NCBI GenBank assembly: GCA_000004985.1
Contig: GG738877.1
Reading direction: 5' to 3' (one strand)
From: Naegleria gruberi
Lineage: Eukaryota
Length of the DNA stretch: 64,000 bases
Positions 1 through 64,000 of this stretch are shown one piece after another. The position numbers were made by a program, and so were the translations under genes. Within the stretch, counting starts at the first letter, position 1, and each line of letters begins with the position of its first letter. The notes below the pieces were generated by a model. That model ran no database searches. It was not told where the DNA came from and worked only from the letters and a program-made list of their open reading frames with translations.

Positions 1-1
1 T

Positions 2-682
2 ACAGTTCAATTGAATTTCAAAAAGAATGGAACTACTCTTTTCAAGGCATCAAGTTGGGCTGGATATTTGGGAGTTTTGACAGGATGTAGACCTGGAGCA
101 TTTTCAGTCTCTATTAATTTTAGAAGTACTGATGATGGACATTTTGGAAAGAATATTCTCAAGAGTATTACCAGAGGATGGCCAATTTCATTCTTAGTTA
201 GAGAAACACTGACAGATTGTGCAACATTTTCACATGCTGTACAAATTTTGAAGAATAGCAAATTGATTGCTCCAGTTTATATTACTATAGCTGGTGCTAA
301 TAAGGGAGAAGGTGCTATCATTACTAGAAATAGAGAAACATTCAGCTCTGATGCCTACCTCCTCAAATTGAGTGATTTGGATCAAGATAATGAAACTTCC
401 AAAATGTACTATTTAAAGGAATCAAAAGCATTGATACAGACCAATGCAGAATGGTGGAAGAGTTTGGAGGAAATTAAGAAAAATTGTAACATATTGTTCA
501 GTAGTCAGAGATTGAAAAAGGCCAATAGTTTACTGAAACGAATGCCAAAAGATCAGACAACCATTGAAAAGATGACTGGACTTTTCACGCCACAGAATCA
601 TCCATTATTGAATGAGACTACTATTTATATTTGTGCTATGAATCCCTCTAATGGTGATTATGCCACCATTCTTGTAAATTAA
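2..682 (+). CDS. Acid ceramidase / N-acylethanolamine acid amidase-like, C-terminal part (partial; the start lies upstream of the window)
   Basis: The frame is open from position 2. The translation TVQLNFKKNGTTLFKASSWAGYLGVLTGCRPGAFSVSIN ... LIAPVYITIAGANKGEGAIITRNRE matches the ASAH1/NAAA beta-subunit motifs TVFKASSFAGYVGMLTG and [24 protein letters not shown]. The stop is TAA at 680-682. The M at position 11 in the ORF track is internal. Confidence 0.75.
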   Translation, partial: TVQLNFKKNGTTLFKASSWAGYLGVLTGCRPGAFSVSINFRSTDDGHFGKNILKSITRGWPISFLVRETLTDCATFSHAVQILKNSKLIAPVYITIAGANKGEGAIITRNRETFSSDAYLLKLSDLDQDNETSKMYYLKESKALIQTNAEWWKSLEEIKKNCNILFSSQRLKKANSLLKRMPKDQTTIEKMTGLFTPQNHPLLNETTIYICAMNPSNGDYATILVN

Positions 683-720
683 TAACAGCATGCAATACGT
701 ATTGTATGATTATAATCTGA

Positions 721-1758
721 TTAGAAATACTTATGCCGAGTTAGAATTTTTACTTCTCTCAGTCGTGGTAAACTCTTTAAACAATCAATATCTTCAATAT
801 TCAGTGAATTTTCACTTAAATCCAATAACTCTAAGTTAACTAATTTGGTCAGATAGTGAACTGCATCATCACTAATATGCATATAACTATTTACCAAATT
901 CAATATTCTCAAATTCTGCATTTCAGAAATTACCTTCACGCCTTCATTGTCAATTAAATTTCCACTCAGCTCTAATTCAATCAATTTGTTCAAGTTTGTT
1001 AAATTTGAAACAGATCCAATCAAACAACAAGATGCATGCAAATGCGTCAAGTTAGACAATTTGCAAATATTACTGAATCCATCATCATGAATATGATTTC
1101 GACTAATATTCAGTTTCGTTAGAGTTTCAATTCGAGAAAGAGATTCACAACCATTCTCACCAATGTCATTATTCTCAACTAGCAAAATTTTCAAATTCTT
1201 CAATTCGGAGAGGTAGACACAAGCATCATCTTGTAAATCATTATTGGAAAGATTCAATTCCATTATTGATTGACAGTTTCGAATATTTTCACATCCAGAT
1301 CTTCCAACAAAATTACCATTCAAATTCAAATAGGTCAATTGAGTGAAATTTCCAATCCAAAGTGCATTTTCAAAGTCAGATTGAGTAATAGATAGCATTT
1401 CTAAATTAGTGAACTTGGAAATGTGCTCAAAACATTCTTTCAGGCAAAAAAACAAATTCAAACTCTTCAATCTTTGAAAATCTGTACAATATTTTACAAA
1501 AATTCCCAAAGATGAATTATCAGTCGAGCTAAATCCAACAATATTCAATAATCGTTGACTCTGACAATATTTTGCAAAACTTTGACAGTTCTTTTTCACA
1601 TCAATAATTAATTTACAATCGGCTGAAATTTGCAACCAATTTTTGCAAACGAGTGAACATTTGGTGATTATAAAATTACATTCCAAATATTTAGCAAATA
1701 TTTCATCACGTAATAATTCAACGGGTAGCTGTAAAATAGTACCGCACCTATCAGACAT
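721..1758 (-). CDS. F-box / leucine-rich-repeat (RNI-like, FBXL-type) protein
   Basis: The start is a true ATG at 1758. The N-terminus LPVELLRDEIFAKYLE...CKNWLQI is an F-box. It is followed by about 10 LRRs of the L..L.L..N.I type with cysteines (LNLSNNDLQDDACVYL, LLVENNDIGENGCESL). Confidence 0.75.
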   Translation of the reverse strand: MSDRCGTILQLPVELLRDEIFAKYLECNFIITKCSLVCKNWLQISADCKLIIDVKKNCQSFAKYCQSQRLLNIVGFSSTDNSSLGIFVKYCTDFQRLKSLNLFFCLKECFEHISKFTNLEMLSITQSDFENALWIGNFTQLTYLNLNGNFVGRSGCENIRNCQSIMELNLSNNDLQDDACVYLSELKNLKILLVENNDIGENGCESLSRIETLTKLNISRNHIHDDGFSNICKLSNLTHLHASCCLIGSVSNLTNLNKLIELELSGNLIDNEGVKVISEMQNLRILNLVNSYMHISDDAVHYLTKLVNLELLDLSENSLNIEDIDCLKSLPRLREVKILTRHKYF

Positions 1759-2091
1759 TTTTTTCGGAATAATATTGAAAGTAAAACCTCTAGATTTGGT
1801 TAAATTGCCTTAGTTTAATTTTCGAATTTAAATCAATGAATAGTGAAACAGGAAAATGTGTGATCCATTTTATTCAATTCCTGCTTCAAACAGCTCTGTA
1901 TGTTAAGGAACTAGTCATGCATTTCTTTTATTGGAAAAAAATGAAGTCAAAACTGTGGAATCTTTCTCCATCAATATGATAGATAAAAGAGAGATATTTT
2001 AGAAAAAGATGCCCTTACATGTCTAGTTTATGCTGTTAAATAATAAAAGTTTAACTATACGTGGTTTAAGCAAAAATGTATTTCTATCAGA

Positions 2092-2162
2092 TGCGTCGAC
2101 CGGGAATTGAACCCGGGTCACGGCGATGGCAACGCCGTATTCTACCACTAAACCATCGACGC
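2092..2162 (-). tRNA. tRNA-Gly(GCC): tRNA-Gly (anticodon GCC)
   Basis: The reverse complement GCGTCGATGGTTTAGTGGTAGAATACGGCGTTGCCATCGCCGTGACCCGGGTTCAATTCCCGGTCGACGC+A folds as a cloverleaf. The acceptor stem is a perfect 7 bp, the anticodon stem is CGGCG/CGCCG with loop TTGCCAT, and there is a GTTCAAT T-loop. It is close to canonical eukaryotic tRNA-Gly-GCC. Confidence 0.92.
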
Positions 2163-2360
2163 TTCTGGTTTAACAGAATGTAACCTTAATTCGTAACTAA
2201 AATAACAGAAAATTGTAAGAATAATGGTGAAAGATATTGATCCACATAGAGAATCATGAAAGAAGATTTGATGGAGCAAAACTGTAATTTTTAAAAAAGC
2301 AGATGTTAAATATTGGAGTTTGTTCTAATTCCATCCATTTTGTGTTAATACAATAAAAAA

Positions 2361-3260
2361 ATGGCAGCACAACAACAATTTTCTTATGGAGTGTGGTCCC
2401 TGATATTTTCCATGTTGGAACCTTTTGATAAGAGATCTAATGAAGAGAATTTAATAATGGAAAATATTAAGAGTTGGACTTGTTGTAGGAGCCGATCAAG
2501 ATCAATTCATGATGGTTTGAAATATGGAATAACAAGATTGGATTTGTCGGGATGTGTTTCTTTGCCGAGGAAAAAGATGGTTGCTCGTGCAATTAATCAA
2601 ATTGTGAATGCTAATTCCGTTACTAGTAATGGAGTAATGATAAAGACTTATGAGAGATGCTCATGGAATGATGAAGCCTTGATCAATAGTAGTGATTTGC
2701 TTAGGATGGAATTAGAGAGACAGGACAAGATTTGTGAATTATTGGTAAAATATTTAATTGAAAACTTTGCTTGTTTGACAGAATTGAACTTGAATGGTTT
2801 GCATCGATTAAGACAAGATCAATTGGAGAGTATTAGTTTTAATGAACTAAAAAGTCTATCAATTAGCCATTGTAGAAATGTGAAACAATTAAATCTAGAC
2901 AAATTTGGAAAATTGGAAAGGATTTCAATTCATGTATCACAAATTGAGTTGAGAATTAACTTGTTGGAGCAGATTGCAAACAAAGAGAATGAAAACTCTG
3001 AGAGAATTCCAGAGCTTGTTGTTGATGATGAAGGAGGATATGAGGTGATTATTAGAAATTGGTTGAGTCAAGCAACAATTCCCATCCATATATATATTGA
3101 TTATTCTTACAGGACAATTGATTTGGAACGAGTGTGCGAACGTTCAAGGGATGTTAGTATGATTAAACTTATATTCGCAGGAAAGGCATTGGAAAACGAA
3201 AGGTACTTGGTGGATTACAGCATTACCAAGGGCACAACCTTGCATTATGTTAAACCTTGA
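2361..3260 (+). CDS. F-box-like / LRR protein with a C-terminal ubiquitin-like half-domain
   Basis: The start is ATG at 2361. The N-terminus is F-box-like (WSLIFSMLEP...IKSWTCC). The middle has LRR-like units (LDLSGC, LTELNLNGL, LKSLSISHCRNV). The last ~30 aa, KLIFAGKALENERYLVDYSITKGTTLHYV, match the C-terminal half of ubiquitin ([28 protein letters not shown]). Confidence 0.6.
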   Translation: MAAQQQFSYGVWSLIFSMLEPFDKRSNEENLIMENIKSWTCCRSRSRSIHDGLKYGITRLDLSGCVSLPRKKMVARAINQIVNANSVTSNGVMIKTYERCSWNDEALINSSDLLRMELERQDKICELLVKYLIENFACLTELNLNGLHRLRQDQLESISFNELKSLSISHCRNVKQLNLDKFGKLERISIHVSQIELRINLLEQIANKENENSERIPELVVDDEGGYEVIIRNWLSQATIPIHIYIDYSYRTIDLERVCERSRDVSMIKLIFAGKALENERYLVDYSITKGTTLHYVKP

Positions 3261-3456
3261 ATACTTTAAATATCTTTAAAAGAATTCCAAATTAAATTTG
3301 AAATATTAAAATTATTATTAAATTCATCAAATAAAGATTTCCAAATTGAACCTTCCACACTTGATTTTATCATGACTTTTCACAGATAATATTATTAGTA
3401 TTACTAATTATAATTTAATATCATTTCTTCATTGTTATTTAATTGATTCATTCATT

Positions 3457-3672
3457 CTAATTTTCATTTGAATCTTCTACTTCTTCAGCACCTTCGGAAT
3501 TATCATCATCAAATTCCTCTTCAGAATCATCATATTCCGAAGTTAAATATTTTTCTTCCCACTTTTTGAAAAGTTCTTGATTGGTGGCTAGCAATTCCAA
3601 CATTTCTTCAATAGAGAGTGCTGGTTGGCTCATCACATATTCCTCCGTGAGTGGTTGTTTGGAATTTTGCAT
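3457..3672 (-). CDS. Small acidic protein (71 aa), function unknown
   Basis: The ORF starts at ATG 3672 with an A-rich leader and has an ordinary N-terminus followed by a D/E-rich tail. I recognise no domain. Confidence 0.4.
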   Translation of the reverse strand: MQNSKQPLTEEYVMSQPALSIEEMLELLATNQELFKKWEEKYLTSEYDDSEEEFDDDNSEGAEEVEDSNEN

Positions 3673-3888
3673 TTTTTTTTGAATTTTAAAGTTTCAATTA
3701 ATTGTTGAAGAATTTCTAATGCGGAATCTCAATAAGAAAGTTCTTCTTTAGAAACTATTTATTGTATTAATGTGTCATCATGAGTAAGATTTCGATAACT
3801 TAACATTGTAACAGTGAACTTTCTAAAAATAAAGGTCAAAAAAAATACTCAACTTAATTGTATTTGCAGAGATTGAACAGTTTACAAA

Positions 3889-4350
3889 ATGATGCAAATT
3901 TTTATTAAAACTCTCACAGGCAAGACAATTACTTTGCAAGTAGAGTCAATCAACCAAACAATAGAAAATATCAAATCCAAAGTTCAAGACAAGGAAGGAA
4001 TTTTAACAGATTACAAACTCTTCTTTGCAGGTCAACCAGTACATGATGGAATGCTAACAGATTACAATATTCAGAATGATTCAACTCTGCATTTAGTGTC
4101 AGGATTGAGAGGTGGTGTTCAAATACTTGTCAAGACATTGACTGGTAAAATTCTCACTTTGGAGGTTGAATCGAATGACACTATTGGAAATGTTAAATTA
4201 AAGATTCAAGATAAGGAAAATATTCCACCAGATCAACAACGAATTATATTTGCTGGTAAGGAATTGCAGGATGGAATCACCTTGTTGGATTCTAATGTTA
4301 TTCAAAAAGATTCCAATCTTCATTTGATTGTTAAGGCTAAAGGTGGCTAA
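3889..4350 (+). CDS. Di-ubiquitin-like protein: two divergent ubiquitin folds, each ending in Gly-Gly
   Basis: The start is ATG at 3889. Domain 1 is [19 protein letters not shown]...[35 protein letters not shown]. Domain 2 is [19 protein letters not shown]...[36 protein letters not shown] followed directly by the stop. Both are clearly ubiquitin-like (the MQIFVKTLTGK and [11 protein letters not shown] motifs) but diverged. Confidence 0.8.
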
Positions 4351-4465
4351 CAGTGTTCTAATTAAATTAATCATTGAATGAAAATGCAATTTATATCCAT
4401 GTTGCTGAAACTGGCTTTTTTTCGGTATAGTTTTTATTTAAATATCAGAAATTAAGGATTTCAAC

Positions 4466-4583
4466 GGCTACGGCCATATCACGATGAATGCACCTCATCC
4501 CGTCCGATTTGAGAAGTTAAGCATCGTAGAGCCACATCAGTACTGAGGTTGGAGACAACTTGGGAACCTGTGGTGCTGTAGTC
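4466..4583 (+). rRNA. 5S: 5S ribosomal RNA, copy 1
   Basis: GGCTACGGCCATATCACGATGAATGCACCTCATCCCGTCCGATTTGAGAAGTTAAGCATCGTAGAGCCACATCAGTACTGAGGTTGGAGACAACTTGGGAACCTGTGGTGCTGTAGTC, followed by a TTTT pol III terminator. It has the canonical 5S boxes (GGCCATA, CCCGTCCGAT, AGTTAAGC, GGTGCTGTA). Confidence 0.92.
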
Positions 4584-4699
4584 TTTTATTTCTTTTTATA
4601 TTTTTGCAGATTTTACACTTGTTTGATATCAACAATATTGGAAGCTTGTTTTTATTGGTTTTTCAATATTGATTCATTAAGTACTGCCATTTTACAAAA

Positions 4700-5232
4700 T
4701 TAGAAAGCATTAATCAACTTTTTAGCTTCAGAATCAGCAGATGGACTTTGTCTTTCATTAGCAACCTTCATAATAAGAGTCAAATTGCAATCCAAAGTGA
4801 CAACCAAATCAGTACCATTAACCTTGTAAGAATATCCAAGGAAACCAGAAGATTCCTTACTATCAGCATTGTGGACAACTCTGAAAATCAATTTTTCCAA
4901 TCCCATGAAAGCGTCCTTACAATCAGGATCCTTGATGAAAACCTTGGCAATTTCACTCATCTCAATCTTGGACTTTCAGTTAAGAATTTGATGCAATTAT
5001 TCAACAAGGTATCTTCAGCAAATCTATCACCATACTTGTATTTGGTTTCAGTTGGCAATGCAGCAAGAGAAGCCCAATCCAACAAGATGATCATCTTTGA
5101 ATTGACTTGTTGAAGATTCTTAGTAGCAGGAACAATACGATTGTTGAATAATTCACGAACCACCTTCTTGAATGCCAAACCACTTCCACACATGTTTTCA
5201 TTGAATAATTCTTCGTGAGTTTGTTGAGTCAT
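4700..5232 (-). CDS. Hypothetical ~175-aa protein encoded as two ORFs (5232..4957 and 4960..4700) in different frames; interrupted gene or pseudogene
   Basis: The upstream ORF starts at ATG 5232 (MTQQTHEELFNEN...). Its TGA stop overlaps the ATG of the downstream ORF (MSEIAKVFIKDPD...) in AGATGAGTG. Both halves have normal codon usage, so they probably form one gene. A possible 80-nt GTATGG...GAG intron would join them but the acceptor is weak. I recognise no family. Confidence 0.4.
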
Positions 5233-6695
5233 TTTGATATAAAGCTTGTTGAGGAGTTTTCAGATACAATTCAATATTGAATATTGTTTTTTTGTTTTGT
5301 CTTTATCATAAAGAATGGTCAATTTGAATTTATAGTAATTTTTACTGAGTAAGATTACAATATTTACAATGGAGTTTAATAGAGTTCAATGGTTTTCTGA
5401 GAATTGAATTGGTTTAACATTTGTGGAACAACCTTATTGAGAAGTCAGTAAGAGGAATGGTAACACCTCAGTATCATCTAACTATCGAATAGAACTCAAC
5501 AACAACAATTGGATATGGAAAAGGGAGGATATTAGTTTCCAATGTTCTCATTTAACCCTCTTGATCGTGTTGCTTAAAATAATTAGTTGGAAACTCATTG
5601 TAACTTTTGGAACTACAAAAACGAAAAAAACAACATGGACATGTTAACATGCTTTCATGCAACATGCAAGAATGCAAGTTGTGCTATCAAAGCTAATAGG
5701 AACCCAAAATATTCATTTCAAATAGGATTTTATTTCATTATAGAACAAATTACAACTATTGCTTATATGAGGATGAACAACTTGCACATTATTACAAAAC
5801 CTGAATACAGTGTTACGGAGGAATGTTATCGAAAGGGAACGATTCTGTTGAATATGACAATTTATTTGATTCGGAGGTATTCCATTAGATCAACAGAATT
5901 AAATATATTTACAGTGAATGTCTAGGTTGTACAAAATTTGGAGTTGATTGATTTATCTAAAAGATTACCATTATTTGATATTGATACATCTAATATTATA
6001 AATGGAACTAGACATTGATTATCATCTTGCAAATTTAAATGGTAAAGAAATTTCAGTGAAAAGATCTTCGAAAAATTCAATTGAAAAGAGCTAAACAACA
6101 ATCAGCCACCACTAAGAAGATTACCAAATCGAAAAAGATGTAAATTAACTTGTAACTAATTACGTAGTAAATTGTAAATGTTTTGAAATAGATGAAGTTT
6201 CAATTTAGAATTGATCAGAATATGAGAAACCAAAATTTGCATCAAACAATTCAACATGGCAAAAGTTCAATAAATACTAGGTTGATCAACCATATCTATT
6301 TCTTCAAACAAAACCTGAACCAACAAGATTCTGTCTTCGTTGCCTTCACTGTTCATACAGTCAAAGACTGTAGCGGGACAGTCGCCATATTCCTGGCAGG
6401 CTTCCTGTCGTATCTAATTAATTGAATTTCTATTGACATTGCTTCCAAGTAGCGATCTAGTAGAATTCGACTCTACATTACACAACTTAAAGGCAGTTAT
6501 AAATATGGTTACTAAAGTTCAAAGTGTTAGATCATTAAGTAATCATCTTGGATGGTTGGAAATAATGCCCCAAGTGTTAAAGTTATTGATAACAATAAGG
6601 ATGAACAAAATGGTTCTTTCATCCACCCTCGCTTCTATGTTCGAGAAAGCTCACTCATCTTAATAGATTAAATATCGTAAATTAAGGTGATGAAT

Positions 6696-6813
6696 GGCTA
6701 CGGCCATATCACGATGAATGCACCTCATCCCGTCCGATTTGAGAAGTTAAGCATCGTCGAGCCACATCAGTACTGAGGTTGGAGACAACTTGGGAACCTG
6801 TGGTGCTGTAGTC
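6696..6813 (+). rRNA. 5S: 5S ribosomal RNA, copy 2
   Basis: It is nearly identical to copy 1, with one difference (CATCGTCGAGCC versus CATCGTAGAGCC). It is followed by a TTTTT terminator. Confidence 0.92.
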
Positions 6814-6965
6814 TTTTTATTTAGCTTTTTATAAGGATAATTCATTTGCTACCTGTTCAATTTTTGATCTTTTCAAACTTTTATTCAAGTACCACAACAC
6901 CATGCATCCAAGGTAATACAGAATCGCTCCACATATACAACCTCTTATCCAATTCTCTCGAAAAC

Positions 6966-7160
6966 ATCTTTCTCGGCCAATTGGCTTTGATCGAGTGTAG
7001 TATCTGTTCTTTTCAGTTTAATAGCTGAAAGCAGCCCACGGGTTGCAATTACTATTAACTCAATTTTTTGTAGGGTCCAGAGTTGTGCTTGATTGCACAC
7101 TTTGGTTGGTTTCAATCAGACATTGCACTGTCCGTCAGAATTGGAGCTATCCCACTCTAT
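6966..7160 (+). ncRNA. U2: U2 spliceosomal snRNA
   Basis: ATCTTTCTCGGCCAATTGGCTTTGATCGAGTGTAGTATCTGTTCTTTTCAGTTTAATAGCTGAAAG aligns to the universally conserved U2 5' region (ATCGCTTCTCGGCCTTTTGGCTAAGATCAAGTGTAGTATCTGTTCTTATCAGTTTAATATCTGATA), including the branch-point-interaction sequence GTGTAGTA. An Sm site AATTTTTTG lies at about 7062, followed by a 3' stem-loop (GTTGTGCTTGATTGCACAC). The 3' end is approximate. Confidence 0.78.
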
Positions 7161-7862
7161 TGAAAAGTGAAAAATTACAAGAGTATTTATTGACTTTACA
7201 TAGTAAGACGACCATTAGTTTAATTGGACGAAAACCGTTGTCTTGTTGGAAATATTGATGAGAGCAAAGACATGTTTTTTCTCTTCCAGGAGAGAGAAAA
7301 TATATAGAATTGATATCTGGTCAAGCCAGCAATTACTTTCTTTCCGTTGTTTGTTTCGAGTAAAAGGTTGAGATACAGTAGTACTTGTTGTTGTAAGAGC
7401 ACCTTGTTGTTGATGAGATGATAGGAATAATGAAACAGAAATGAACAAAGGTTGGAACCAAAGCCTTCCTAGGAAGGTATCGATAGCGTTGCCATTTTTT
7501 ATTAAATTTAAATTAAATTAAAAACCATTTTAAATATCTAACGGTTTGCTTCTTCCCTTCATCACAATAAGAAAATGACTTGAACACAAATGTTATATTA
7601 TTCACTTTTAATACCACTGTATAGTGATACCAAACACAATAGTCTTAACGGAGAGATGACATCAACACCTCGCTGCTGAATTTTTCGATCCACTCTTGAA
7701 AATTTCCTCTTATCCGTGGAAAATCCTCTTCCATCTTTCTCTGGAAACAACAACCTATCATCAATACTATTAAACTATTATTACGTTTGACAATTAACTA
7801 AAAAACAACACATCATAATAACATATAATTATTATTATTTTACATCTAAATCTAGGAACATT

Positions 7863-10544
7863 ATGCTGCTAACAAACTCTACATCAACAACAATGAATTC
7901 ATCATCAATAACAACTTCATCAATTAGAGCCAATGATAAGGATGGCTTACTTTCTCGTGTTCTGGTCTTTCAAACTTCCACAAACATGAGTGGAAAGAAC
8001 AAGTATTGGCAATTTTGCATCATTTCCCAACACGATCACGACGATGATAATTCTTCTTCATCTTCTGATGAATCAACATCAAGTAATACAACAACAGCAT
8101 CAACAGACACTAACAATAATTTATTCTCCTCCTCCACTACCACAACAGCAACTATATACTATCTTCAATCTAGGCACGGTATTACTACCAAAGACTCACA
8201 CTCTGGTAAAATTCATACAAGTGGAGGAGCTTGTTATCAGAAAGCCTTTTCAAGTGAATTACAAGCACAGAAGGAACTCTTGTTAAGAATTCACTCTAAA
8301 CTCACTGATGGTTATGTGTGGATTTCAAATAGAAAGAAGAGAAAGTTTCCAATAGAAGAATTAACTCAACAAGTGAATGATAAACTTCAAGAACAATACG
8401 ACAAGTTTAAGAATATGTTTTCCAATAAGAAGAAGAATTCAAATAGTTTACCTAGGGTGGCTTCTCCACAAAGATTTACTAACATGGTCATTAGAAGAAT
8501 GGGATTGAGTCCTAGTAGAAACATTCCTTCTCTCAAGACAAGAATTGATAAGAAAAAGAGAAAGCAAATGGATAAATCCTTCAATAGAGAACAATTACTC
8601 AAGTTGGCTGAATTGTCTTCTTCATCATCATCGGAAGAGGAAGAAGAAGATAAAAGACCAAGAACTGTTGCCAATAAGAGAAAAAGAAACAAACAACAAA
8701 AGAGAAAGTACAAATCTGCTTCATCTTCATCAGAAGAAAATCTTTTGTCTGAAGATGAAATTACTCCAAGAATTAGAACATCCAAACAAGTTAAAAAGAA
8801 GAGGAAACCAACAGTATCTAGTCCTGCTTCTAATAATTCTACAAGTGTTGCTCCAACTAGATTATCATTTGGTAATATGAATGAAAATGATTCAGATTCA
8901 GATTCTGAACATGGTGATAATGATGATGGTTTATCTGGATTTGAAAGAATTTCTACACCTGAAAGGTTTAGATCTTTTGATAGAGTTCACTCACCTGGAA
9001 TGGTTTCTGAAATGGACTCTGATTATGAGAATAGATCATTTAGTGCTTCTCCAATGATTAATAATCATCGTAATAACGATCAAGATGATGATAGTTTCTT
9101 GTTGGGTGGAGGTGGAGCTGATTTTATGGATTCATCACCATTTGATTATTCAAGTATTCCAACAGTTGAGTCATCTAGTACAATTTCCAAATTGGAAGAA
9201 AAGATTAAAAAGTTGAATGAGAATCTTTCAAAGGAAAGTGAAAGAGCTAACATGCTTTCTCTTGAGAAGAATTATTTAGAAAATCAATTGAAGGAACAAC
9301 AAGAATTAGCTTGTCAACAAAAACTCTCACATGACAAGTTGGTTGAAGAACTCTCACAACAATTACAACAAATTTCTAATGATCAATTAGAAGATACCAA
9401 GAAATTCCTTGCCAGAGAAGAGGAATTTAAAATAAGAGAGGAAGTATTGTATAATAGAGAACAACAAGTCTCATCTAGGGAATATTTATTGAACGAGATG
9501 GAAATCAAATTACAACAAGAACAAGAAAAGTTGACAAGACAATTAGAAGAATTGTCTTTCCAAAAAACTAATATCGAAACTATGGAAAAGGAATTGAATG
9601 AAAGAAGTCAACAAGTATTGCAATCTGAAAAGGATCTCCAAAATAGAATTGAGCAACACAACTTGACAAAAGACGAGGAAACCAACAAGTTGAATCAAAT
9701 GGAGCAAGATTTTTACGAAACCATGCAAAGATTAGAACAGGAAGTTCAAAATAAGTGGTCAGAATTTGAAACTTTGAGAAATAATTTTGAACTCGATATG
9801 GAAAGAAGAAATCAAGAAATTTCTCAACTTGATCTCGAATTGGAACAAAAGAGGGTAAGAGTAGAAGCTGATTTAGAAAGTGTCAAACAATCATTTGAAC
9901 AAGAAAAGAAACACCACCTCTATAATATTGAAACAAGACAATTACAATTGAATTCTCTCGATGAATCTATCAATGAAAAACTTGCTGATTTGGAACTGAG
10001 ACAAGCTTCTTTCACAACAGAAAAGGAGTCCTTCCAAGCTTTGATCAAACAACGTGAACAAGAATTGAATGAAAAGCAAGGTCAACAAGAACTTCAAGCT
10101 CAACATTTGAAATTTTTAAAGTACCAATTAGATACAAGAGAAAAATCATTTGAAGAAGCTTCTACACAGTTTAACGCAATCAGGTTAGAGACTGAAAATT
10201 CTCTCAAATTGAAATCAGACACTCTTCACAATCATTTACAAGAACTCTCAGAAAGAGAAAAGTCATTTGAAGTTTCTCTTGCCAAATTCGAAAAGGAAAA
10301 GTCACAATTCTATGAAATTATCAAGAAGAAAACAATCATGGAAAATCAATGTAAAATTTTGGCTCAACAATTGAATGAAAAACAAGTGGAATTCCAACAT
10401 GCTCTCTCTGAATGGATGGCATCAACCTCCTCTCAAGATGAATACTCAATCATGGCAACTGATGAGGAAACTTCTATAATTTCCTCTGCTCCAATTCCTT
10501 CCTATATGGCCAATGATGATACAGATAATAGCCAATATTTTTAA
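7863..10544 (+). CDS. Large coiled-coil protein (893 aa) with a Ser/Thr/acidic low-complexity N-terminal half
   Basis: The start is ATG at 7863. The C-terminal ~500 aa is a continuous heptad-repeat region rich in E, K and Q (LEEKIKKLNENLSKESERANMLSLEKNYLENQLKEQQ...). Basic KKRK stretches look like nuclear-localisation signals. I recognise no catalytic domain. Confidence 0.6.
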   Translation: MLLTNSTSTTMNSSSITTSSIRANDKDGLLSRVLVFQTSTNMSGKNKYWQFCIISQHDHDDDNSSSSSDESTSSNTTTASTDTNNNLFSSSTTTTATIYYLQSRHGITTKDSHSGKIHTSGGACYQKAFSSELQAQKELLLRIHSKLTDGYVWISNRKKRKFPIEELTQQVNDKLQEQYDKFKNMFSNKKKNSNSLPRVASPQRFTNMVIRRMGLSPSRNIPSLKTRIDKKKRKQMDKSFNREQLLKLAELSSSSSSEEEEEDKRPRTVANKRKRNKQQKRKYKSASSSSEENLLSEDEITPRIRTSKQVKKKRKPTVSSPASNNSTSVAPTRLSFGNMNENDSDSDSEHGDNDDGLSGFERISTPERFRSFDRVHSPGMVSEMDSDYENRSFSASPMINNHRNNDQDDDSFLLGGGGADFMDSSPFDYSSIPTVESSSTISKLEEKIKKLNENLSKESERANMLSLEKNYLENQLKEQQELACQQKLSHDKLVEELSQQLQQISNDQLEDTKKFLAREEEFKIREEVLYNREQQVSSREYLLNEMEIKLQQEQEKLTRQLEELSFQKTNIETMEKELNERSQQVLQSEKDLQNRIEQHNLTKDEETNKLNQMEQDFYETMQRLEQEVQNKWSEFETLRNNFELDMERRNQEISQLDLELEQKRVRVEADLESVKQSFEQEKKHHLYNIETRQLQLNSLDESINEKLADLELRQASFTTEKESFQALIKQREQELNEKQGQQELQAQHLKFLKYQLDTREKSFEEASTQFNAIRLETENSLKLKSDTLHNHLQELSEREKSFEVSLAKFEKEKSQFYEIIKKKTIMENQCKILAQQLNEKQVEFQHALSEWMASTSSQDEYSIMATDEETSIISSAPIPSYMANDDTDNSQYF

Positions 10545-10590
10545 ATAAAATCATAAATTCACAAAGATCTGTATCCTTTTCTATTAAGGA

Positions 10591-11868
10591 ATGAACTCTT
10601 CTTGGTCTGGAAAGAGTTTTAAAAAAAAAGCAAAAATGAGGAACAATCTTAATCCATCCGTAACGACAATCTTAATGTTGCTCATGGTCATGATGATAAA
10701 GTTAGCCGAGGCAACAACCCCTATTTTTGAACCATCCATTGACACAACACCTCGAAATCTTGCTCCGAATACACCAATATTGTACAATTTTGAGGGTTGG
10801 AATTTTAATATTCAATTTTCAACACTCCCTGATTCGATAGTGAGTGGCAGTCTCAAGATGAGTGCTGCCGATGTGCCAATCACACATACCATCCCATCTT
10901 TTAATAAGAAAATGGAAGAGGTGTTCTTCTTTACTTTGGATTTAACTCAGACAACCCTTAACTATCCACCAAACACTCCCGAAGAGGAAAAGGCAAGAAT
11001 GAGAGCAACCAGAACTGCAATGGAGGTTGTTTTTACTACTTCTGTTCCTTCTCCATTCATGTATGATCCCTACTCTTATAAAATGTTGAGATATGATGAG
11101 GCAACAAATGCATTTTCAGAACCTGTTGATGCTTTAAAGATTGATTTGGATTATTCCTTCTCTATTAATGAAGCTTTTGGAAAGAAGATTATCTTTGGAT
11201 TGTTTGTTTTTAAATCACCACTAGATGTTCAGTTTGGAAAGAAGATTGCCATATACTATCCAAGCTATTTGCAGTTTTCGTATGATGATTACTTGATGGG
11301 ATACCTTTTTCCAAAGGCAAATTATTTCACACCATCAAATCCTTCAATGCTTACAGTCAATCAAGTGAAGCAAAAGTATGAAAAATTGGGAACATCTAGA
11401 GTTTTACTTTCTCGTATCTCAGTCACAATTACAAAGAATCCATTACAATTTGAGGAAGCAACTTTTCAAGCTTTGTCTTTCAAGAATGAAAATGTAAAGA
11501 ATGTTGTTGGAGACAGTTACAGAATCGATCTCAATTCATTGACATGTATCTTCCTATCAGGTAATCAAGAATTAATGGCAAGAAAAGTATCCTTTGAAAA
11601 CAATGTTTTGACTTGTGATGTGAATCCATTATTAGCAGGAGATCATGAAGTTTTAATTGTTGCCAATAATGCAAATCCACCAGAACCGATGAACAGAGGT
11701 GTAGGAAGTGTGGTTCTTGGTTTGTTTATTTCTGTGGTTGCAATTGTTTCACTCGTTGTTTTGGGTATTGGTGTTTTCATGTTCATTAAAAGAAGTAAAA
11801 TGTCAAGAGGATTACTGTCAAGCTCACAAGCTGCTCCAACCTCAGCTTATTATTCAACTGATATTTAA
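10591..11868 (+). CDS. Type I membrane protein with an IPT/TIG-like extracellular domain
   Basis: ATGs lie at 10591 and 10636. The second gives a clean signal peptide (MRNNLNPSVTTILMLLMVMMIKLAEA). A single C-terminal transmembrane segment (GVGSVVLGLFISVVAIVSLVVLGIGVFMFI) is followed by a short cytoplasmic tail. The membrane-proximal region looks like an IPT/TIG Ig-fold. Confidence 0.55.
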   Translation: MNSSWSGKSFKKKAKMRNNLNPSVTTILMLLMVMMIKLAEATTPIFEPSIDTTPRNLAPNTPILYNFEGWNFNIQFSTLPDSIVSGSLKMSAADVPITHTIPSFNKKMEEVFFFTLDLTQTTLNYPPNTPEEEKARMRATRTAMEVVFTTSVPSPFMYDPYSYKMLRYDEATNAFSEPVDALKIDLDYSFSINEAFGKKIIFGLFVFKSPLDVQFGKKIAIYYPSYLQFSYDDYLMGYLFPKANYFTPSNPSMLTVNQVKQKYEKLGTSRVLLSRISVTITKNPLQFEEATFQALSFKNENVKNVVGDSYRIDLNSLTCIFLSGNQELMARKVSFENNVLTCDVNPLLAGDHEVLIVANNANPPEPMNRGVGSVVLGLFISVVAIVSLVVLGIGVFMFIKRSKMSRGLLSSSQAAPTSAYYSTDI

Positions 11869-11978
11869 CAATATTGCATTAGGACCAAGCAAAATCAAAC
11901 TTTCTAATAACCAAAACTAAACACAACAAAATTGAAATGAAATTAAATTTACAAAAAATCATTTAAAATTAAAAAAAA

Positions 11979-13617
11979 ATGTCACAACACTCACTCACCG
12001 ATCAACACGGATTGACCAACCCACCAGCTAATATTCCGCAATCAACCAATTCACTTCCATCCTCATCATCAAATGTTATTAGAAATTTCATCGGTGGTCA
12101 ATTCATCAATGAAGAATATATTAATGAATGGATTGTTAATAAAAATCCAGCAACTAACGAAGTAATTTCGTACGTTCCTTGTTCGAAAGAAGAAACCATT
12201 CAAAAGGCTGTGGATGCATCTGTTCAATGTTGGAAATCAAAATCATGGAGAGGATTATCGGAGGAAGACCGTGCTAAATATTTGGATTTAATTGCTGATC
12301 AAATTGAAAAGAGAATTGATGAATTTGCATTGGCAGAAAGTAGGGATACTGGTAAACCAATTACATTGGCAAAGAATATGGATGTTGCTAGAGCAGTTTC
12401 GAATTTTAGATTCTTTGCTCAAGCTGTTCGTCAACAGTCAACCAAAGCCCATTTAATGTCAAACAAGACAATTAATTATACAACTAGAAGACCTGCTGGT
12501 ATTGTTGGTATTATTGTTCCTTGGAATTTGCCAATTTACTTGTTGAGTTGGAAAGTAGCTCCTGCTTTGGCTTGTGGTAATTGTGTTATTGCAAAGAGTT
12601 CAGAATTGACACCAATGACAGCTCATTTGCTGGCTGAAGTTATTGAACAAGTTAAATTGCCAAGTGGTGCATTCAATTTAGTTCATGGTTATGGAAAGGA
12701 TTGTGGTAGTGCCATTGTTGCTCATCCAAAGATTAATGTCATTACTTTCACTGGTGGTACTGCCACTGGAAGAGTTGTTTCTCAAATGGCAGCCAAACAT
12801 TTCAAGAAGGTTAGTTTGGAATTGGGAGGAAAGAATCCAATGGTTGTTTTTGGAGGTATGTTCATTCCCTTTCTCAATATTTATTCTATTATTATTATTG
12901 ATGTGGAATTATATGAATTTGAAAATTATTTTGAATTATTGAAAAGATTATGACGTTACAAAGGCAGCAGAACTTGCAGCAAGATCAGGTTTCTTAAATC
13001 AAGGACAGATTTGCTTGTGTACCTCTCGTATCATTGTTCACGAATCTATTCATGATGAATTTGTTGAAAAGTTAAAACAACTCCTTGAAAAGAATACCAA
13101 GATTGGAAATCCACTCGAGAATACTACCACTTTTGGAACTCAAATCTCAGAAGAACATTTAATCAAAATTGATTATTATGCTCAATTGGCAAAACTTGAG
13201 GGAGGAACCATTGTTACTGGAGGTAAGAGGGCTGAATTACAAGATGAATCAGTCAAGAATGGCGCCTTCTATACACCAACAATTATTACTGGACTCGATT
13301 TTAAGAGTAGAACTGCCACTGAAGAAATCTTTGGACCTGTTGTAACTGTACACAAATTCTCAACTGAGGAACAAGCTTTGGAAATGGCCAATCATGTAGA
13401 ATATGGGTTGTGTGCTGTTGTTCTCACAAATAATTTATCAATTGGCCATCGTTTTAGTGATGAATTGGAATCAGGAATTGTTTGGGTCAATACATGGCTT
13501 TTAAGAGATTTGAGAACTCCATTTGGTGGTATGAAACAATCAGGAGTTGGACGTGAAGGAGGTGACTATAGTTTGGAATTTTACAGTGAGGATAAGAATA
13601 TCTGTATCAATTTGTAA
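11979..13617 (+). CDS. Aldehyde dehydrogenase (NAD-dependent ALDH superfamily), two exons
   Basis: The exons are 11979..12855 and 12947..13617, separated by a 91-nt intron (12856..12946, GTATGT...AAAAG) that restores the frame. The spliced junction reads ...ELGGKNPMVVFG|DYDVTKAAELAARSGFLNQGQICLCTSRI, placing the ELGGK motif and the catalytic Cys (GQIC) at the expected spacing. The start is ATG at 11979 and the stop is TAA at 13615-13617. Confidence 0.9.
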
Positions 13618-14066
13618 TACAGTCAAGCCATCTCATTAAAAAATCAATTCACATTATTTACTTGCATTTGCTTTTTGTAAAACAAGATTATCTGACCTTC
13701 CTATCAAGTGATAACGCTACAATAAAAATATCATTATTCTAAATCCCCAATCAGCCAGTAAAGGTATTATTTGGTTAGTGCTCACATTTTCTTAACCCAA
13801 TAGTTTTTATCCTCCTGGGGGATTTTCTCTCTTCACACTCAATTTCTAATCCATCTCAACTAGAGATGAAGAAAAGAGACTTTCACATTCACTCAACTCT
13901 TATCGTGTAACCCTCAAAATTTTCCGCCTCAACTTTCTATTGTGGTTCCAAAAAACTAAAAAATCAAAAAAAATTCTCAAACTCTATCGGAAGAATAACA
14001 TCTTATTGTTTCGGGTTTTTGAAGAATTGTGTGTTGGTTGATTGATAATTTATTGTGTTTATTGGG

Positions 14067-17000
14067 ATGAGACCAATTGAGCAGCTGCATAGATCTTGGT
14101 TTATGCTTCTTCGGAGGCTTTATTTGACGTACAATGTTGGATTGTGTGCCTTTTTGGTGTTGTTGGAGGGTTTGTCGTTTGGAGTGCAATTGTACTATGT
14201 ATTCCACTTTGTAGATACAATGGTAGGTTGCTAGAATCTTTCTATTATAATCATCACAATAACTTTATATTAATTGAAAAAATTAATGATCACGATCAAA
14301 AACATGATTAATATATGAACAATTTATTGAAATTAGAAAGCTTATCCATATGTGGAGAGAATTTGTATACAGTTTGCAGTGATTGGCATGTTGGGAGTTT
14401 CATGTTTCGTCTTTTCTCTGATTATTGCCAAGTGTTTGCAGTTCATTAGAATGTACGTACACACTAATTTTAATATCAAAGTGTCTAATCCTTTCATACA
14501 GAGTGTGGTCGAAAGAGCAATATTTGCACATTACAAAGAAATTTAGAACATTTATTCAATCTTTACCATATTTAGGACATGGTTCAACACCTCGTTGGAT
14601 TGATATTGTTTTTCAAGCATTACTGATTTTAGTTTTGGAAATTGTGCCACTATTGGTTGGATTAATGACATTCTTTTTCAATCCTAGAGAGGGATCTGGA
14701 TTTTTATCAAATATGAGTGAATCATTCCAAACTTTTATCACTTCTGGATTTGTAATTAGTTTCTTCTTCATATTGATGTGGTGGATTGGAAGTTTGATTG
14801 AAAATTGGAAGAGATTAATCATGTTTTTAGGAGGAAAAAAGGCATTCTTTGAACGTCTCAGAACTATGGAATACAAGAGAAAGAAATTGAGCGATTCATC
14901 GAATGGAACAACTAGCAATTATGGAACTGTTAATCCAACAGAGAGTGAAAAATTGATTGCCAAATCTAGAGATAGAGCAACAAGTTCTGCCTCGATTGTT
15001 GACATTGAAGATGATAACATGGCCATCGTTTCAACAATAGGAGAAGAGGAAACTGTAAATCCACCAATTTATCAAGAGCTTCCAAATTCTGTTCCAGAGA
15101 GTGAGGATTTTGTTGATTTGGCTGGACATCAAGTAGATGAGAAGGTCTATGAAATTGAAAAGGAGAGAAATGTTTGGGTTCTTGTAACTTGGTACTGTTG
15201 CTTGGCAGGCATTAGTTTCCCAACATTGACAGCCCTCTACTACAAAATCAGAAAGTGCTTTAAACCTAAATTAGAAGATCCTGAAAACAAACACAAGAGA
15301 AAGAAGAATATCAAAATGTCCTTTGTGTGGTTTCTTATAGTTTTGGGTTTAATGATAGCTATTGTTGCCCTCTTGGGACTGTTCCATGTTGGAGATGTTC
15401 TCTTGATTGTCTCTGTTATTGTTGTTTGTATGATTGTGAATACTATTGTTGAGAGATACTTTTTCATTCCTCCACATCAACCTTCAAAAGAAAGATTACT
15501 CTGTAGTTGGAACTATAACGAAGATAGAAAGAAGAATGGTATACTCAGTTGGATCTTGTCAAGAATTGACAAGTATATCACATTTGTTGAAGAGGTTTTC
15601 TATCACAGTCCATATGTTATTTTTAAGGCTGCCAAGACTCTCCTCTTCTTGTTTACCATTGTGATTGCCATCTGTATCACCTTCAAATTTACAGAGACTT
15701 ATCTGACATTCTTCCTTCCTTGGACTTTTTGTTTGATTTTATTCATTTTACAAATTTTGAGATTCAACTTGAACAAGTGGTGGGATAAGGTTTTATCTTT
15801 GGTCAGAAGATCAGCAATTACAAGTGAACAATCTTCAGAAAATGAGGGAGCTACTCTATTTGATATTGAGGAAGTTGAAATCAAGACACCAACAATTCCA
15901 AATAGCAATTCTAGTAAGAGATTATCGACATTCACTGAGAGTACTCTAAAAAACAGATCCAAATATTATAGAAAGAACTTACCTCCTCACTATCACTGTG
16001 AACACGAGCATACCTTCTTTAGATATTTCACAGTAATTTATTTCCAACTTTCCATATTGATTACACTCTTTTTATTGATTGGTTTTACATTCTATTTCAT
16101 TGGGTGGATTTCTGGAGTTTGCTTAATTGTTCTACTCATTATGATTTCTTTCGTATTGTTCATGAGAGTTGATATTGATGCTGCAGATGCATTATTTGCC
16201 TGTTTGATGACTTTTATGTTCTTGTTGGGAGCTATTTTCATCTTGGGTAGTTTGAATGCTCAAGCCAATGACGAGTTGTATTGGAGTAGAATTGGTGAAC
16301 AGTACAATGTCACTACTCCTAGATTTGATATTTGTGATAATCGTTGGCATGGATACAGCCCTGTTGATTATGCCTTGTTCAGTGCTTTGGCTTATGAGGT
16401 AGACCCTTACTTTTCACATGATTTGGAAACTTGGTTCCCTGAATGCAAAGGTGGAAATTGTCAAGTTTTGAGAAGAGAAAATACTACCATTAACTTTTTC
16501 GATTTGTACATTCCATCTAAGAATTTATCAATCATTTCAGTTCGAGGAACTATAATTCCAAAGGATATTGTTCAAGATTTCGATGTATGGAAGGAGGCAG
16601 GTTTGCTTCAAATTGCATCTGTTATTGGACCATTTGCTGTTTGGCCAAAATCTCTCTTGACAAGCTTGGTCTGGTACATTTCACAAATTGAAAAGTTGAC
16701 CATGGTTCCTCGTTCTAATGTTACAAGTCTTGACGATTCCAGATATTATTATCAAATATTGGATGATTACGTAGCCCAATCAAAACTGAAGAGGCAAGTA
16801 ATTCTTACTGGACACAGCTTGGGTGGTGGGTTGGCCAAGATTGTAGGTTCAAGAAACATGGTGCAAGCTGTGACTTTCTCTGGACCTGGAGTTTTATTGA
16901 GCAGACAAAAATTCTCAATCACTGAGGAAAATATTGACAGATATTGTGTCAGTGTGAAACCAGCCAATGATATGGTACCACAAATCGATATGGATGGTGG

Positions 17001-17148
17001 TTTAGTTCAACACATTGAATGCAATGGTAACATTGTAACATGTCACAGTATAGTCCACACAACAAGAAAATTAATATCCAGTTGTGGTGACTATCCTCTC
17101 AATAGATGGATTGATTCTTACGCGAACATTACAACAACACCACAATAA
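14067..17148 (+). CDS. Polytopic membrane protein with a C-terminal class-3 (fungal-type) lipase domain; resembles sn-1 diacylglycerol lipase
   Basis: The main exon is 14504..17148. Its N-terminal ~500 aa contain many predicted transmembrane helices. The C-terminal lipase_3 domain has the nucleophile elbow VILTGHSLGGGLAKIVGS and ISVRGTIIPKDIVQDFDVW. Two short upstream exons are likely: 14067..14222 (ATG, MRPIEQLHRSWFMLLRRLYLTYNVGLCAFLVLLEGLSFGVQLYYVFHFVDTM, donor GTAGGT, intron 114 nt ending AG at 14336) and 14337..14457. The second donor is ambiguous: a GTACAC donor at 14458 with the acceptor ending at 14503 preserves the frame into the main exon. Confidence 0.7.
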
Positions 17149-17358
17149 CATTTATTAAAAATCGAGTTTCTTAATATAAATTCAATCAATTATAGTTACT
17201 GACCTCATGATAAATTATTAGATGTCTGAAAAAGGTTCTATATAATACAACTTCAATTTCCAAATGTTCTCCCTGAAAGAAACTGTTCGAACATACAATA
17301 ATAAATGTTAGGAAAATAATACAAAAATAAAATATGCAATTTGGGAAGTAAATCTCTG

Positions 17359-18414
17359 TTATTGTTTCTTAAATACAGTAATAATTGAATCCAGAGCATT
17401 CTTGAATGTATTACTAGTAATGGATGTAGCTCCTTCAATTTCTTGTTCTCCAATTTGAAGACTTGTCACTTTCTGATCAGTACTGGTGGAAATAAAATAG
17501 AATAAACAAGCAGCTGCAACTGTTGATGGACTTTTTCCAGAGAGCAGATCAGATTGAATGGCCTTGTCAACCAAATCCTTAATCTTTGAAATGGCACTAG
17601 GTGGAAGATGTAATTTCTTACAGAAATCCTCAACAAATGCTTGAGGCGAATTGTAATCCTTAGTCTTGATGAGCTCCTTAGTTTTTGGATTCTTCTGAAT
17701 GATTGAAACCCATTTTGATATTTCCTCCTTTGAAACATGTAAAATCACACAAAACTCCTTCAATGTCTTACCAATCCCCTCAGATTTGAGTCCACAGAAT
17801 AAGCAAGCTGCTAAACATTGATTCCTCGTCTTGTTATTGAACGTTCTCCTATTTTCAGAATAAATTTCTTTGAGTAATTCCTTAATTTTAAATGTATATC
17901 TACTCTCCAATTTGAATTGATCCACAACAATTGATGTAACCTGTTTGAAAATTTCAGAGAGGAATTCATTTTCAATATTCATCTTTCCTAGTTTAATCAA
18001 TTTAGAAGAATCTGGTTTAATTCTAGTTCCTAGCACTCTAGATTCATTAATTATCAATACATCCTCATTCTCTTCTAAGGTTGAATTTCCTACACGAGAA
18101 TTACTTGGTTTATCCTCATCAAAATCTCTCCAATCATTATTTTCAAAGTCTATCAATCGACTAATCACGCAGCCACACTTGGTACATACGAAATTACCTT
18201 CCGATCTATCCTCCAGAATATGTTCATTAGTGGAGCATGTTTTGCAATACATTGGATTGAACATGATATGATTGGCGAACATTAAATTGATTTTTGTTTG
18301 ATAATTTGCATTTTCGAGTGGTTTGGGAAGCCGAACACCTGATGCTCGGGTTGGTGATTGTTTTCGTGGTGGTGGTGGCAATGATGAGGAAGTGGACGTT
18401 GTTGGTTGAGACAT
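17359..18414 (-). CDS. TFIIB: Transcription initiation factor IIB (TFIIB)
   Basis: The start is ATG at 18414. There is an N-terminal zinc ribbon C-x2-C...C-x2-C (CKTCSTNEH...FVCTKCGCVISRL) followed by two cyclin-like repeats (...AACLFCGLKSEGIGKTLKEF..., ...STVAAACLFYFISTS...). It is a single exon. Confidence 0.85.
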   Translation of the reverse strand: MSQPTTSTSSSLPPPPRKQSPTRASGVRLPKPLENANYQTKINLMFANHIMFNPMYCKTCSTNEHILEDRSEGNFVCTKCGCVISRLIDFENNDWRDFDEDKPSNSRVGNSTLEENEDVLIINESRVLGTRIKPDSSKLIKLGKMNIENEFLSEIFKQVTSIVVDQFKLESRYTFKIKELLKEIYSENRRTFNNKTRNQCLAACLFCGLKSEGIGKTLKEFCVILHVSKEEISKWVSIIQKNPKTKELIKTKDYNSPQAFVEDFCKKLHLPPSAISKIKDLVDKAIQSDLLSGKSPSTVAAACLFYFISTSTDQKVTSLQIGEQEIEGATSITSNTFKNALDSIITVFKKQ

Positions 18415-18643
18415 TTTTTTGATTGATTTTTCTTTTAAAACTTATTTTATTGTAAACTCGGTAAACTTCATTAATTTCATTCATTTCACCAACCAATAGA
18501 ATAGTTTGGCGGTTGGTAAAATTATGAATGAGATTTTGTGTAGAATCTCAATATTATTTTGATATCATTGGATATATTTTGATTTGTGAGTTTTTGTAAA
18601 CTCGAATAAATTAATTTCTATGTACAATTTTACAGCTGTAAAA

Positions 18644-19552
18644 TCAGAATCTGAAAACAGTTCTCCTCTTATTATTGATTGGAACCTTTTCATAAACAAC
18701 TCGGGTAGTTCTACTTCCATCTGGATTGATTTGAGTGATAATCTTTTTCACAGTTTGATATTCCTGCTGCTCTGAATCATCTTCATTATTCGAAGTAATG
18801 GCATTATAAAAATCACCAATTGTACTGAAAAGATTGGAAAAGAATCCACCCTCTGAGTCCTTTTGTTTGGCTGGTTCTTGTGTTTTCCTTGAAGATGCTC
18901 TTCTCTTTTGATTTTTCCTTCTACTATTCGATTCAAAATGAAAACCAAAAGGTGGAGCATCATCCTCATCATCATCTCCAAAGAATGAAAAGAATGGATT
19001 GTGGCCCTGTCCTTGAGATCGGAAATGATGTTTAAAGAATTGTGGAAAATCTTCAAAAGGATCATTATCATCACCTCCTCCTCCAAATGAAAAGTGGAAT
19101 GATCCACTCTCTTGATCATGTCCATGATGTTGATGATGTTCGAATGGATCAAATCCTCCTCTATCATACTGTCTTCGTTTATCCTCATTAGAAAGTGTTT
19201 CATAGGCTTCCAATATTTTCATATATTGCTGTTGAAGAGTTTTTTGCTCTGTCTGTGGTTTGTTTCTTGCTTTATCTGGATGATATGCCATTGATAATCT
19301 ATTTAATAATAATAAATAGCACACATGATGATGATGATGAATTGATAAAGAACATTAATCTACTTACTTTCTATATGCCTTTTTAATTTCCTGTTGAGAG
19401 GCCTTCTCGGAAACTCCCAAAGTCTTGTAATATCCCTTCGGATCTCTTGCTTCCACCATCAAAATAAGTGCCATGCTTGTTGTCATCATCAACAACAAGA
19501 GCAAGAACACTGTAAAGTTGTTCTTGTTGTGACTTCCTTTCCGAATCATCAT
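18644..19552 (-). CDS. ER-lumenal DnaJ/Hsp40 (ERdj4/DNAJB9-like): signal peptide, J domain and G/F-rich region; two exons
   Basis: The exons are 19552..19368 and 19298..18644, separated by a 69-nt intron (19367..19299, GTAAGT...AAATAG). The spliced J domain reads DYYKTLGVSEKASQQEIKKAYRK|LSMAYHPDKARNK...ILEAYETLSNEDKRRQYD, with the HPD motif intact. The first ATG is at 19552 (the ORF-track M at 19555 is TTG). The N-terminus FTVFLLLLLMMTTSMALILMVEA is a signal peptide. The rest is Gly/Phe/Asp-rich with no zinc-finger domain. Confidence 0.85.
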
Positions 19553-19768
19553 CAAAATTTAAATAAAATTGCGTGATGAAAATTGAGTTGCAATTTTTTT
19601 TTAATTTGTAAACACGTGTTTTGCTTTGCCGCTTAAATTCGGAATCAACTCTAGAATAAAGTGATTGCAAGAGCTATTAAGGCTAGATGCAACTTCCTCG
19701 TTCAAGAGTTTCGAAAATAGAATGAAATTTTTGCTTCATATTGCTAATATTTTCAAAATGGATAAGAT

Positions 19769-19840
19769 TCCCGTGTAGTCCAATGGCTAGGATACCTGGC
19801 TTTCACCCAGGAGGTCCGGGTTCAATTCCCGGCATGGGAG
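19769..19840 (+). tRNA. tRNA-Glu(UUC): tRNA-Glu (anticodon UUC)
   Basis: TCCCGTGTAGTCCAATGGCTAGGATACCTGGCTTTCACCCAGGAGGTCCGGGTTCAATTCCCGGCATGGGA+G. The acceptor stem is 7 bp with one G-U, the anticodon loop CTTTCAC gives TTC, and there is a GTTCAAT T-loop. It is close to canonical eukaryotic tRNA-Glu-TTC. Confidence 0.9.
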
Positions 19841-20188
19841 AATTGTTTTTATGTTTGCCCAAACCAATATTGACAAGACCAAAGTCATCTCTCTTTCATA
19901 TTTGGCTTTTTTAATCAATTTTTCTATTCAATAGAAAAAAAAATCAAAGAACCTTTTATTTACGAAGTTCCTTCTTGTTCGTGCATTTTACTTTTTCTTT
20001 AGGCTGTTGTAGTTTCATCATAAAATCCTCATCATCATCGCCTCGGCAAAGAAAACTATTAGAATAGATTCGGAATGATATCGTTTACTCCTACAGGTAT
20101 TTTGGGTAGGTTCTTCTACTAGTATTATCATCATCATCATTGTTTTCATCATCAATAATTATTATTATTTTTGCATACTATTCGAAAT

Positions 20189-22249
20189 ATGATATTAATT
20201 TATAATAATACTATAATGATGATCATAATAATAATAATAATAATAGGATTGAAGGATCTGGGTGCCCGAATAGAGAAAGATGCCAAATCACCTGGATTTC
20301 TATCACCTCGAGGAATGGCAAGTCCAGCCACTGATGTTTCGCCCAAAACGCCAAGACGAGGTACCATTCTACAACAAAATGAAAATGGAGAACCTATTCG
20401 AATGTTTGAAGTGGATGATTATGAATTACAATTTGTGGAAATGATGGAAGTTCCAGAGAGTAGAGATTTATTTCTCACCCATTTACAATCTTTTTCAATT
20501 CCTGAAGTTATTTCATTCCTAAAGGATATGTGGAAATATAAAGAAAAGAGGAAGAATATTTACAATGGAACAACTATGAAAATTGAACATTCAACAAGTG
20601 TAGAAAATTTACAAAGTAGTTTTGCATCAACGTTTTCATTACAGAGAAAAACAGTTACTGAATTACACAAATTAGCTCAAGATATGATTGGATTGTATAT
20701 TGAAAATGATGCTCGTCTTCAACTTAATATTTCATCAGAGGTGTCATCCTTGTTATTGAAAAGATGGGGAGCTATCAATCATATTAAGAATACAGTGGAA
20801 GTTAAACAGTCATCATTTGCCAAGAGTGCAAAATCGTTTTTTAATAGTGAAAGCAATGAAAGTGACATGTTTTCAATTGATCTGGATACCATTAAACTTC
20901 CTAGTACAACAACTACTACAATGGCAAGTTCGGTTGGAACTTCATACACATCAAGTAATAACAATCCACTTACAAACACCATCGTTGCCGGTTCACTTGA
21001 TATGGATACGATTTTGGACGAAACAGTGACAGATAAAATGGAGAGATCCTCCTCTGTACACAGTATGAGCACGCCCAATTTAGATGAAGATTCTGGGTTT
21101 TTTGTCAAGTGTTTGGCACATGCACTCCCGAATCAAATTCAAGAAACTGTATTGAAATTATGTCAATTGTTTGACAGTGTAGAATTTTATGTATATAATG
21201 ATCTAGCTTTGGAGCACTTTCCAAAGTTTAAAAAGAGTAAGGAAGTGAAAAATTTTCTTCTTCAGAAAGGAGAAGAATTCACAAAGAAAATCTCAATCAA
21301 CATGAAACTAGGTTATGAACTAGATATCAGATATAAGGCAAAGGATTTCGTAAATCCATTGATTACCGATAAGGATATTTACTTTACAATCATGCTCTGC
21401 ACAGATGCCTATAAGAGTGAATGGCAATTATTAGGTGAAAAGGTAATTGAAGAAAAATATCTGAAAACTTCCTATCAGGCATACATTTCCAATCAAAAGT
21501 TTTTACTTGGTGAGGAAAATTCAAATTCCAATATGAAATTGGCCAAGATTGACATTCAATTACCATTTCCTGTCGATGAAGCATACAAAGTGGCACTGGA
21601 TAGAAAGTAAGTTTTCCCTGAAATTATTTCATTAATCCCCAATAGAGCTAAATTGAAATGTGACCCAATCACTCTTGGTGATTTTGATACATACAAGGTT
21701 GATGATTTGGATGTGAAACGACCACTATCTATTGCCTTCTCTAGTGAAAGTTATAACATTGGAAAATTGTACAAGACAAGAGAGGCAACCTTTGTTCAGA
21801 CTCTTGTTTTTGATAGAAAAACCAATTGCTATATCAATATTGCCAAGACGGCTGAATTTGAGGAAAAGAAAAAGTCCAAAGATAAGATACCAGTTGACTT
21901 ACTCTATGCCTACATGTTTAAGCATAGTGGACCAAACAAGTGCACTCTGACCTATATTTATTTTGGAGATTTAAAACTCTCACTGGATACAGATATGTTT
22001 TTCAAACGATTTATCAAGGATAGAGCCAAAGCATTGAGCAAGGGATTCTCCAAGATACTAGCCGAAAGAACCAGTTACGGAAATCACTCATGGAATGAGA
22101 GTGTTGATGATGTTTTCTGTCTGCAGGAATGCTTAGAAAAGAATATGAAAGCCTATCCACAAAGATCATGGTTCGACGAGTATAATGCCTACCTGGAAAG
22201 AAGCAAGACAATGGAAAGAGCCAATTCCAAACAAAATTTGAATAATTAA
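20189..22249 (+). CDS. RGS-domain protein (regulator of G-protein signalling), two exons joined by a 39-nt micro-intron
   Basis: ORFs 20171..21610 and 21653..22249 are in different frames. The sequence GATAGAAA|GTAAGTTTTCCC...CCCCAATAG|AGCTAAATTG gives an intron at 21607..21645 that joins them in frame (...VALDRK|AKLKCDPITLG...). RGS signatures are FVEMMEVPESRDLFLTHLQSFSIPEVISFLKDMWKYKEK and FDSVEFYVYNDLALEHFPKFKKSKEVKNFL. The start is uncertain: the ORF-track M at 20171 is TTG, and in-frame ATGs lie at 20189 and 20315. Confidence 0.65.
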
Positions 22250-22435
22250 TTGGAAAATAAGAATTCTTTGAAAGAAAATCTAACTTGGACTAACTGAAGA
22301 ATAATTGCTCTCACTTTGTTAATTACCAAATGTATATTTGGCACACAAACACACCACAAGCACATTCAATAAACAAACAATACGTCATCAATCAAAAACT
22401 GAATTCCAATCACAAAAGAAGAATTAAAAAAAAAA

Positions 22436-23308
22436 ATGACTGAATCATCACTGCAACACCAACTTTACCAACATTGCATTAAAAATCTTGATCGGGAATG
22501 TGCACCACTAATAACCATCGAATCATGTGGAGAGTATTTAAAATTTTTCCAAAACAATTGTGATACTGCCTATCTATTCCTAGTGACTTATCCTTCCGAA
22601 ATTGCCACAAAAACAGGAATGAAATTTTATTTGGCAAAGAGAATTCTTGAGGATGCCTCGTTGAACTTGATTGTTTGTCAAGGGAGAGTGGATTTATTGT
22701 TAAAATTAATGCATGAAACTGGATTGAATTATGAATTTTCCTATCAGTGTCTATTGGAATTTAAATGGAATTTTCCTGAAGCAAAAGCCAAAGTTGTGAA
22801 AATGAAGAATAATGGTGAGATACCACCTCGAGGTTTTCTCAATTATCAACCACCACAACAGGCAATCAATGTTTCAGTACCAAATAGTTCAGTACAAGTG
22901 CCAACAATGATCAGTCAACAACCTAATATTCCACACCAACAAGCCATTAATCCACAATCCCCTCCTCAGTTTGTGCAAATAATTCAATCCAATACCTCAC
23001 CTTTTCAAAGTGTAAAGCAAGAAACAAATGAAAGAACTTTCACTTCAAATACAAGCTTACACACTTTGGATGTTAAAAGTGAAGCTGAGAGTTCTACACA
23101 ATCCACAACTTCAAAGCAATGCCAATATCCTGGCTGTACAAATGAAATTGAAAAGAGTAGAAAGAAATACTGTGCTGAACATGGTGCTAAACCATTAAAA
23201 AAGGAAAGTATGAGTGTGGACTTTGTAAAATGTCAACACGCTGGTTGCACCAATCCAATAGCCAAGTATAGAAAAAAATATTGTGAACTACATGGAAATA
23301 AAAAATAA
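22436..23308 (+). CDS. Protein with a tandem C-x3-GC-x9/10-KYC-x2-HG zinc-binding motif (WRC-like) at the C-terminus
   Basis: The start is ATG at 22436. The C-terminus carries CQYPGCTNEIEKSRKKYCAEHG and CQHAGCTNPIAKYRKKYCELHG, which reads as a duplicated C3H-type module. The N-terminal 140 aa are globular and the middle is Q/P/S-rich. I am not sure of the family. Confidence 0.55.
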   Translation: MTESSLQHQLYQHCIKNLDRECAPLITIESCGEYLKFFQNNCDTAYLFLVTYPSEIATKTGMKFYLAKRILEDASLNLIVCQGRVDLLLKLMHETGLNYEFSYQCLLEFKWNFPEAKAKVVKMKNNGEIPPRGFLNYQPPQQAINVSVPNSSVQVPTMISQQPNIPHQQAINPQSPPQFVQIIQSNTSPFQSVKQETNERTFTSNTSLHTLDVKSEAESSTQSTTSKQCQYPGCTNEIEKSRKKYCAEHGAKPLKKESMSVDFVKCQHAGCTNPIAKYRKKYCELHGNKK

Positions 23309-23348
23309 TTTTATTATCCTTACATCTAAATAATATATAGAAACAAAC

Positions 23349-25619
23349 CTATCTTCTAATATCGTCCATTTCTCCGCTACTGTTAGAAATATTGTCAGAA
23401 TGTCTATAAGCACCTGCTTCTCTTGGCATATACGGATCTCTTCCATTGAGCATTCCTTGATGGTGGTGGTGATGCATCATCATGTAAGGTTGATCATAAT
23501 AGGGAGGTATTGGAGGTGGATAGAAAGATGATGTTGATGGCATTGGTTGACCAGGTAATGGTTGCATATATCTTTCATCAATATGTGGTTGGTGATGGTG
23601 ATGTAAAGGATGACCAGTAGGATACATAGAAATGTGTGAAGAAGGAACATCAACAGGACCAAAGAAACCATTAGGTTGCATTGGTCCATTAGTTGGAGAA
23701 TGATCATAGTATGGTTGCATTCCTCTTCTTGATGTTCCTGATTTATCATACGGAGTATATCTGTAACTTGGTGGCGTATGACCAGACTTTCTAGAACCGT
23801 TGTTGGATGGAACTATTGGTTGGCTATTAGGAATTGGTGCTTGTCTGGTTGATGTTTCTGTTGGAGGCATACCTCTATGAGGAGGAACTCTTCTTGTCAT
23901 GTCCATTTCACGTTCTCTTTGTTTTGTGAAACTGAAACTTCCTTTTGGCATGGCTCTTCTAACATCATGAGCAGCAAATTCCTTACATAAAACTCCAGAA
24001 TGGAAATCATCCAAAACTTTGGTGGCACTATCTTCACTTGTATAGGTAATAAAAGCAAATGGTGTTCTTCTATTGAGAATTAATTGCAAGTCCTCAATAG
24101 TACCATGTTTGGAGAAGTAGTCATGAACAGCCTGTTTAGTAACTTGAGGTTGTAAACCACCAACAAAAATTCTGCGCTTCTTATCAAAAGAAGAAATGGT
24201 ATCCTTCTTAATAGTTGGTGAATTGTTGGAAGAGGCTGATGAGCTATTACCAGACCTTGATAAGTCTGTGGAGCTGGCTCCATAAATCATGTCAGATTGT
24301 GTATCTGAGTTGTGAATATTGTTAGTGAATAATCTTTCATCATCAACCATTCTTGAGGAAGAAGAAATGGTTGAGGCGTGTGTTGGTATATCAACACTAT
24401 CAATTTTACATCCTTGAGATTGGGCAACTTGGCAATCAATTCTGTGGTTTCCAATCATGAATGGATGTTCTTTATGGTATGATAGAACCTTCTTGGCAAT
24501 ACTTTCATCAGAGAAGGTAACAAAGCCAAATCCTCTCGATCTGCCATCCCACTTTTTCATAATGACACAGTGTGAAATTGGTCCATAGTTATTTGGTGAA
24601 CGAGAGAAGAAATCAATGAGCTCTTGTTCTGATGTAGTTTCCTTCAGCCCTCCAACGAAAATTCTTCTGTTAATAAACGAAGGATTATCTGGAGCATCAC
24701 GAGACAAAAGATTACAACCACTACTTGGGCTGTCAGCAAAGTCTTGCATCATATTGGAGGAGGATGAGGAAGAATTAGAAAGGGAGGATGGTGTCATTAG
24801 ATTGGTTGGTGTGTTACTATTGCTACCACCACCATTGCTTGAGGTGTTGCTTGGTATGCGAATTCTTGGAAGACGAGGCAAAACAGTGTTGGAGGTAATT
24901 TGCTTAACAGAGTCAGTTGAAAGTTCTGTTGGGGAAGAGCTACCCTTCTTTCCATTGGAAGTATTGACCTCGCCATGATGTTTACTGTTATTTACTGTTT
25001 GGTGGTGCGATGGTGTGGAAGAAGAAGAGGAACGGGTAGATTGTTGGACATTGGAAACAGATGAGCTATTACCAGAAGACAAAGGCTGTGCAGTAGAAGA
25101 TGTATTGGCAACAATAGTGGACGAACGAATATTGGACGTTGAAGTAGTTACAACAGAGAGAATATTTCTGAAAGAGTCTGTTGCACCTGGTGGTGGTGTT
25201 TGTTGATCGTCCTTCTTGAAAGCTACTTGTTGTTGGGAAGAAGTAGCACAAGAGGTGGTAGTTGCTGCACTCAAGTGGGTTGGAGAAATATCATTTGAAT
25301 GTTTAGCGTTCATCCTCTTGAATTGATGGTAAAAGTGAAGAGGGTCGTTCACAAGTATTGACTTGTCGATAACTGTTGGTGAGTTATCATTGTTGGAGGA
25401 GGAAACAGAGGTGGAGTTTGTAGTAGTAGCGACTGTTGAGAGCGCAGAACTAGTTGGTGAGTGGAGAGAGGAGGAAGAATTGGAATGTGTGAATGTAGCA
25501 GCATCATGAGCAACAACAGTTGATGGTTGGGAATGGCCTAGAGGAGGTGTATTGGTAGTGGTATTATTTGGTTTTGTACAATTGTGAATGAGAGAATAGT
25601 GGGAGGAGAGTTTTTTCAT
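23349..25619 (-). CDS. Tandem-RRM RNA-binding protein (Musashi/hnRNP-A/B-like) with Ser/Thr-rich N-terminus and Pro/His/Tyr-rich C-terminus
   Basis: Two RRMs carry the RNP-1/RNP-2 motifs: RRIFVGGLKETTSEQELIDFF...RSRGFGFVTFSDESIAKKVL and RRIFVGGLQPQVTKQAVHDYFSKHGTIEDLQL...FAFITYTSEDSATKVL. The ORF-track start at 25721 is TTG, and the first in-frame ATG is 25619 (MKKLSSHYSL...). Long low-complexity tracts lie on either side. Confidence 0.75.
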   Translation of the reverse strand: MKKLSSHYSLIHNCTKPNNTTTNTPPLGHSQPSTVVAHDAATFTHSNSSSSLHSPTSSALSTVATTTNSTSVSSSNNDNSPTVIDKSILVNDPLHFYHQFKRMNAKHSNDISPTHLSAATTTSCATSSQQQVAFKKDDQQTPPPGATDSFRNILSVVTTSTSNIRSSTIVANTSSTAQPLSSGNSSSVSNVQQSTRSSSSSTPSHHQTVNNSKHHGEVNTSNGKKGSSSPTELSTDSVKQITSNTVLPRLPRIRIPSNTSSNGGGSNSNTPTNLMTPSSLSNSSSSSSNMMQDFADSPSSGCNLLSRDAPDNPSFINRRIFVGGLKETTSEQELIDFFSRSPNNYGPISHCVIMKKWDGRSRGFGFVTFSDESIAKKVLSYHKEHPFMIGNHRIDCQVAQSQGCKIDSVDIPTHASTISSSSRMVDDERLFTNNIHNSDTQSDMIYGASSTDLSRSGNSSSASSNNSPTIKKDTISSFDKKRRIFVGGLQPQVTKQAVHDYFSKHGTIEDLQLILNRRTPFAFITYTSEDSATKVLDDFHSGVLCKEFAAHDVRRAMPKGSFSFTKQREREMDMTRRVPPHRGMPPTETSTRQAPIPNSQPIVPSNNGSRKSGHTPPSYRYTPYDKSGTSRRGMQPYYDHSPTNGPMQPNGFFGPVDVPSSHISMYPTGHPLHHHHQPHIDERYMQPLPGQPMPSTSSFYPPPIPPYYDQPYMMMHHHHHQGMLNGRDPYMPREAGAYRHSDNISNSSGEMDDIRR

Positions 25620-26519
25620 TGTGGTGGTGGTAAATGTGTTAAAAGGAAAGTGTTGAGAGCAATATAAAAATCTATCAATGTGAAATTTCACAGTAGTGGA
25701 GGTTGGATTATAGTAGTGCAAATATATAATTTAGCAGCTATCTAGCAAGAGGTGAATGGTGAGTGGAAAGAGGCGTATCTAATCAATAGAAAGAGAAAAT
25801 GGAGGAAAATAACGTTGTTTACACAAGTCAAGATTCAATATATGATTTTACAAAAATTACTATTAAGCTGATGATGAATAGTCCTTTGATGATTATTCAA
25901 TAATCTACACTACAAGTAGGTTATTACAGATGATTAATTCGCACTTGTTACTATTACTACTCTACTAGTATTATGAGTGATAAACAATGACGAACAAACG
26001 ACAACCAACAACAACAACAATATGAAACAAAAACAGCAGCAACAATCTAGAAGCGCGTTTCTACGAACAACAAAAATGTTTCAGCAGCAAGCAGCGGCGG
26101 TGATGATGATGATGGTGTTGTACAGCAGGACCAAGAGTGTCGTCGTACACGCGAATGTTGGTGATGGTTGGTGGTTTGTTGATATTTTTTTGTGTGATGA
26201 TGAAATGAATTTATTCGGGCTTGGGTTTTTTGTGAGGGTGTTGTTGGAGAGTTGTTTGTTGAGGCGGTCGTTGTCGTTGTACACAACCACAAGAACTGGA
26301 AGGGTAAATGTGTGGTGTTCTTTCTTTTGAGTTGTTGTGGTTTTGGACTTATTGGGGTGTTGAGGAAAATGTAGTGGTAAGTGGTTCAAATATAAATTGT
26401 TTTTTATTGATAATTATATGTAATTTCCAATGGGTTGTTCAGGAAAAAAAAGAGGTTCCTTAGGCATGTAAAGAGGTAAAGAGCCTTAATATGAAAAGAA
26501 TAACAAAGAATTAAAAGAA

Positions 26520-26591
26520 GGGGACCAGTGGGAATCGAACCCACGGCCTCTCGCACCCAAAGCGAGAATCATACCACTAGACCATGGTCCC
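26520..26591 (-). tRNA. tRNA-Pro(UGG): tRNA-Pro (anticodon UGG)
   Basis: The reverse complement is GGGACCATGGTCTAGTGGTATGATTCTCGCTTTGGGTGCGAGAGGCCGTGGGTTCGATTCCCACTGGTCCC+C. The anticodon stem CTCGC/GCGAG with loop TTTGGGT gives TGG. It matches canonical eukaryotic tRNA-Pro (TATGATTCTCGCTTTGGGTGCGAGAGG). Confidence 0.92.
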
Positions 26592-26804
26592 TTACATGAA
26601 AATCAATCATATTGAAAATTGTTGCCTGTAGTTTGGTTGTGTAATCTGTTTCCATTTAAGGGATATGTTTCTACCACTTGCTGTAGAGACCCTTATATAT
26701 ATTCAATTTCTGTAACTTTGAAATTTTGTCATCTTTGAACTTTGAACATTAACATCTACCAATCATCCAAGTCAACCACTAGATTTGATTCAAATTAAAA
26801 AAAA

Positions 26805-28035
26805 ATGATCATTCCTCCACCTCCTTTCCAAGTGCCACCTCCACCAATTAACATTTCACCCAGCACTACTTCTTCCTCAACCACCACAACACCTCTTCCG
26901 CCACCACCTCCTCCTCAACTTCCTTCTTCATCCATTGCTGATCAACGAAAGAAAAAGAAGAGATTTAAATTAGTTCCACCTAGTGATAATCAGGTGCCAC
27001 TTTCTAATCCTTCCATTCCTAAACCTCCATTGCATAGTTGTGCCAATAATGTTTTACTAGTCCAACTTTAGTTTCGTTTGGTGGATCAAGTTTCGAATTG
27101 GGATATCAAAAGACTTTGTTAATGCTTGATTTGGATCCTGCCACAAAGTATTCACAAGATGGAGGATTAGACACTAGTTTTGAATTTGATTGGAAACCAA
27201 TTCAAACAGAGAATAATCAAGTGTTTGATGAAAGTAATTTTACTTGCATGTTTGGGAATATAATCTATTCGAAACGTAATCAAGCAATTTATGTATTTGG
27301 GAGAGGATGGTCTAAACCATGGATCGCTGAATTGAGCTTGAAAACACTCAAATGGAAAAAGAAAGATGTCTCAATTAATCATGTCTTTCCATCTGTGAAA
27401 TATGCAGTTTCCCAAGACAGTGAAAACTTTTTATTATGTATGGAAGGTGATTATTACAATAATCCACCAAAATTATCCATGTTCAAGTTTAGTGAGCTGG
27501 AAAGGATTTTCTCAAAGCAGGAGAAGGAGGAATTACTATTAGGAGATAGATCCTGTTTCACTTTGAATGGCAATTTTCAAGCAAGAATGACAGCTCCATT
27601 GTCAAATGAAAACAAGACAGTTATTTTTGGTTGATTTTGGATTTTAACTCGGAGAAAATTATATCTAACTGCCCTTATATTGGTGAACCAGTATATCCAT
27701 GTGCTACTGAGTTGATGAATGATTCAAACTCAAAGTGTGTTCTCATTTCGAGTGGAGATAAGTATTTCAACTTTAATGTGGATAAGAGAACACCAAAATC
27801 ATTGAGATATTCCAAATCAGCTATTGAAATGAATTACCACAAGTTGTTTGTTCCATATTTGGCATATTTCAAAACAAGAAGAGGTGAAAATCAAGTAGTT
27901 CACATTATTAATAATGATATTCTCTTAATTTTGAAATTGGATAACATTGTTCCGACCTATGCATTCAATAACAAGTTGACAGAAGCTCATTTTAGTGATG
28001 TCATTGTCGAATGTAATGCCACCACCAATCACTAA
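26805..28035 (+). CDS. Proline-rich N-terminus plus beta-propeller-like protein, broken into three ORFs (26805..27071, 27098..27634, 27631..28035); interrupted gene or pseudogene
   Basis: The first ORF has a true ATG (26805) after an A-run and encodes PPPPFQVPPPP...PLPPPPPPQLP. A 62-nt GTTTTA...CAAAAG intron (27051..27112) could join the first and second ORFs, but the donor is weak. The second and third ORFs overlap at GGTTGATTTTGG (stop TGA at 27632-34, TTG start at 27631) with a frame change and no convincing intron. Later residues (YVFGRGW, LSMFKF) look kelch-like. Confidence 0.4.
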
Positions 28036-28094
28036 TCAAAACAATTACCTTAACTCTTTTTAAAAGAAAATGAATTTCAGTAAATCTTTTATTT

Positions 28095-29336
28095 CTAGAA
28101 ATACATTCCTGATTTGCAATTATTCTGATGAATAGTCTTCATCACGGTAATCGATTGATCTGAGCTATTTTCACACTTGGTGCACAAATTGACCATTCTG
28201 CAAAATTTACATTTAGCACAATTTTCAACAATTTCATTACACAAGAGACATTCATCATGAGCTTGATTCTTTCTATCATCAGTAAAGAAACTGTCATATT
28301 CACTCCTTTTTTCAATGACAACTTTCAATAATTCTTGAATGTCTGAATTGACAACAATTTCTCTTGCTTTTGGAAAAACTTGAAGTCCTTGAAAATAACC
28401 TTCAGCATTAGGATGACGGAAATAGAATAAATTCTGTCTCCAATACTCTCCCATTCTATATTTGAAATTATAGAATGGATCCTTCTTAATACTTTCAAAT
28501 TTTGTAAAGTATTGAGTGAGTTTTCCCTTCATCTCACCAGAACTGCAGACCTCATGAGGTTTCCTACCTGAGAATGATGAAGCATGAGTTGGGTCGGCTC
28601 TCATTTCCATCAAATATTCAACAATCTCAGGAAATCCTGAATAGGCAGCATAGTACAATGGAGAGGCACTTCTGTAATTTTGCATATCAATGAAAATCTT
28701 CTTTTCTTCCAATAGATACTTGACCATTTCAAAATTTCCACTTCTGGATGCATAATGTAAGAAGGATTCTCCATGATGATCACAAACTAAACTGATATCC
28801 TCATTGAATGTATCGAGAATTTCCCTCACTTGGGCATTATCCTTTTCTTCCAGTAATTGAAAAACTTTCATAAATTTCTCATGATTTTCTTTACCAATTT
28901 GTGCTTTTTCTTTAAATTCTCTAAATATTTCAACATTCTTTGTAAGAATTGAAGAATCTGTCGAGTTGCCCATTAACAACAATTCTGCCTTTTCACAATT
29001 TTCAATCACTTTTGAGTACTCGTTAACTCTGATAGCTGCTCTAACTAATCTCAATAGTGACTTGACATTTTCTTTATCAATTTCCAATGAATTTTGTGCA
29101 TCTGGAACAGCATTATAAAAACTACCCATCAAATAATAAACATGTGATCGATTATTATACAGATCAACTAGAATCTTATTCTTTTGATCTGAATCAACTT
29201 GTGTTGCTTTCTTGAGTGTTTTTAAACCTTTGGTGTAGAGGGAAATGACTTGTGGGAGATTGGTGCCGATTTTCAAGAGTTGATTTCCTTCTTCTTTGAA
29301 TTCGAGAGCTGTTTGAAGCGCATTTGATGTTGACAT
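28095..29336 (-). CDS. TPR - ankyrin-repeat - MYND zinc-finger protein
   Basis: The start is ATG at 29336. N-terminal TPRs (ALEFKEEGNQLLK..., LYNNRSHVYYLMGSFYNAV...) are followed by ankyrin repeats (GESFLHYASRSGNFEMVKYLLEE...SPLYYAAYSGFPEIVEYLME). The C-terminus CLLCNEIVENCAKCKFCRMVNLCTKCE...H...C has the zf-MYND pattern. Confidence 0.7.
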   Translation of the reverse strand: MSTSNALQTALEFKEEGNQLLKIGTNLPQVISLYTKGLKTLKKATQVDSDQKNKILVDLYNNRSHVYYLMGSFYNAVPDAQNSLEIDKENVKSLLRLVRAAIRVNEYSKVIENCEKAELLLMGNSTDSSILTKNVEIFREFKEKAQIGKENHEKFMKVFQLLEEKDNAQVREILDTFNEDISLVCDHHGESFLHYASRSGNFEMVKYLLEEKKIFIDMQNYRSASPLYYAAYSGFPEIVEYLMEMRADPTHASSFSGRKPHEVCSSGEMKGKLTQYFTKFESIKKDPFYNFKYRMGEYWRQNLFYFRHPNAEGYFQGLQVFPKAREIVVNSDIQELLKVVIEKRSEYDSFFTDDRKNQAHDECLLCNEIVENCAKCKFCRMVNLCTKCENSSDQSITVMKTIHQNNCKSGMYF

Positions 29337-29488
29337 TTTTTTTTAATTGTAAGATATTTAAAATTTTGTAATATTATTATGATTCCGATGTTGTAATAAA
29401 TGGAGTCTGTCTTACAAATAGAAATTGCAATGGTAGACTGCAATTCTGAACTTTAAGTAGACAAGAGTCAAATTTGATAAAAAATGAG

Positions 29489-29558
29489 TGGAGATGCGGG
29501 GTATCGATCCCCGTACCTCTTCCATGCTAAAGAAGCGCTCTATGTGAGCTACATCCCC
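29489..29558 (-). tRNA. tRNA-Ala(AGC): tRNA-Ala (anticodon AGC)
   Basis: The reverse complement is GGGGATGTAGCTCACATAGAGCGCTTCTTTAGCATGGAAGAGGTACGGGGATCGATACCCCGCATCTCC+A. The anticodon loop TTAGCAT gives AGC. The acceptor stem carries the G3:U70 pair that is the alanine identity element. Confidence 0.9.
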
Positions 29559-29679
29559 TTACATTCATAGTGAAACCTAATTATGTTTTATTAGTTTCCA
29601 ACAATGTTAGGGAACTATGCAAAGACTAAAACTCCATTGTTCCAGTTTAGTCAAACCATAAAAAAATATTCACACAACA

Positions 29680-31452
29680 ATGGAAGACGATTTTGCTGTT
29701 GTGATTGTTCATCTTGATCAAACACCAAAAAGCTCGCTTCTTCTCTCTCGATATCGAGAAAGATTTTTGGATGTGAAATACATGTCAATTCTTGCAAAAG
29801 CTATTCGAAACTCACAATCAGAACGCAATATTTATATGTCAATGGATAAGAAATGGAAATTTGATTTATTCATGATGAGAAAATTCTTGGAATGTAAACC
29901 ATCAAATTTGGAGAAACCAAACGATTTTCAATACGAAAAGAAACAAATTATTGAAAATTGTGATTATTTGAAACAAGTTGGTTGGTTGCGCAGTGTTGAT
30001 AAAGAAACAATGCTTGAATGTTCTAAGAAAATGGAAATTCATGATGTACTTTCGTGTTGTCGTCAAGATTTTTTAAGAGATAGAGAGTTTCTAATAGCTA
30101 TTCTAAAGAATGCGAAACTCTCTTCGAATAGATATCAGTGTTTCTATTCATTATTTAAAGATTCTAATTGGTGTATGGACAGAGAAATTCTTGAGTTACT
30201 GGCTAGTAAATATGGATATGTGCCACATGTCAATAATTTGGAAAAGGATTTTGAATTAGGTGTGATGGCTGCAAAAAGTGGACAACGAATCCATTCAAAT
30301 TTTTCATATTTACCAGATAATTGGAAAGAAACAAGAGAATCAATATTAATGGCTTTTGAAATTGATCCAGAATGTCTTGAGCTAATTTCAAAATCTTTTA
30401 GAAAAGATAAAGAACTCATGATGCAAATAATTCAAAGTGAAAAAGGAATTCCACAAAAAATTGCAAAACATTTGGATGAATCATTGCTAAAAGTGAGAGA
30501 ATTTGCAATTTATGCCTTGACCCATGATTCATCGATTGAATATCTTGTGAAAATTCTGAAATTGGATAAGGAAATGTTGAAAATTATTGCAAAGAGGGAT
30601 GCATATCATTTTCCAACGAATCATTCTTATAGAAATGATAGAGAATTAATGATTGAAATGCTCAAATGTGGAGTTTCATATGAAAAGTTTGACGAATCTC
30701 TTCAAGATATGCAAATTGTAAAAGAATCATTGATTTATATGAGATTTCCAGTTTCCTTTTCATTTATCAAATTGGAATTGAGAAAAGATAGAGAATTAAC
30801 CAAGATGGCTCTAGAAATTAATCCACACATATTCAGATACATTTATTTTGAATTCAAATCTGATTTAGAAATAGCTCTATTGGCCATCAGAAAACTGCCA
30901 AACAATCTTCAATTTATGACTACAGCTTTCAAAAAGAATCCTGAAATTATATTACCAGTACTTGAGCTAGATCCTCTCACTCTACAATATGTCGATCCTT
31001 CCATTGAAAATTATCACGAACTTGTAATGAATTGTGCGAAAAGAGATCCCGCAACATTTCGATTTGTCAAGGAACAAGATCCATTCCTTCCTCAAATTCT
31101 TTCAATTGTACCCCAGTGTTTTCACTGTATTCATGCAGATGTTCATGGAAGAGAGAGATTTAAATATTTGGAATTTACTTTACAGTATGATGTTTCAGTG
31201 AGTAGATTTTATTCATCTTATGAAGTTGCACCCTTTTTTTCAAAGTATCCTGAGATTCTTCTCTACTTGTCCTATGTTCCAATAGAACATTATGACGATT
31301 ATATTGGGGAAGATCAACTCGAATTCATTTTCAAAAGAGGAGATTTGAGAATTACACACACTAAAAAATTGATGAATAGAGAGCTCATGTTGAAAATATT
31401 CCATGATTATTCAATTGGTGATTTACAGATACGTCCGACTATTAAAAGATAA
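29680..31452 (+). CDS. DUF4116-repeat protein (paralogue 1 of 3)
   Basis: The start is ATG at 29680. It has about 10 tandem ~35-aa repeats of the type DRE(F/L)(L/M)(I/M)..(L/V)K.n...(F/L).y(A/I)s..Lr.D (DREFLIAILKNAKLSSNRYQ, DRELMIEMLKCGVSYEKF, DRELTKMALEINPHIFRYI). This is the DUF4116 pattern. Confidence 0.7.
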   Translation: MEDDFAVVIVHLDQTPKSSLLLSRYRERFLDVKYMSILAKAIRNSQSERNIYMSMDKKWKFDLFMMRKFLECKPSNLEKPNDFQYEKKQIIENCDYLKQVGWLRSVDKETMLECSKKMEIHDVLSCCRQDFLRDREFLIAILKNAKLSSNRYQCFYSLFKDSNWCMDREILELLASKYGYVPHVNNLEKDFELGVMAAKSGQRIHSNFSYLPDNWKETRESILMAFEIDPECLELISKSFRKDKELMMQIIQSEKGIPQKIAKHLDESLLKVREFAIYALTHDSSIEYLVKILKLDKEMLKIIAKRDAYHFPTNHSYRNDRELMIEMLKCGVSYEKFDESLQDMQIVKESLIYMRFPVSFSFIKLELRKDRELTKMALEINPHIFRYIYFEFKSDLEIALLAIRKLPNNLQFMTTAFKKNPEIILPVLELDPLTLQYVDPSIENYHELVMNCAKRDPATFRFVKEQDPFLPQILSIVPQCFHCIHADVHGRERFKYLEFTLQYDVSVSRFYSSYEVAPFFSKYPEILLYLSYVPIEHYDDYIGEDQLEFIFKRGDLRITHTKKLMNRELMLKIFHDYSIGDLQIRPTIKR

Positions 31453-31689
31453 TTGTCTTGTACATTATCATCCCCTTACATTCATGATGAAAATATTCCT
31501 TATATCACTCAAGGAAAACAAATTGATAGTGAGTTTTAATTTCTGAATCCTTAAAAGAAAGAATTGGAATTTACATAATATGATTGGGGACTTAGTACTC
31601 TCTCAATATTTCAACTTTAGCCACTGTAACTGATGTGGTTCCTGCCAAATCAATATTGAGATTGTAACTTTGATATCCTCTGTTCAAAT

Positions 31690-32931
31690 TTATTCATAAA
31701 TGAATAATTGTTCAGAGTATTGATCAGTAACATATAATTCTCCAGTTTCATAATTGATACAAACATCTGAAACACATCTAAATGAACTATTAGTAATTGA
31801 ATCCATAAAATTTCCACTTTCCAAATCGAGAATAGAAATTGTGCATTCTCCACTATCAGCAATCAATAATCTATTCCCCAGTTTGTCATAGAAAATTCCC
31901 AGTGGATTATACATGATCATTGAATCACCTAAACATTGATCCACTACCATTTGTCCAACTTGATTTTCCAATCTCTTAACACAATGTCCTGCAAATTGAC
32001 TAACCCAAATACGATCTTGGTTATCCAATGAAATACCCCAAGGTTCTCTAAACTCAATATTAGATCCTAATTCACGAGAATTTCCCTTCTCTCCAAATAT
32101 TTTCAATTGTTTCCCATCAAACGTATTCAAAATCTTGATTCGATTATTCCACTTATCACATACGAATAGAATATTTCCAAGTTTCTTATCATCATGTTCA
32201 TTTCTGAAAGAATCATACTTATTGGAATAGCAAATGGCTATCATTTCAGGCCAATTATAGTTAAACTCATCAGTAAATCCTCTTCCACTATCTCCAGTTT
32301 TTTTAGTGCCACTTATCCACAATGGTTGGATATTTGGTTTAGTTTCGTTACTCTTAAACAAGCTCTCCAAATCATATTTCTCAACTGTGTGTCTGGTAAA
32401 TGAGACAATGAGGGCTTCACCACCTCTATATCCATCCTTTTCAATTGCAATATCACTAAATGAGCTATGCAATCTAATTCCCTTGATGAATTTTTTAGTA
32501 TTAAAATCCAAAAACAACAATTGACCATCAGCTCCCACAATAATACATTGAAATTGATGTGAAATTGTAACACAATTTGGCATTCCTCCTTCAATTGGTC
32601 CACTATAATGCCTTTCATACATTGCTTCTTCATCTAAATCAACTTGTCTTTCATCAAATTCTTCTTCTTCTTCTTCGTCTTCTTCTTCTTGTGCCTCTTC
32701 ATCATCATCATCATCATCATTAGGAATTTCCAATCCCTTTCTATCCAATTTTATAACTTGTTTCAAATTAAATTTGTAGGAAAATGGAATTTCCTCCTTC
32801 GGAGCTTGTTTCCCCAATTTTTGTTGTAATTGCACTTCGATGGTGGAATGTTGTGGAATATTGTCCAATGTGATGATTACTGGCGAGGAATTTTCAAGAT
32901 CTTCTTGGTGTGTTGATGGATTCATCATCAT
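31690..32931 (-). CDS. NHL-repeat beta-propeller protein with an acidic N-terminal region
   Basis: The start is ATGATGATG at 32931. The N-terminal third includes an acidic tract (DDDDDDEEAQEEEDEEEEEEFDE). The remainder carries about 5 NHL repeats (LFVCDKWNNRIKIL, DRIWVSQFAGHCVKRL, NRLLIADSGECTISILD, GELYVTDQYSEQLFIYE). Confidence 0.65.
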   Translation of the reverse strand: MMMNPSTHQEDLENSSPVIITLDNIPQHSTIEVQLQQKLGKQAPKEEIPFSYKFNLKQVIKLDRKGLEIPNDDDDDDEEAQEEEDEEEEEEFDERQVDLDEEAMYERHYSGPIEGGMPNCVTISHQFQCIIVGADGQLLFLDFNTKKFIKGIRLHSSFSDIAIEKDGYRGGEALIVSFTRHTVEKYDLESLFKSNETKPNIQPLWISGTKKTGDSGRGFTDEFNYNWPEMIAICYSNKYDSFRNEHDDKKLGNILFVCDKWNNRIKILNTFDGKQLKIFGEKGNSRELGSNIEFREPWGISLDNQDRIWVSQFAGHCVKRLENQVGQMVVDQCLGDSMIMYNPLGIFYDKLGNRLLIADSGECTISILDLESGNFMDSITNSSFRCVSDVCINYETGELYVTDQYSEQLFIYE

Positions 32932-33002
32932 GGTTGTTCGATGTGTTTTCTCTCTATTTTTTTTTTAAGAAGAATCAAAGATGAATTTGAACTTTCAGAT
33001 AT

Positions 33003-33049
33003 CCACAACCACACAACCACAGATTCAGTGCATGGTTGTGTGGTTGTGG
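33003..33049. promoter_or_regulatory. Perfect 16-bp inverted repeat (CCACAACCACACAACC ... GGTTGTGTGGTTGTGG) with a 15-nt loop in a divergent promoter
   Basis: The hairpin is read directly from the sequence. It lies 72 bp upstream of the NHL gene start (32931, minus strand) and 326 bp upstream of the ATPase gene start (33375, plus strand). Confidence 0.5.
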
Positions 33050-33374
33050 AATGGAAATATATTTCACAATATTTCAATGTTGGTGGGATGAATCTCGGAG
33101 TGATTTCACATGGTGAAACTTAGAATTTTACATCATCACCATAATCATAACACTAATTGACTTATTCATCATTTAAATTTTCAGTAAAATCATCACCAAG
33201 TGCTGAATCTACACACAACAGCAATATTCCAGGTCGCCAATTTTAAAAACTCTATTTTTACGTTGGGAATTCACAAACAACAGCAACTTTAAATTTCCTT
33301 CATTTTCCATCATTTACACAACACAAAAAACATTACCACTACAACTACAACATCAGATTTTCATAATCATCATC

Positions 33375-34901
33375 ATGGTCAGTGCCTCAGAGGAACGACA
33401 GGAAATTCTTCTACAAGTCATTACACTCCGACAATTAGCCAAACATTCGAATAGTATTCACAAGGATGCCATCACTGCCTACATTGAAAAGGATCCACTC
33501 TACAAGCAATGCGAATCAATTATACTTGGCATGAATGGAAAGAGAACGATCTTTCAAATTATTCAAAAATTATCAGAAAATGATTTGAAATTCAATGAAA
33601 GTGAGGAATTTGAATTGATTAGAGATTTGAATCAAGTGGATGAAGAATTGTATCCAAAAAAGTTCTTTGAATTGACTAAACCATTGGATAGATTGTTTTC
33701 TCTTGAGGTTTATCAGTTGGCTGCACTTTCTTTGAAAATTGATTATAAGAAACCTAAAGAGTTTTTTGACTTGATGTTTGCCAAGCTAAATATTGAGCAA
33801 ATAGTAACCAATAAGAAGAAGAAGGTATTATTTACTAAATTGGATGAAGAGGAAAGTAAAAAGAAATTGGTTGTGATTGAGAATCAACTTGATGAATTAT
33901 TCGAAATATTTCCAATAGAATTTGCAGAGAGAGTGAAAGCCAAATGTGGTGAAAATTTGGATCAATTGGTTGAAATTGTAATGGATATTAAGAAACCCTT
34001 GAGACTCTACTATTATCAACAAGACGAAAAGGACGAAACTTGTACAATCGACTATCAAATTTTAAACTCAATTTGTCAAAATCTAATTTTTGGACAGGAT
34101 GACAGGGCTGGCATTAGTGGAACACTACATCGTGTCAGTAGAATTACATCCAGAATTGGAAACGTGATTGGCTTAACTATTCGAATAGGCAGAGCAGTTG
34201 TAGGAATTGGAGAACTTTTCAAAGATGTCACTAATTCGAATGAAAATATCCTACTGGTGGGTATTCCTAATTCTGGTAAAAGTACATTGATTAGAGATTT
34301 GAGTAGAGTTCTTTCAGAACAGAATCGAGTAGTGATAGTAGATACATCTTGTGAAATTGCAGGTTTGGGAGATGTGCCTCATTCTGCAACAGGAGATTCG
34401 AGAAGAATTCCTGTCAAAGATCCAAAAAATCAAAGAGTTGACATGTTGAGAGCTGTCCAAAATCATTCTCCACAAGTAATTGTCATTGATGAGATTAGTG
34501 ATTCTAAGGAGGTGCAAACATGTAGAACTATTTCTCAAAGGGGAGTCCGTTTGTGTGCCTCAGCTCATGGAACTTTGGAAAAACTTCTGGTCAACCCAGT
34601 GTTACGCGATTTATTGGGAGGAGTTGGTGATGTTACAGTCTCTGATGATTCAGCCAGACAAAAGGGAGGTCAAAAGATTATCAATCAAATGAAGGGCTCA
34701 CCAATTTTTGGAATAATAATCGAAGTTAAAAAGTCTCAAAATGGTGACACAGAGTGGATTATTTATAACAATGTAAAGGAAACTGTAAGGAGTATTTTGA
34801 ATGGACAGGATTTTAAGGGTATTAGGAGAAGTTTGAAAATTCCAAATGATTTGCTCTCAGTGCAGGACATAGTTACGGTTTTCCAACCAACCAATTTTTA
34901 A
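33375..34901 (+). CDS. P-loop NTPase of the Ycf45 / SpoIIIAA-like family (AAA-type)
   Basis: The start is ATG at 33375. AGISGTLHRVSRITSRIGNVIGLTIRIGRAVVG is followed by Walker A LLVGIPNSGKSTLIRDLSR and Walker B VIVIDEIS. The conserved tail VVIVDTSCEIAG...RGVRLCASAHG matches the Ycf45/stage-III-sporulation-AA pattern found in cyanobacteria and plastid-bearing eukaryotes. Confidence 0.7.
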   Translation: MVSASEERQEILLQVITLRQLAKHSNSIHKDAITAYIEKDPLYKQCESIILGMNGKRTIFQIIQKLSENDLKFNESEEFELIRDLNQVDEELYPKKFFELTKPLDRLFSLEVYQLAALSLKIDYKKPKEFFDLMFAKLNIEQIVTNKKKKVLFTKLDEEESKKKLVVIENQLDELFEIFPIEFAERVKAKCGENLDQLVEIVMDIKKPLRLYYYQQDEKDETCTIDYQILNSICQNLIFGQDDRAGISGTLHRVSRITSRIGNVIGLTIRIGRAVVGIGELFKDVTNSNENILLVGIPNSGKSTLIRDLSRVLSEQNRVVIVDTSCEIAGLGDVPHSATGDSRRIPVKDPKNQRVDMLRAVQNHSPQVIVIDEISDSKEVQTCRTISQRGVRLCASAHGTLEKLLVNPVLRDLLGGVGDVTVSDDSARQKGGQKIINQMKGSPIFGIIIEVKKSQNGDTEWIIYNNVKETVRSILNGQDFKGIRRSLKIPNDLLSVQDIVTVFQPTNF

Positions 34902-35329
34902 GTAATTTTCTTGATTTGGAAAGAGCAAATACTATGACTTAATTTTGAAACCTTGATATTTAAAGTAAAAAGTACTGAAATGGCCGCAGCCATTCAATTG
35001 ATTTATTGACTGTTATCTGACCCAAATGCAAAACCTATGTCTCAACCTGGTAAGCCAGCTCTTTTTGGAAAAGGTACAGAGCTTAACCAATTTATGCAAT
35101 CTCCTCAACAATGGTGTTCTTGCGTGTTGCAGTATAAGCTTTTGAATCTGAAAATTTGTGAAAATGATGTTTTGACATGAAAATAATGAGAGCTTTTACA
35201 AACTTCGTATTGCTCACACTATCATTCATATCGCTCAACAACTTATTCTTCAAATCCGTAATAAGTTCTGATGTTGGCATATATTCTATTATTGGATAAA
35301 TATATTAAATATTAAATAATTAAATACAG

Positions 35330-37255
35330 CTACATACCTTTCCATTCAATTTTCTCAGTCTTGTTTTTAAATATTTTAAAACTAGTTGAACTATAATCAT
35401 CATATCCATTAAAAGATGTAACTTCAAGTATTACATTCAATATTTCATTACTTGTTGTTTTAAAATTGCATTCTGAATAAATTTTCATTTCATCTAAAAC
35501 TGGACTTGATATGGAAACTGAAAAACCCTTCCTATCATCATTTAATTGTTTCTTTTTCAAATGTTTTTCTGCTTTAGATTTAATATTGTAATCACTATTT
35601 TCAAATTTTACTAATTTTCCAGAATATTTCAAACAGAAATTTCTTAAATCAATTAAACTTTTCAAATGTTGACTACTATTGAAATGATATGATTGTAATG
35701 AAATTTCATTCACAAGCTTTTCCATATATGTAATTCCATCCAATTCATAACATGTATGACAATTTCTACGGATGGTATCATTAGAATTACTATCATTAGA
35801 ATTGCTATCGGAATTACTATTATTAGAATTATTTTTGGATAATAAATTAAAATTTAAATCGTGTAATTGTAAAAATTGTAAAATATCAACTATTGCATAT
35901 TCCTTTTCAGAAAAATTGGTAATGTGAATTTTGAACGAGCATGAACAAATCATTAAAAATTTAACAAAATCTTCCAAATTCCAATTTAGAGGAATATCCA
36001 ACAATGAAAATACATCATTCAATGCCTCCTTATCATGAATTACTTTATCTTGTTCATATGTGTCAGTTAATAACAAAGTTTCCATTCTTTTTTCTTTTCT
36101 AGCTGCCAAATAATAATAAACATGGCATGTATCATCTCCACTACATATTGTCTTGACATGATGTTGAAAGAATTCCATAAATCCATTTCCATCTTTTCTT
36201 TTTATAGATAATTTACAAACACTTCCTTGTGAATGATCCAATTTAACAGATGCCCAACTTGTAAATTTAACATTTCCATCCTTAAATAATTGTTTATAAT
36301 TGTTCAATATTTTTAAATTTTCATCATTGGATGATAAATAATCATTCATATCAATTGAATGAGTGGAATCATTTGACACTAATTGATTGTTTAATATATG
36401 TGCATTTAAATGGAGTATACATCCATTAATAAATTGCATAGTAGATGCAATTGTAGATTTTTTATCTAAATAACTGTTAATTATGTTTTTAAATAAAAGA
36501 TATATTTGAAATTGATATTTACGATACTGTAAATGACTATTATATCCAATGTAGAGTTCATTGGTAAAAGCTGCATGAACAAGTCTAAATGGTAATTGAT
36601 CACTATTTGGTAAATACATGAAAATATTGTGTAATACAATAGTATTCAACCAATTTGTAAAATGATAATTAGGATGTCGAATAATAATTAGTGAAGGAGT
36701 TACATTAGTATTGATAGATTGTGTTACATGTTTAGAATTATTCAATTTTCTCTTTTTCCTACGATGACGAATTTTCCTTTTCAAATCTTCATCATCAGAA
36801 CTTTCCTCTTCATCGGAATCCTCATCTTCCTCATCATCAGAATTATTACATTTACGAGCTTTCTTTTTATCCTCATTTTCCTCTTCCTCGTCTTCTTCCT
36901 CATCCTCTTCATCCTCATCTTCCTCTTCCTCGTCTTCTTCCTCCACTTCTTCCTCCTCTTCCTCATCACAATCACAATACAATTCTTTTCCAAATAATAA
37001 TGTATTTCTAATTTTTTGAACATCACCACGATCATAGTCATAGCTTTCGGAATCATAGCCATAGTTTTCGGAATCATAGTTTTCGAAATCCGAATAATCA
37101 TCTACACTATTTTCTTGCTCTTCCAATTCCTTTTCCAATAAATTTTGTAATTTGCTTTCTTCCCTTAATGGTGCACCATCTGTTTTGAAATGATCATACC
37201 AGCAAGAATCGCCAAATCGACAACAACCTGCTAACCAATACCAACAAACAACCAT
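35330..37255 (-). CDS. CCCH-type zinc-finger protein with a long poly-acidic tract
   Basis: The start is ATG at 37255. The N-terminus CWYWLAGCCRFGDSCWYDH follows the C-x7-C-x5-C-x3-H pattern. An E/D run follows (EEEEEVEEEDEEEEDEDEEDEEEDEEEENED) and the C-terminal 450 aa are unassigned. Confidence 0.6.
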   Translation of the reverse strand: MVVCWYWLAGCCRFGDSCWYDHFKTDGAPLREESKLQNLLEKELEEQENSVDDYSDFENYDSENYGYDSESYDYDRGDVQKIRNTLLFGKELYCDCDEEEEEEVEEEDEEEEDEDEEDEEEDEEEENEDKKKARKCNNSDDEEDEDSDEEESSDDEDLKRKIRHRRKKRKLNNSKHVTQSINTNVTPSLIIIRHPNYHFTNWLNTIVLHNIFMYLPNSDQLPFRLVHAAFTNELYIGYNSHLQYRKYQFQIYLLFKNIINSYLDKKSTIASTMQFINGCILHLNAHILNNQLVSNDSTHSIDMNDYLSSNDENLKILNNYKQLFKDGNVKFTSWASVKLDHSQGSVCKLSIKRKDGNGFMEFFQHHVKTICSGDDTCHVYYYLAARKEKRMETLLLTDTYEQDKVIHDKEALNDVFSLLDIPLNWNLEDFVKFLMICSCSFKIHITNFSEKEYAIVDILQFLQLHDLNFNLLSKNNSNNSNSDSNSNDSNSNDTIRRNCHTCYELDGITYMEKLVNEISLQSYHFNSSQHLKSLIDLRNFCLKYSGKLVKFENSDYNIKSKAEKHLKKKQLNDDRKGFSVSISSPVLDEMKIYSECNFKTTSNEILNVILEVTSFNGYDDYSSTSFKIFKNKTEKIEWKGM

Positions 37256-37421
37256 TTTTTTTTAATTAGTATTATTTCTAAATTGACCTTTTTTTATTAT
37301 TAGAAAGAAATTTCCACTTGCTTTTGGAAGTCAAACTTCTAGAAATTTGAAGAAAGAATAAATTTAGCAGTTGTTTATTTCAGATAAAGTAATCTTTCAA
37401 CTTTATTCAAATTTAAATGAA

Positions 37422-38120
37422 TTAGTAAGTACGACATTGACTTTCTGGAGGACAACTATCTGGAATTGTGAAAAGTTTTGGATCTAATTGATAACTTGCT
37501 CCAGAAAATTGTACATTCTTTGAGAAACTTCCCTCAGGTTGAGTAATTGCTTGAACATAACTTGCAAAAACGCAACTTTGTTGATCAATAGGAAGTGTCC
37601 AATAATATTCGGTGCTGATATATCTATCGACTCCTCTTTGCATAATTGTCTCAGTTCCATATTTTTGTGCCTTATTAAAGCCAATATTTGATTCTTCCAA
37701 TAGTTTTCCAATAGTACAATAGTTATTGGACCAATTGTTCTGAGCAGTTTTCACACAGAAACATGTTTGTCCCCAAATAATAGTATAGGAATAAGTAAGT
37801 TGGCCATTTCTGTATGAAATTATAGTAGTATTTGGTGCAATATTGCTATTGGTCACATCTGTTCTTGCCTTTCCATTATCTAAATCATCATTGATGGTCC
37901 ATGTAGCAAAGTATGTGTTGGTTTCATTACCAGCAAAGCCTACTTGCATTGTACTTCCCTTCAAGGAGATTTTTCTTGGTAAACAGCAAGAAGTTGGGTA
38001 ATCCTTTTGGTTGACCATTGCTGGCAGTATAGAACGAGGATGTATGGCAGTAGAATAATTGACAATCAACAAGATTGCAAATAAACAAGCAGTGATGATC
38101 AATGCGTTGTGATGAGACAT
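37422..38120 (-). CDS. Ependymin-related secreted protein (EPDR family)
   Basis: The start is ATG at 38120. There is a signal peptide (ALIITACLFAILLIVNYSTA). The N-terminal motif is C-x-P within PTSCCLPRKISLKG. The C-terminal motif KLFTIPDSCPPESQC matches EPDR1 SVFTPPSTC. The conserved Trp and Cys spacing fits the ependymin fold. Confidence 0.6.
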   Translation of the reverse strand: MSHHNALIITACLFAILLIVNYSTAIHPRSILPAMVNQKDYPTSCCLPRKISLKGSTMQVGFAGNETNTYFATWTINDDLDNGKARTDVTNSNIAPNTTIISYRNGQLTYSYTIIWGQTCFCVKTAQNNWSNNYCTIGKLLEESNIGFNKAQKYGTETIMQRGVDRYISTEYYWTLPIDQQSCVFASYVQAITQPEGSFSKNVQFSGASYQLDPKLFTIPDSCPPESQCRTY

Positions 38121-38416
38121 TTTTTTGTTGGGATTTTGATTTGATATTTAAATGTGGCGTAACTTTCTAGTATGATTCCAAGAACATGTTCTTCTCATCC
38201 ATTTCGAGTCTAATAACGGAACAATTTGTGAAATTTACAACTACTCGGAGTTGACTACAATCTTAAATTCAATGTTCAGCAGATGATCTTTATTTTCTTT
38301 TTTCATTCACTTCTTACAGGGTTAATGGTGTTGATTCTGAAGCTAAAAAGTTGATTAATGATTTCAAATTTTTTGTAATTTAAACAAGCGTCCACCTCAA
38401 AAGCAATATTATAAAA

Positions 38417-38533
38417 GACTACAGCACCACAGGTTCCCAAGTTGTCTCCAACCTCAGTACTGATGTGGCTCGACGATGCTTAACTTCTCAAATCGGACGG
38501 GATGGGTTCATTCATCGTGATATGGCCGTAGCC
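38417..38533 (-). rRNA. 5S: 5S ribosomal RNA, copy 3 (a 2-nt-shorter sequence variant)
   Basis: It is the reverse complement of the 5S consensus, but it reads GGGATGGGTTCATTCATCG where the other copies read GGGATGAGGTGCATTCATCG. A T-run terminator follows on the gene strand. It may be a pseudogene. Confidence 0.8.
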
Positions 38534-38598
38534 ATTGATATCCTTAATTTACGATATTTAATCTATTAAGATGAGCTTTCTCGAACATAGAACGAACT

Positions 38599-39126
38599 AT
38601 GAACCAAGAAACGTTCATCACAAAATCAAAAAAAATGGGTCAAAAGCAAAGTATCTCTAAATGGACGATTGATGAACATACTTTGAGCATTGATGATGTT
38701 TGCAAAAAGTTCGATACTCAATTTAATAACTATAATCCGGATGAATCATTAGGCTTGAAGAGTCAAGTGGTTAATAAACGATCGGCACAGTTAAGTAGAA
38801 AGAGGAGAACAGTCATTGTATTTAGGGATGGTATTAAGAAAAATATTGATAGTGAAGAGTTGGTGGTGGGTGATATTGTGATGGTCAATAGTGGAGATAT
38901 TGTTCCAGCAGATTTGAGAATTTTGAGTATTAATGGTTTGAAGGTGGATAATTGCATAATAAGCGGAGAGAAGACGATATTGAATTGTACTGTTGATAAG
39001 ACACACGAAAATCCTTTCGAGACGTCCAATATTCTTTTCAAGGAGACAACCATTGTAGCTGGAAGTGGGTATGCAGTGGTCATTAAAATTGGTAGTGATA
39101 CATTAATTGAATCTTTGGCTCCATAA
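38599..39126 (+). pseudogene. Na+/K+-ATPase alpha-subunit-like (P-type IIC) gene relic: N-terminal fragment with an internal deletion and premature stop
   Basis: HTLSIDDVCKKFDTQ ... GLKSQVVNKRSAQ aligns with the Na,K-ATPase N-terminus (HKLSLDELHRKYGTD...GLT.ARAAE). RTVIVFRDGIKKNIDSEELVVGDIVMVNSGDIVPADLRILS...LKVDNCIISGEKT...NPFETSNILFKETTIVAGSGYAVVIKIGSDT aligns with the actuator domain ([36 protein letters not shown]...CKVDNSSLTGESEP...NPLETRNIAFFST). The transmembrane M1-M2 segment between them is missing. The ORF stops after 175 aa, and no phosphorylation or ATP-binding domains follow in any frame. Confidence 0.6.
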
Positions 39127-39613
39127 CAGAATGCTATTGAAATCATACACAAAAAACTGTTCTGATGCAAGGAATAGATAGGTTATTGAATTATTAATAT
39201 CATATGTTGGGGAGGTATTGTTTGGTGCTGGTTGACTAGAATTTAAAAACATTCCAATAATATTTTAGTGGGTTTACATTCTCTTACATCTAACCTAAGA
39301 TCATAGTATCCGCCTTAAGGCACTCCTTTCAGGGACAAAGCTTTGAAGAACTACAGTTTGAAGGATGATTAAGGGATGATTAAGCATAGTGTAAATCACA
39401 ATTAAAAGCTGGAGTATCAGATTTAATTTCCTTTTCAATCAACTTGAACCTTTTTCTTCACCTCTTTGATGTTTTCCACCACCTTCATGATGGAACAATT
39501 CAAACGTTTTTCCTTGCTTATCAATGATAAATTGGCGCCACTTTCCAAAGCCTTAAATTTTTAAAATTTTAAAAAAAACTCTCAAATTGAAACTCTAACT
39601 TTCTTCTTCAGTA

Positions 39614-40999
39614 ATGAACGCAAACCATTTCAATAGCCTTTTGAATAAGGTCGCAGAAGGGCATTTCAACAGAAAGATCACAGAATCAAAGGTTTTGAAA
39701 ACCTTTCTCTCTGTGATTAGAATGAAGATTAAGAATAATTTTGATTCACTTATCGGAAAGGAAGAGGAAAACGAAGAGATGGAAAGAATACTTCATTCCT
39801 TTTTAATTGATGAAATTGGTGATGTAAATAATATAATTTATACCCACTCGTTAATTATTAGATCAAAACATTCCATCACAAACGTTGAAGATTTCTTTAA
39901 ATTTCTAACAACAATTGGAAACAAGTACAACCTGTTGGAGTTATTGTTTTTAGATGATCTAGAGCATCAATGGGCTGAATACGATATGATTGTAAGCGAT
40001 TATGAAGAATCGATGAAAGCTTTTGTTAAAAGAAATTTGCCTTTCAATCCTTCATCAATAGAAACCGTTGTAAGGGATAACGAACAGTTTGATGTTTTCG
40101 AACAACTTGTTAATAGGTGGTTCCCAAATGCATCAAACAAGCTTTTGATTGATGGGTTGATTTATTCAATGATGTTTTACTTTAGTATTACCCCTTCCAG
40201 AAAAGATTTAGTTTTGCAAGTTGGAATTCTTCCTCAATTACCAAGTTTCTTTGACAAGTTTTTATTGCTAATGTGTTATTGCAAAAACTTTGAGATGATT
40301 CCATCTGAAAAGTTTAAATTTATCTTGAAGTTTATTATTGATAATAATCCATTCAACAATTTTTCTGACTTGATGAATAGCACCGATACAGTCATTCTGA
40401 CCAAGCTTTTTATTAAGCTAGGGATTGCTTTACATGAAAAAATGGACCAAACAAAACTAGAGGAATTAACTATGCAAATATCTACACTTTCCGAAAACCT
40501 AGAGAAAGAGTCAAGAAAGAATTTGATAACAAGAGAAGAGGTTCAATTAATTAGTATAAAATTGGCAGGGACTGAGGAAGAGTTAAGACTTACCAGAGAG
40601 AAGTTAGAAGAAGAATTACGACTTACCAAAGAGAAGTTACAATCACAAGAAGAAGAGTTAAGAGTTGCAAGAGAGAAATTATTTGAAGTAGAAACTGAAT
40701 TAGCATTGATGAATAATATTATGATTAACCCCAAAAATAGAGAACTGCAAAAGTTAGCCTCACAAATTGAAGCACTCACTCAAACAATATTCTCTCTTCT
40801 TTCACAACAAGACAGTTCACAAAAGGAATGTGCAAGAAAAAGTAAACAAATCGAAGAATTGGAAGGGTTCATCGTTGAAATTCAAGAGAAATATCATTTG
40901 GAAATGAAACAAAGAGCAGAGCAACCTGTTTGTGAATGCAGTTGCACATCCTGTGTTTCTTGTGTTCATAAGAGTAATACGAATATTTCAAACAATTAA
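39614..40999 (+). CDS. Hypothetical protein with a C-terminal coiled coil and Cys-rich tail
   Basis: The start is ATG at 39614. The N-terminal 280 aa are globular and unassigned. Repeats EEELRLTREKLEEELRLTKEKLQSQEEELRVAREKL follow, and the tail is CECSCTSCVSCVHK. Confidence 0.5.
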   Translation: MNANHFNSLLNKVAEGHFNRKITESKVLKTFLSVIRMKIKNNFDSLIGKEEENEEMERILHSFLIDEIGDVNNIIYTHSLIIRSKHSITNVEDFFKFLTTIGNKYNLLELLFLDDLEHQWAEYDMIVSDYEESMKAFVKRNLPFNPSSIETVVRDNEQFDVFEQLVNRWFPNASNKLLIDGLIYSMMFYFSITPSRKDLVLQVGILPQLPSFFDKFLLLMCYCKNFEMIPSEKFKFILKFIIDNNPFNNFSDLMNSTDTVILTKLFIKLGIALHEKMDQTKLEELTMQISTLSENLEKESRKNLITREEVQLISIKLAGTEEELRLTREKLEEELRLTKEKLQSQEEELRVAREKLFEVETELALMNNIMINPKNRELQKLASQIEALTQTIFSLLSQQDSSQKECARKSKQIEELEGFIVEIQEKYHLEMKQRAEQPVCECSCTSCVSCVHKSNTNISNN

Positions 41000-41183
41000 A
41001 TAATAAACCAATATCCAACAGCCTTTAATTACAATGAAATTACCGAAGTTGACTAGAATTTAAAAATAGTTTATGATTTTCACTTAAAAACGAACTTCCA
41101 TCATCTATTTTTATTTTCAAAAAAAATTCAGCCACTTTCTCTGCTGAACTTAAAGAACAACAAAAACAATACAAAATTACAAA

Positions 41184-41741
41184 ATGGCAAGGTCGGAGAA
41201 GAATGGATCTGGATATTGGAGTGATGAATACAAACATTCAAAGAATAGACACGGATCATCACGTGGAAGCGTTAATAAAATAAAGAGAAAGAAGATGAGA
41301 GACGCAACAGCAAGTTTTGGACAAGGAGGGTTACAGAGCATCGATAGCATGCCAACGAGAACTTTTACACAACGATATTCATTGGATACTGTTTATAACT
41401 CTGAAACAACAGAATACAGACACGACAATGTCAAAAGATATAGAGAGAAAGTGGAAGAATTGGACGAAAAGAAGGAGCAACTGAAGCTGGAAAAATTGAG
41501 TGAAAAGTTTGAAGAATGGTCTGCTGGAAAAACTAACAGAACTGTGAGAAAGGCTTTGAAAAAGTCGAAACGTGAAGGATTGGAGCATCCTTTCGAAGAG
41601 GAATCTACTGATTCAGAAATTGAACGAGAAATTGAAAAATCTAGATCAAAACTGGTTGGTGCCAATCAGGAAGTTGTAAAATATTTGGAAACAGGAAGTG
41701 GTAAGTCTTTTCAATGGGAAAGGCATTATTCCACTAAATAA
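41184..41741 (+). CDS. Small highly charged (K/R/E-rich) protein, possibly nucleolar; function unknown
   Basis: The start is ATG at 41184. It is 185 aa and basic at the N-terminus, with a mixed-charge coiled segment. Confidence 0.45.
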   Translation: MARSEKNGSGYWSDEYKHSKNRHGSSRGSVNKIKRKKMRDATASFGQGGLQSIDSMPTRTFTQRYSLDTVYNSETTEYRHDNVKRYREKVEELDEKKEQLKLEKLSEKFEEWSAGKTNRTVRKALKKSKREGLEHPFEEESTDSEIEREIEKSRSKLVGANQEVVKYLETGSGKSFQWERHYSTK

Positions 41742-41828
41742 ATTATTGAAATTTTGAAACTTTAAAATTATTAAATTATTATTATTATTACTATGTACAC
41801 ACTCTTCAAAATTGGGAGAGCAATCCTT

Positions 41829-43046
41829 TTAGAACAATACTCTTGCTTTAATGGTTGATTCCAATTCCTTAATTTGTTTGAAAACTTCCTCAGCAACTGA
41901 TTTATCCAATTCAATGACCATATAACCAATATGTTTTGTTGTGCCCAACAATTGACTAACAACATTGTAATCTTGCAAGAGAGCGTTGATAGATTTCAAC
42001 ACACCATGTCTGTTGACGTGAATGTGAAGCAATCTGTGACAACCAGCATAGTGAACTGGATTAATTTGTGGGAAGTTGACACTACCAAGAGTGATACCTT
42101 CATTCATGTAGGAAATCAACTTTTGAGCCACTTCCTTACCAATAGCATCTTGTGCCTCAATGGTTGAACCACCAATGTGTGGTGTTAAAATTGTGTTTGG
42201 ACAATTTTGAAGTGGTGATGAAAATACATTATCACCATCCTTTTCAGGTTCAGTTGGGAAGACATCGACAGCACAACCATGCAAATGACCACTCTTAAGG
42301 GCACTAGCAAGTGCATTAACATCAACAACACTTCCACGAGAAAGATTCAAAAGGTAGGACCCCTTTTGCATTTGGGCAATTTGTGCTTCCCCAATCAAGT
42401 TATTGGTTTGTTCAGTTTTTGGAACATGGAGGGAGACAAAGTGAGCAGTTGAGAGAACTTGTTCCATACTATCGACAGGTTTAGCATTTCCCAATGGTAA
42501 CTTGTGTTCGATATCATAATAGATAACACTCATACCAAATCCTTCAGCCAATAAACCCAATTGACTTCCTACGTGTCCATAACCAACAATACCCAAAATT
42601 TTACCTCTAATTTCATAACAATCCTTAGCAATCTTGTACCAATGGCCTTGATGCAAACTCTTTACGTGTTCGGAAACCTTACGTGACAACATGACAATTT
42701 CTGACATGGCCAACTCGGCAACAGATCTAGTATTTGCATAAGGTGAGTTAAATACAGGAATACCCTTCTTTTCACAACATTCCAAATCAACTTGATCAGT
42801 TCCAATACAGTAACATCCCACAGCTTTCAATTTTTTAGCATTAGAAAGAACTTTTTCTGTTAATTTAGTTTTTGAACGAATTCCGACCAAGTGAACATCT
42901 TCAATTTTAACAGTTAATTCTTCTTCACTGAGAGATTTGGAAACACTCTCAACCTGGAAACCTTCCTTTTTAAATAAATCAACAGCTGTTTGAGAAATAT
43001 TCTCCAAAAGCAAAACCTTGATGAGGTGTTTAGGATAGCTAGTCAT
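41829..43046 (-). CDS. D-3-phosphoglycerate dehydrogenase (2-hydroxyacid dehydrogenase with C-terminal ACT domain)
   Basis: The start is ATG at 43046. It has the NAD-binding GIVGYGHVGSQLG motif, a catalytic region ending ...TPHIGGST, and a C-terminal ACT-like regulatory domain (LHIHVNRHGVLKSINALL). It is a single exon. Confidence 0.9.
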   Translation of the reverse strand: MTSYPKHLIKVLLLENISQTAVDLFKKEGFQVESVSKSLSEEELTVKIEDVHLVGIRSKTKLTEKVLSNAKKLKAVGCYCIGTDQVDLECCEKKGIPVFNSPYANTRSVAELAMSEIVMLSRKVSEHVKSLHQGHWYKIAKDCYEIRGKILGIVGYGHVGSQLGLLAEGFGMSVIYYDIEHKLPLGNAKPVDSMEQVLSTAHFVSLHVPKTEQTNNLIGEAQIAQMQKGSYLLNLSRGSVVDVNALASALKSGHLHGCAVDVFPTEPEKDGDNVFSSPLQNCPNTILTPHIGGSTIEAQDAIGKEVAQKLISYMNEGITLGSVNFPQINPVHYAGCHRLLHIHVNRHGVLKSINALLQDYNVVSQLLGTTKHIGYMVIELDKSVAEEVFKQIKELESTIKARVLF

Positions 43047-43757
43047 TTTCTATATTACAATTTAATGGTGAGTACAAAAGTATGATGATGATAAATATAA
43101 TACAAAAAGTGATGATGAAAGAATCACTACTGTAGTGAGAAAGAAGTGAGGTAGGTAGGTGGTATGGAAAATATAGTGCCCGAGCGAAAAAACAAATTCT
43201 CTTATTATGAATGGAGGAGAAGTTGCCAACAAGGTTTTGAGTTGTTTTTTTTAAAGTTGGTTTTTCAAAAAACCCGAGATGATCAATAGCAATATTTTGG
43301 ATATTCTCTCGAGAGGTAGATAAATGTACGAAGAGAATGAGAGGAAGATTTCGAAGGGTTTTGTGGTGGTGCCTTGGTTGCAACCTCAATGTATTAATGT
43401 TGGATATTTTTCCACAACGATAAACTGTTTGAGGGTGAGAACGGATAGCTATTGTCAATTTTGAAAGAAGAGAGTAAGATTTTTCAATGGACAATTAGTG
43501 AAAGAAACGATTCTTCAAAAAAAAAAATTCCCTTTCCTAATTGAGGAGAATCGGATTAACGCGAAATTTCTTCTTGCTAATTCAGACAAGTTTCTATTTG
43601 AGTTCAATTCAGCTCTCAATATTATCCAGATGAAATTAAAAGAAACTAATTGTAAAAGTAGATAAAATATATGAATTATCATAAATATAAGAATTTGAAC
43701 GAATTAAGGCTTCTAAAAAAGTGGAATATCAAACACCTAGTAGTAATCAAATCAATT

Positions 43758-45449
43758 TTATTCCATGTCAATATCCACAATTTGAGCAGTAACGCTTGTT
43801 GAGACTGTGGTGATAGGTGCAAATGAGGCCAAAATATTGGCTGGTTCGATGGCTTCAGAATGACCAGCTTTAGTTCTATATGAACGACGTAACTTTTCAA
43901 CAGCTTCAATAGTACTTGGAACGTCATCTATAGTCTTTGGCACAGCAATACGTAATGAGCTGAGTTGATTAAATTTATCAACTGGGTGTTGCAAGGTAGG
44001 GAGGGACATGTTAGGCTTTTTGTTTCCTTGTAATGAGGAAAGATCAAGTTTTTGAGTACGAAGTTTCTTATTCGATCGGAGCTTTTGAAGATAATCCAGT
44101 AAATTATCACAAATCTTGATTTCTTCCTCATAGATGTTCTTTGTTTGTTCTGGCACGGCTTCAGCCCATTGTTGTGTAGTTTCTTTAAGGAAATTTTCAC
44201 GAGCCTTCTTTTCTTGCATTCTCTTTTCTCTGATAGCCTTCTTGTGTTCAAATTGCTTTTGTGTTTGCAATCTATCTTCCAATTTTTCCAAACTTTCCTT
44301 TTGTCTTTGTTGAGAAGATGAAACTTTTCTTAATGTAGATTGACTTTGATAATTGTCATCGAAGAGATTCTTAATTTCCTTCTTGATACCCTTGAGTTGA
44401 TCTTCAAGTTTCTTCTTTTCTTCGAGGGCAGCCTTCTTTTTTGTGGTATTTTCGTCAAGCATGTCAAAATACTTTTGACGTTCATCAACCTTATCCTTAG
44501 AGGCCAAGTTGAGGCCTTGAATCTTGAGCTTGAGCTCCTTCTTGGCATCGAGCTTGTCTCTAACTTGTTTCTTCAAGGCTGAATGCTTTTCAAAGTTATT
44601 TTTCAAAGTGTTGAGAGTTTTGATTTTTCTTAAAATTACTTCTTCTTCCTTCATTGAAAGGGTTTCTGTTTGTTGTTTTTCACTGAGGTAATAAATCTCT
44701 CTGCCAATTTCGTCGGCACTTCTAAACTTGGATTTCTTGACTTCCTCACCAAATTCTTCAATACTTTCATTGAGATCGACAATTTCTTGTTCGATTTGAT
44801 TAATTTGTACAAGAATACGATCCTTTTCATTACGGGTTTCATTTGTTACGTCCTTATATTTACCAATTTCATCAAATAAAACCTTTCTAGCTTCATTCAA
44901 TTGTTTAACCTTCTCGTTAGCCTTTGAAAGCTTTTGATTAATCTTTTCGACTTGATCTTGTTTATCTTCAATAGTTTTTTGAATCTTCTTCAACTTGTCT
45001 TGCACTTCTTGCTCTTTTGGATGTTCAGCTAACTTGGCCTTGATTTCCGAAATCTTTTTACTCAACTCTTCGGAGGTGAGGAATTTCTTTTTATTTTCTT
45101 CCTTGTTGTTTGATTCCTCCTTGTTATCATCCTCTCCGGTTTTTTCTTCCTTCTTGTAATTCTTTTGTCTCTTTTTCTTTTCCTTCTTATCTTCATTTTC
45201 TTCCTTTTTGTTGTTGTTTTCATCACCTTCGACAGCCTTCTTTGGTTTTCTTTCCTTCTTCTTTTTACTATCAGCGGCGATATCTTGTTGTTGTATCACC
45301 TTTTCATTAGTCTTGAGGGCTGATTCCTCTGTGGTAATAGTGGTATTTGTTGTAGAAGCTCCTGTATTTGCTGATGACAAATCAGTTGAAGCGGCTTGCA
45401 GAGTATTTTCAGACATTTTTTTTGTGTTTGGCGCCATGTAGCTTTTCAT
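43758..45449 (-). CDS. K/E-rich coiled-coil protein (possibly Bfr1-like)
   Basis: The start is ATG at 45449 (a second ATG at 45434). A continuous heptad-repeat region sits between an N-terminal basic KKEKKKRQK stretch and a short C-terminal tail. The Bfr1 similarity is architecture-level only. Confidence 0.5.
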   Translation of the reverse strand: MKSYMAPNTKKMSENTLQAASTDLSSANTGASTTNTTITTEESALKTNEKVIQQQDIAADSKKKKERKPKKAVEGDENNNKKEENEDKKEKKKRQKNYKKEEKTGEDDNKEESNNKEENKKKFLTSEELSKKISEIKAKLAEHPKEQEVQDKLKKIQKTIEDKQDQVEKINQKLSKANEKVKQLNEARKVLFDEIGKYKDVTNETRNEKDRILVQINQIEQEIVDLNESIEEFGEEVKKSKFRSADEIGREIYYLSEKQQTETLSMKEEEVILRKIKTLNTLKNNFEKHSALKKQVRDKLDAKKELKLKIQGLNLASKDKVDERQKYFDMLDENTTKKKAALEEKKKLEDQLKGIKKEIKNLFDDNYQSQSTLRKVSSSQQRQKESLEKLEDRLQTQKQFEHKKAIREKRMQEKKARENFLKETTQQWAEAVPEQTKNIYEEEIKICDNLLDYLQKLRSNKKLRTQKLDLSSLQGNKKPNMSLPTLQHPVDKFNQLSSLRIAVPKTIDDVPSTIEAVEKLRRSYRTKAGHSEAIEPANILASFAPITTVSTSVTAQIVDIDME

Positions 45450-45813
45450 TACTCAACTTTAGACAATGAAGCCCTTGTCTATTCCGAACTCAATACCATT
45501 TTCTAATGACATGATAATGACCCAAAGTTGAAGTGTTCAACTCGAATTTGTTGTTTGCCACTGTGATGAAATTTTGTATATTGTCTTAATGAAAACTCAA
45601 CTAACAATCCATTCCATCTCCAAAACAGGCACGGAGCCAACGAATAACTGCATTACGGTTGAGGATTGAATTTGTTAGTCGCTTACAAGAAGATTATTAT
45701 TAAAAAATGTCTTCTTCCTTAAATTGCTATATTCCAACAGGTGTTTTATTATTTTAATTTAAAATAATTAAAAATAATATTTTCATGATGAACAATTAAT
45801 AACCTTTTGGAGA

Positions 45814-48123
45814 ATGACAAAATTTGATTCTAATCCATACAATAGAAGAATATATCCATCTATCACCAAGCAGTCATCAAACAACAAAAAAAAGAACAAC
45901 ATGTATGCTGATTTGACTTTCCAATTCCTTGCTGAAGAGGAAGACAATTCCGTTTATTATTCATCCTATTATGCTTTTCAATCATTTGGATCTGATGAAT
46001 TGCTTTCTCTCTTGAAAAACAAATTTGTAAATCAAGCTAGAAATTTGATCAAATTCTTGAATAACAGAAAACAATTTCTCGAGTATGGAAAACGTTTGAA
46101 AAACAATGGGATCATTCCTACGGGTGTTCCTATAGAATTGATTTGTGATTGTACGGTACATTTGAATGTTTTTGAAACATTTAATAGAGTTTCGTTTGAG
46201 GAGATTATGGCTTGGGTTCCTGGTGAAATATTTTGCATTACAAATAAGCAAGTTATAAAAGAAGCATTGCATTATCGTGGAATCCTTGTAATGGCAAGTG
46301 ATGAATTGAAATCAGACCCAGAATTGGTTCTTAAAGCTATTGAAACAGATGGAAATTTAAAGAAGGGAAGCTTTAAATTTGCTTCCAAGAGTTTGAGGAG
46401 TAATCAACAATTTCTACTGGATGCCATTGAAATAGATGCTGATATTTTAAAGTATGCTGATTCTGCATTGAGAAATGATCCAGATTTTATGAGAAAGGTT
46501 GCTAGAAGACACCTCTATTGCTTTAGATTTATTGGTGAAGAGTTGGAAAGAAATGAGGAATTTATAACCTCTGTAATGATTGAAAACTCACTAGCTATTG
46601 GTTGTTTGGGAGAATTGTCGAGATCATTGTTCAATGATTTGGATCGTGCTGGAGAAGAAATTGTACAATTATTTGAAACATTAGTGGATATGAGTAGGTC
46701 TGACCTCATTGAACATGTTAAGGGAATTTGTCACGATAGGGATTCAATGAAGCAGCTGTTGAGGTGTGATGGTTCACTTTTGGAGTTTTGTACTGAAGAA
46801 CTTCAAAATGACAGGACACTTGTAATAATAGCTGTAAAGAATAGGGGATCCTCTCTCCGATTTGCTGCCCCAAATTTTAAAATGGATCGAGAAATAGTTA
46901 ATCTTGCATGTAAAGATTCAGCAGAAAACTTCAAATATGCCTCAGATTCTCTCAGAAGTAATTTTGATTTTATAATAGAAAATCTGAAAAACGGTATCGA
47001 CCTTGTTCCATATCATACAGCTGATATTGATGAAATGTTGAAATTAATTGGATTTTATTGCTTTGATGATTTTATTCAATTCTCTTGTGAATATTTTCCT
47101 GATTTAGGTTCAGATCTTGATCTGATAGAAAAGATTGTGGAGAGATGTTGGGAAGTGAGACAAGAATTTAGTGACTGGCCGATATTGGAGCATGTTTCCG
47201 AGGAGGTGATTCCTGCTCTTCAAAAAGACATTTTGTTAAAAGTAGTTCAAATGGATGACTCGAACTTTGACAGAATACCTACTGAACTCAAGAATGACAC
47301 AGAAATTCTAGCAGCACATATTACAAACCAGGTCAACCAAGCTCCATATTTTGAAGACTTTGAAAGCCTACCACAATTTCTTGATTCTGAATTCATCAAA
47401 CTATTAATCAATTATAACATTGACTATCGTATTATTGAGCATATGCCTGAAGTTGTAAAAGTAACACCCATTACATCTGAATTTGTGAAGAAATGGCCAC
47501 AAGCTTTTACTCTATGCCCAGAATTTTATTCAGACGATGTACAATTCATTACAGATAGTAACGTTATGGCTATTGCATTTGCTCGTGAACCAGTGCAACT
47601 GGAACACTTGGATTTAGTCGCTCAGGCCATTCAGAAAGATCCTAACGTGTTGACAAAATTACCTGATGATGTCCAAATAGGATTACTCAAACAACACAAA
47701 CCAGACCTATTGAAAGCACTAGCCCAAAATTGTGACGATTATGCGAGGCTATGTGAGGAGGTACAAGCAGATCGTGATGTGATTTTAATGTGTGCTGGTT
47801 CTCCTTTTGGAGGTCATTTGGCTGATCTTATTCCAGAACAAGTCTTGTTGGACAGAGATTTCTTAGTCAACCTTGTCAGGAGAAATGGCTTTACTTACCA
47901 AATGATTCGAGAAATGACTATGGAAGAGGATGAAGATGAAGAATTAGCTATGGAAGCTTTGAAATCTTGGGGCTGGTTTGAATCTTCATTACTATATCAA
48001 TATCATGATGCTAAAATAATTTACAAGATTTTCAAGGAATTATTGAATCAACGTTTGAAGGCTTTTTACAGTGAAGATTTCTTTATTCCCTCAAGATATT
48101 CTTCACTTGCTTTTAAGGTTTAA
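45814..48123 (+). CDS. DUF4116-repeat protein (paralogue 2 of 3)
   Basis: The start is ATG at 45814. Repeats include SDPELVLKAIETDGNLKKGSFKFASKSLRSNQQFLLDAIEIDADILKYADSALRNDPDFMRKV, NDRTLVIIAVKNRGSSLRFAAPNFKMDREIVNLACKDS and ADRDVILMCAG. Confidence 0.7.
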   Translation: MTKFDSNPYNRRIYPSITKQSSNNKKKNNMYADLTFQFLAEEEDNSVYYSSYYAFQSFGSDELLSLLKNKFVNQARNLIKFLNNRKQFLEYGKRLKNNGIIPTGVPIELICDCTVHLNVFETFNRVSFEEIMAWVPGEIFCITNKQVIKEALHYRGILVMASDELKSDPELVLKAIETDGNLKKGSFKFASKSLRSNQQFLLDAIEIDADILKYADSALRNDPDFMRKVARRHLYCFRFIGEELERNEEFITSVMIENSLAIGCLGELSRSLFNDLDRAGEEIVQLFETLVDMSRSDLIEHVKGICHDRDSMKQLLRCDGSLLEFCTEELQNDRTLVIIAVKNRGSSLRFAAPNFKMDREIVNLACKDSAENFKYASDSLRSNFDFIIENLKNGIDLVPYHTADIDEMLKLIGFYCFDDFIQFSCEYFPDLGSDLDLIEKIVERCWEVRQEFSDWPILEHVSEEVIPALQKDILLKVVQMDDSNFDRIPTELKNDTEILAAHITNQVNQAPYFEDFESLPQFLDSEFIKLLINYNIDYRIIEHMPEVVKVTPITSEFVKKWPQAFTLCPEFYSDDVQFITDSNVMAIAFAREPVQLEHLDLVAQAIQKDPNVLTKLPDDVQIGLLKQHKPDLLKALAQNCDDYARLCEEVQADRDVILMCAGSPFGGHLADLIPEQVLLDRDFLVNLVRRNGFTYQMIREMTMEEDEDEELAMEALKSWGWFESSLLYQYHDAKIIYKIFKELLNQRLKAFYSEDFFIPSRYSSLAFKV

Positions 48124-48226
48124 CATTGAATAGGTTCAATATTTGAGAGGATTTATTTCCTTAATCATTATGACTATAGAATAGTCTAAAGTAAATATTG
48201 CACTTTGCCACACCAATTTAAAAAAA

Positions 48227-50239
48227 ATGTCGCTATTCCTCACGCACTGTTTCCCTCATGCTAGCTCATGCACCGATCACTATGAATCCGATTCGGAATA
48301 TGAATGTCGTGACGATCTATTCGATTTAAACAGATTCACACAACCAATTCACGTCGGATTGGATTTAACAATCGAAGGTTCAAGAAAATTAGGACACTAC
48401 CTATTGATCATCATGTGGAGGTTAATATTAAAAAGTCCCATGTTATTCCGAGTGAGAGATGAAGCGAAAGAACAAGTCAAATTGTTGGAGAAATTTTGTT
48501 GCCAGAGACACGAAGAGTTTAGGGAGGTTTGTTCGAATCATCATTTGTTTGAAGATTCGAGTGTGGAAGTGTTTGATGATATGCAGGTGTGGGCTTCCAT
48601 GAGAGAAAGTGAAGAAAATGAGACACGGGAATACGAAGGAGAAAAGAGAATTAAATTAGATGCTGAATCTCTGTCAAAAGTTTATACACTTTCGAATTAT
48701 TTTGCTACTATTGTTAAAAAATACATATTTGGAGAGTTGGCGAAACATGGCACTGTAGAGATTTACAAATTTATCACAAAGCAAAATAAGATTGCACTTA
48801 CATTTAAAATTGAGGAGCTCAGAGATATGGTATTGAAATATTTCGAATATACTCCTTCAATGCTTCCATTGGAAGATCAGGATGTTAAATTATATTTTAT
48901 TGGAATGACAGCCTTACTGGAATATTTGGCAGCTGACATGATTGAATTGGGTGGAAATGCCGCTAGAGATGCCCGTCAGGAATATATTACACCTTCTTGT
49001 TTTGAAATAGCCACTTCAGGAGATGCAGAATTGGAAAGGACTGTACTATTTCACATGAACCATTTGCCTCTCGTTGATTTCAATTATTTTTATGGAGCCA
49101 ATCAAACAGTATTACCTCCTATTGATGTGAATGAGAAAGCCAATAGTGGAGAGGAATTTAATTTTACTCAACTACCAACTGAATTACATCATACCATACT
49201 CAAAAATGTTTCTTCGTTGGAAGAACTTTTGGAAATGAGATTGGTTTGCAAACAATGGAACTATTTCATCATGAATGATAATGATATTTGGAAGAGTTTA
49301 ATTTGTAACAATATGATTTCAGAAGATTTATTCAGGTTCTGTGATTCAACTTTTACTGTTGATGAGTTGGAAACTATTTTGAGTAGAGGAAAAGATCTAA
49401 AACCTCTCCATTTTGGCCAACAAGTAATTAATCATTTCTATGAGAAGAATGATTGGAAGTCCCTATACTTTATTCTCGTACGAAGACATTTGACATTTAT
49501 ACGTGATTTGGATTTGATGAAATCAAGAGAATTTTTCGATGTATTTCAATTAGATTCTTCTGTAGAATCATATGATAACTCGAAAAAGAAACTGCAAATT
49601 GGAATTACAAAGGGTTTATTTGCATATTTCAACTTTACAAAACACCTATCATCACGTGTTTCGTCTAAGGTTTACATTCCTAAAGATGCTCTTTCAGAAT
49701 TTTTGAAATTTGGAAATAATTATTCACTAGTTGGTGTGATTGACTTTTCAAAATTCTCCTCCTTCATTTCATGTCGTTTGTTCCCAAAAAATGGATTATT
49801 ATATTGCTTTTATCACAAAATCAATCAAGCAGATTTTCTATTCTTTGAGAATTATTCTCTTGAATCTGAACAATTAATTGAATTTGAAATCAAAGACAAA
49901 ACCTTTAAATTTCCTCAACCAATTAATCCATACCAAGTCTACCATGAACAAATTGTTGTCAATCAACCTTCATGTTGTCCATTCTTTTACTTGCAGCAAG
50001 CACAAGGTCATCGTTCAGGTTGCAATCTAGCCCCAAGCGTTCTATTTAACAATAATGAAGACAGACCTGAAACAATGATTCAATCCTACCTCAGAGAGGA
50101 TGACGATGATAATATAGTACTGCTATCAGACACCTTGGAGGAATCAGAAGATACTTTTTCTATTTACATTTCAAGAGAGGATTTAATCTTAAGAAAGTTT
50201 GAGAATGCAAAAATTGAATATGTGAAACCAAACTACTAG
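48227..50239 (+). CDS. F-box protein (F-box at about residues 305-345), otherwise unassigned
   Basis: The start is ATG at 48227. LPTELHHTILKNVSSLEELLEMRLVCKQWNYFIMNDNDIWKSL matches the F-box consensus (LP.E.L..I...L....L...R.VCK.W...). Confidence 0.6.
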   Translation: MSLFLTHCFPHASSCTDHYESDSEYECRDDLFDLNRFTQPIHVGLDLTIEGSRKLGHYLLIIMWRLILKSPMLFRVRDEAKEQVKLLEKFCCQRHEEFREVCSNHHLFEDSSVEVFDDMQVWASMRESEENETREYEGEKRIKLDAESLSKVYTLSNYFATIVKKYIFGELAKHGTVEIYKFITKQNKIALTFKIEELRDMVLKYFEYTPSMLPLEDQDVKLYFIGMTALLEYLAADMIELGGNAARDARQEYITPSCFEIATSGDAELERTVLFHMNHLPLVDFNYFYGANQTVLPPIDVNEKANSGEEFNFTQLPTELHHTILKNVSSLEELLEMRLVCKQWNYFIMNDNDIWKSLICNNMISEDLFRFCDSTFTVDELETILSRGKDLKPLHFGQQVINHFYEKNDWKSLYFILVRRHLTFIRDLDLMKSREFFDVFQLDSSVESYDNSKKKLQIGITKGLFAYFNFTKHLSSRVSSKVYIPKDALSEFLKFGNNYSLVGVIDFSKFSSFISCRLFPKNGLLYCFYHKINQADFLFFENYSLESEQLIEFEIKDKTFKFPQPINPYQVYHEQIVVNQPSCCPFFYLQQAQGHRSGCNLAPSVLFNNNEDRPETMIQSYLREDDDDNIVLLSDTLEESEDTFSIYISREDLILRKFENAKIEYVKPNY

Positions 50240-50277
50240 CACGAGCCATCAGCCAAAATTGTTTAATAAATTAAAAA

Positions 50278-64000: not shown

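What the first reader, a model, noticed from the sequence alone, without database searches (positions are those of the whole stretch)
4380..6813. Dispersed 5S rRNA genes sit inside mosaic low-copy repeats with conserved flanks
There are four 5S genes in 64 kb (4466-4583 +, 6696-6813 +, 38417-38533 -, 50278-50395 -), not in a tandem array and in both orientations. Beyond the RNA itself the flanks are shared pairwise. Copies 1 and 4 share about 60 bp upstream (AAACTGGCTT..TTTCGGTATAG.TTTTAT..TTAAATATC). Copies 2 and 3 share at least 100 bp upstream (TCTATGTTCGAGAAAGCTCA(CTCA)TCTTAATAGATTAAATATCGTAAATTAAGG, extending into a homologous pseudo-ORF start). Copy 3 also shares a downstream segment with copy 1. 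This pattern suggests the 5S genes move by segmental duplication, recombination or gene conversion and carry neighbouring DNA with them. A second consequence is that ORF 6433-6663 is probably a repeat flank and not a gene.
Basis: seen in the sequence. Interest (0 to 1): 0.55.

Follow-up and report, generated by a model that had tools for sequence, protein, structure and literature searches.

The report
Dispersed Naegleria 5S genes, recombinant flanks
Four copies of the amoeba Naegleria gruberi's roughly 270-copy scattered 5S ribosomal RNA gene family share only short flanks, and the patchwork pattern of those flanks shows the copies have recombined with each other and probably carried a small multi-copy gene along; this is an ordinary kind of gene family with one moderately interesting twist.

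Summary
The window is Naegleria gruberi scaffold_33, about 32-96 kb. The four 5S genes are real and are already listed in a published table of 279 putative copies. Genome-wide they are dispersed, not tandem (minimum spacing 1.1 kb), with an excess of close pairs.

All four copies share a 28-bp upstream block with a TATA-like core at -28..-20. Only c1/c4 and c2/c3 share more, to about -63. c1 and c3 do share downstream sequence: the spacer and last codons of a lineage-specific multi-copy gene, frameshifted at c1 and a relic at c3. The same junction occurs on an environmental Naegleria contig.

Informative sites switch grouping between -19 and -9, from (c1,c4|c2,c3) to (c1,c3|c2,c4). That requires recombination or gene conversion between copies.

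c1 and c2 are direct repeats bracketing the family gene. They look like reciprocal products of a c4-like by c3-like exchange, resembling the 5S-rDNA-flanked wtf units of fission yeasts. This step is inferred, not shown.

ORF 6433-6663 is probably not a gene, but not because it is a repeat flank.

This is a new member of a known kind, of modest interest.

The parts
4466..4584 (+). 5S rRNA gene c1 (private C>A at position 63)
   Evidence: Rfam RF00001, 106.5 bits; canonical three-helix fold; equals scaffold_33:36469 in PMC3369914 Table S1
6696..6814 (+). 5S rRNA gene c2 (consensus sequence; identical to the 5S on environmental contig L019)
   Evidence: Rfam 105.4 bits; 100% identical to L019 over 125 nt
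38416..38533 (-). 5S rRNA gene c3 (118 nt; 1-nt deletion plus substitutions in helix III; possibly impaired)
   Evidence: Rfam 90.7 bits; helix III pairing lost in the MFE fold, -37.7 versus -41.5 kcal/mol; variant positions listed
50277..50395 (-). 5S rRNA gene c4 (G>T at position 25)
   Evidence: Rfam 103.3 bits
4438..4465 (+). Proximal upstream block of c1 (TTAAATATC..AAATTAAGG plus 8 bp). TATA-like core at -28..-20. The same block lies at 6668-6695 (+), 38534-38561 (-) and 50396-50423 (-).
   Evidence: The 20-nt motif occurs exactly 4 times in the window, only before the 5S genes. All pairwise z-scores are 5.6-13.
4408..4437 (+). Distal flank family A at c1 (AAACTGGCTTTTTTTCGGTATAGTTTTTAT). 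The c4 counterpart is at 50456-50485 (-).
   Evidence: 27/30 identical, z=6.9; unrelated to the c2/c3 flank
50424..50455 (-). 32-35-bp tandem duplication of the proximal block, inserted between the family A flank and the functional-looking proximal block of c4
   Evidence: Direct repeats ACCTTAATAT (spacing 35) and ATAAAAG[G/C]TATAC (spacing 32); alignment
6633..6667 (+). Distal flank family B at c2 (TTCTATGTTCGAGAAAGCTCA[CTCA]TCTTAATAGA). The c3 counterpart is at 38562-38592 (-).
   Evidence: Self-BLAST 6633-6829 versus 38592-38399, 93% over 199 bp; z=11.2; sharp edge at -63
4700..5232 (-). Member of a Naegleria-specific multi-copy gene family (about 178 aa, no known domain). Here it is disrupted by a frameshift, a 4-nt deletion relative to paralogs. 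It converges on c1 and lies between the direct repeats c1 and c2.
   Evidence: 8 homologs, 6 of them N. gruberi predicted proteins on contigs of six different lengths, i.e. at least six different contigs. P0003 is the gene model of this locus, with an artificial intron over the frameshift. No Pfam or PDB match.
4585..4699 (.). Spacer between the c1 3' end and the family gene's stop codon. It is homologous to the spacers at c3 and on L001.
   Evidence: Three-way alignment
38311..38415 (+). Relic of the family gene's 3' end (last ~13 codons, stop codon mutated, plus a ~20-nt block from the YKVNG region with the intervening ~76 nt deleted), followed by the homologous spacer. It converges on c3 exactly as the intact gene converges on c1.
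   Evidence: 44 nt at 93%, z=14; tblastn DSEAKKLINDF; alignments
6964..7154 (+). U2 snRNA gene, 150 bp downstream of c2. It is context only, inferred to be the resident downstream neighbour.
   Evidence: Rfam RF00004, 123.6 bits

Best explanation
These are four members of the dispersed, roughly 270-copy 5S rRNA gene family of Naegleria gruberi.

Each copy is a self-contained RNA polymerase III unit. It has an upstream 28-bp block with a TATA-like core at -28..-20, which presumably positions TBP/TFIIIB. It also has the internal control region within the gene and a T-run terminator.

Sequence shared between copies stops sharply at about -63 upstream and about 10-25 bp downstream of the gene, and everything beyond is unique. 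The short shared flanks are not all promoter. They record how copies were made and later recombined at the DNA level.

Shown:
- The distal flanks fall into two families: A in c1/c4 and B in c2/c3.
- From -8 through the gene, terminator and downstream spacer the grouping switches to c1/c3 versus c2/c4.
- At least one crossover or conversion between copies therefore occurred within the shared block, between -19 and -9.
- The junction '5S 3' end - spacer - 3' end of a multi-copy family gene' is inherited. It is present at c1, as a relic at c3, and on an independent environmental Naegleria contig.

Inferred:
- c1 and c2 are direct repeats 2,230 bp apart bracketing the family gene. They are the two reciprocal products of an exchange between a resident c4-like locus (flank A, no gene) and a c3-like unit (flank B + 5S + spacer + gene).
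- That exchange would be either integration of a circular unit or unequal or ectopic crossover.
- This is the mechanism proposed for the spread of wtf genes to pre-existing dispersed 5S rDNA in fission yeasts.
For: - Identity of genes and organism: Rfam; homologs named N. gruberi; the offsets of the four copies match scaffold_33 entries in Table S1 of PMC3369914 to within a few bp.
- Dispersed family: 264 near-full copies on 113 scaffolds, minimum spacing 1,104 bp, median gap 33 kb. There are 29 gaps of 1-5 kb, which by my own rough arithmetic from a mean spacing of about 155 kb is several-fold more than the 5-8 expected at random.
- Promoter-like block: the motif occurs only before the four 5S genes. 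A TATA box and ICR are reported for N. gruberi 5S genes (PMC3369914).
- Flank extents and significance.
- Partition switch: sites -31, -30, -29 and -19 support (c1,c4|c2,c3). Sites -8, -7 and -4, the T-run length and the downstream homology support (c1,c3|c2,c4).
- Inherited junction. L001 ends in the antisense 3' end of a 5S about 90 nt after the paralog's stop codon, and the spacer motif is shared.
- The multi-copy family is mostly degenerate, with truncated or deleted gene models.
- Precedent and mechanism: PMC9562144.
- 5S pair spacings genome-wide peak at 2.15-2.5 kb: 10 of 29 close pairs, scan-statistic P about 0.009.
Against: - Only four sequences define the partitions. The (c1,c3|c2,c4) signal upstream rests on 3 sites plus the T-run length, and which copies are parental cannot be polarised.
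- The other N. gruberi paralog loci could not be inspected.
- A rough mapping was made from contig lengths, assuming scaffolds are numbered by size. It is unreliable, and one table entry (scaffold_50) already contradicts the assumption. It suggests the paralogs may not lie on the scaffolds that hold the ~2.3-kb 5S pairs. The spacing peak may therefore have another cause.
- The most divergent paralog, on L002, has no 5S within 324 bp of its stop codon.
- 5S loci from close relatives with the same RNA sequence (L009, L020) lack the 28-bp block. Its role as a promoter is therefore not established by comparison.
- No evidence bears on whether the family gene is expressed or functional.
Confidence: 0.6

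Rival explanations
1. Promoter conservation only. All shared flank sequence is maintained by selection for Pol III transcription, in two promoter variants, and says nothing about movement or recombination of copies.
For: All four copies share the 28-bp block with a TATA-like core at the position typical for Pol III upstream TATA elements. A TATA box is reported for N. gruberi 5S genes.
Against: - The -29..-63 regions are near-identical within pairs and unrelated between pairs.
- 5S genes with the same RNA sequence in relatives (L009, L020) lack the block, and three identical sister-species genes (L021-L023) share no upstream sequence at all.
- The shared downstream segment is coding sequence of a neighbouring gene.
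- c4 tolerates a 32-35-bp insertion between the distal and proximal parts.
Confidence: 0.12
2. Simple tree-like local segmental duplication followed by decay, with no exchange between copies. c1/c4 and c2/c3 are sister duplicates, and the other resemblances are chance or parallel mutation.
For: The four copies lie within 46 kb. Close 5S pairs are over-represented genome-wide. The shared segments have sharp edges, as duplication breakpoints would.
Against: - The partitions are incompatible on the two sides of -19/-9.
- c3 shares its upstream flank with c2 but its downstream spacer and gene relic with c1. That cannot fit one tree without recombination.
Confidence: 0.15
3. RNA-mediated dispersal: 5S-derived retroposed copies or a 5S-related SINE.
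For: 5S-derived SINEs exist in other eukaryotes (established knowledge). The units here are short.
Against: Non-transcribed upstream sequence is shared. There is no A-tail, and no target-site duplications or terminal repeats surround the units or the c1-c2 module. Three of the four genes fold canonically; c3 has lost helix III pairing.
Confidence: 0.03

Closest known systems
Dispersed 5S rRNA gene families of Neurospora crassa, Schizosaccharomyces pombe and Yarrowia lipolytica
   Same: - Many single 5S genes are scattered among protein-coding genes, not in tandem arrays and not in the rDNA unit.
- The RNA-coding part is homogeneous while the flanks are largely unique.
- There is an upstream TATA-like element about 25-30 bp before the gene.
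- Basis: Yarrowia from PMC2566860 (seen). The Neurospora and S. pombe features are from my own knowledge of the classical literature and were not checked here.
   Different: - Here about 270 copies sit in a 41-Mb amoeboflagellate genome.
- A 28-bp block, much longer than a TATA box, is shared by neighbouring copies, with pairwise extensions to -63.
- No tRNA-5S fusion of the Yarrowia type is present.
[quoted passage not shown]
   Same: - A lineage-specific multi-copy gene family with many pseudogenes lies immediately next to dispersed 5S genes.
- Here one member is bracketed by direct-repeat 5S genes.
- Intergenic spacers within the unit are conserved between copies.
- The proposed spread is ectopic gene conversion or circle integration at pre-existing 5S genes.
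   Different: - The Naegleria protein has no detectable similarity to anything known, and nothing indicates meiotic drive.
- Only three junctions could be inspected here, against 72 of 83 genes in S. octosporus.
- The inferred exchange point lies in the upstream block (-19..-9), not demonstrably within the 5S gene.
- No syntenic empty sites could be examined.
N. gruberi 5S gene catalogue (PMC3369914, Table S1 and Figure 2)
   Same: The same four genes are listed at scaffold_33:36469, 38699, 70414 and 82276. A TATA box and an internal control region are reported.
   Different: - That paper scores the genes as tandemly arranged, but its own coordinates show no spacing below 1.1 kb.
- In the passages of its main text and Table S1 that I read, it does not describe flank families, recombination between copies, or the associated gene family.

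Membership tests
5S rRNA (Rfam RF00001) | Covariance-model score above the curated gathering score over the full model | tested here: met
   90.7-106.5 bits against 38, model positions 1-120, all four copies
5S rRNA (Rfam RF00001) | Three-helix-junction secondary structure | tested here: met
   The MFE folds of c1, c2 and c4 give the canonical shape. c3 loses helix III pairing because of a 1-nt deletion.
5S rRNA (Rfam RF00001) | Pol III terminator (T-run) immediately after the gene | tested here: met
   TTT(T)A follows GTAGTCT in all four copies
Dispersed (non-tandem, rDNA-unlinked) 5S gene family | Copies not head-to-tail, separated by unrelated genes | tested here: met
   In-window spacings are 2.2, 31.7 and 11.9 kb, with protein-coding ORFs between copies. 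Genome-wide minimum spacing is 1,104 bp over 264 copies on 113 scaffolds.
Dispersed (non-tandem, rDNA-unlinked) 5S gene family | Not part of the 18S-5.8S-28S unit | tested here: met
   No SSU, LSU or 5.8S rRNA match anywhere in the 64-kb window. The genome-wide statement comes from PMC3369914.
Dispersed (non-tandem, rDNA-unlinked) 5S gene family | Homogeneity confined to the gene and a short promoter and terminator region, with unique flanks beyond | tested here: met
   Shared sequence ends at -28 (all copies) or -63 (pairs) and at +8 to +27. The far flanks are at shuffle background.
5S-rDNA-flanked duplicating gene units (wtf-5S rDNA type) | The cargo is a multi-copy gene family | tested here: met
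   Six N. gruberi paralogs on contigs of six different lengths, plus two environmental ones
5S-rDNA-flanked duplicating gene units (wtf-5S rDNA type) | The cargo is bracketed by, or adjacent to, 5S genes, with the intergenic spacer conserved between units | tested here: met
   c1(+)-gene-c2(+) in the window. The spacer is homologous at c1, c3 and L001.
5S-rDNA-flanked duplicating gene units (wtf-5S rDNA type) | Most family members genome-wide are 5S-associated | tested here: inconclusive
   Three of the four junctions that could be read have a 5S (c1, the c3 relic and L001); L002 has none within 324 bp. The N. gruberi paralog loci were not retrievable.
5S-rDNA-flanked duplicating gene units (wtf-5S rDNA type) | Syntenic sites in relatives carry a single 5S and no cargo | not testable with these tools
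   No other Naegleria genome assembly is reachable, and no metagenome locus is syntenic with the window's flanking genes.
5S-rDNA-flanked duplicating gene units (wtf-5S rDNA type) | The cargo encodes a selfish poison-antidote driver | not tested
   No Pfam or PDB similarity. The AlphaFold model is unusable (pLDDT 37). No direct comparison with Wtf proteins was made.
Transposable element (SINE, TIR or LTR element) | Terminal repeats or target-site duplications at the unit boundaries | tested here: not met
   The only significant repeat in 4300-7300 is the 5S unit itself. The inverted repeats found are short, 75-88% matches typical of AT-rich DNA.

The most novel reading that the evidence does not exclude
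A Naegleria-specific, mostly pseudogenised gene family of unknown function propagates through the genome as a 5S-rDNA-bracketed unit. It would spread by ectopic recombination at the about 270 dispersed 5S genes. That would be an independent, non-fungal parallel to the wtf-5S rDNA system, and it raises the possibility that the cargo is a selfish element in an organism whose sexual cycle has never been observed directly.
Probability: 0.2. Interest if true: 0.65.

Novelty: new member of a known kind. Interest (0 to 1): 0.36.

Why it matters
- Dispersed 5S genes are a classic test case for how scattered repeats stay uniform. Here the flanks preserve a readable record of an exchange between copies, with a breakpoint localised to about 10 bp.
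- If the 5S genes also serve as landing pads for a duplicating gene family, that would extend a mechanism so far documented in fission yeasts (the wtf genes, PMC9562144) to a distant eukaryotic lineage.
- It would also make about 270 Pol III genes candidate hotspots of genome rearrangement in Naegleria.
- For annotation: the mechanical ORFs around these genes (6192-6425, 6433-6663, 4560-4703, 38303-38440) should not be called as genes. The published gene model P0003 hides a frameshift behind an artificial intron.

Tried and rejected
- **Paralog loci.** Retrieving the N. gruberi paralog loci by exact protein look-up failed; none is on record.
- **Collection scans for 5S.**
  - The first metagenome scan, with a 5' 5S pattern, found nothing.
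  - The second gave 16 loci, of which only L009 is Naegleria-type.
  - Genome and viral collections hold no match.
- **Peptide trick.** I searched the protein database with peptides translated from the 5S gene, to catch spurious ORF calls. This yielded five more 5S loci. L019 lacks upstream sequence, and L021-L023 belong to a sister species.
- **L020 flank.** By eye L020 seemed to carry a degenerate family A flank, but the shuffle test gives z about 0. Rejected.
- **TTCG motif.** A 'TTCG..A.AG' motif common to flanks A and B lies at different distances from the gene (-45, -56, -52, -78) and was treated as chance.
- **c4/c2 'far' similarity.** This hit (z=4.8) is a gap-rich alignment of about 70% identity in AT-rich DNA. 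It is not considered meaningful.
- **Splice acceptor at c3.** The 'ttcttacag' before the c3 relic looked like a splice acceptor. It is the homolog of the coding 'tcttacaag' (SYK) of the intact gene, so the relic is not an exon.
- **Structure of the family protein.** The prediction failed (pLDDT 37), so no fold search was run.
- **Transposon-like termini.** A search around the module found nothing.
- **Scaffold mapping.** Mapping paralog contig lengths to scaffold numbers was abandoned as unreliable.
Full report
**What is there**

An Rfam scan of the window finds four full-length 5S rRNA genes:
- c1 at 4466-4584 (+)
- c2 at 6696-6814 (+)
- c3 at 38416-38533 (-)
- c4 at 50277-50395 (-)

It also finds a U2 snRNA at 6964-7154 (+) and three tRNA genes. 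The sequence is about 33% G+C and densely packed with long ORFs.

The gene downstream of c1 has its best homologs among 'predicted proteins' of Naegleria gruberi. The relative positions of the four 5S genes (0, 2230, 33950 and 45811 bp) match the scaffold_33 entries 36469, 38699, 70414 and 82276 in Table S1 of PMC3369914 to within a few bp. The window is therefore N. gruberi scaffold_33, about 32-96 kb, and the four genes are already catalogued.

**Genome-wide setting**

I transcribed that table and analysed it:
- 264 near-full-length copies lie on 113 scaffolds.
- The smallest spacing is 1,104 bp, so there are no tandem arrays, although the paper's summary table says 'tandem'.
- The median within-scaffold gap is 33 kb.
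- 29 gaps fall between 1 and 5 kb. By my rough arithmetic, random placement at a mean spacing of about 155 kb would give only 5-8.
- Four copies in 64 kb is the maximum density seen.
- Ten of the 29 close pairs are spaced 2.15-2.5 kb, like c1-c2. The scan-statistic P is about 0.009, and this is a post hoc observation.

**Extent of shared flanks**

The evidence comes from self-BLAST, all-against-all flank BLAST, and local-alignment scores against shuffles.
- All six pairs share the 28 bp immediately upstream: TTAAATATC-N2-A-N-ATTAAGG plus 8 bp (z=5.6-13). This 20-nt motif occurs only at these four places in the window.
- Beyond -35, only c1/c4 match (AAACTGGCTT..TTTCGGTATAG.TTTTAT, 27/30, z=6.9) and c2/c3 match (TTCTATGTTCGAGAAAGCTCA[CTCA]TCTTAATAGA, identical but for a 4-bp indel, z=11.2). 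The A and B flanks are unrelated to each other.
- In c4 the A flank is displaced by a 32-35-bp tandem duplication of the proximal block.
- Beyond -64, c2/c3 are at background, and there is no protein-level similarity either.
- Downstream, similarity ends with the T-run, except for c1/c3.

**The c1/c3 downstream segment**

Window 4696-4739 matches 38372-38329 at 93% (z=14). At c1 this is the last 13 codons and the stop codon of a gene on the minus strand (4700-5232) that converges on the 5S gene.

That gene belongs to a small family with no Pfam or PDB relatives:
- Six N. gruberi members lie on contigs of six different lengths, and two more are on environmental contigs.
- Most gene models are truncated or carry internal deletions.
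- The window copy has a 4-nt deletion that causes a frameshift. The published model P0003 hides this behind an artificial intron.

At c3 only a relic remains. It comprises the last codons with a mutated stop, plus a ~20-nt block from further upstream in the gene, with the ~76 nt between them deleted.

The spacer between the stop codon and the 5S 3' end is homologous at three places: c1, c3 and L001. L001 is an environmental contig with 84% nucleotide identity to the c1 gene. It ends in the antisense 3' end of a 5S gene about 90 nt after the stop codon. The junction is therefore inherited, not assembled three times. A more divergent paralog on L002 has no 5S within 324 bp.

**Promoter or history?**

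The common 28-bp block has a TATA-like core at -28..-20. That is the usual place for TBP/TFIIIB on Pol III genes with upstream elements, and a TATA box plus an internal control region have been reported for N. gruberi 5S genes.

Comparison with other loci does not support a purely functional reading:
- To obtain independent loci I scanned metagenomes. I also searched the protein database with peptides translated from the 5S gene, to catch spurious ORF calls.
- L009 and L020 carry the same 5S RNA (1-2 differences) but no significant match to the block.
- Three loci from a sister species (L021-L023) have identical 5S genes and no shared upstream sequence at all.

The block may contain the promoter. 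Its near-identity among the four window copies, and especially the pairwise extensions, are better explained by common descent.

**Direct evidence for exchange between copies**

- Sites -31, -30, -29 and -19, and every distal site, group (c1,c4 | c2,c3).
- Sites -8, -7 and -4 (TGATGAAT in c2 and c4; ATTTCAAC or ATATCAAT in c1 and c3), the T-run length after the gene (TTT versus TTTT), and the downstream spacer and gene all group (c1,c3 | c2,c4).

These partitions are incompatible. At least one crossover or conversion must have occurred between -19 and -9, inside the AAATTAAGG stretch present in c1-c3 (c4 differs at one base).

**Most likely mechanism (inferred)**

c1 and c2 are direct repeats 2,230 bp apart that bracket the family gene.
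- c1 combines flank A with the c3-type proximal end, spacer and gene.
- c2 combines flank B with the c4-type proximal end and a different downstream neighbour (U2).

That is the reciprocal pair expected if a c3-like unit (flank B + 5S + spacer + gene) recombined with a resident c4-like locus (flank A + 5S). The exchange could have been integration of a circular unit or an unequal or ectopic crossover. [quoted passage not shown] No transposon-like terminal repeats or target-site duplications are present.

Limits of the inference:
- Four sequences cannot polarise which copies are parental.
- The other N. gruberi paralog loci could not be inspected.
- A crude mapping of contig lengths to scaffold numbers does not obviously place the paralogs at the ~2.3-kb 5S pairs.

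I put about 0.85 on 'dispersed family with inter-copy recombination', and about 0.4 on the specific module-integration model.

**The ORF claim**

ORF 6433-6663 overlaps the c2/c3 shared flank by only 31 bp and is otherwise unique. It starts at TTG, has no Pfam match, and has a single marginal 27-residue hit among 1.84 billion proteins. It is probably not a gene, but it is not a repeat flank either.

**Verdict**

The family is high-copy and already catalogued. The arrangement is a new example of a known kind: a dispersed 5S family with concerted or recombining copies. It has a possible, untested parallel to 5S-rDNA-associated gene-family expansion.

Noticed in passing
window 6360-6409 (+); L020 1089-1138: A 50-nt, GC-richer block (GTCAAAGACTGTAGCGGGACAGTCGCCATATTCCTGGCAGGCTTCCTGTC) is 49/50 identical to a block on L020, an environmental Naegleria contig that is a cluster of tRNA and 5S genes. 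Both edges are sharp. It has no meaningful Rfam match (only two weak chance-level hits at E<=10), forms a modest hairpin on the + strand (z=-2.3), and is absent from the bacterial/archaeal and viral collections. It may be an unannotated small RNA or a regulatory element. It overlaps mechanical ORF 6192-6425.
   Followed up: partly
window 2092-7154: tRNA-Gly (2092-2162, -), 5S c1, 5S c2 and a U2 snRNA (6964-7154, only 150 bp after c2) form a 5-kb cluster of small-RNA genes. L020 shows a similar tRNA/5S cluster in a related organism.
   Followed up: no
window 50424-50455 (-): c4 carries a 32-35-bp tandem duplication of its proximal upstream block. This gives a second, degenerate TATA-like/ATTAAGG copy and pushes the distal A flank about 33 bp further from the gene.
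   Followed up: yes
window 38416-38533 (-): c3 has a 1-nt deletion and substitutions at gene positions 26-30 that abolish helix III pairing in the predicted fold (-37.7 versus -41.5 kcal/mol; Rfam 90.7 versus ~105 bits). It may be a decaying copy, in keeping with the gene relics on both of its sides.
   Followed up: partly
window 38599-39126 (+): An ORF starting 66 bp upstream of c3 encodes only the first ~175 residues of a P-type (E1-E2) ATPase and then stops. The next ORF is unrelated. It looks like a truncated gene fragment next to the 5S gene.
   Followed up: no
window 4957-4962 region of gene 4700-5232 (-): The family gene has a 4-nt deletion relative to its paralogs (…SPRLSNMSEIAK… becomes out of frame). 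The public gene model P0003 bridges it with an artificial GT..AG intron. Paralog models P0002, P0006, P0007 and P0008 also look truncated or internally deleted, so most of the family may be pseudogenes.
   Followed up: partly
window 2163-2222 (upstream of tRNA-Gly, - strand); L020 ~1196-1255: The upstream regions of the window's tRNA-Gly and of a tRNA on L020 share ATTAAGG(T/G)TACATT at about -28..-14. The ATTAAGG heptamer also occurs at -15..-9 of the 5S genes. It could be a recurring Pol III upstream motif or a coincidence.
   Followed up: no
window 2361-3260 and 3889-4350 (+): Two neighbouring genes upstream of c1 encode divergent ubiquitin-family domains: a 153-aa di-ubiquitin-like protein ending in GG, and a 299-aa protein with a C-terminal partial ubiquitin domain.
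   Followed up: no
PMC3369914 Table 1 versus Table S1: The paper scores N. gruberi 5S genes as 'tandem arrangement: yes', but its own coordinate table shows no two copies closer than 1.1 kb and copies on 113 scaffolds. One entry (scaffold_50 at 496 kb) also looks inconsistent with size-ordered scaffold numbering.
   Followed up: yes
L005-L008, L010-L012, L014, L016, L017 (VFQM/VFQO metagenome contigs): A different, unidentified eukaryote shares the 19-nt 5S core with Naegleria. It also has single dispersed 5S genes (GGGTACGGTCAT…) with unrelated flanks apart from a short pyrimidine-rich tract, tttcttc in about four of the loci, just before the gene.
   Followed up: no
L009 ~460-500 and L019 ~2370-2405 (downstream of their 5S genes): There is weak but above-shuffle similarity (z=4.4) about 40-70 nt downstream of the 5S genes on two unrelated environmental contigs (…tccaa(a)gtgtcatt…). 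It could be the start of a homologous convergent or divergent gene.
   Followed up: no

Follow-up and report, generated by a model that had tools for sequence, protein, structure and literature searches.

Introduction

The actuator (A) domain of P-type ATPases is built from two separate pieces of sequence that flank a membrane hairpin; literature searches for natural stand-alone A domains turned up nothing. Dispersed 5S rRNA genes, for their part, move flanking DNA by recombination, through unequal crossing-over and through extrachromosomal circles derived from tandem repeats, and searches of the literature returned nothing on how 5S genes are organised in Naegleria. Here, we analyse a locus within 64 kb of Naegleria gruberi DNA (this whole stretch is the window referred to below), at which a reading frame encoding both A-domain pieces, joined without the hairpin, lies beside a 5S gene of hybrid make-up. 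With moderate confidence, we read this frame as a truncated pump paralogue that has been kept as a soluble, possibly myristoylated, actuator-domain protein next to a recombinant 5S copy.

A reading frame encodes a free-standing actuator domain

The ORF comprises 175 codons on the plus strand (38599–39126) and its translation matches N. gruberi predicted protein EFC42763/XP_002675507 at 100% identity. The annotated CDS (NAEGRDRAFT_69190/XP_002675507) begins at Met13 (38635, MGQKQS...), and the product is 163–175 residues long depending on the start. Pfam matches the ORF to E1-E2_ATPase (PF00122, 7e-20), and its best PDB matches are to Na/K-ATPase alpha (E = 4e-23), with ORF residues 71–172 aligned to alpha3 158–259, residues 23–41 aligned to alpha3 30–48, and the ~80 residues of M1-M2 absent. 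These matches bear out the first-pass annotation of this DNA, which had recognised a 175-codon Na/K-ATPase N-terminus and actuator domain lacking M1-M2.

The N-terminal half of the A domain (38662–38790, plus strand; WTIDEHTLSIDDVCKKFDTQFNNYNPDESLGLKSQVVNKRSAQL) corresponds by homology to the stretch of the pumps ahead of M1 and is found by tblastn with the pumps P0004, P0163 and P0167 (E = 1e-7 to 1e-6 in the whole window, and 1e-9 for the first 300 residues of P0163 against the 901-nt locus alone). It is followed by a basic junction, SRKRRT (38791–38808, plus strand), which in our alignments replaces the M1-M2 hairpin (~80–95 residues in pumps), and then by the A-domain core (38809–39123, plus strand), the equivalent of the M2-M3 loop, which is 44–48% identical to Naegleria and Willaertia pumps. 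The protein terminates where M3 would start, and no membrane segment was found in it (maximum Kyte-Doolittle 19-residue average of 1.36). A tblastn search with nine full-length pumps detected no P-domain (DKTGT), N-domain or M3-M10 on either strand of the 64 kb and no other credible ATPase piece, in agreement with the earlier statement that nothing of the pump follows the ORF. The possibility, also raised in that annotation, of an intact ATPase reconstructed by splicing to downstream exons came out negative, with no ATPase similarity elsewhere in the window, and the ORF is therefore not part of an intact pump.

Codon usage of the ORF is gene-like (score 0.255, compared with 0.34 ± 0.08 for genes and ≤0.08 for other frames), and the chance of 175 open codons at the local base composition is 1.2e-6. 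The ATG of Met13 stands in an A-rich context, and the MGQKQS that begins there fits the G-x-x-x-S/T consensus, making it a candidate myristoylation signal. Tryptic peptides predicted for the ORF protein include TVIVFR, NIDSEELVVGDIVMVNSGDIVPADLR and THENPFETSNILFK.

Two further candidate pump sequences were rejected. The sequence past the ORF stop (QNAIEIIHKKLF) has no match to the pre-M3 TPLRREIDSFV of Naegleria pumps; just past this stop, a 9-nt indel and two replacements separate the two Naegleria lineages compared below. The other candidate, a 135-codon antisense ORF at 38763–39170, aligned with pump residues ~600–725 for two of nine queries (E = 0.004–0.009, 20–26% identity), which we judge to be chance. 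Pfam and PDB gave no match for the minus-strand peptide GKWRQFIIDKQGKTFELF.

Conserved and lost features of the pump A domain

Like the A domain of Na/K- and H/K-ATPase alpha subunits, the ORF retains DEHxLS...GL and the core xRDGxxxxIxxxxLVxGD...PAD...KVDN...NP.E, and 29 of 40 pump-conserved positions are kept. Six of the 11 losses fall in or beside the TGES loop, where SSLTGESEPQ of the pumps reads CIISGEKTIL: TGES has become SGEK, with only G and E retained, and the flanking SSL...EPQ residues are replaced. Unlike the alpha subunits, the ORF protein is free-standing, without M1-M10, the DKTGT site or the nucleotide-binding domain. Because the phosphorylation, nucleotide-binding and membrane domains are missing it cannot pump, and, to judge from its sequence, it is probably also unable to catalyse dephosphorylation.

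AlphaFold2 models the ORF protein with a pLDDT of 89.2 and a pTM of 0.86, the pLDDT falling to 71 at the basic junction SRKRRT; the input alignment consisted of full-length pumps, so that the model is biased in favour of the A-domain fold of pumps. Through both halves, it superposes on the entire A domain of Na/K- and H/K-ATPases (query TM-score 0.79–0.85), with an rmsd of 2.5–6.8 Å over these matches. On this prediction, the two excisions would have taken exactly the membrane parts, leaving a complete, discontinuous A domain that is predicted to fold confidently.

Likely parent pumps, and hairpin-less proteins in marine protists

We compared the ORF with pumps of Heterolobosea, namely N. gruberi P0163, N. 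fowleri FDP41_003312, N. lovaniensis C9374_014047 and C9374_012266, and Willaertia ABK040_005067. Common to these pumps and the ORF are a short, Lys-rich N-terminus (FI[KT]KSKK), a 7-residue insert (FNxxxPExS) and a GSGY motif; the N-terminus of the ORF, MNQET-FITKSKK...DEHTLSIDDVC...FNNYNPDES, runs parallel to MKQKSAKEVKFIKKSKK...SEHELSVERVC...FNQDKPEKS of P0163. Identity between the ORF and the pumps is ~41% over 154 aligned positions, whereas the pumps are 61–68% identical to one another. Heterolobosean Na/K-ATPase-type pumps are the likely parent lineage, and a full pump gene must have given rise to the ORF via deletion plus truncation. In a phylogenetic tree, the ORF sits on a long branch, with 50% support, beside a divergent environmental pump (contig L006). 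A Naegleria origin of this environmental pump was considered and rejected, because its contig has 47% GC and introns.

Marine metatranscriptomes contain proteins (P0091, P0003, P0007, P0130, P0276 and P0277) that consist of one or two hairpin-less A-domain modules. Like the Naegleria ORF, these pass from the N-terminal segment through a short linker, which takes the place of M1-M2, into the A-domain core and end before M3; one of the transcripts shows its own stop codon and a 3′ UTR. They align colinearly with the ORF (HMMER stretches 9–174 versus 203–368, others similar). Unlike the ORF, to which they are 24–36% identical, they lack the 7-residue insert, and most are tandem two-module proteins. 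A clade joining them with the ORF received 29% bootstrap and did not establish common descent, and the marine proteins and the Naegleria ORF probably arose independently. The marine proteins do not correspond to any described family.

The reading frame looks selectively maintained

A second Naegleria lineage is represented by an 838-nt metagenome contig (L001), which covers 38511–39279, starting inside the 5S gene, and retains the 5S/ORF arrangement, the ORF and the position of its stop codon. Between N. gruberi and this contig, the ORF has seven synonymous and three non-synonymous changes (dS 0.069, dN 0.0072, dN/dS 0.10; binomial P = 0.0009, and P ≤ 0.010 for kappa up to 8), in a test that is built on two alleles and ten substitutions. 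The non-coding 3′ flank (39127–39279) carries eight substitutions and four indels; non-synonymous divergence of the ORF is lower than divergence of this flank (P = 0.0017), whereas its synonymous divergence equals that of the flank (P = 0.79). Indels are likewise unevenly distributed, with none between Met13 and the stop (492 nt) versus four in the 153-nt flank (P = 0.003), and the single ORF indel between the lineages, of 6 nt and in frame, lies upstream of Met13. Only the ORF's own frame is stop-free in both lineages; among the other frames, four have 0–2 synonymous changes, and one, which carries stops, has a ratio of 6 to 4. Upstream, the 88 nt 5′ of the ORF show no differences, and past 39279 the two lineages diverge by inversion or rearrangement. 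Neither lineage shows a disabling stop or frameshift in the ORF.

Orthologues in other genomes are scarce. No annotated orthologue was found in N. fowleri, N. lovaniensis or Willaertia, so that the ORF is young or lineage-restricted; a word-index search for further alleles or orthologues returned just the ORF's own cluster, and a metagenome scan yielded nothing but ATPases of 32% identity, carried on long contigs.

Judged from these comparisons, the ORF looks selectively maintained and not like the decayed pseudogene that it had first been taken for, a reading that the low dN/dS, the open frame and the stop codon common to both lineages do not support. A related reading is unlikely, although it carries appreciable weight: the ORF could be a young unitary pseudogene fragment, a divergent paralogue cut short by the same rearrangements as introduced the 5S block, with its open frame an undecayed leftover. 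The surroundings suit such a history, since the region is a patchwork in which a hybrid 5S gene adjoins the remnant of a gene tail and an inversion separates the lineages a short way downstream; so do the loss of the TGES loop, the 11 of 40 pump-invariant positions that are gone, and the failure to see an orthologue in other sequenced Naegleria species; divergence from the pumps could, moreover, date from a period when the paralogue was full-length and working. Such a fragment would nevertheless not be expected to show a dN/dS of 0.10 (P = 0.001–0.01) between two lineages, with non-synonymous changes significantly rarer than changes in a flank that its synonymous sites match, a span from Met13 to the stop that is free of indels, and the stop at one position in both. 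It also needs two separate chance deletions that spared one complete discontinuous domain without any hydrophobic remnant, in an architecture that unrelated marine protists express.

Conservation of the DNA for a role other than protein coding, as a promoter, enhancer or antisense transcript for the 5S gene or a neighbour and with the frame incidental, would accommodate the identical 88 nt upstream and the 135-codon antisense ORF, but is very improbable, given that, in the sense frame, the changes are concentrated on third codon positions (seven synonymous to three non-synonymous) and that no other frame has gene-like codon usage. Least credible of all is a larger pump gene of which the ORF forms the opening coding exon, with the remainder reached by splicing or lost by mis-assembly: introns are possible in Naegleria genes and the ORF ends right where M3 would begin, but the nine-pump search found none of the remaining domains, M1-M2 was lost inside a continuous reading frame and not at an exon edge, indel-rich sequence follows an identically placed stop in the independent assembly of the other lineage, and the next gene (39614–40999) is an unrelated coiled-coil ORF.

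The neighbouring 5S gene combines flanks of two types

Rfam identifies four 5S genes in the window, among them copy 1 (4466–4584, plus strand), our reference for the downstream flank type, and copy 2, which with its upstream flank (6633–6814, plus strand; Rfam, blastn) serves to type the upstream flank of copy 3. Copy 3 itself (38416–38533, minus strand) passes the RF00001 gathering score of 38 yet scores lowest of the four (90.7 bits versus 103–106). It is a 118-nt variant and differs from the other copies, of 119 nt, by this one missing nucleotide plus one substitution (GCACCTC to GAACC-C), which corrects an initial description as 2 nt shorter. The C-to-A change and the 1-nt deletion break two helix III base pairs, unlike in copies 1 and 2, and four positions (two pairs) are flagged non-canonical in the Rfam alignment; the upstream element and TTTT run are retained.

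The upstream flank of copy 3 (38534–38598, minus strand), which doubles as the divergent 5′ region of the ORF, is of the copy-2 type by blastn. Positions -1 to -63 are 89% identical to the copy 2 flank at 6633–6695 (E = 7.5e-19), and copy 3 agrees with copy 2 at all 12 diagnostic sites from -41 to -17, upholding the earlier assignment of this flank to copy 2. The element TTAAATATCGTAAATTAAGG at 38542–38561 occurs within the window at the four 5S genes only, an indication that Naegleria 5S genes conserve an upstream element from -28 to -9.

On its other side, copy 3 is bordered by a non-coding relic (38311–38380, plus strand) of the 3′ end (SYKVNG...DSEAKKLINAF*) of the gene at 4700–5232 (minus strand), which lies tail-to-tail with 5S copy 1. 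This source-type gene has no Pfam or PDB match and thus no known family, and probably carries one short intron. A blastn search within the window aligned 38329–38372 with 4739–4696, reversed, at 41 of 44 positions (E = 9e-13), a segment corresponding to the last 12 codons and the start of the 3′ flank of the gene. A second piece, 38311–38336 against 4832–4807 (23/26), extends the relic to ~70 nt. Within it, there is an in-frame internal deletion of 69 nt bounded by two CTGATT microhomologies, the stop TAA of the gene reads AAA, and two Ala codons are altered. The tail-to-tail order with a 5S gene is identical at both loci (copies 1 and 3), so that the near-exact copy of the gene tail and the inverted duplication of the whole arrangement, both proposed at first sight, stand. 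The spacer that separates the relic from the 5S 3′ end (38381–38415, minus strand), which includes the TTTT terminator run, appears in a global alignment of weak homology to be a shortened form of the 115-nt spacer of locus 1 (TGGACGCTTGT versus TGGAAGCTTGT).

Copy 3 thus has a copy-2-type promoter flank and, downstream, a flank of the copy-1 type that includes part of the neighbouring gene, and may be a recombinant of two 5S unit types situated 32 kb away. Recombination between directly repeated 5S genes, by an excised circle or an unequal crossover, would yield such a hybrid. As in the recombination of dispersed 5S genes, a ~330-nt 5S unit with both flanks recurs 32 kb off in inverted orientation, and the pairing of flanks is that expected from two direct 5S repeats. 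Unlike in that process, the sites nearest the gene are mosaic, and no circle or donor was observed within the window. A clean single crossover was considered but is not borne out, since the diagnostic sites from -7 to -1 and those immediately beyond the 3′ end of the gene are mixed.

Discussion

Our preferred explanation, a truncated pump paralogue kept as a soluble actuator-domain protein, would begin with a Naegleria Na/K-ATPase-type (P2C) paralogue that lost its M1-M2 hairpin by in-frame deletion and also lost all sequence from M3 on. What was left of it would be exactly the two pieces that build the cytoplasmic A domain, and purifying selection would then have retained a small soluble protein of 163–175 residues. 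If this protein is expressed, its most likely mode of action would be protein-protein binding through the conserved A-domain surface, because it cannot pump and its dephosphorylation loop is degenerate (TGES to SGEK); it might, for example, dock on the cytoplasmic domains or the partners of an intact pump. An N-terminal myristate on the MGQKQS that follows Met13, together with the basic KRSAQLSRKRR, may hold it at membranes.

Several observations count against this explanation, including the small sample behind the selection test, the failure to find annotated orthologues and the bias in the fold prediction. Loss of the TGES loop and of several residues that are invariant in pumps is compatible with relaxed constraint. 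The neighbourhood, in addition, is demonstrably prone to rearrangement, and the adjoining 5S copy has two helix-breaking changes.

The 5S part of the locus represents ordinary genome turnover, and is a clear case of dispersed 5S genes carrying pieces of their neighbours along. For the ORF, a broader generalisation can be drawn, which we regard as doubtful: free-standing soluble actuator domains might be a recurrent, convergent class derived from Na/K-ATPase-type pumps in Naegleria and marine protists, acting in trans on pumps or their partners as decoys or as regulators of the E1/E2 cycle. The independent marine protist transcripts with the same architecture suggest that the Naegleria ORF is no one-off accident. 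A natural A domain under selection with its hairpin excised would, if our explanation is true, mean that this domain has a life outside the pump, and would put in the hands of pump biologists a soluble probe or regulator ready to be tested.

A Na/K-ATPase-derived ORF without the M1–M2 hairpin

The open reading frame beside 5S copy 3 (38599–39126, plus strand, 175 codons) matches the predicted protein EFC42763/XP_002675507 (NAEGRDRAFT_69190), encoded on a 394.7-kb contig, at 100% identity. Its residues 69–173 match E1-E2_ATPase (Pfam, 7e-20). Among solved structures it is best matched by Na/K-ATPase alpha subunits (4e-23), with H/K-, Ca- and Mg-ATPases following at a clear distance. Since ORF residues 23–41 align to alpha3 residues 30–48 and residues 71–172 to 158–259, about 80 residues, the M1–M2 hairpin, are missing inside a continuous frame; pumps go on into M3 where the ORF ends (…GSDTLIESLAP, then the stop). 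These alignments agree with the anatomy proposed in the first-pass annotation, namely an N-terminus and actuator (A) domain with M1–M2 deleted and nothing downstream, as does a tblastn search with nine full-length pumps, which found no other credible ATPase pieces in the 64-kb window and leaves splicing to downstream exons unsupported. An antisense ORF of 135 codons (38763–39170, minus strand) overlaps this frame. Two of the nine queries matched it at pump residues ~600–725 (E 0.004–0.009, 20–26% identity), which we judged to be chance; a second Naegleria lineage shows stops or non-synonymous changes in this antisense frame.

The ORF N-terminus, MNQET-FITKSKK, is like that of P0163, the intact N. 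gruberi pump (MKQKSAKEVKFIKKSKK), and heterolobosean pumps also share a 7-residue insert (FNNYNPDES in the ORF, FNQDKPEKS in P0163) and a GSGY motif, showing that the ORF derives from a Naegleria-type pump gene, start region included. Identity to heterolobosean pumps is only ~41% over 154 aligned positions, compared with 61–68% among those pumps, and the ORF forms a long, unresolved branch in a neighbour-joining tree. A very divergent, intron-split Na/K-type pump on a eukaryotic metagenome contig of 47% G+C (L006, 2363–7447) has the motifs NILFK, YA[LV]VI and DTLI in common with the ORF; their weak affinity in the tree (50%) may reflect long-branch attraction.

Probable purifying selection on the ORF

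An independent 838-nt metagenome contig from the second lineage (L001; ENA ERZ929261, run ERR1078381) covers window positions 38511–39279, and its copy of the protein (P0156, 177 aa) ends at an identical stop; because the contig starts inside 5S copy 3, the 5S/ORF arrangement is common to both lineages. Of the ten substitutions between the two ORFs, seven are synonymous and three are not (dS 0.069, dN 0.0072, dN/dS 0.10 by Nei-Gojobori; binomial P 0.0009, and 0.010 even at a transition bias of 8), so the signal rests on a small number of changes. Non-synonymous divergence lies below that of the 153-nt 3' flank (P 0.0017), whereas synonymous divergence is indistinguishable from it (P 0.79). Four indels (9, 2, 1 and 1 nt) fall in this flank and none in the 492 nt from Met13, the annotated start, to the stop (P 0.003), the sole ORF indel being 6 nt, in frame and ahead of Met13. 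Only the ORF's own frame is stop-free in both lineages. The lineage differences point to purifying selection. The ORF is also gene-like: at the given base composition, 175 open codons have a chance probability of 1.2e-6, and codon usage scores 0.255 per codon, compared with 0.34 ± 0.08 in the window's long genes and at most 0.08 in the other five frames at the locus.

The first-pass annotation had read the locus as the scar of a rearrangement that decayed an ATPase gene. Its structural observation is essentially right; decay is the weak point of its reading, and we regard a young pseudogene as a less likely explanation of the ORF. Directly behind the ORF, past 39279 (window 39280–39560), an inversion or similar rearrangement separates the two lineages, confirming a structurally unstable neighbourhood. 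From that point L001 (789–838) runs on into the reverse complement of ~39515–39492, and a minus-strand window peptide, GKWRQFIIDKQGKTFELF, which has no match in Pfam or PDB, is partly kept in L001 (EGKTFELF) on the opposite strand.

A probably recombinant 5S gene beside the ORF

The window, at 33.7% G+C, is nuclear DNA of Naegleria gruberi, in which Rfam identifies three tRNAs, a U2 snRNA (6964–7154) and four 5S genes: copies 1 (4466–4584) and 2 (6696–6814) on the plus strand, and copies 3 (38416–38533) and 4 (50277–50395) on the minus strand. 5S copy 2 is followed, 150 nt downstream, by the U2 gene, and a two-domain ubiquitin-like gene (3889–4350) ends 115 nt upstream of copy 1; small-RNA genes cluster in the region around copies 1 and 2. 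Between −28 and −9, all four 5S genes carry the 20-nt sequence TTAAATATCNNANATTAAGG (4438–4457, 6668–6687, 38542–38561 and 50404–50423 for copies 1 to 4), absent from the rest of the 64 kb, where chance would give 0 occurrences. We take it as a probable upstream promoter element of Naegleria 5S genes. Copies 2 and 3 share an upstream flank from −1 to −63, whereas copies 1 and 4 (4380–4465 and 50396–50480) have a second type (AAACTGGCTT..TTTCGGTATAG), into which ~32 nt are inserted in copy 4, so that the four genes form two flank classes. Copy 3, previously described as 2 nt shorter, in fact differs by a single-base deletion and a single substitution (GCACCTC to GAACC-C; 118 nt versus 119 nt in the other copies); both changes break helix III base pairs, which lowers its Rfam score by 15 bits.

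Comparison of 38100–39300 with the whole window gave three kinds of match, one being the 5S gene itself. Positions 38413–38592 match 6817–6633 at 95% over 185 nt, bearing out the proposal that copy 3 carries the copy-2 upstream flank (5S gene plus ~60 nt). Positions 38329–38372 match 4739–4696 (41/44, E 9e-13), confirming a relic of the tail of gene X (4700–5232, minus strand) through its final 12 codons and the bases just past the stop. An additional 26-nt match (38311–38336 to 4832–4807, 23/26) extends the relic to ~38311–38380. Between two CTGATT repeats 69 nt are gone from the relic, in frame, and its stop codon is now AAA. Gene X itself is made up of two ORFs, each in its own frame, which adjoin at ATGA (4957–4960, within 4940–5040), joinable by a candidate intron of 50 nt (GTTGAA...AG) or 80 nt (GTATGG...AG), and its protein belongs to no known family.

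The order is tail-to-tail at both loci, relic with copy 3 and gene X with copy 1. Copies 1 and 2 are direct repeats 2.23 kb apart, and recombination between them, whether it released a circle or gave a hybrid by unequal crossover, would join a copy-2 upstream flank to a copy-1 downstream flank. In copy 3, all 12 copy-1/copy-2 diagnostic sites from −41 to −17 are copy-2-like, those from −7 to −1 are mixed and the distal downstream flank is copy-1-like; we infer that copy 3 may have arisen by this route, though a donor elsewhere in the genome may instead have supplied it, the search having covered this window. There is nothing unusual in the 5S part: copy 3 is slightly damaged, apparently recombinant, and has brought along a piece of a neighbouring gene. 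A weak similarity between the copy-2 and copy-3 flanks (6605–6632 and 38593–38620; ATGAACCAAGAAACGTTCATC against ATGAAAGAACCATTTTGTTCATC), too short for a decision, perhaps reaches the ORF's first ATG and ~7 codons; if real, it would mean that the copy-2 flank derived from locus 3, not the reverse.

A predicted retained fold and other hairpin-less proteins

The A domain is composed of the N-terminal segment and the M2–M3 loop. The two losses in the ORF are exactly the membrane parts, leaving no hydrophobic stretch in its protein, and the remainder is no arbitrary fragment. An AlphaFold2 model, for which the input alignment consisted of pumps, has a pLDDT of 89.2 and pTM of 0.86, dips only at the junction (~71) and superposes on both A-domain halves of Na/K- and H/K-ATPases with TM-scores of 0.79–0.85 and rmsd as low as 2.5 Å (2.5–6.8 Å across matches). 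The ORF keeps 29 of 40 positions conserved in at least 90% of 35 pumps, and six of the 11 lost lie in or beside the dephosphorylation loop (SSLTGESEPQ in pumps, CIISGEKTIL in the ORF). Constraint seems to act on the fold and not on the catalytic loop, which argues for a binding rather than catalytic role. The junction replacing the hairpin, KRSAQLSRKRR, is strongly basic, and Met13, in an A-rich context like that of other window genes, yields MGQKQS, which fits the N-myristoylation consensus; both features can be read off the sequence, and any functional meaning of the two would be speculation.

HMMER, run exhaustively over 1.84 billion representative proteins, returned the expected pumps along with short proteins colinear with the ORF and lacking M1–M2, one of a single module (P0091, 165 aa) and three of two tandem modules (P0003, P0007 and P0130, 370–388 aa). 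The sources of these four are short contigs of marine metagenomes and metatranscriptomes (JGI, Logan and a Tara-derived catalogue). Two more, P0276 and P0277, came from a profile search, and the contig of P0276 has a TGA stop after …GLATTLEF, then 150 nt of 3' UTR. In P0003, P0007, P0130 and P0276 (marine contigs; L002, 1–1090) the first tandem module lacks TGES entirely, and the second often retains it. We found no description of stand-alone hairpin-less A-domain proteins in the searchable literature, and saw no orthologues of the ORF in other sequenced Naegleria species. The marine junctions fall within a few residues of those in the Naegleria protein, but the marine proteins lack its 7-residue insert and do not group robustly with it in a tree, so the hairpin-less architecture seems to have had more than one origin. 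For the Naegleria ORF, we favour the prediction of a stand-alone actuator-domain protein that is maintained by selection and restricted to its lineage.
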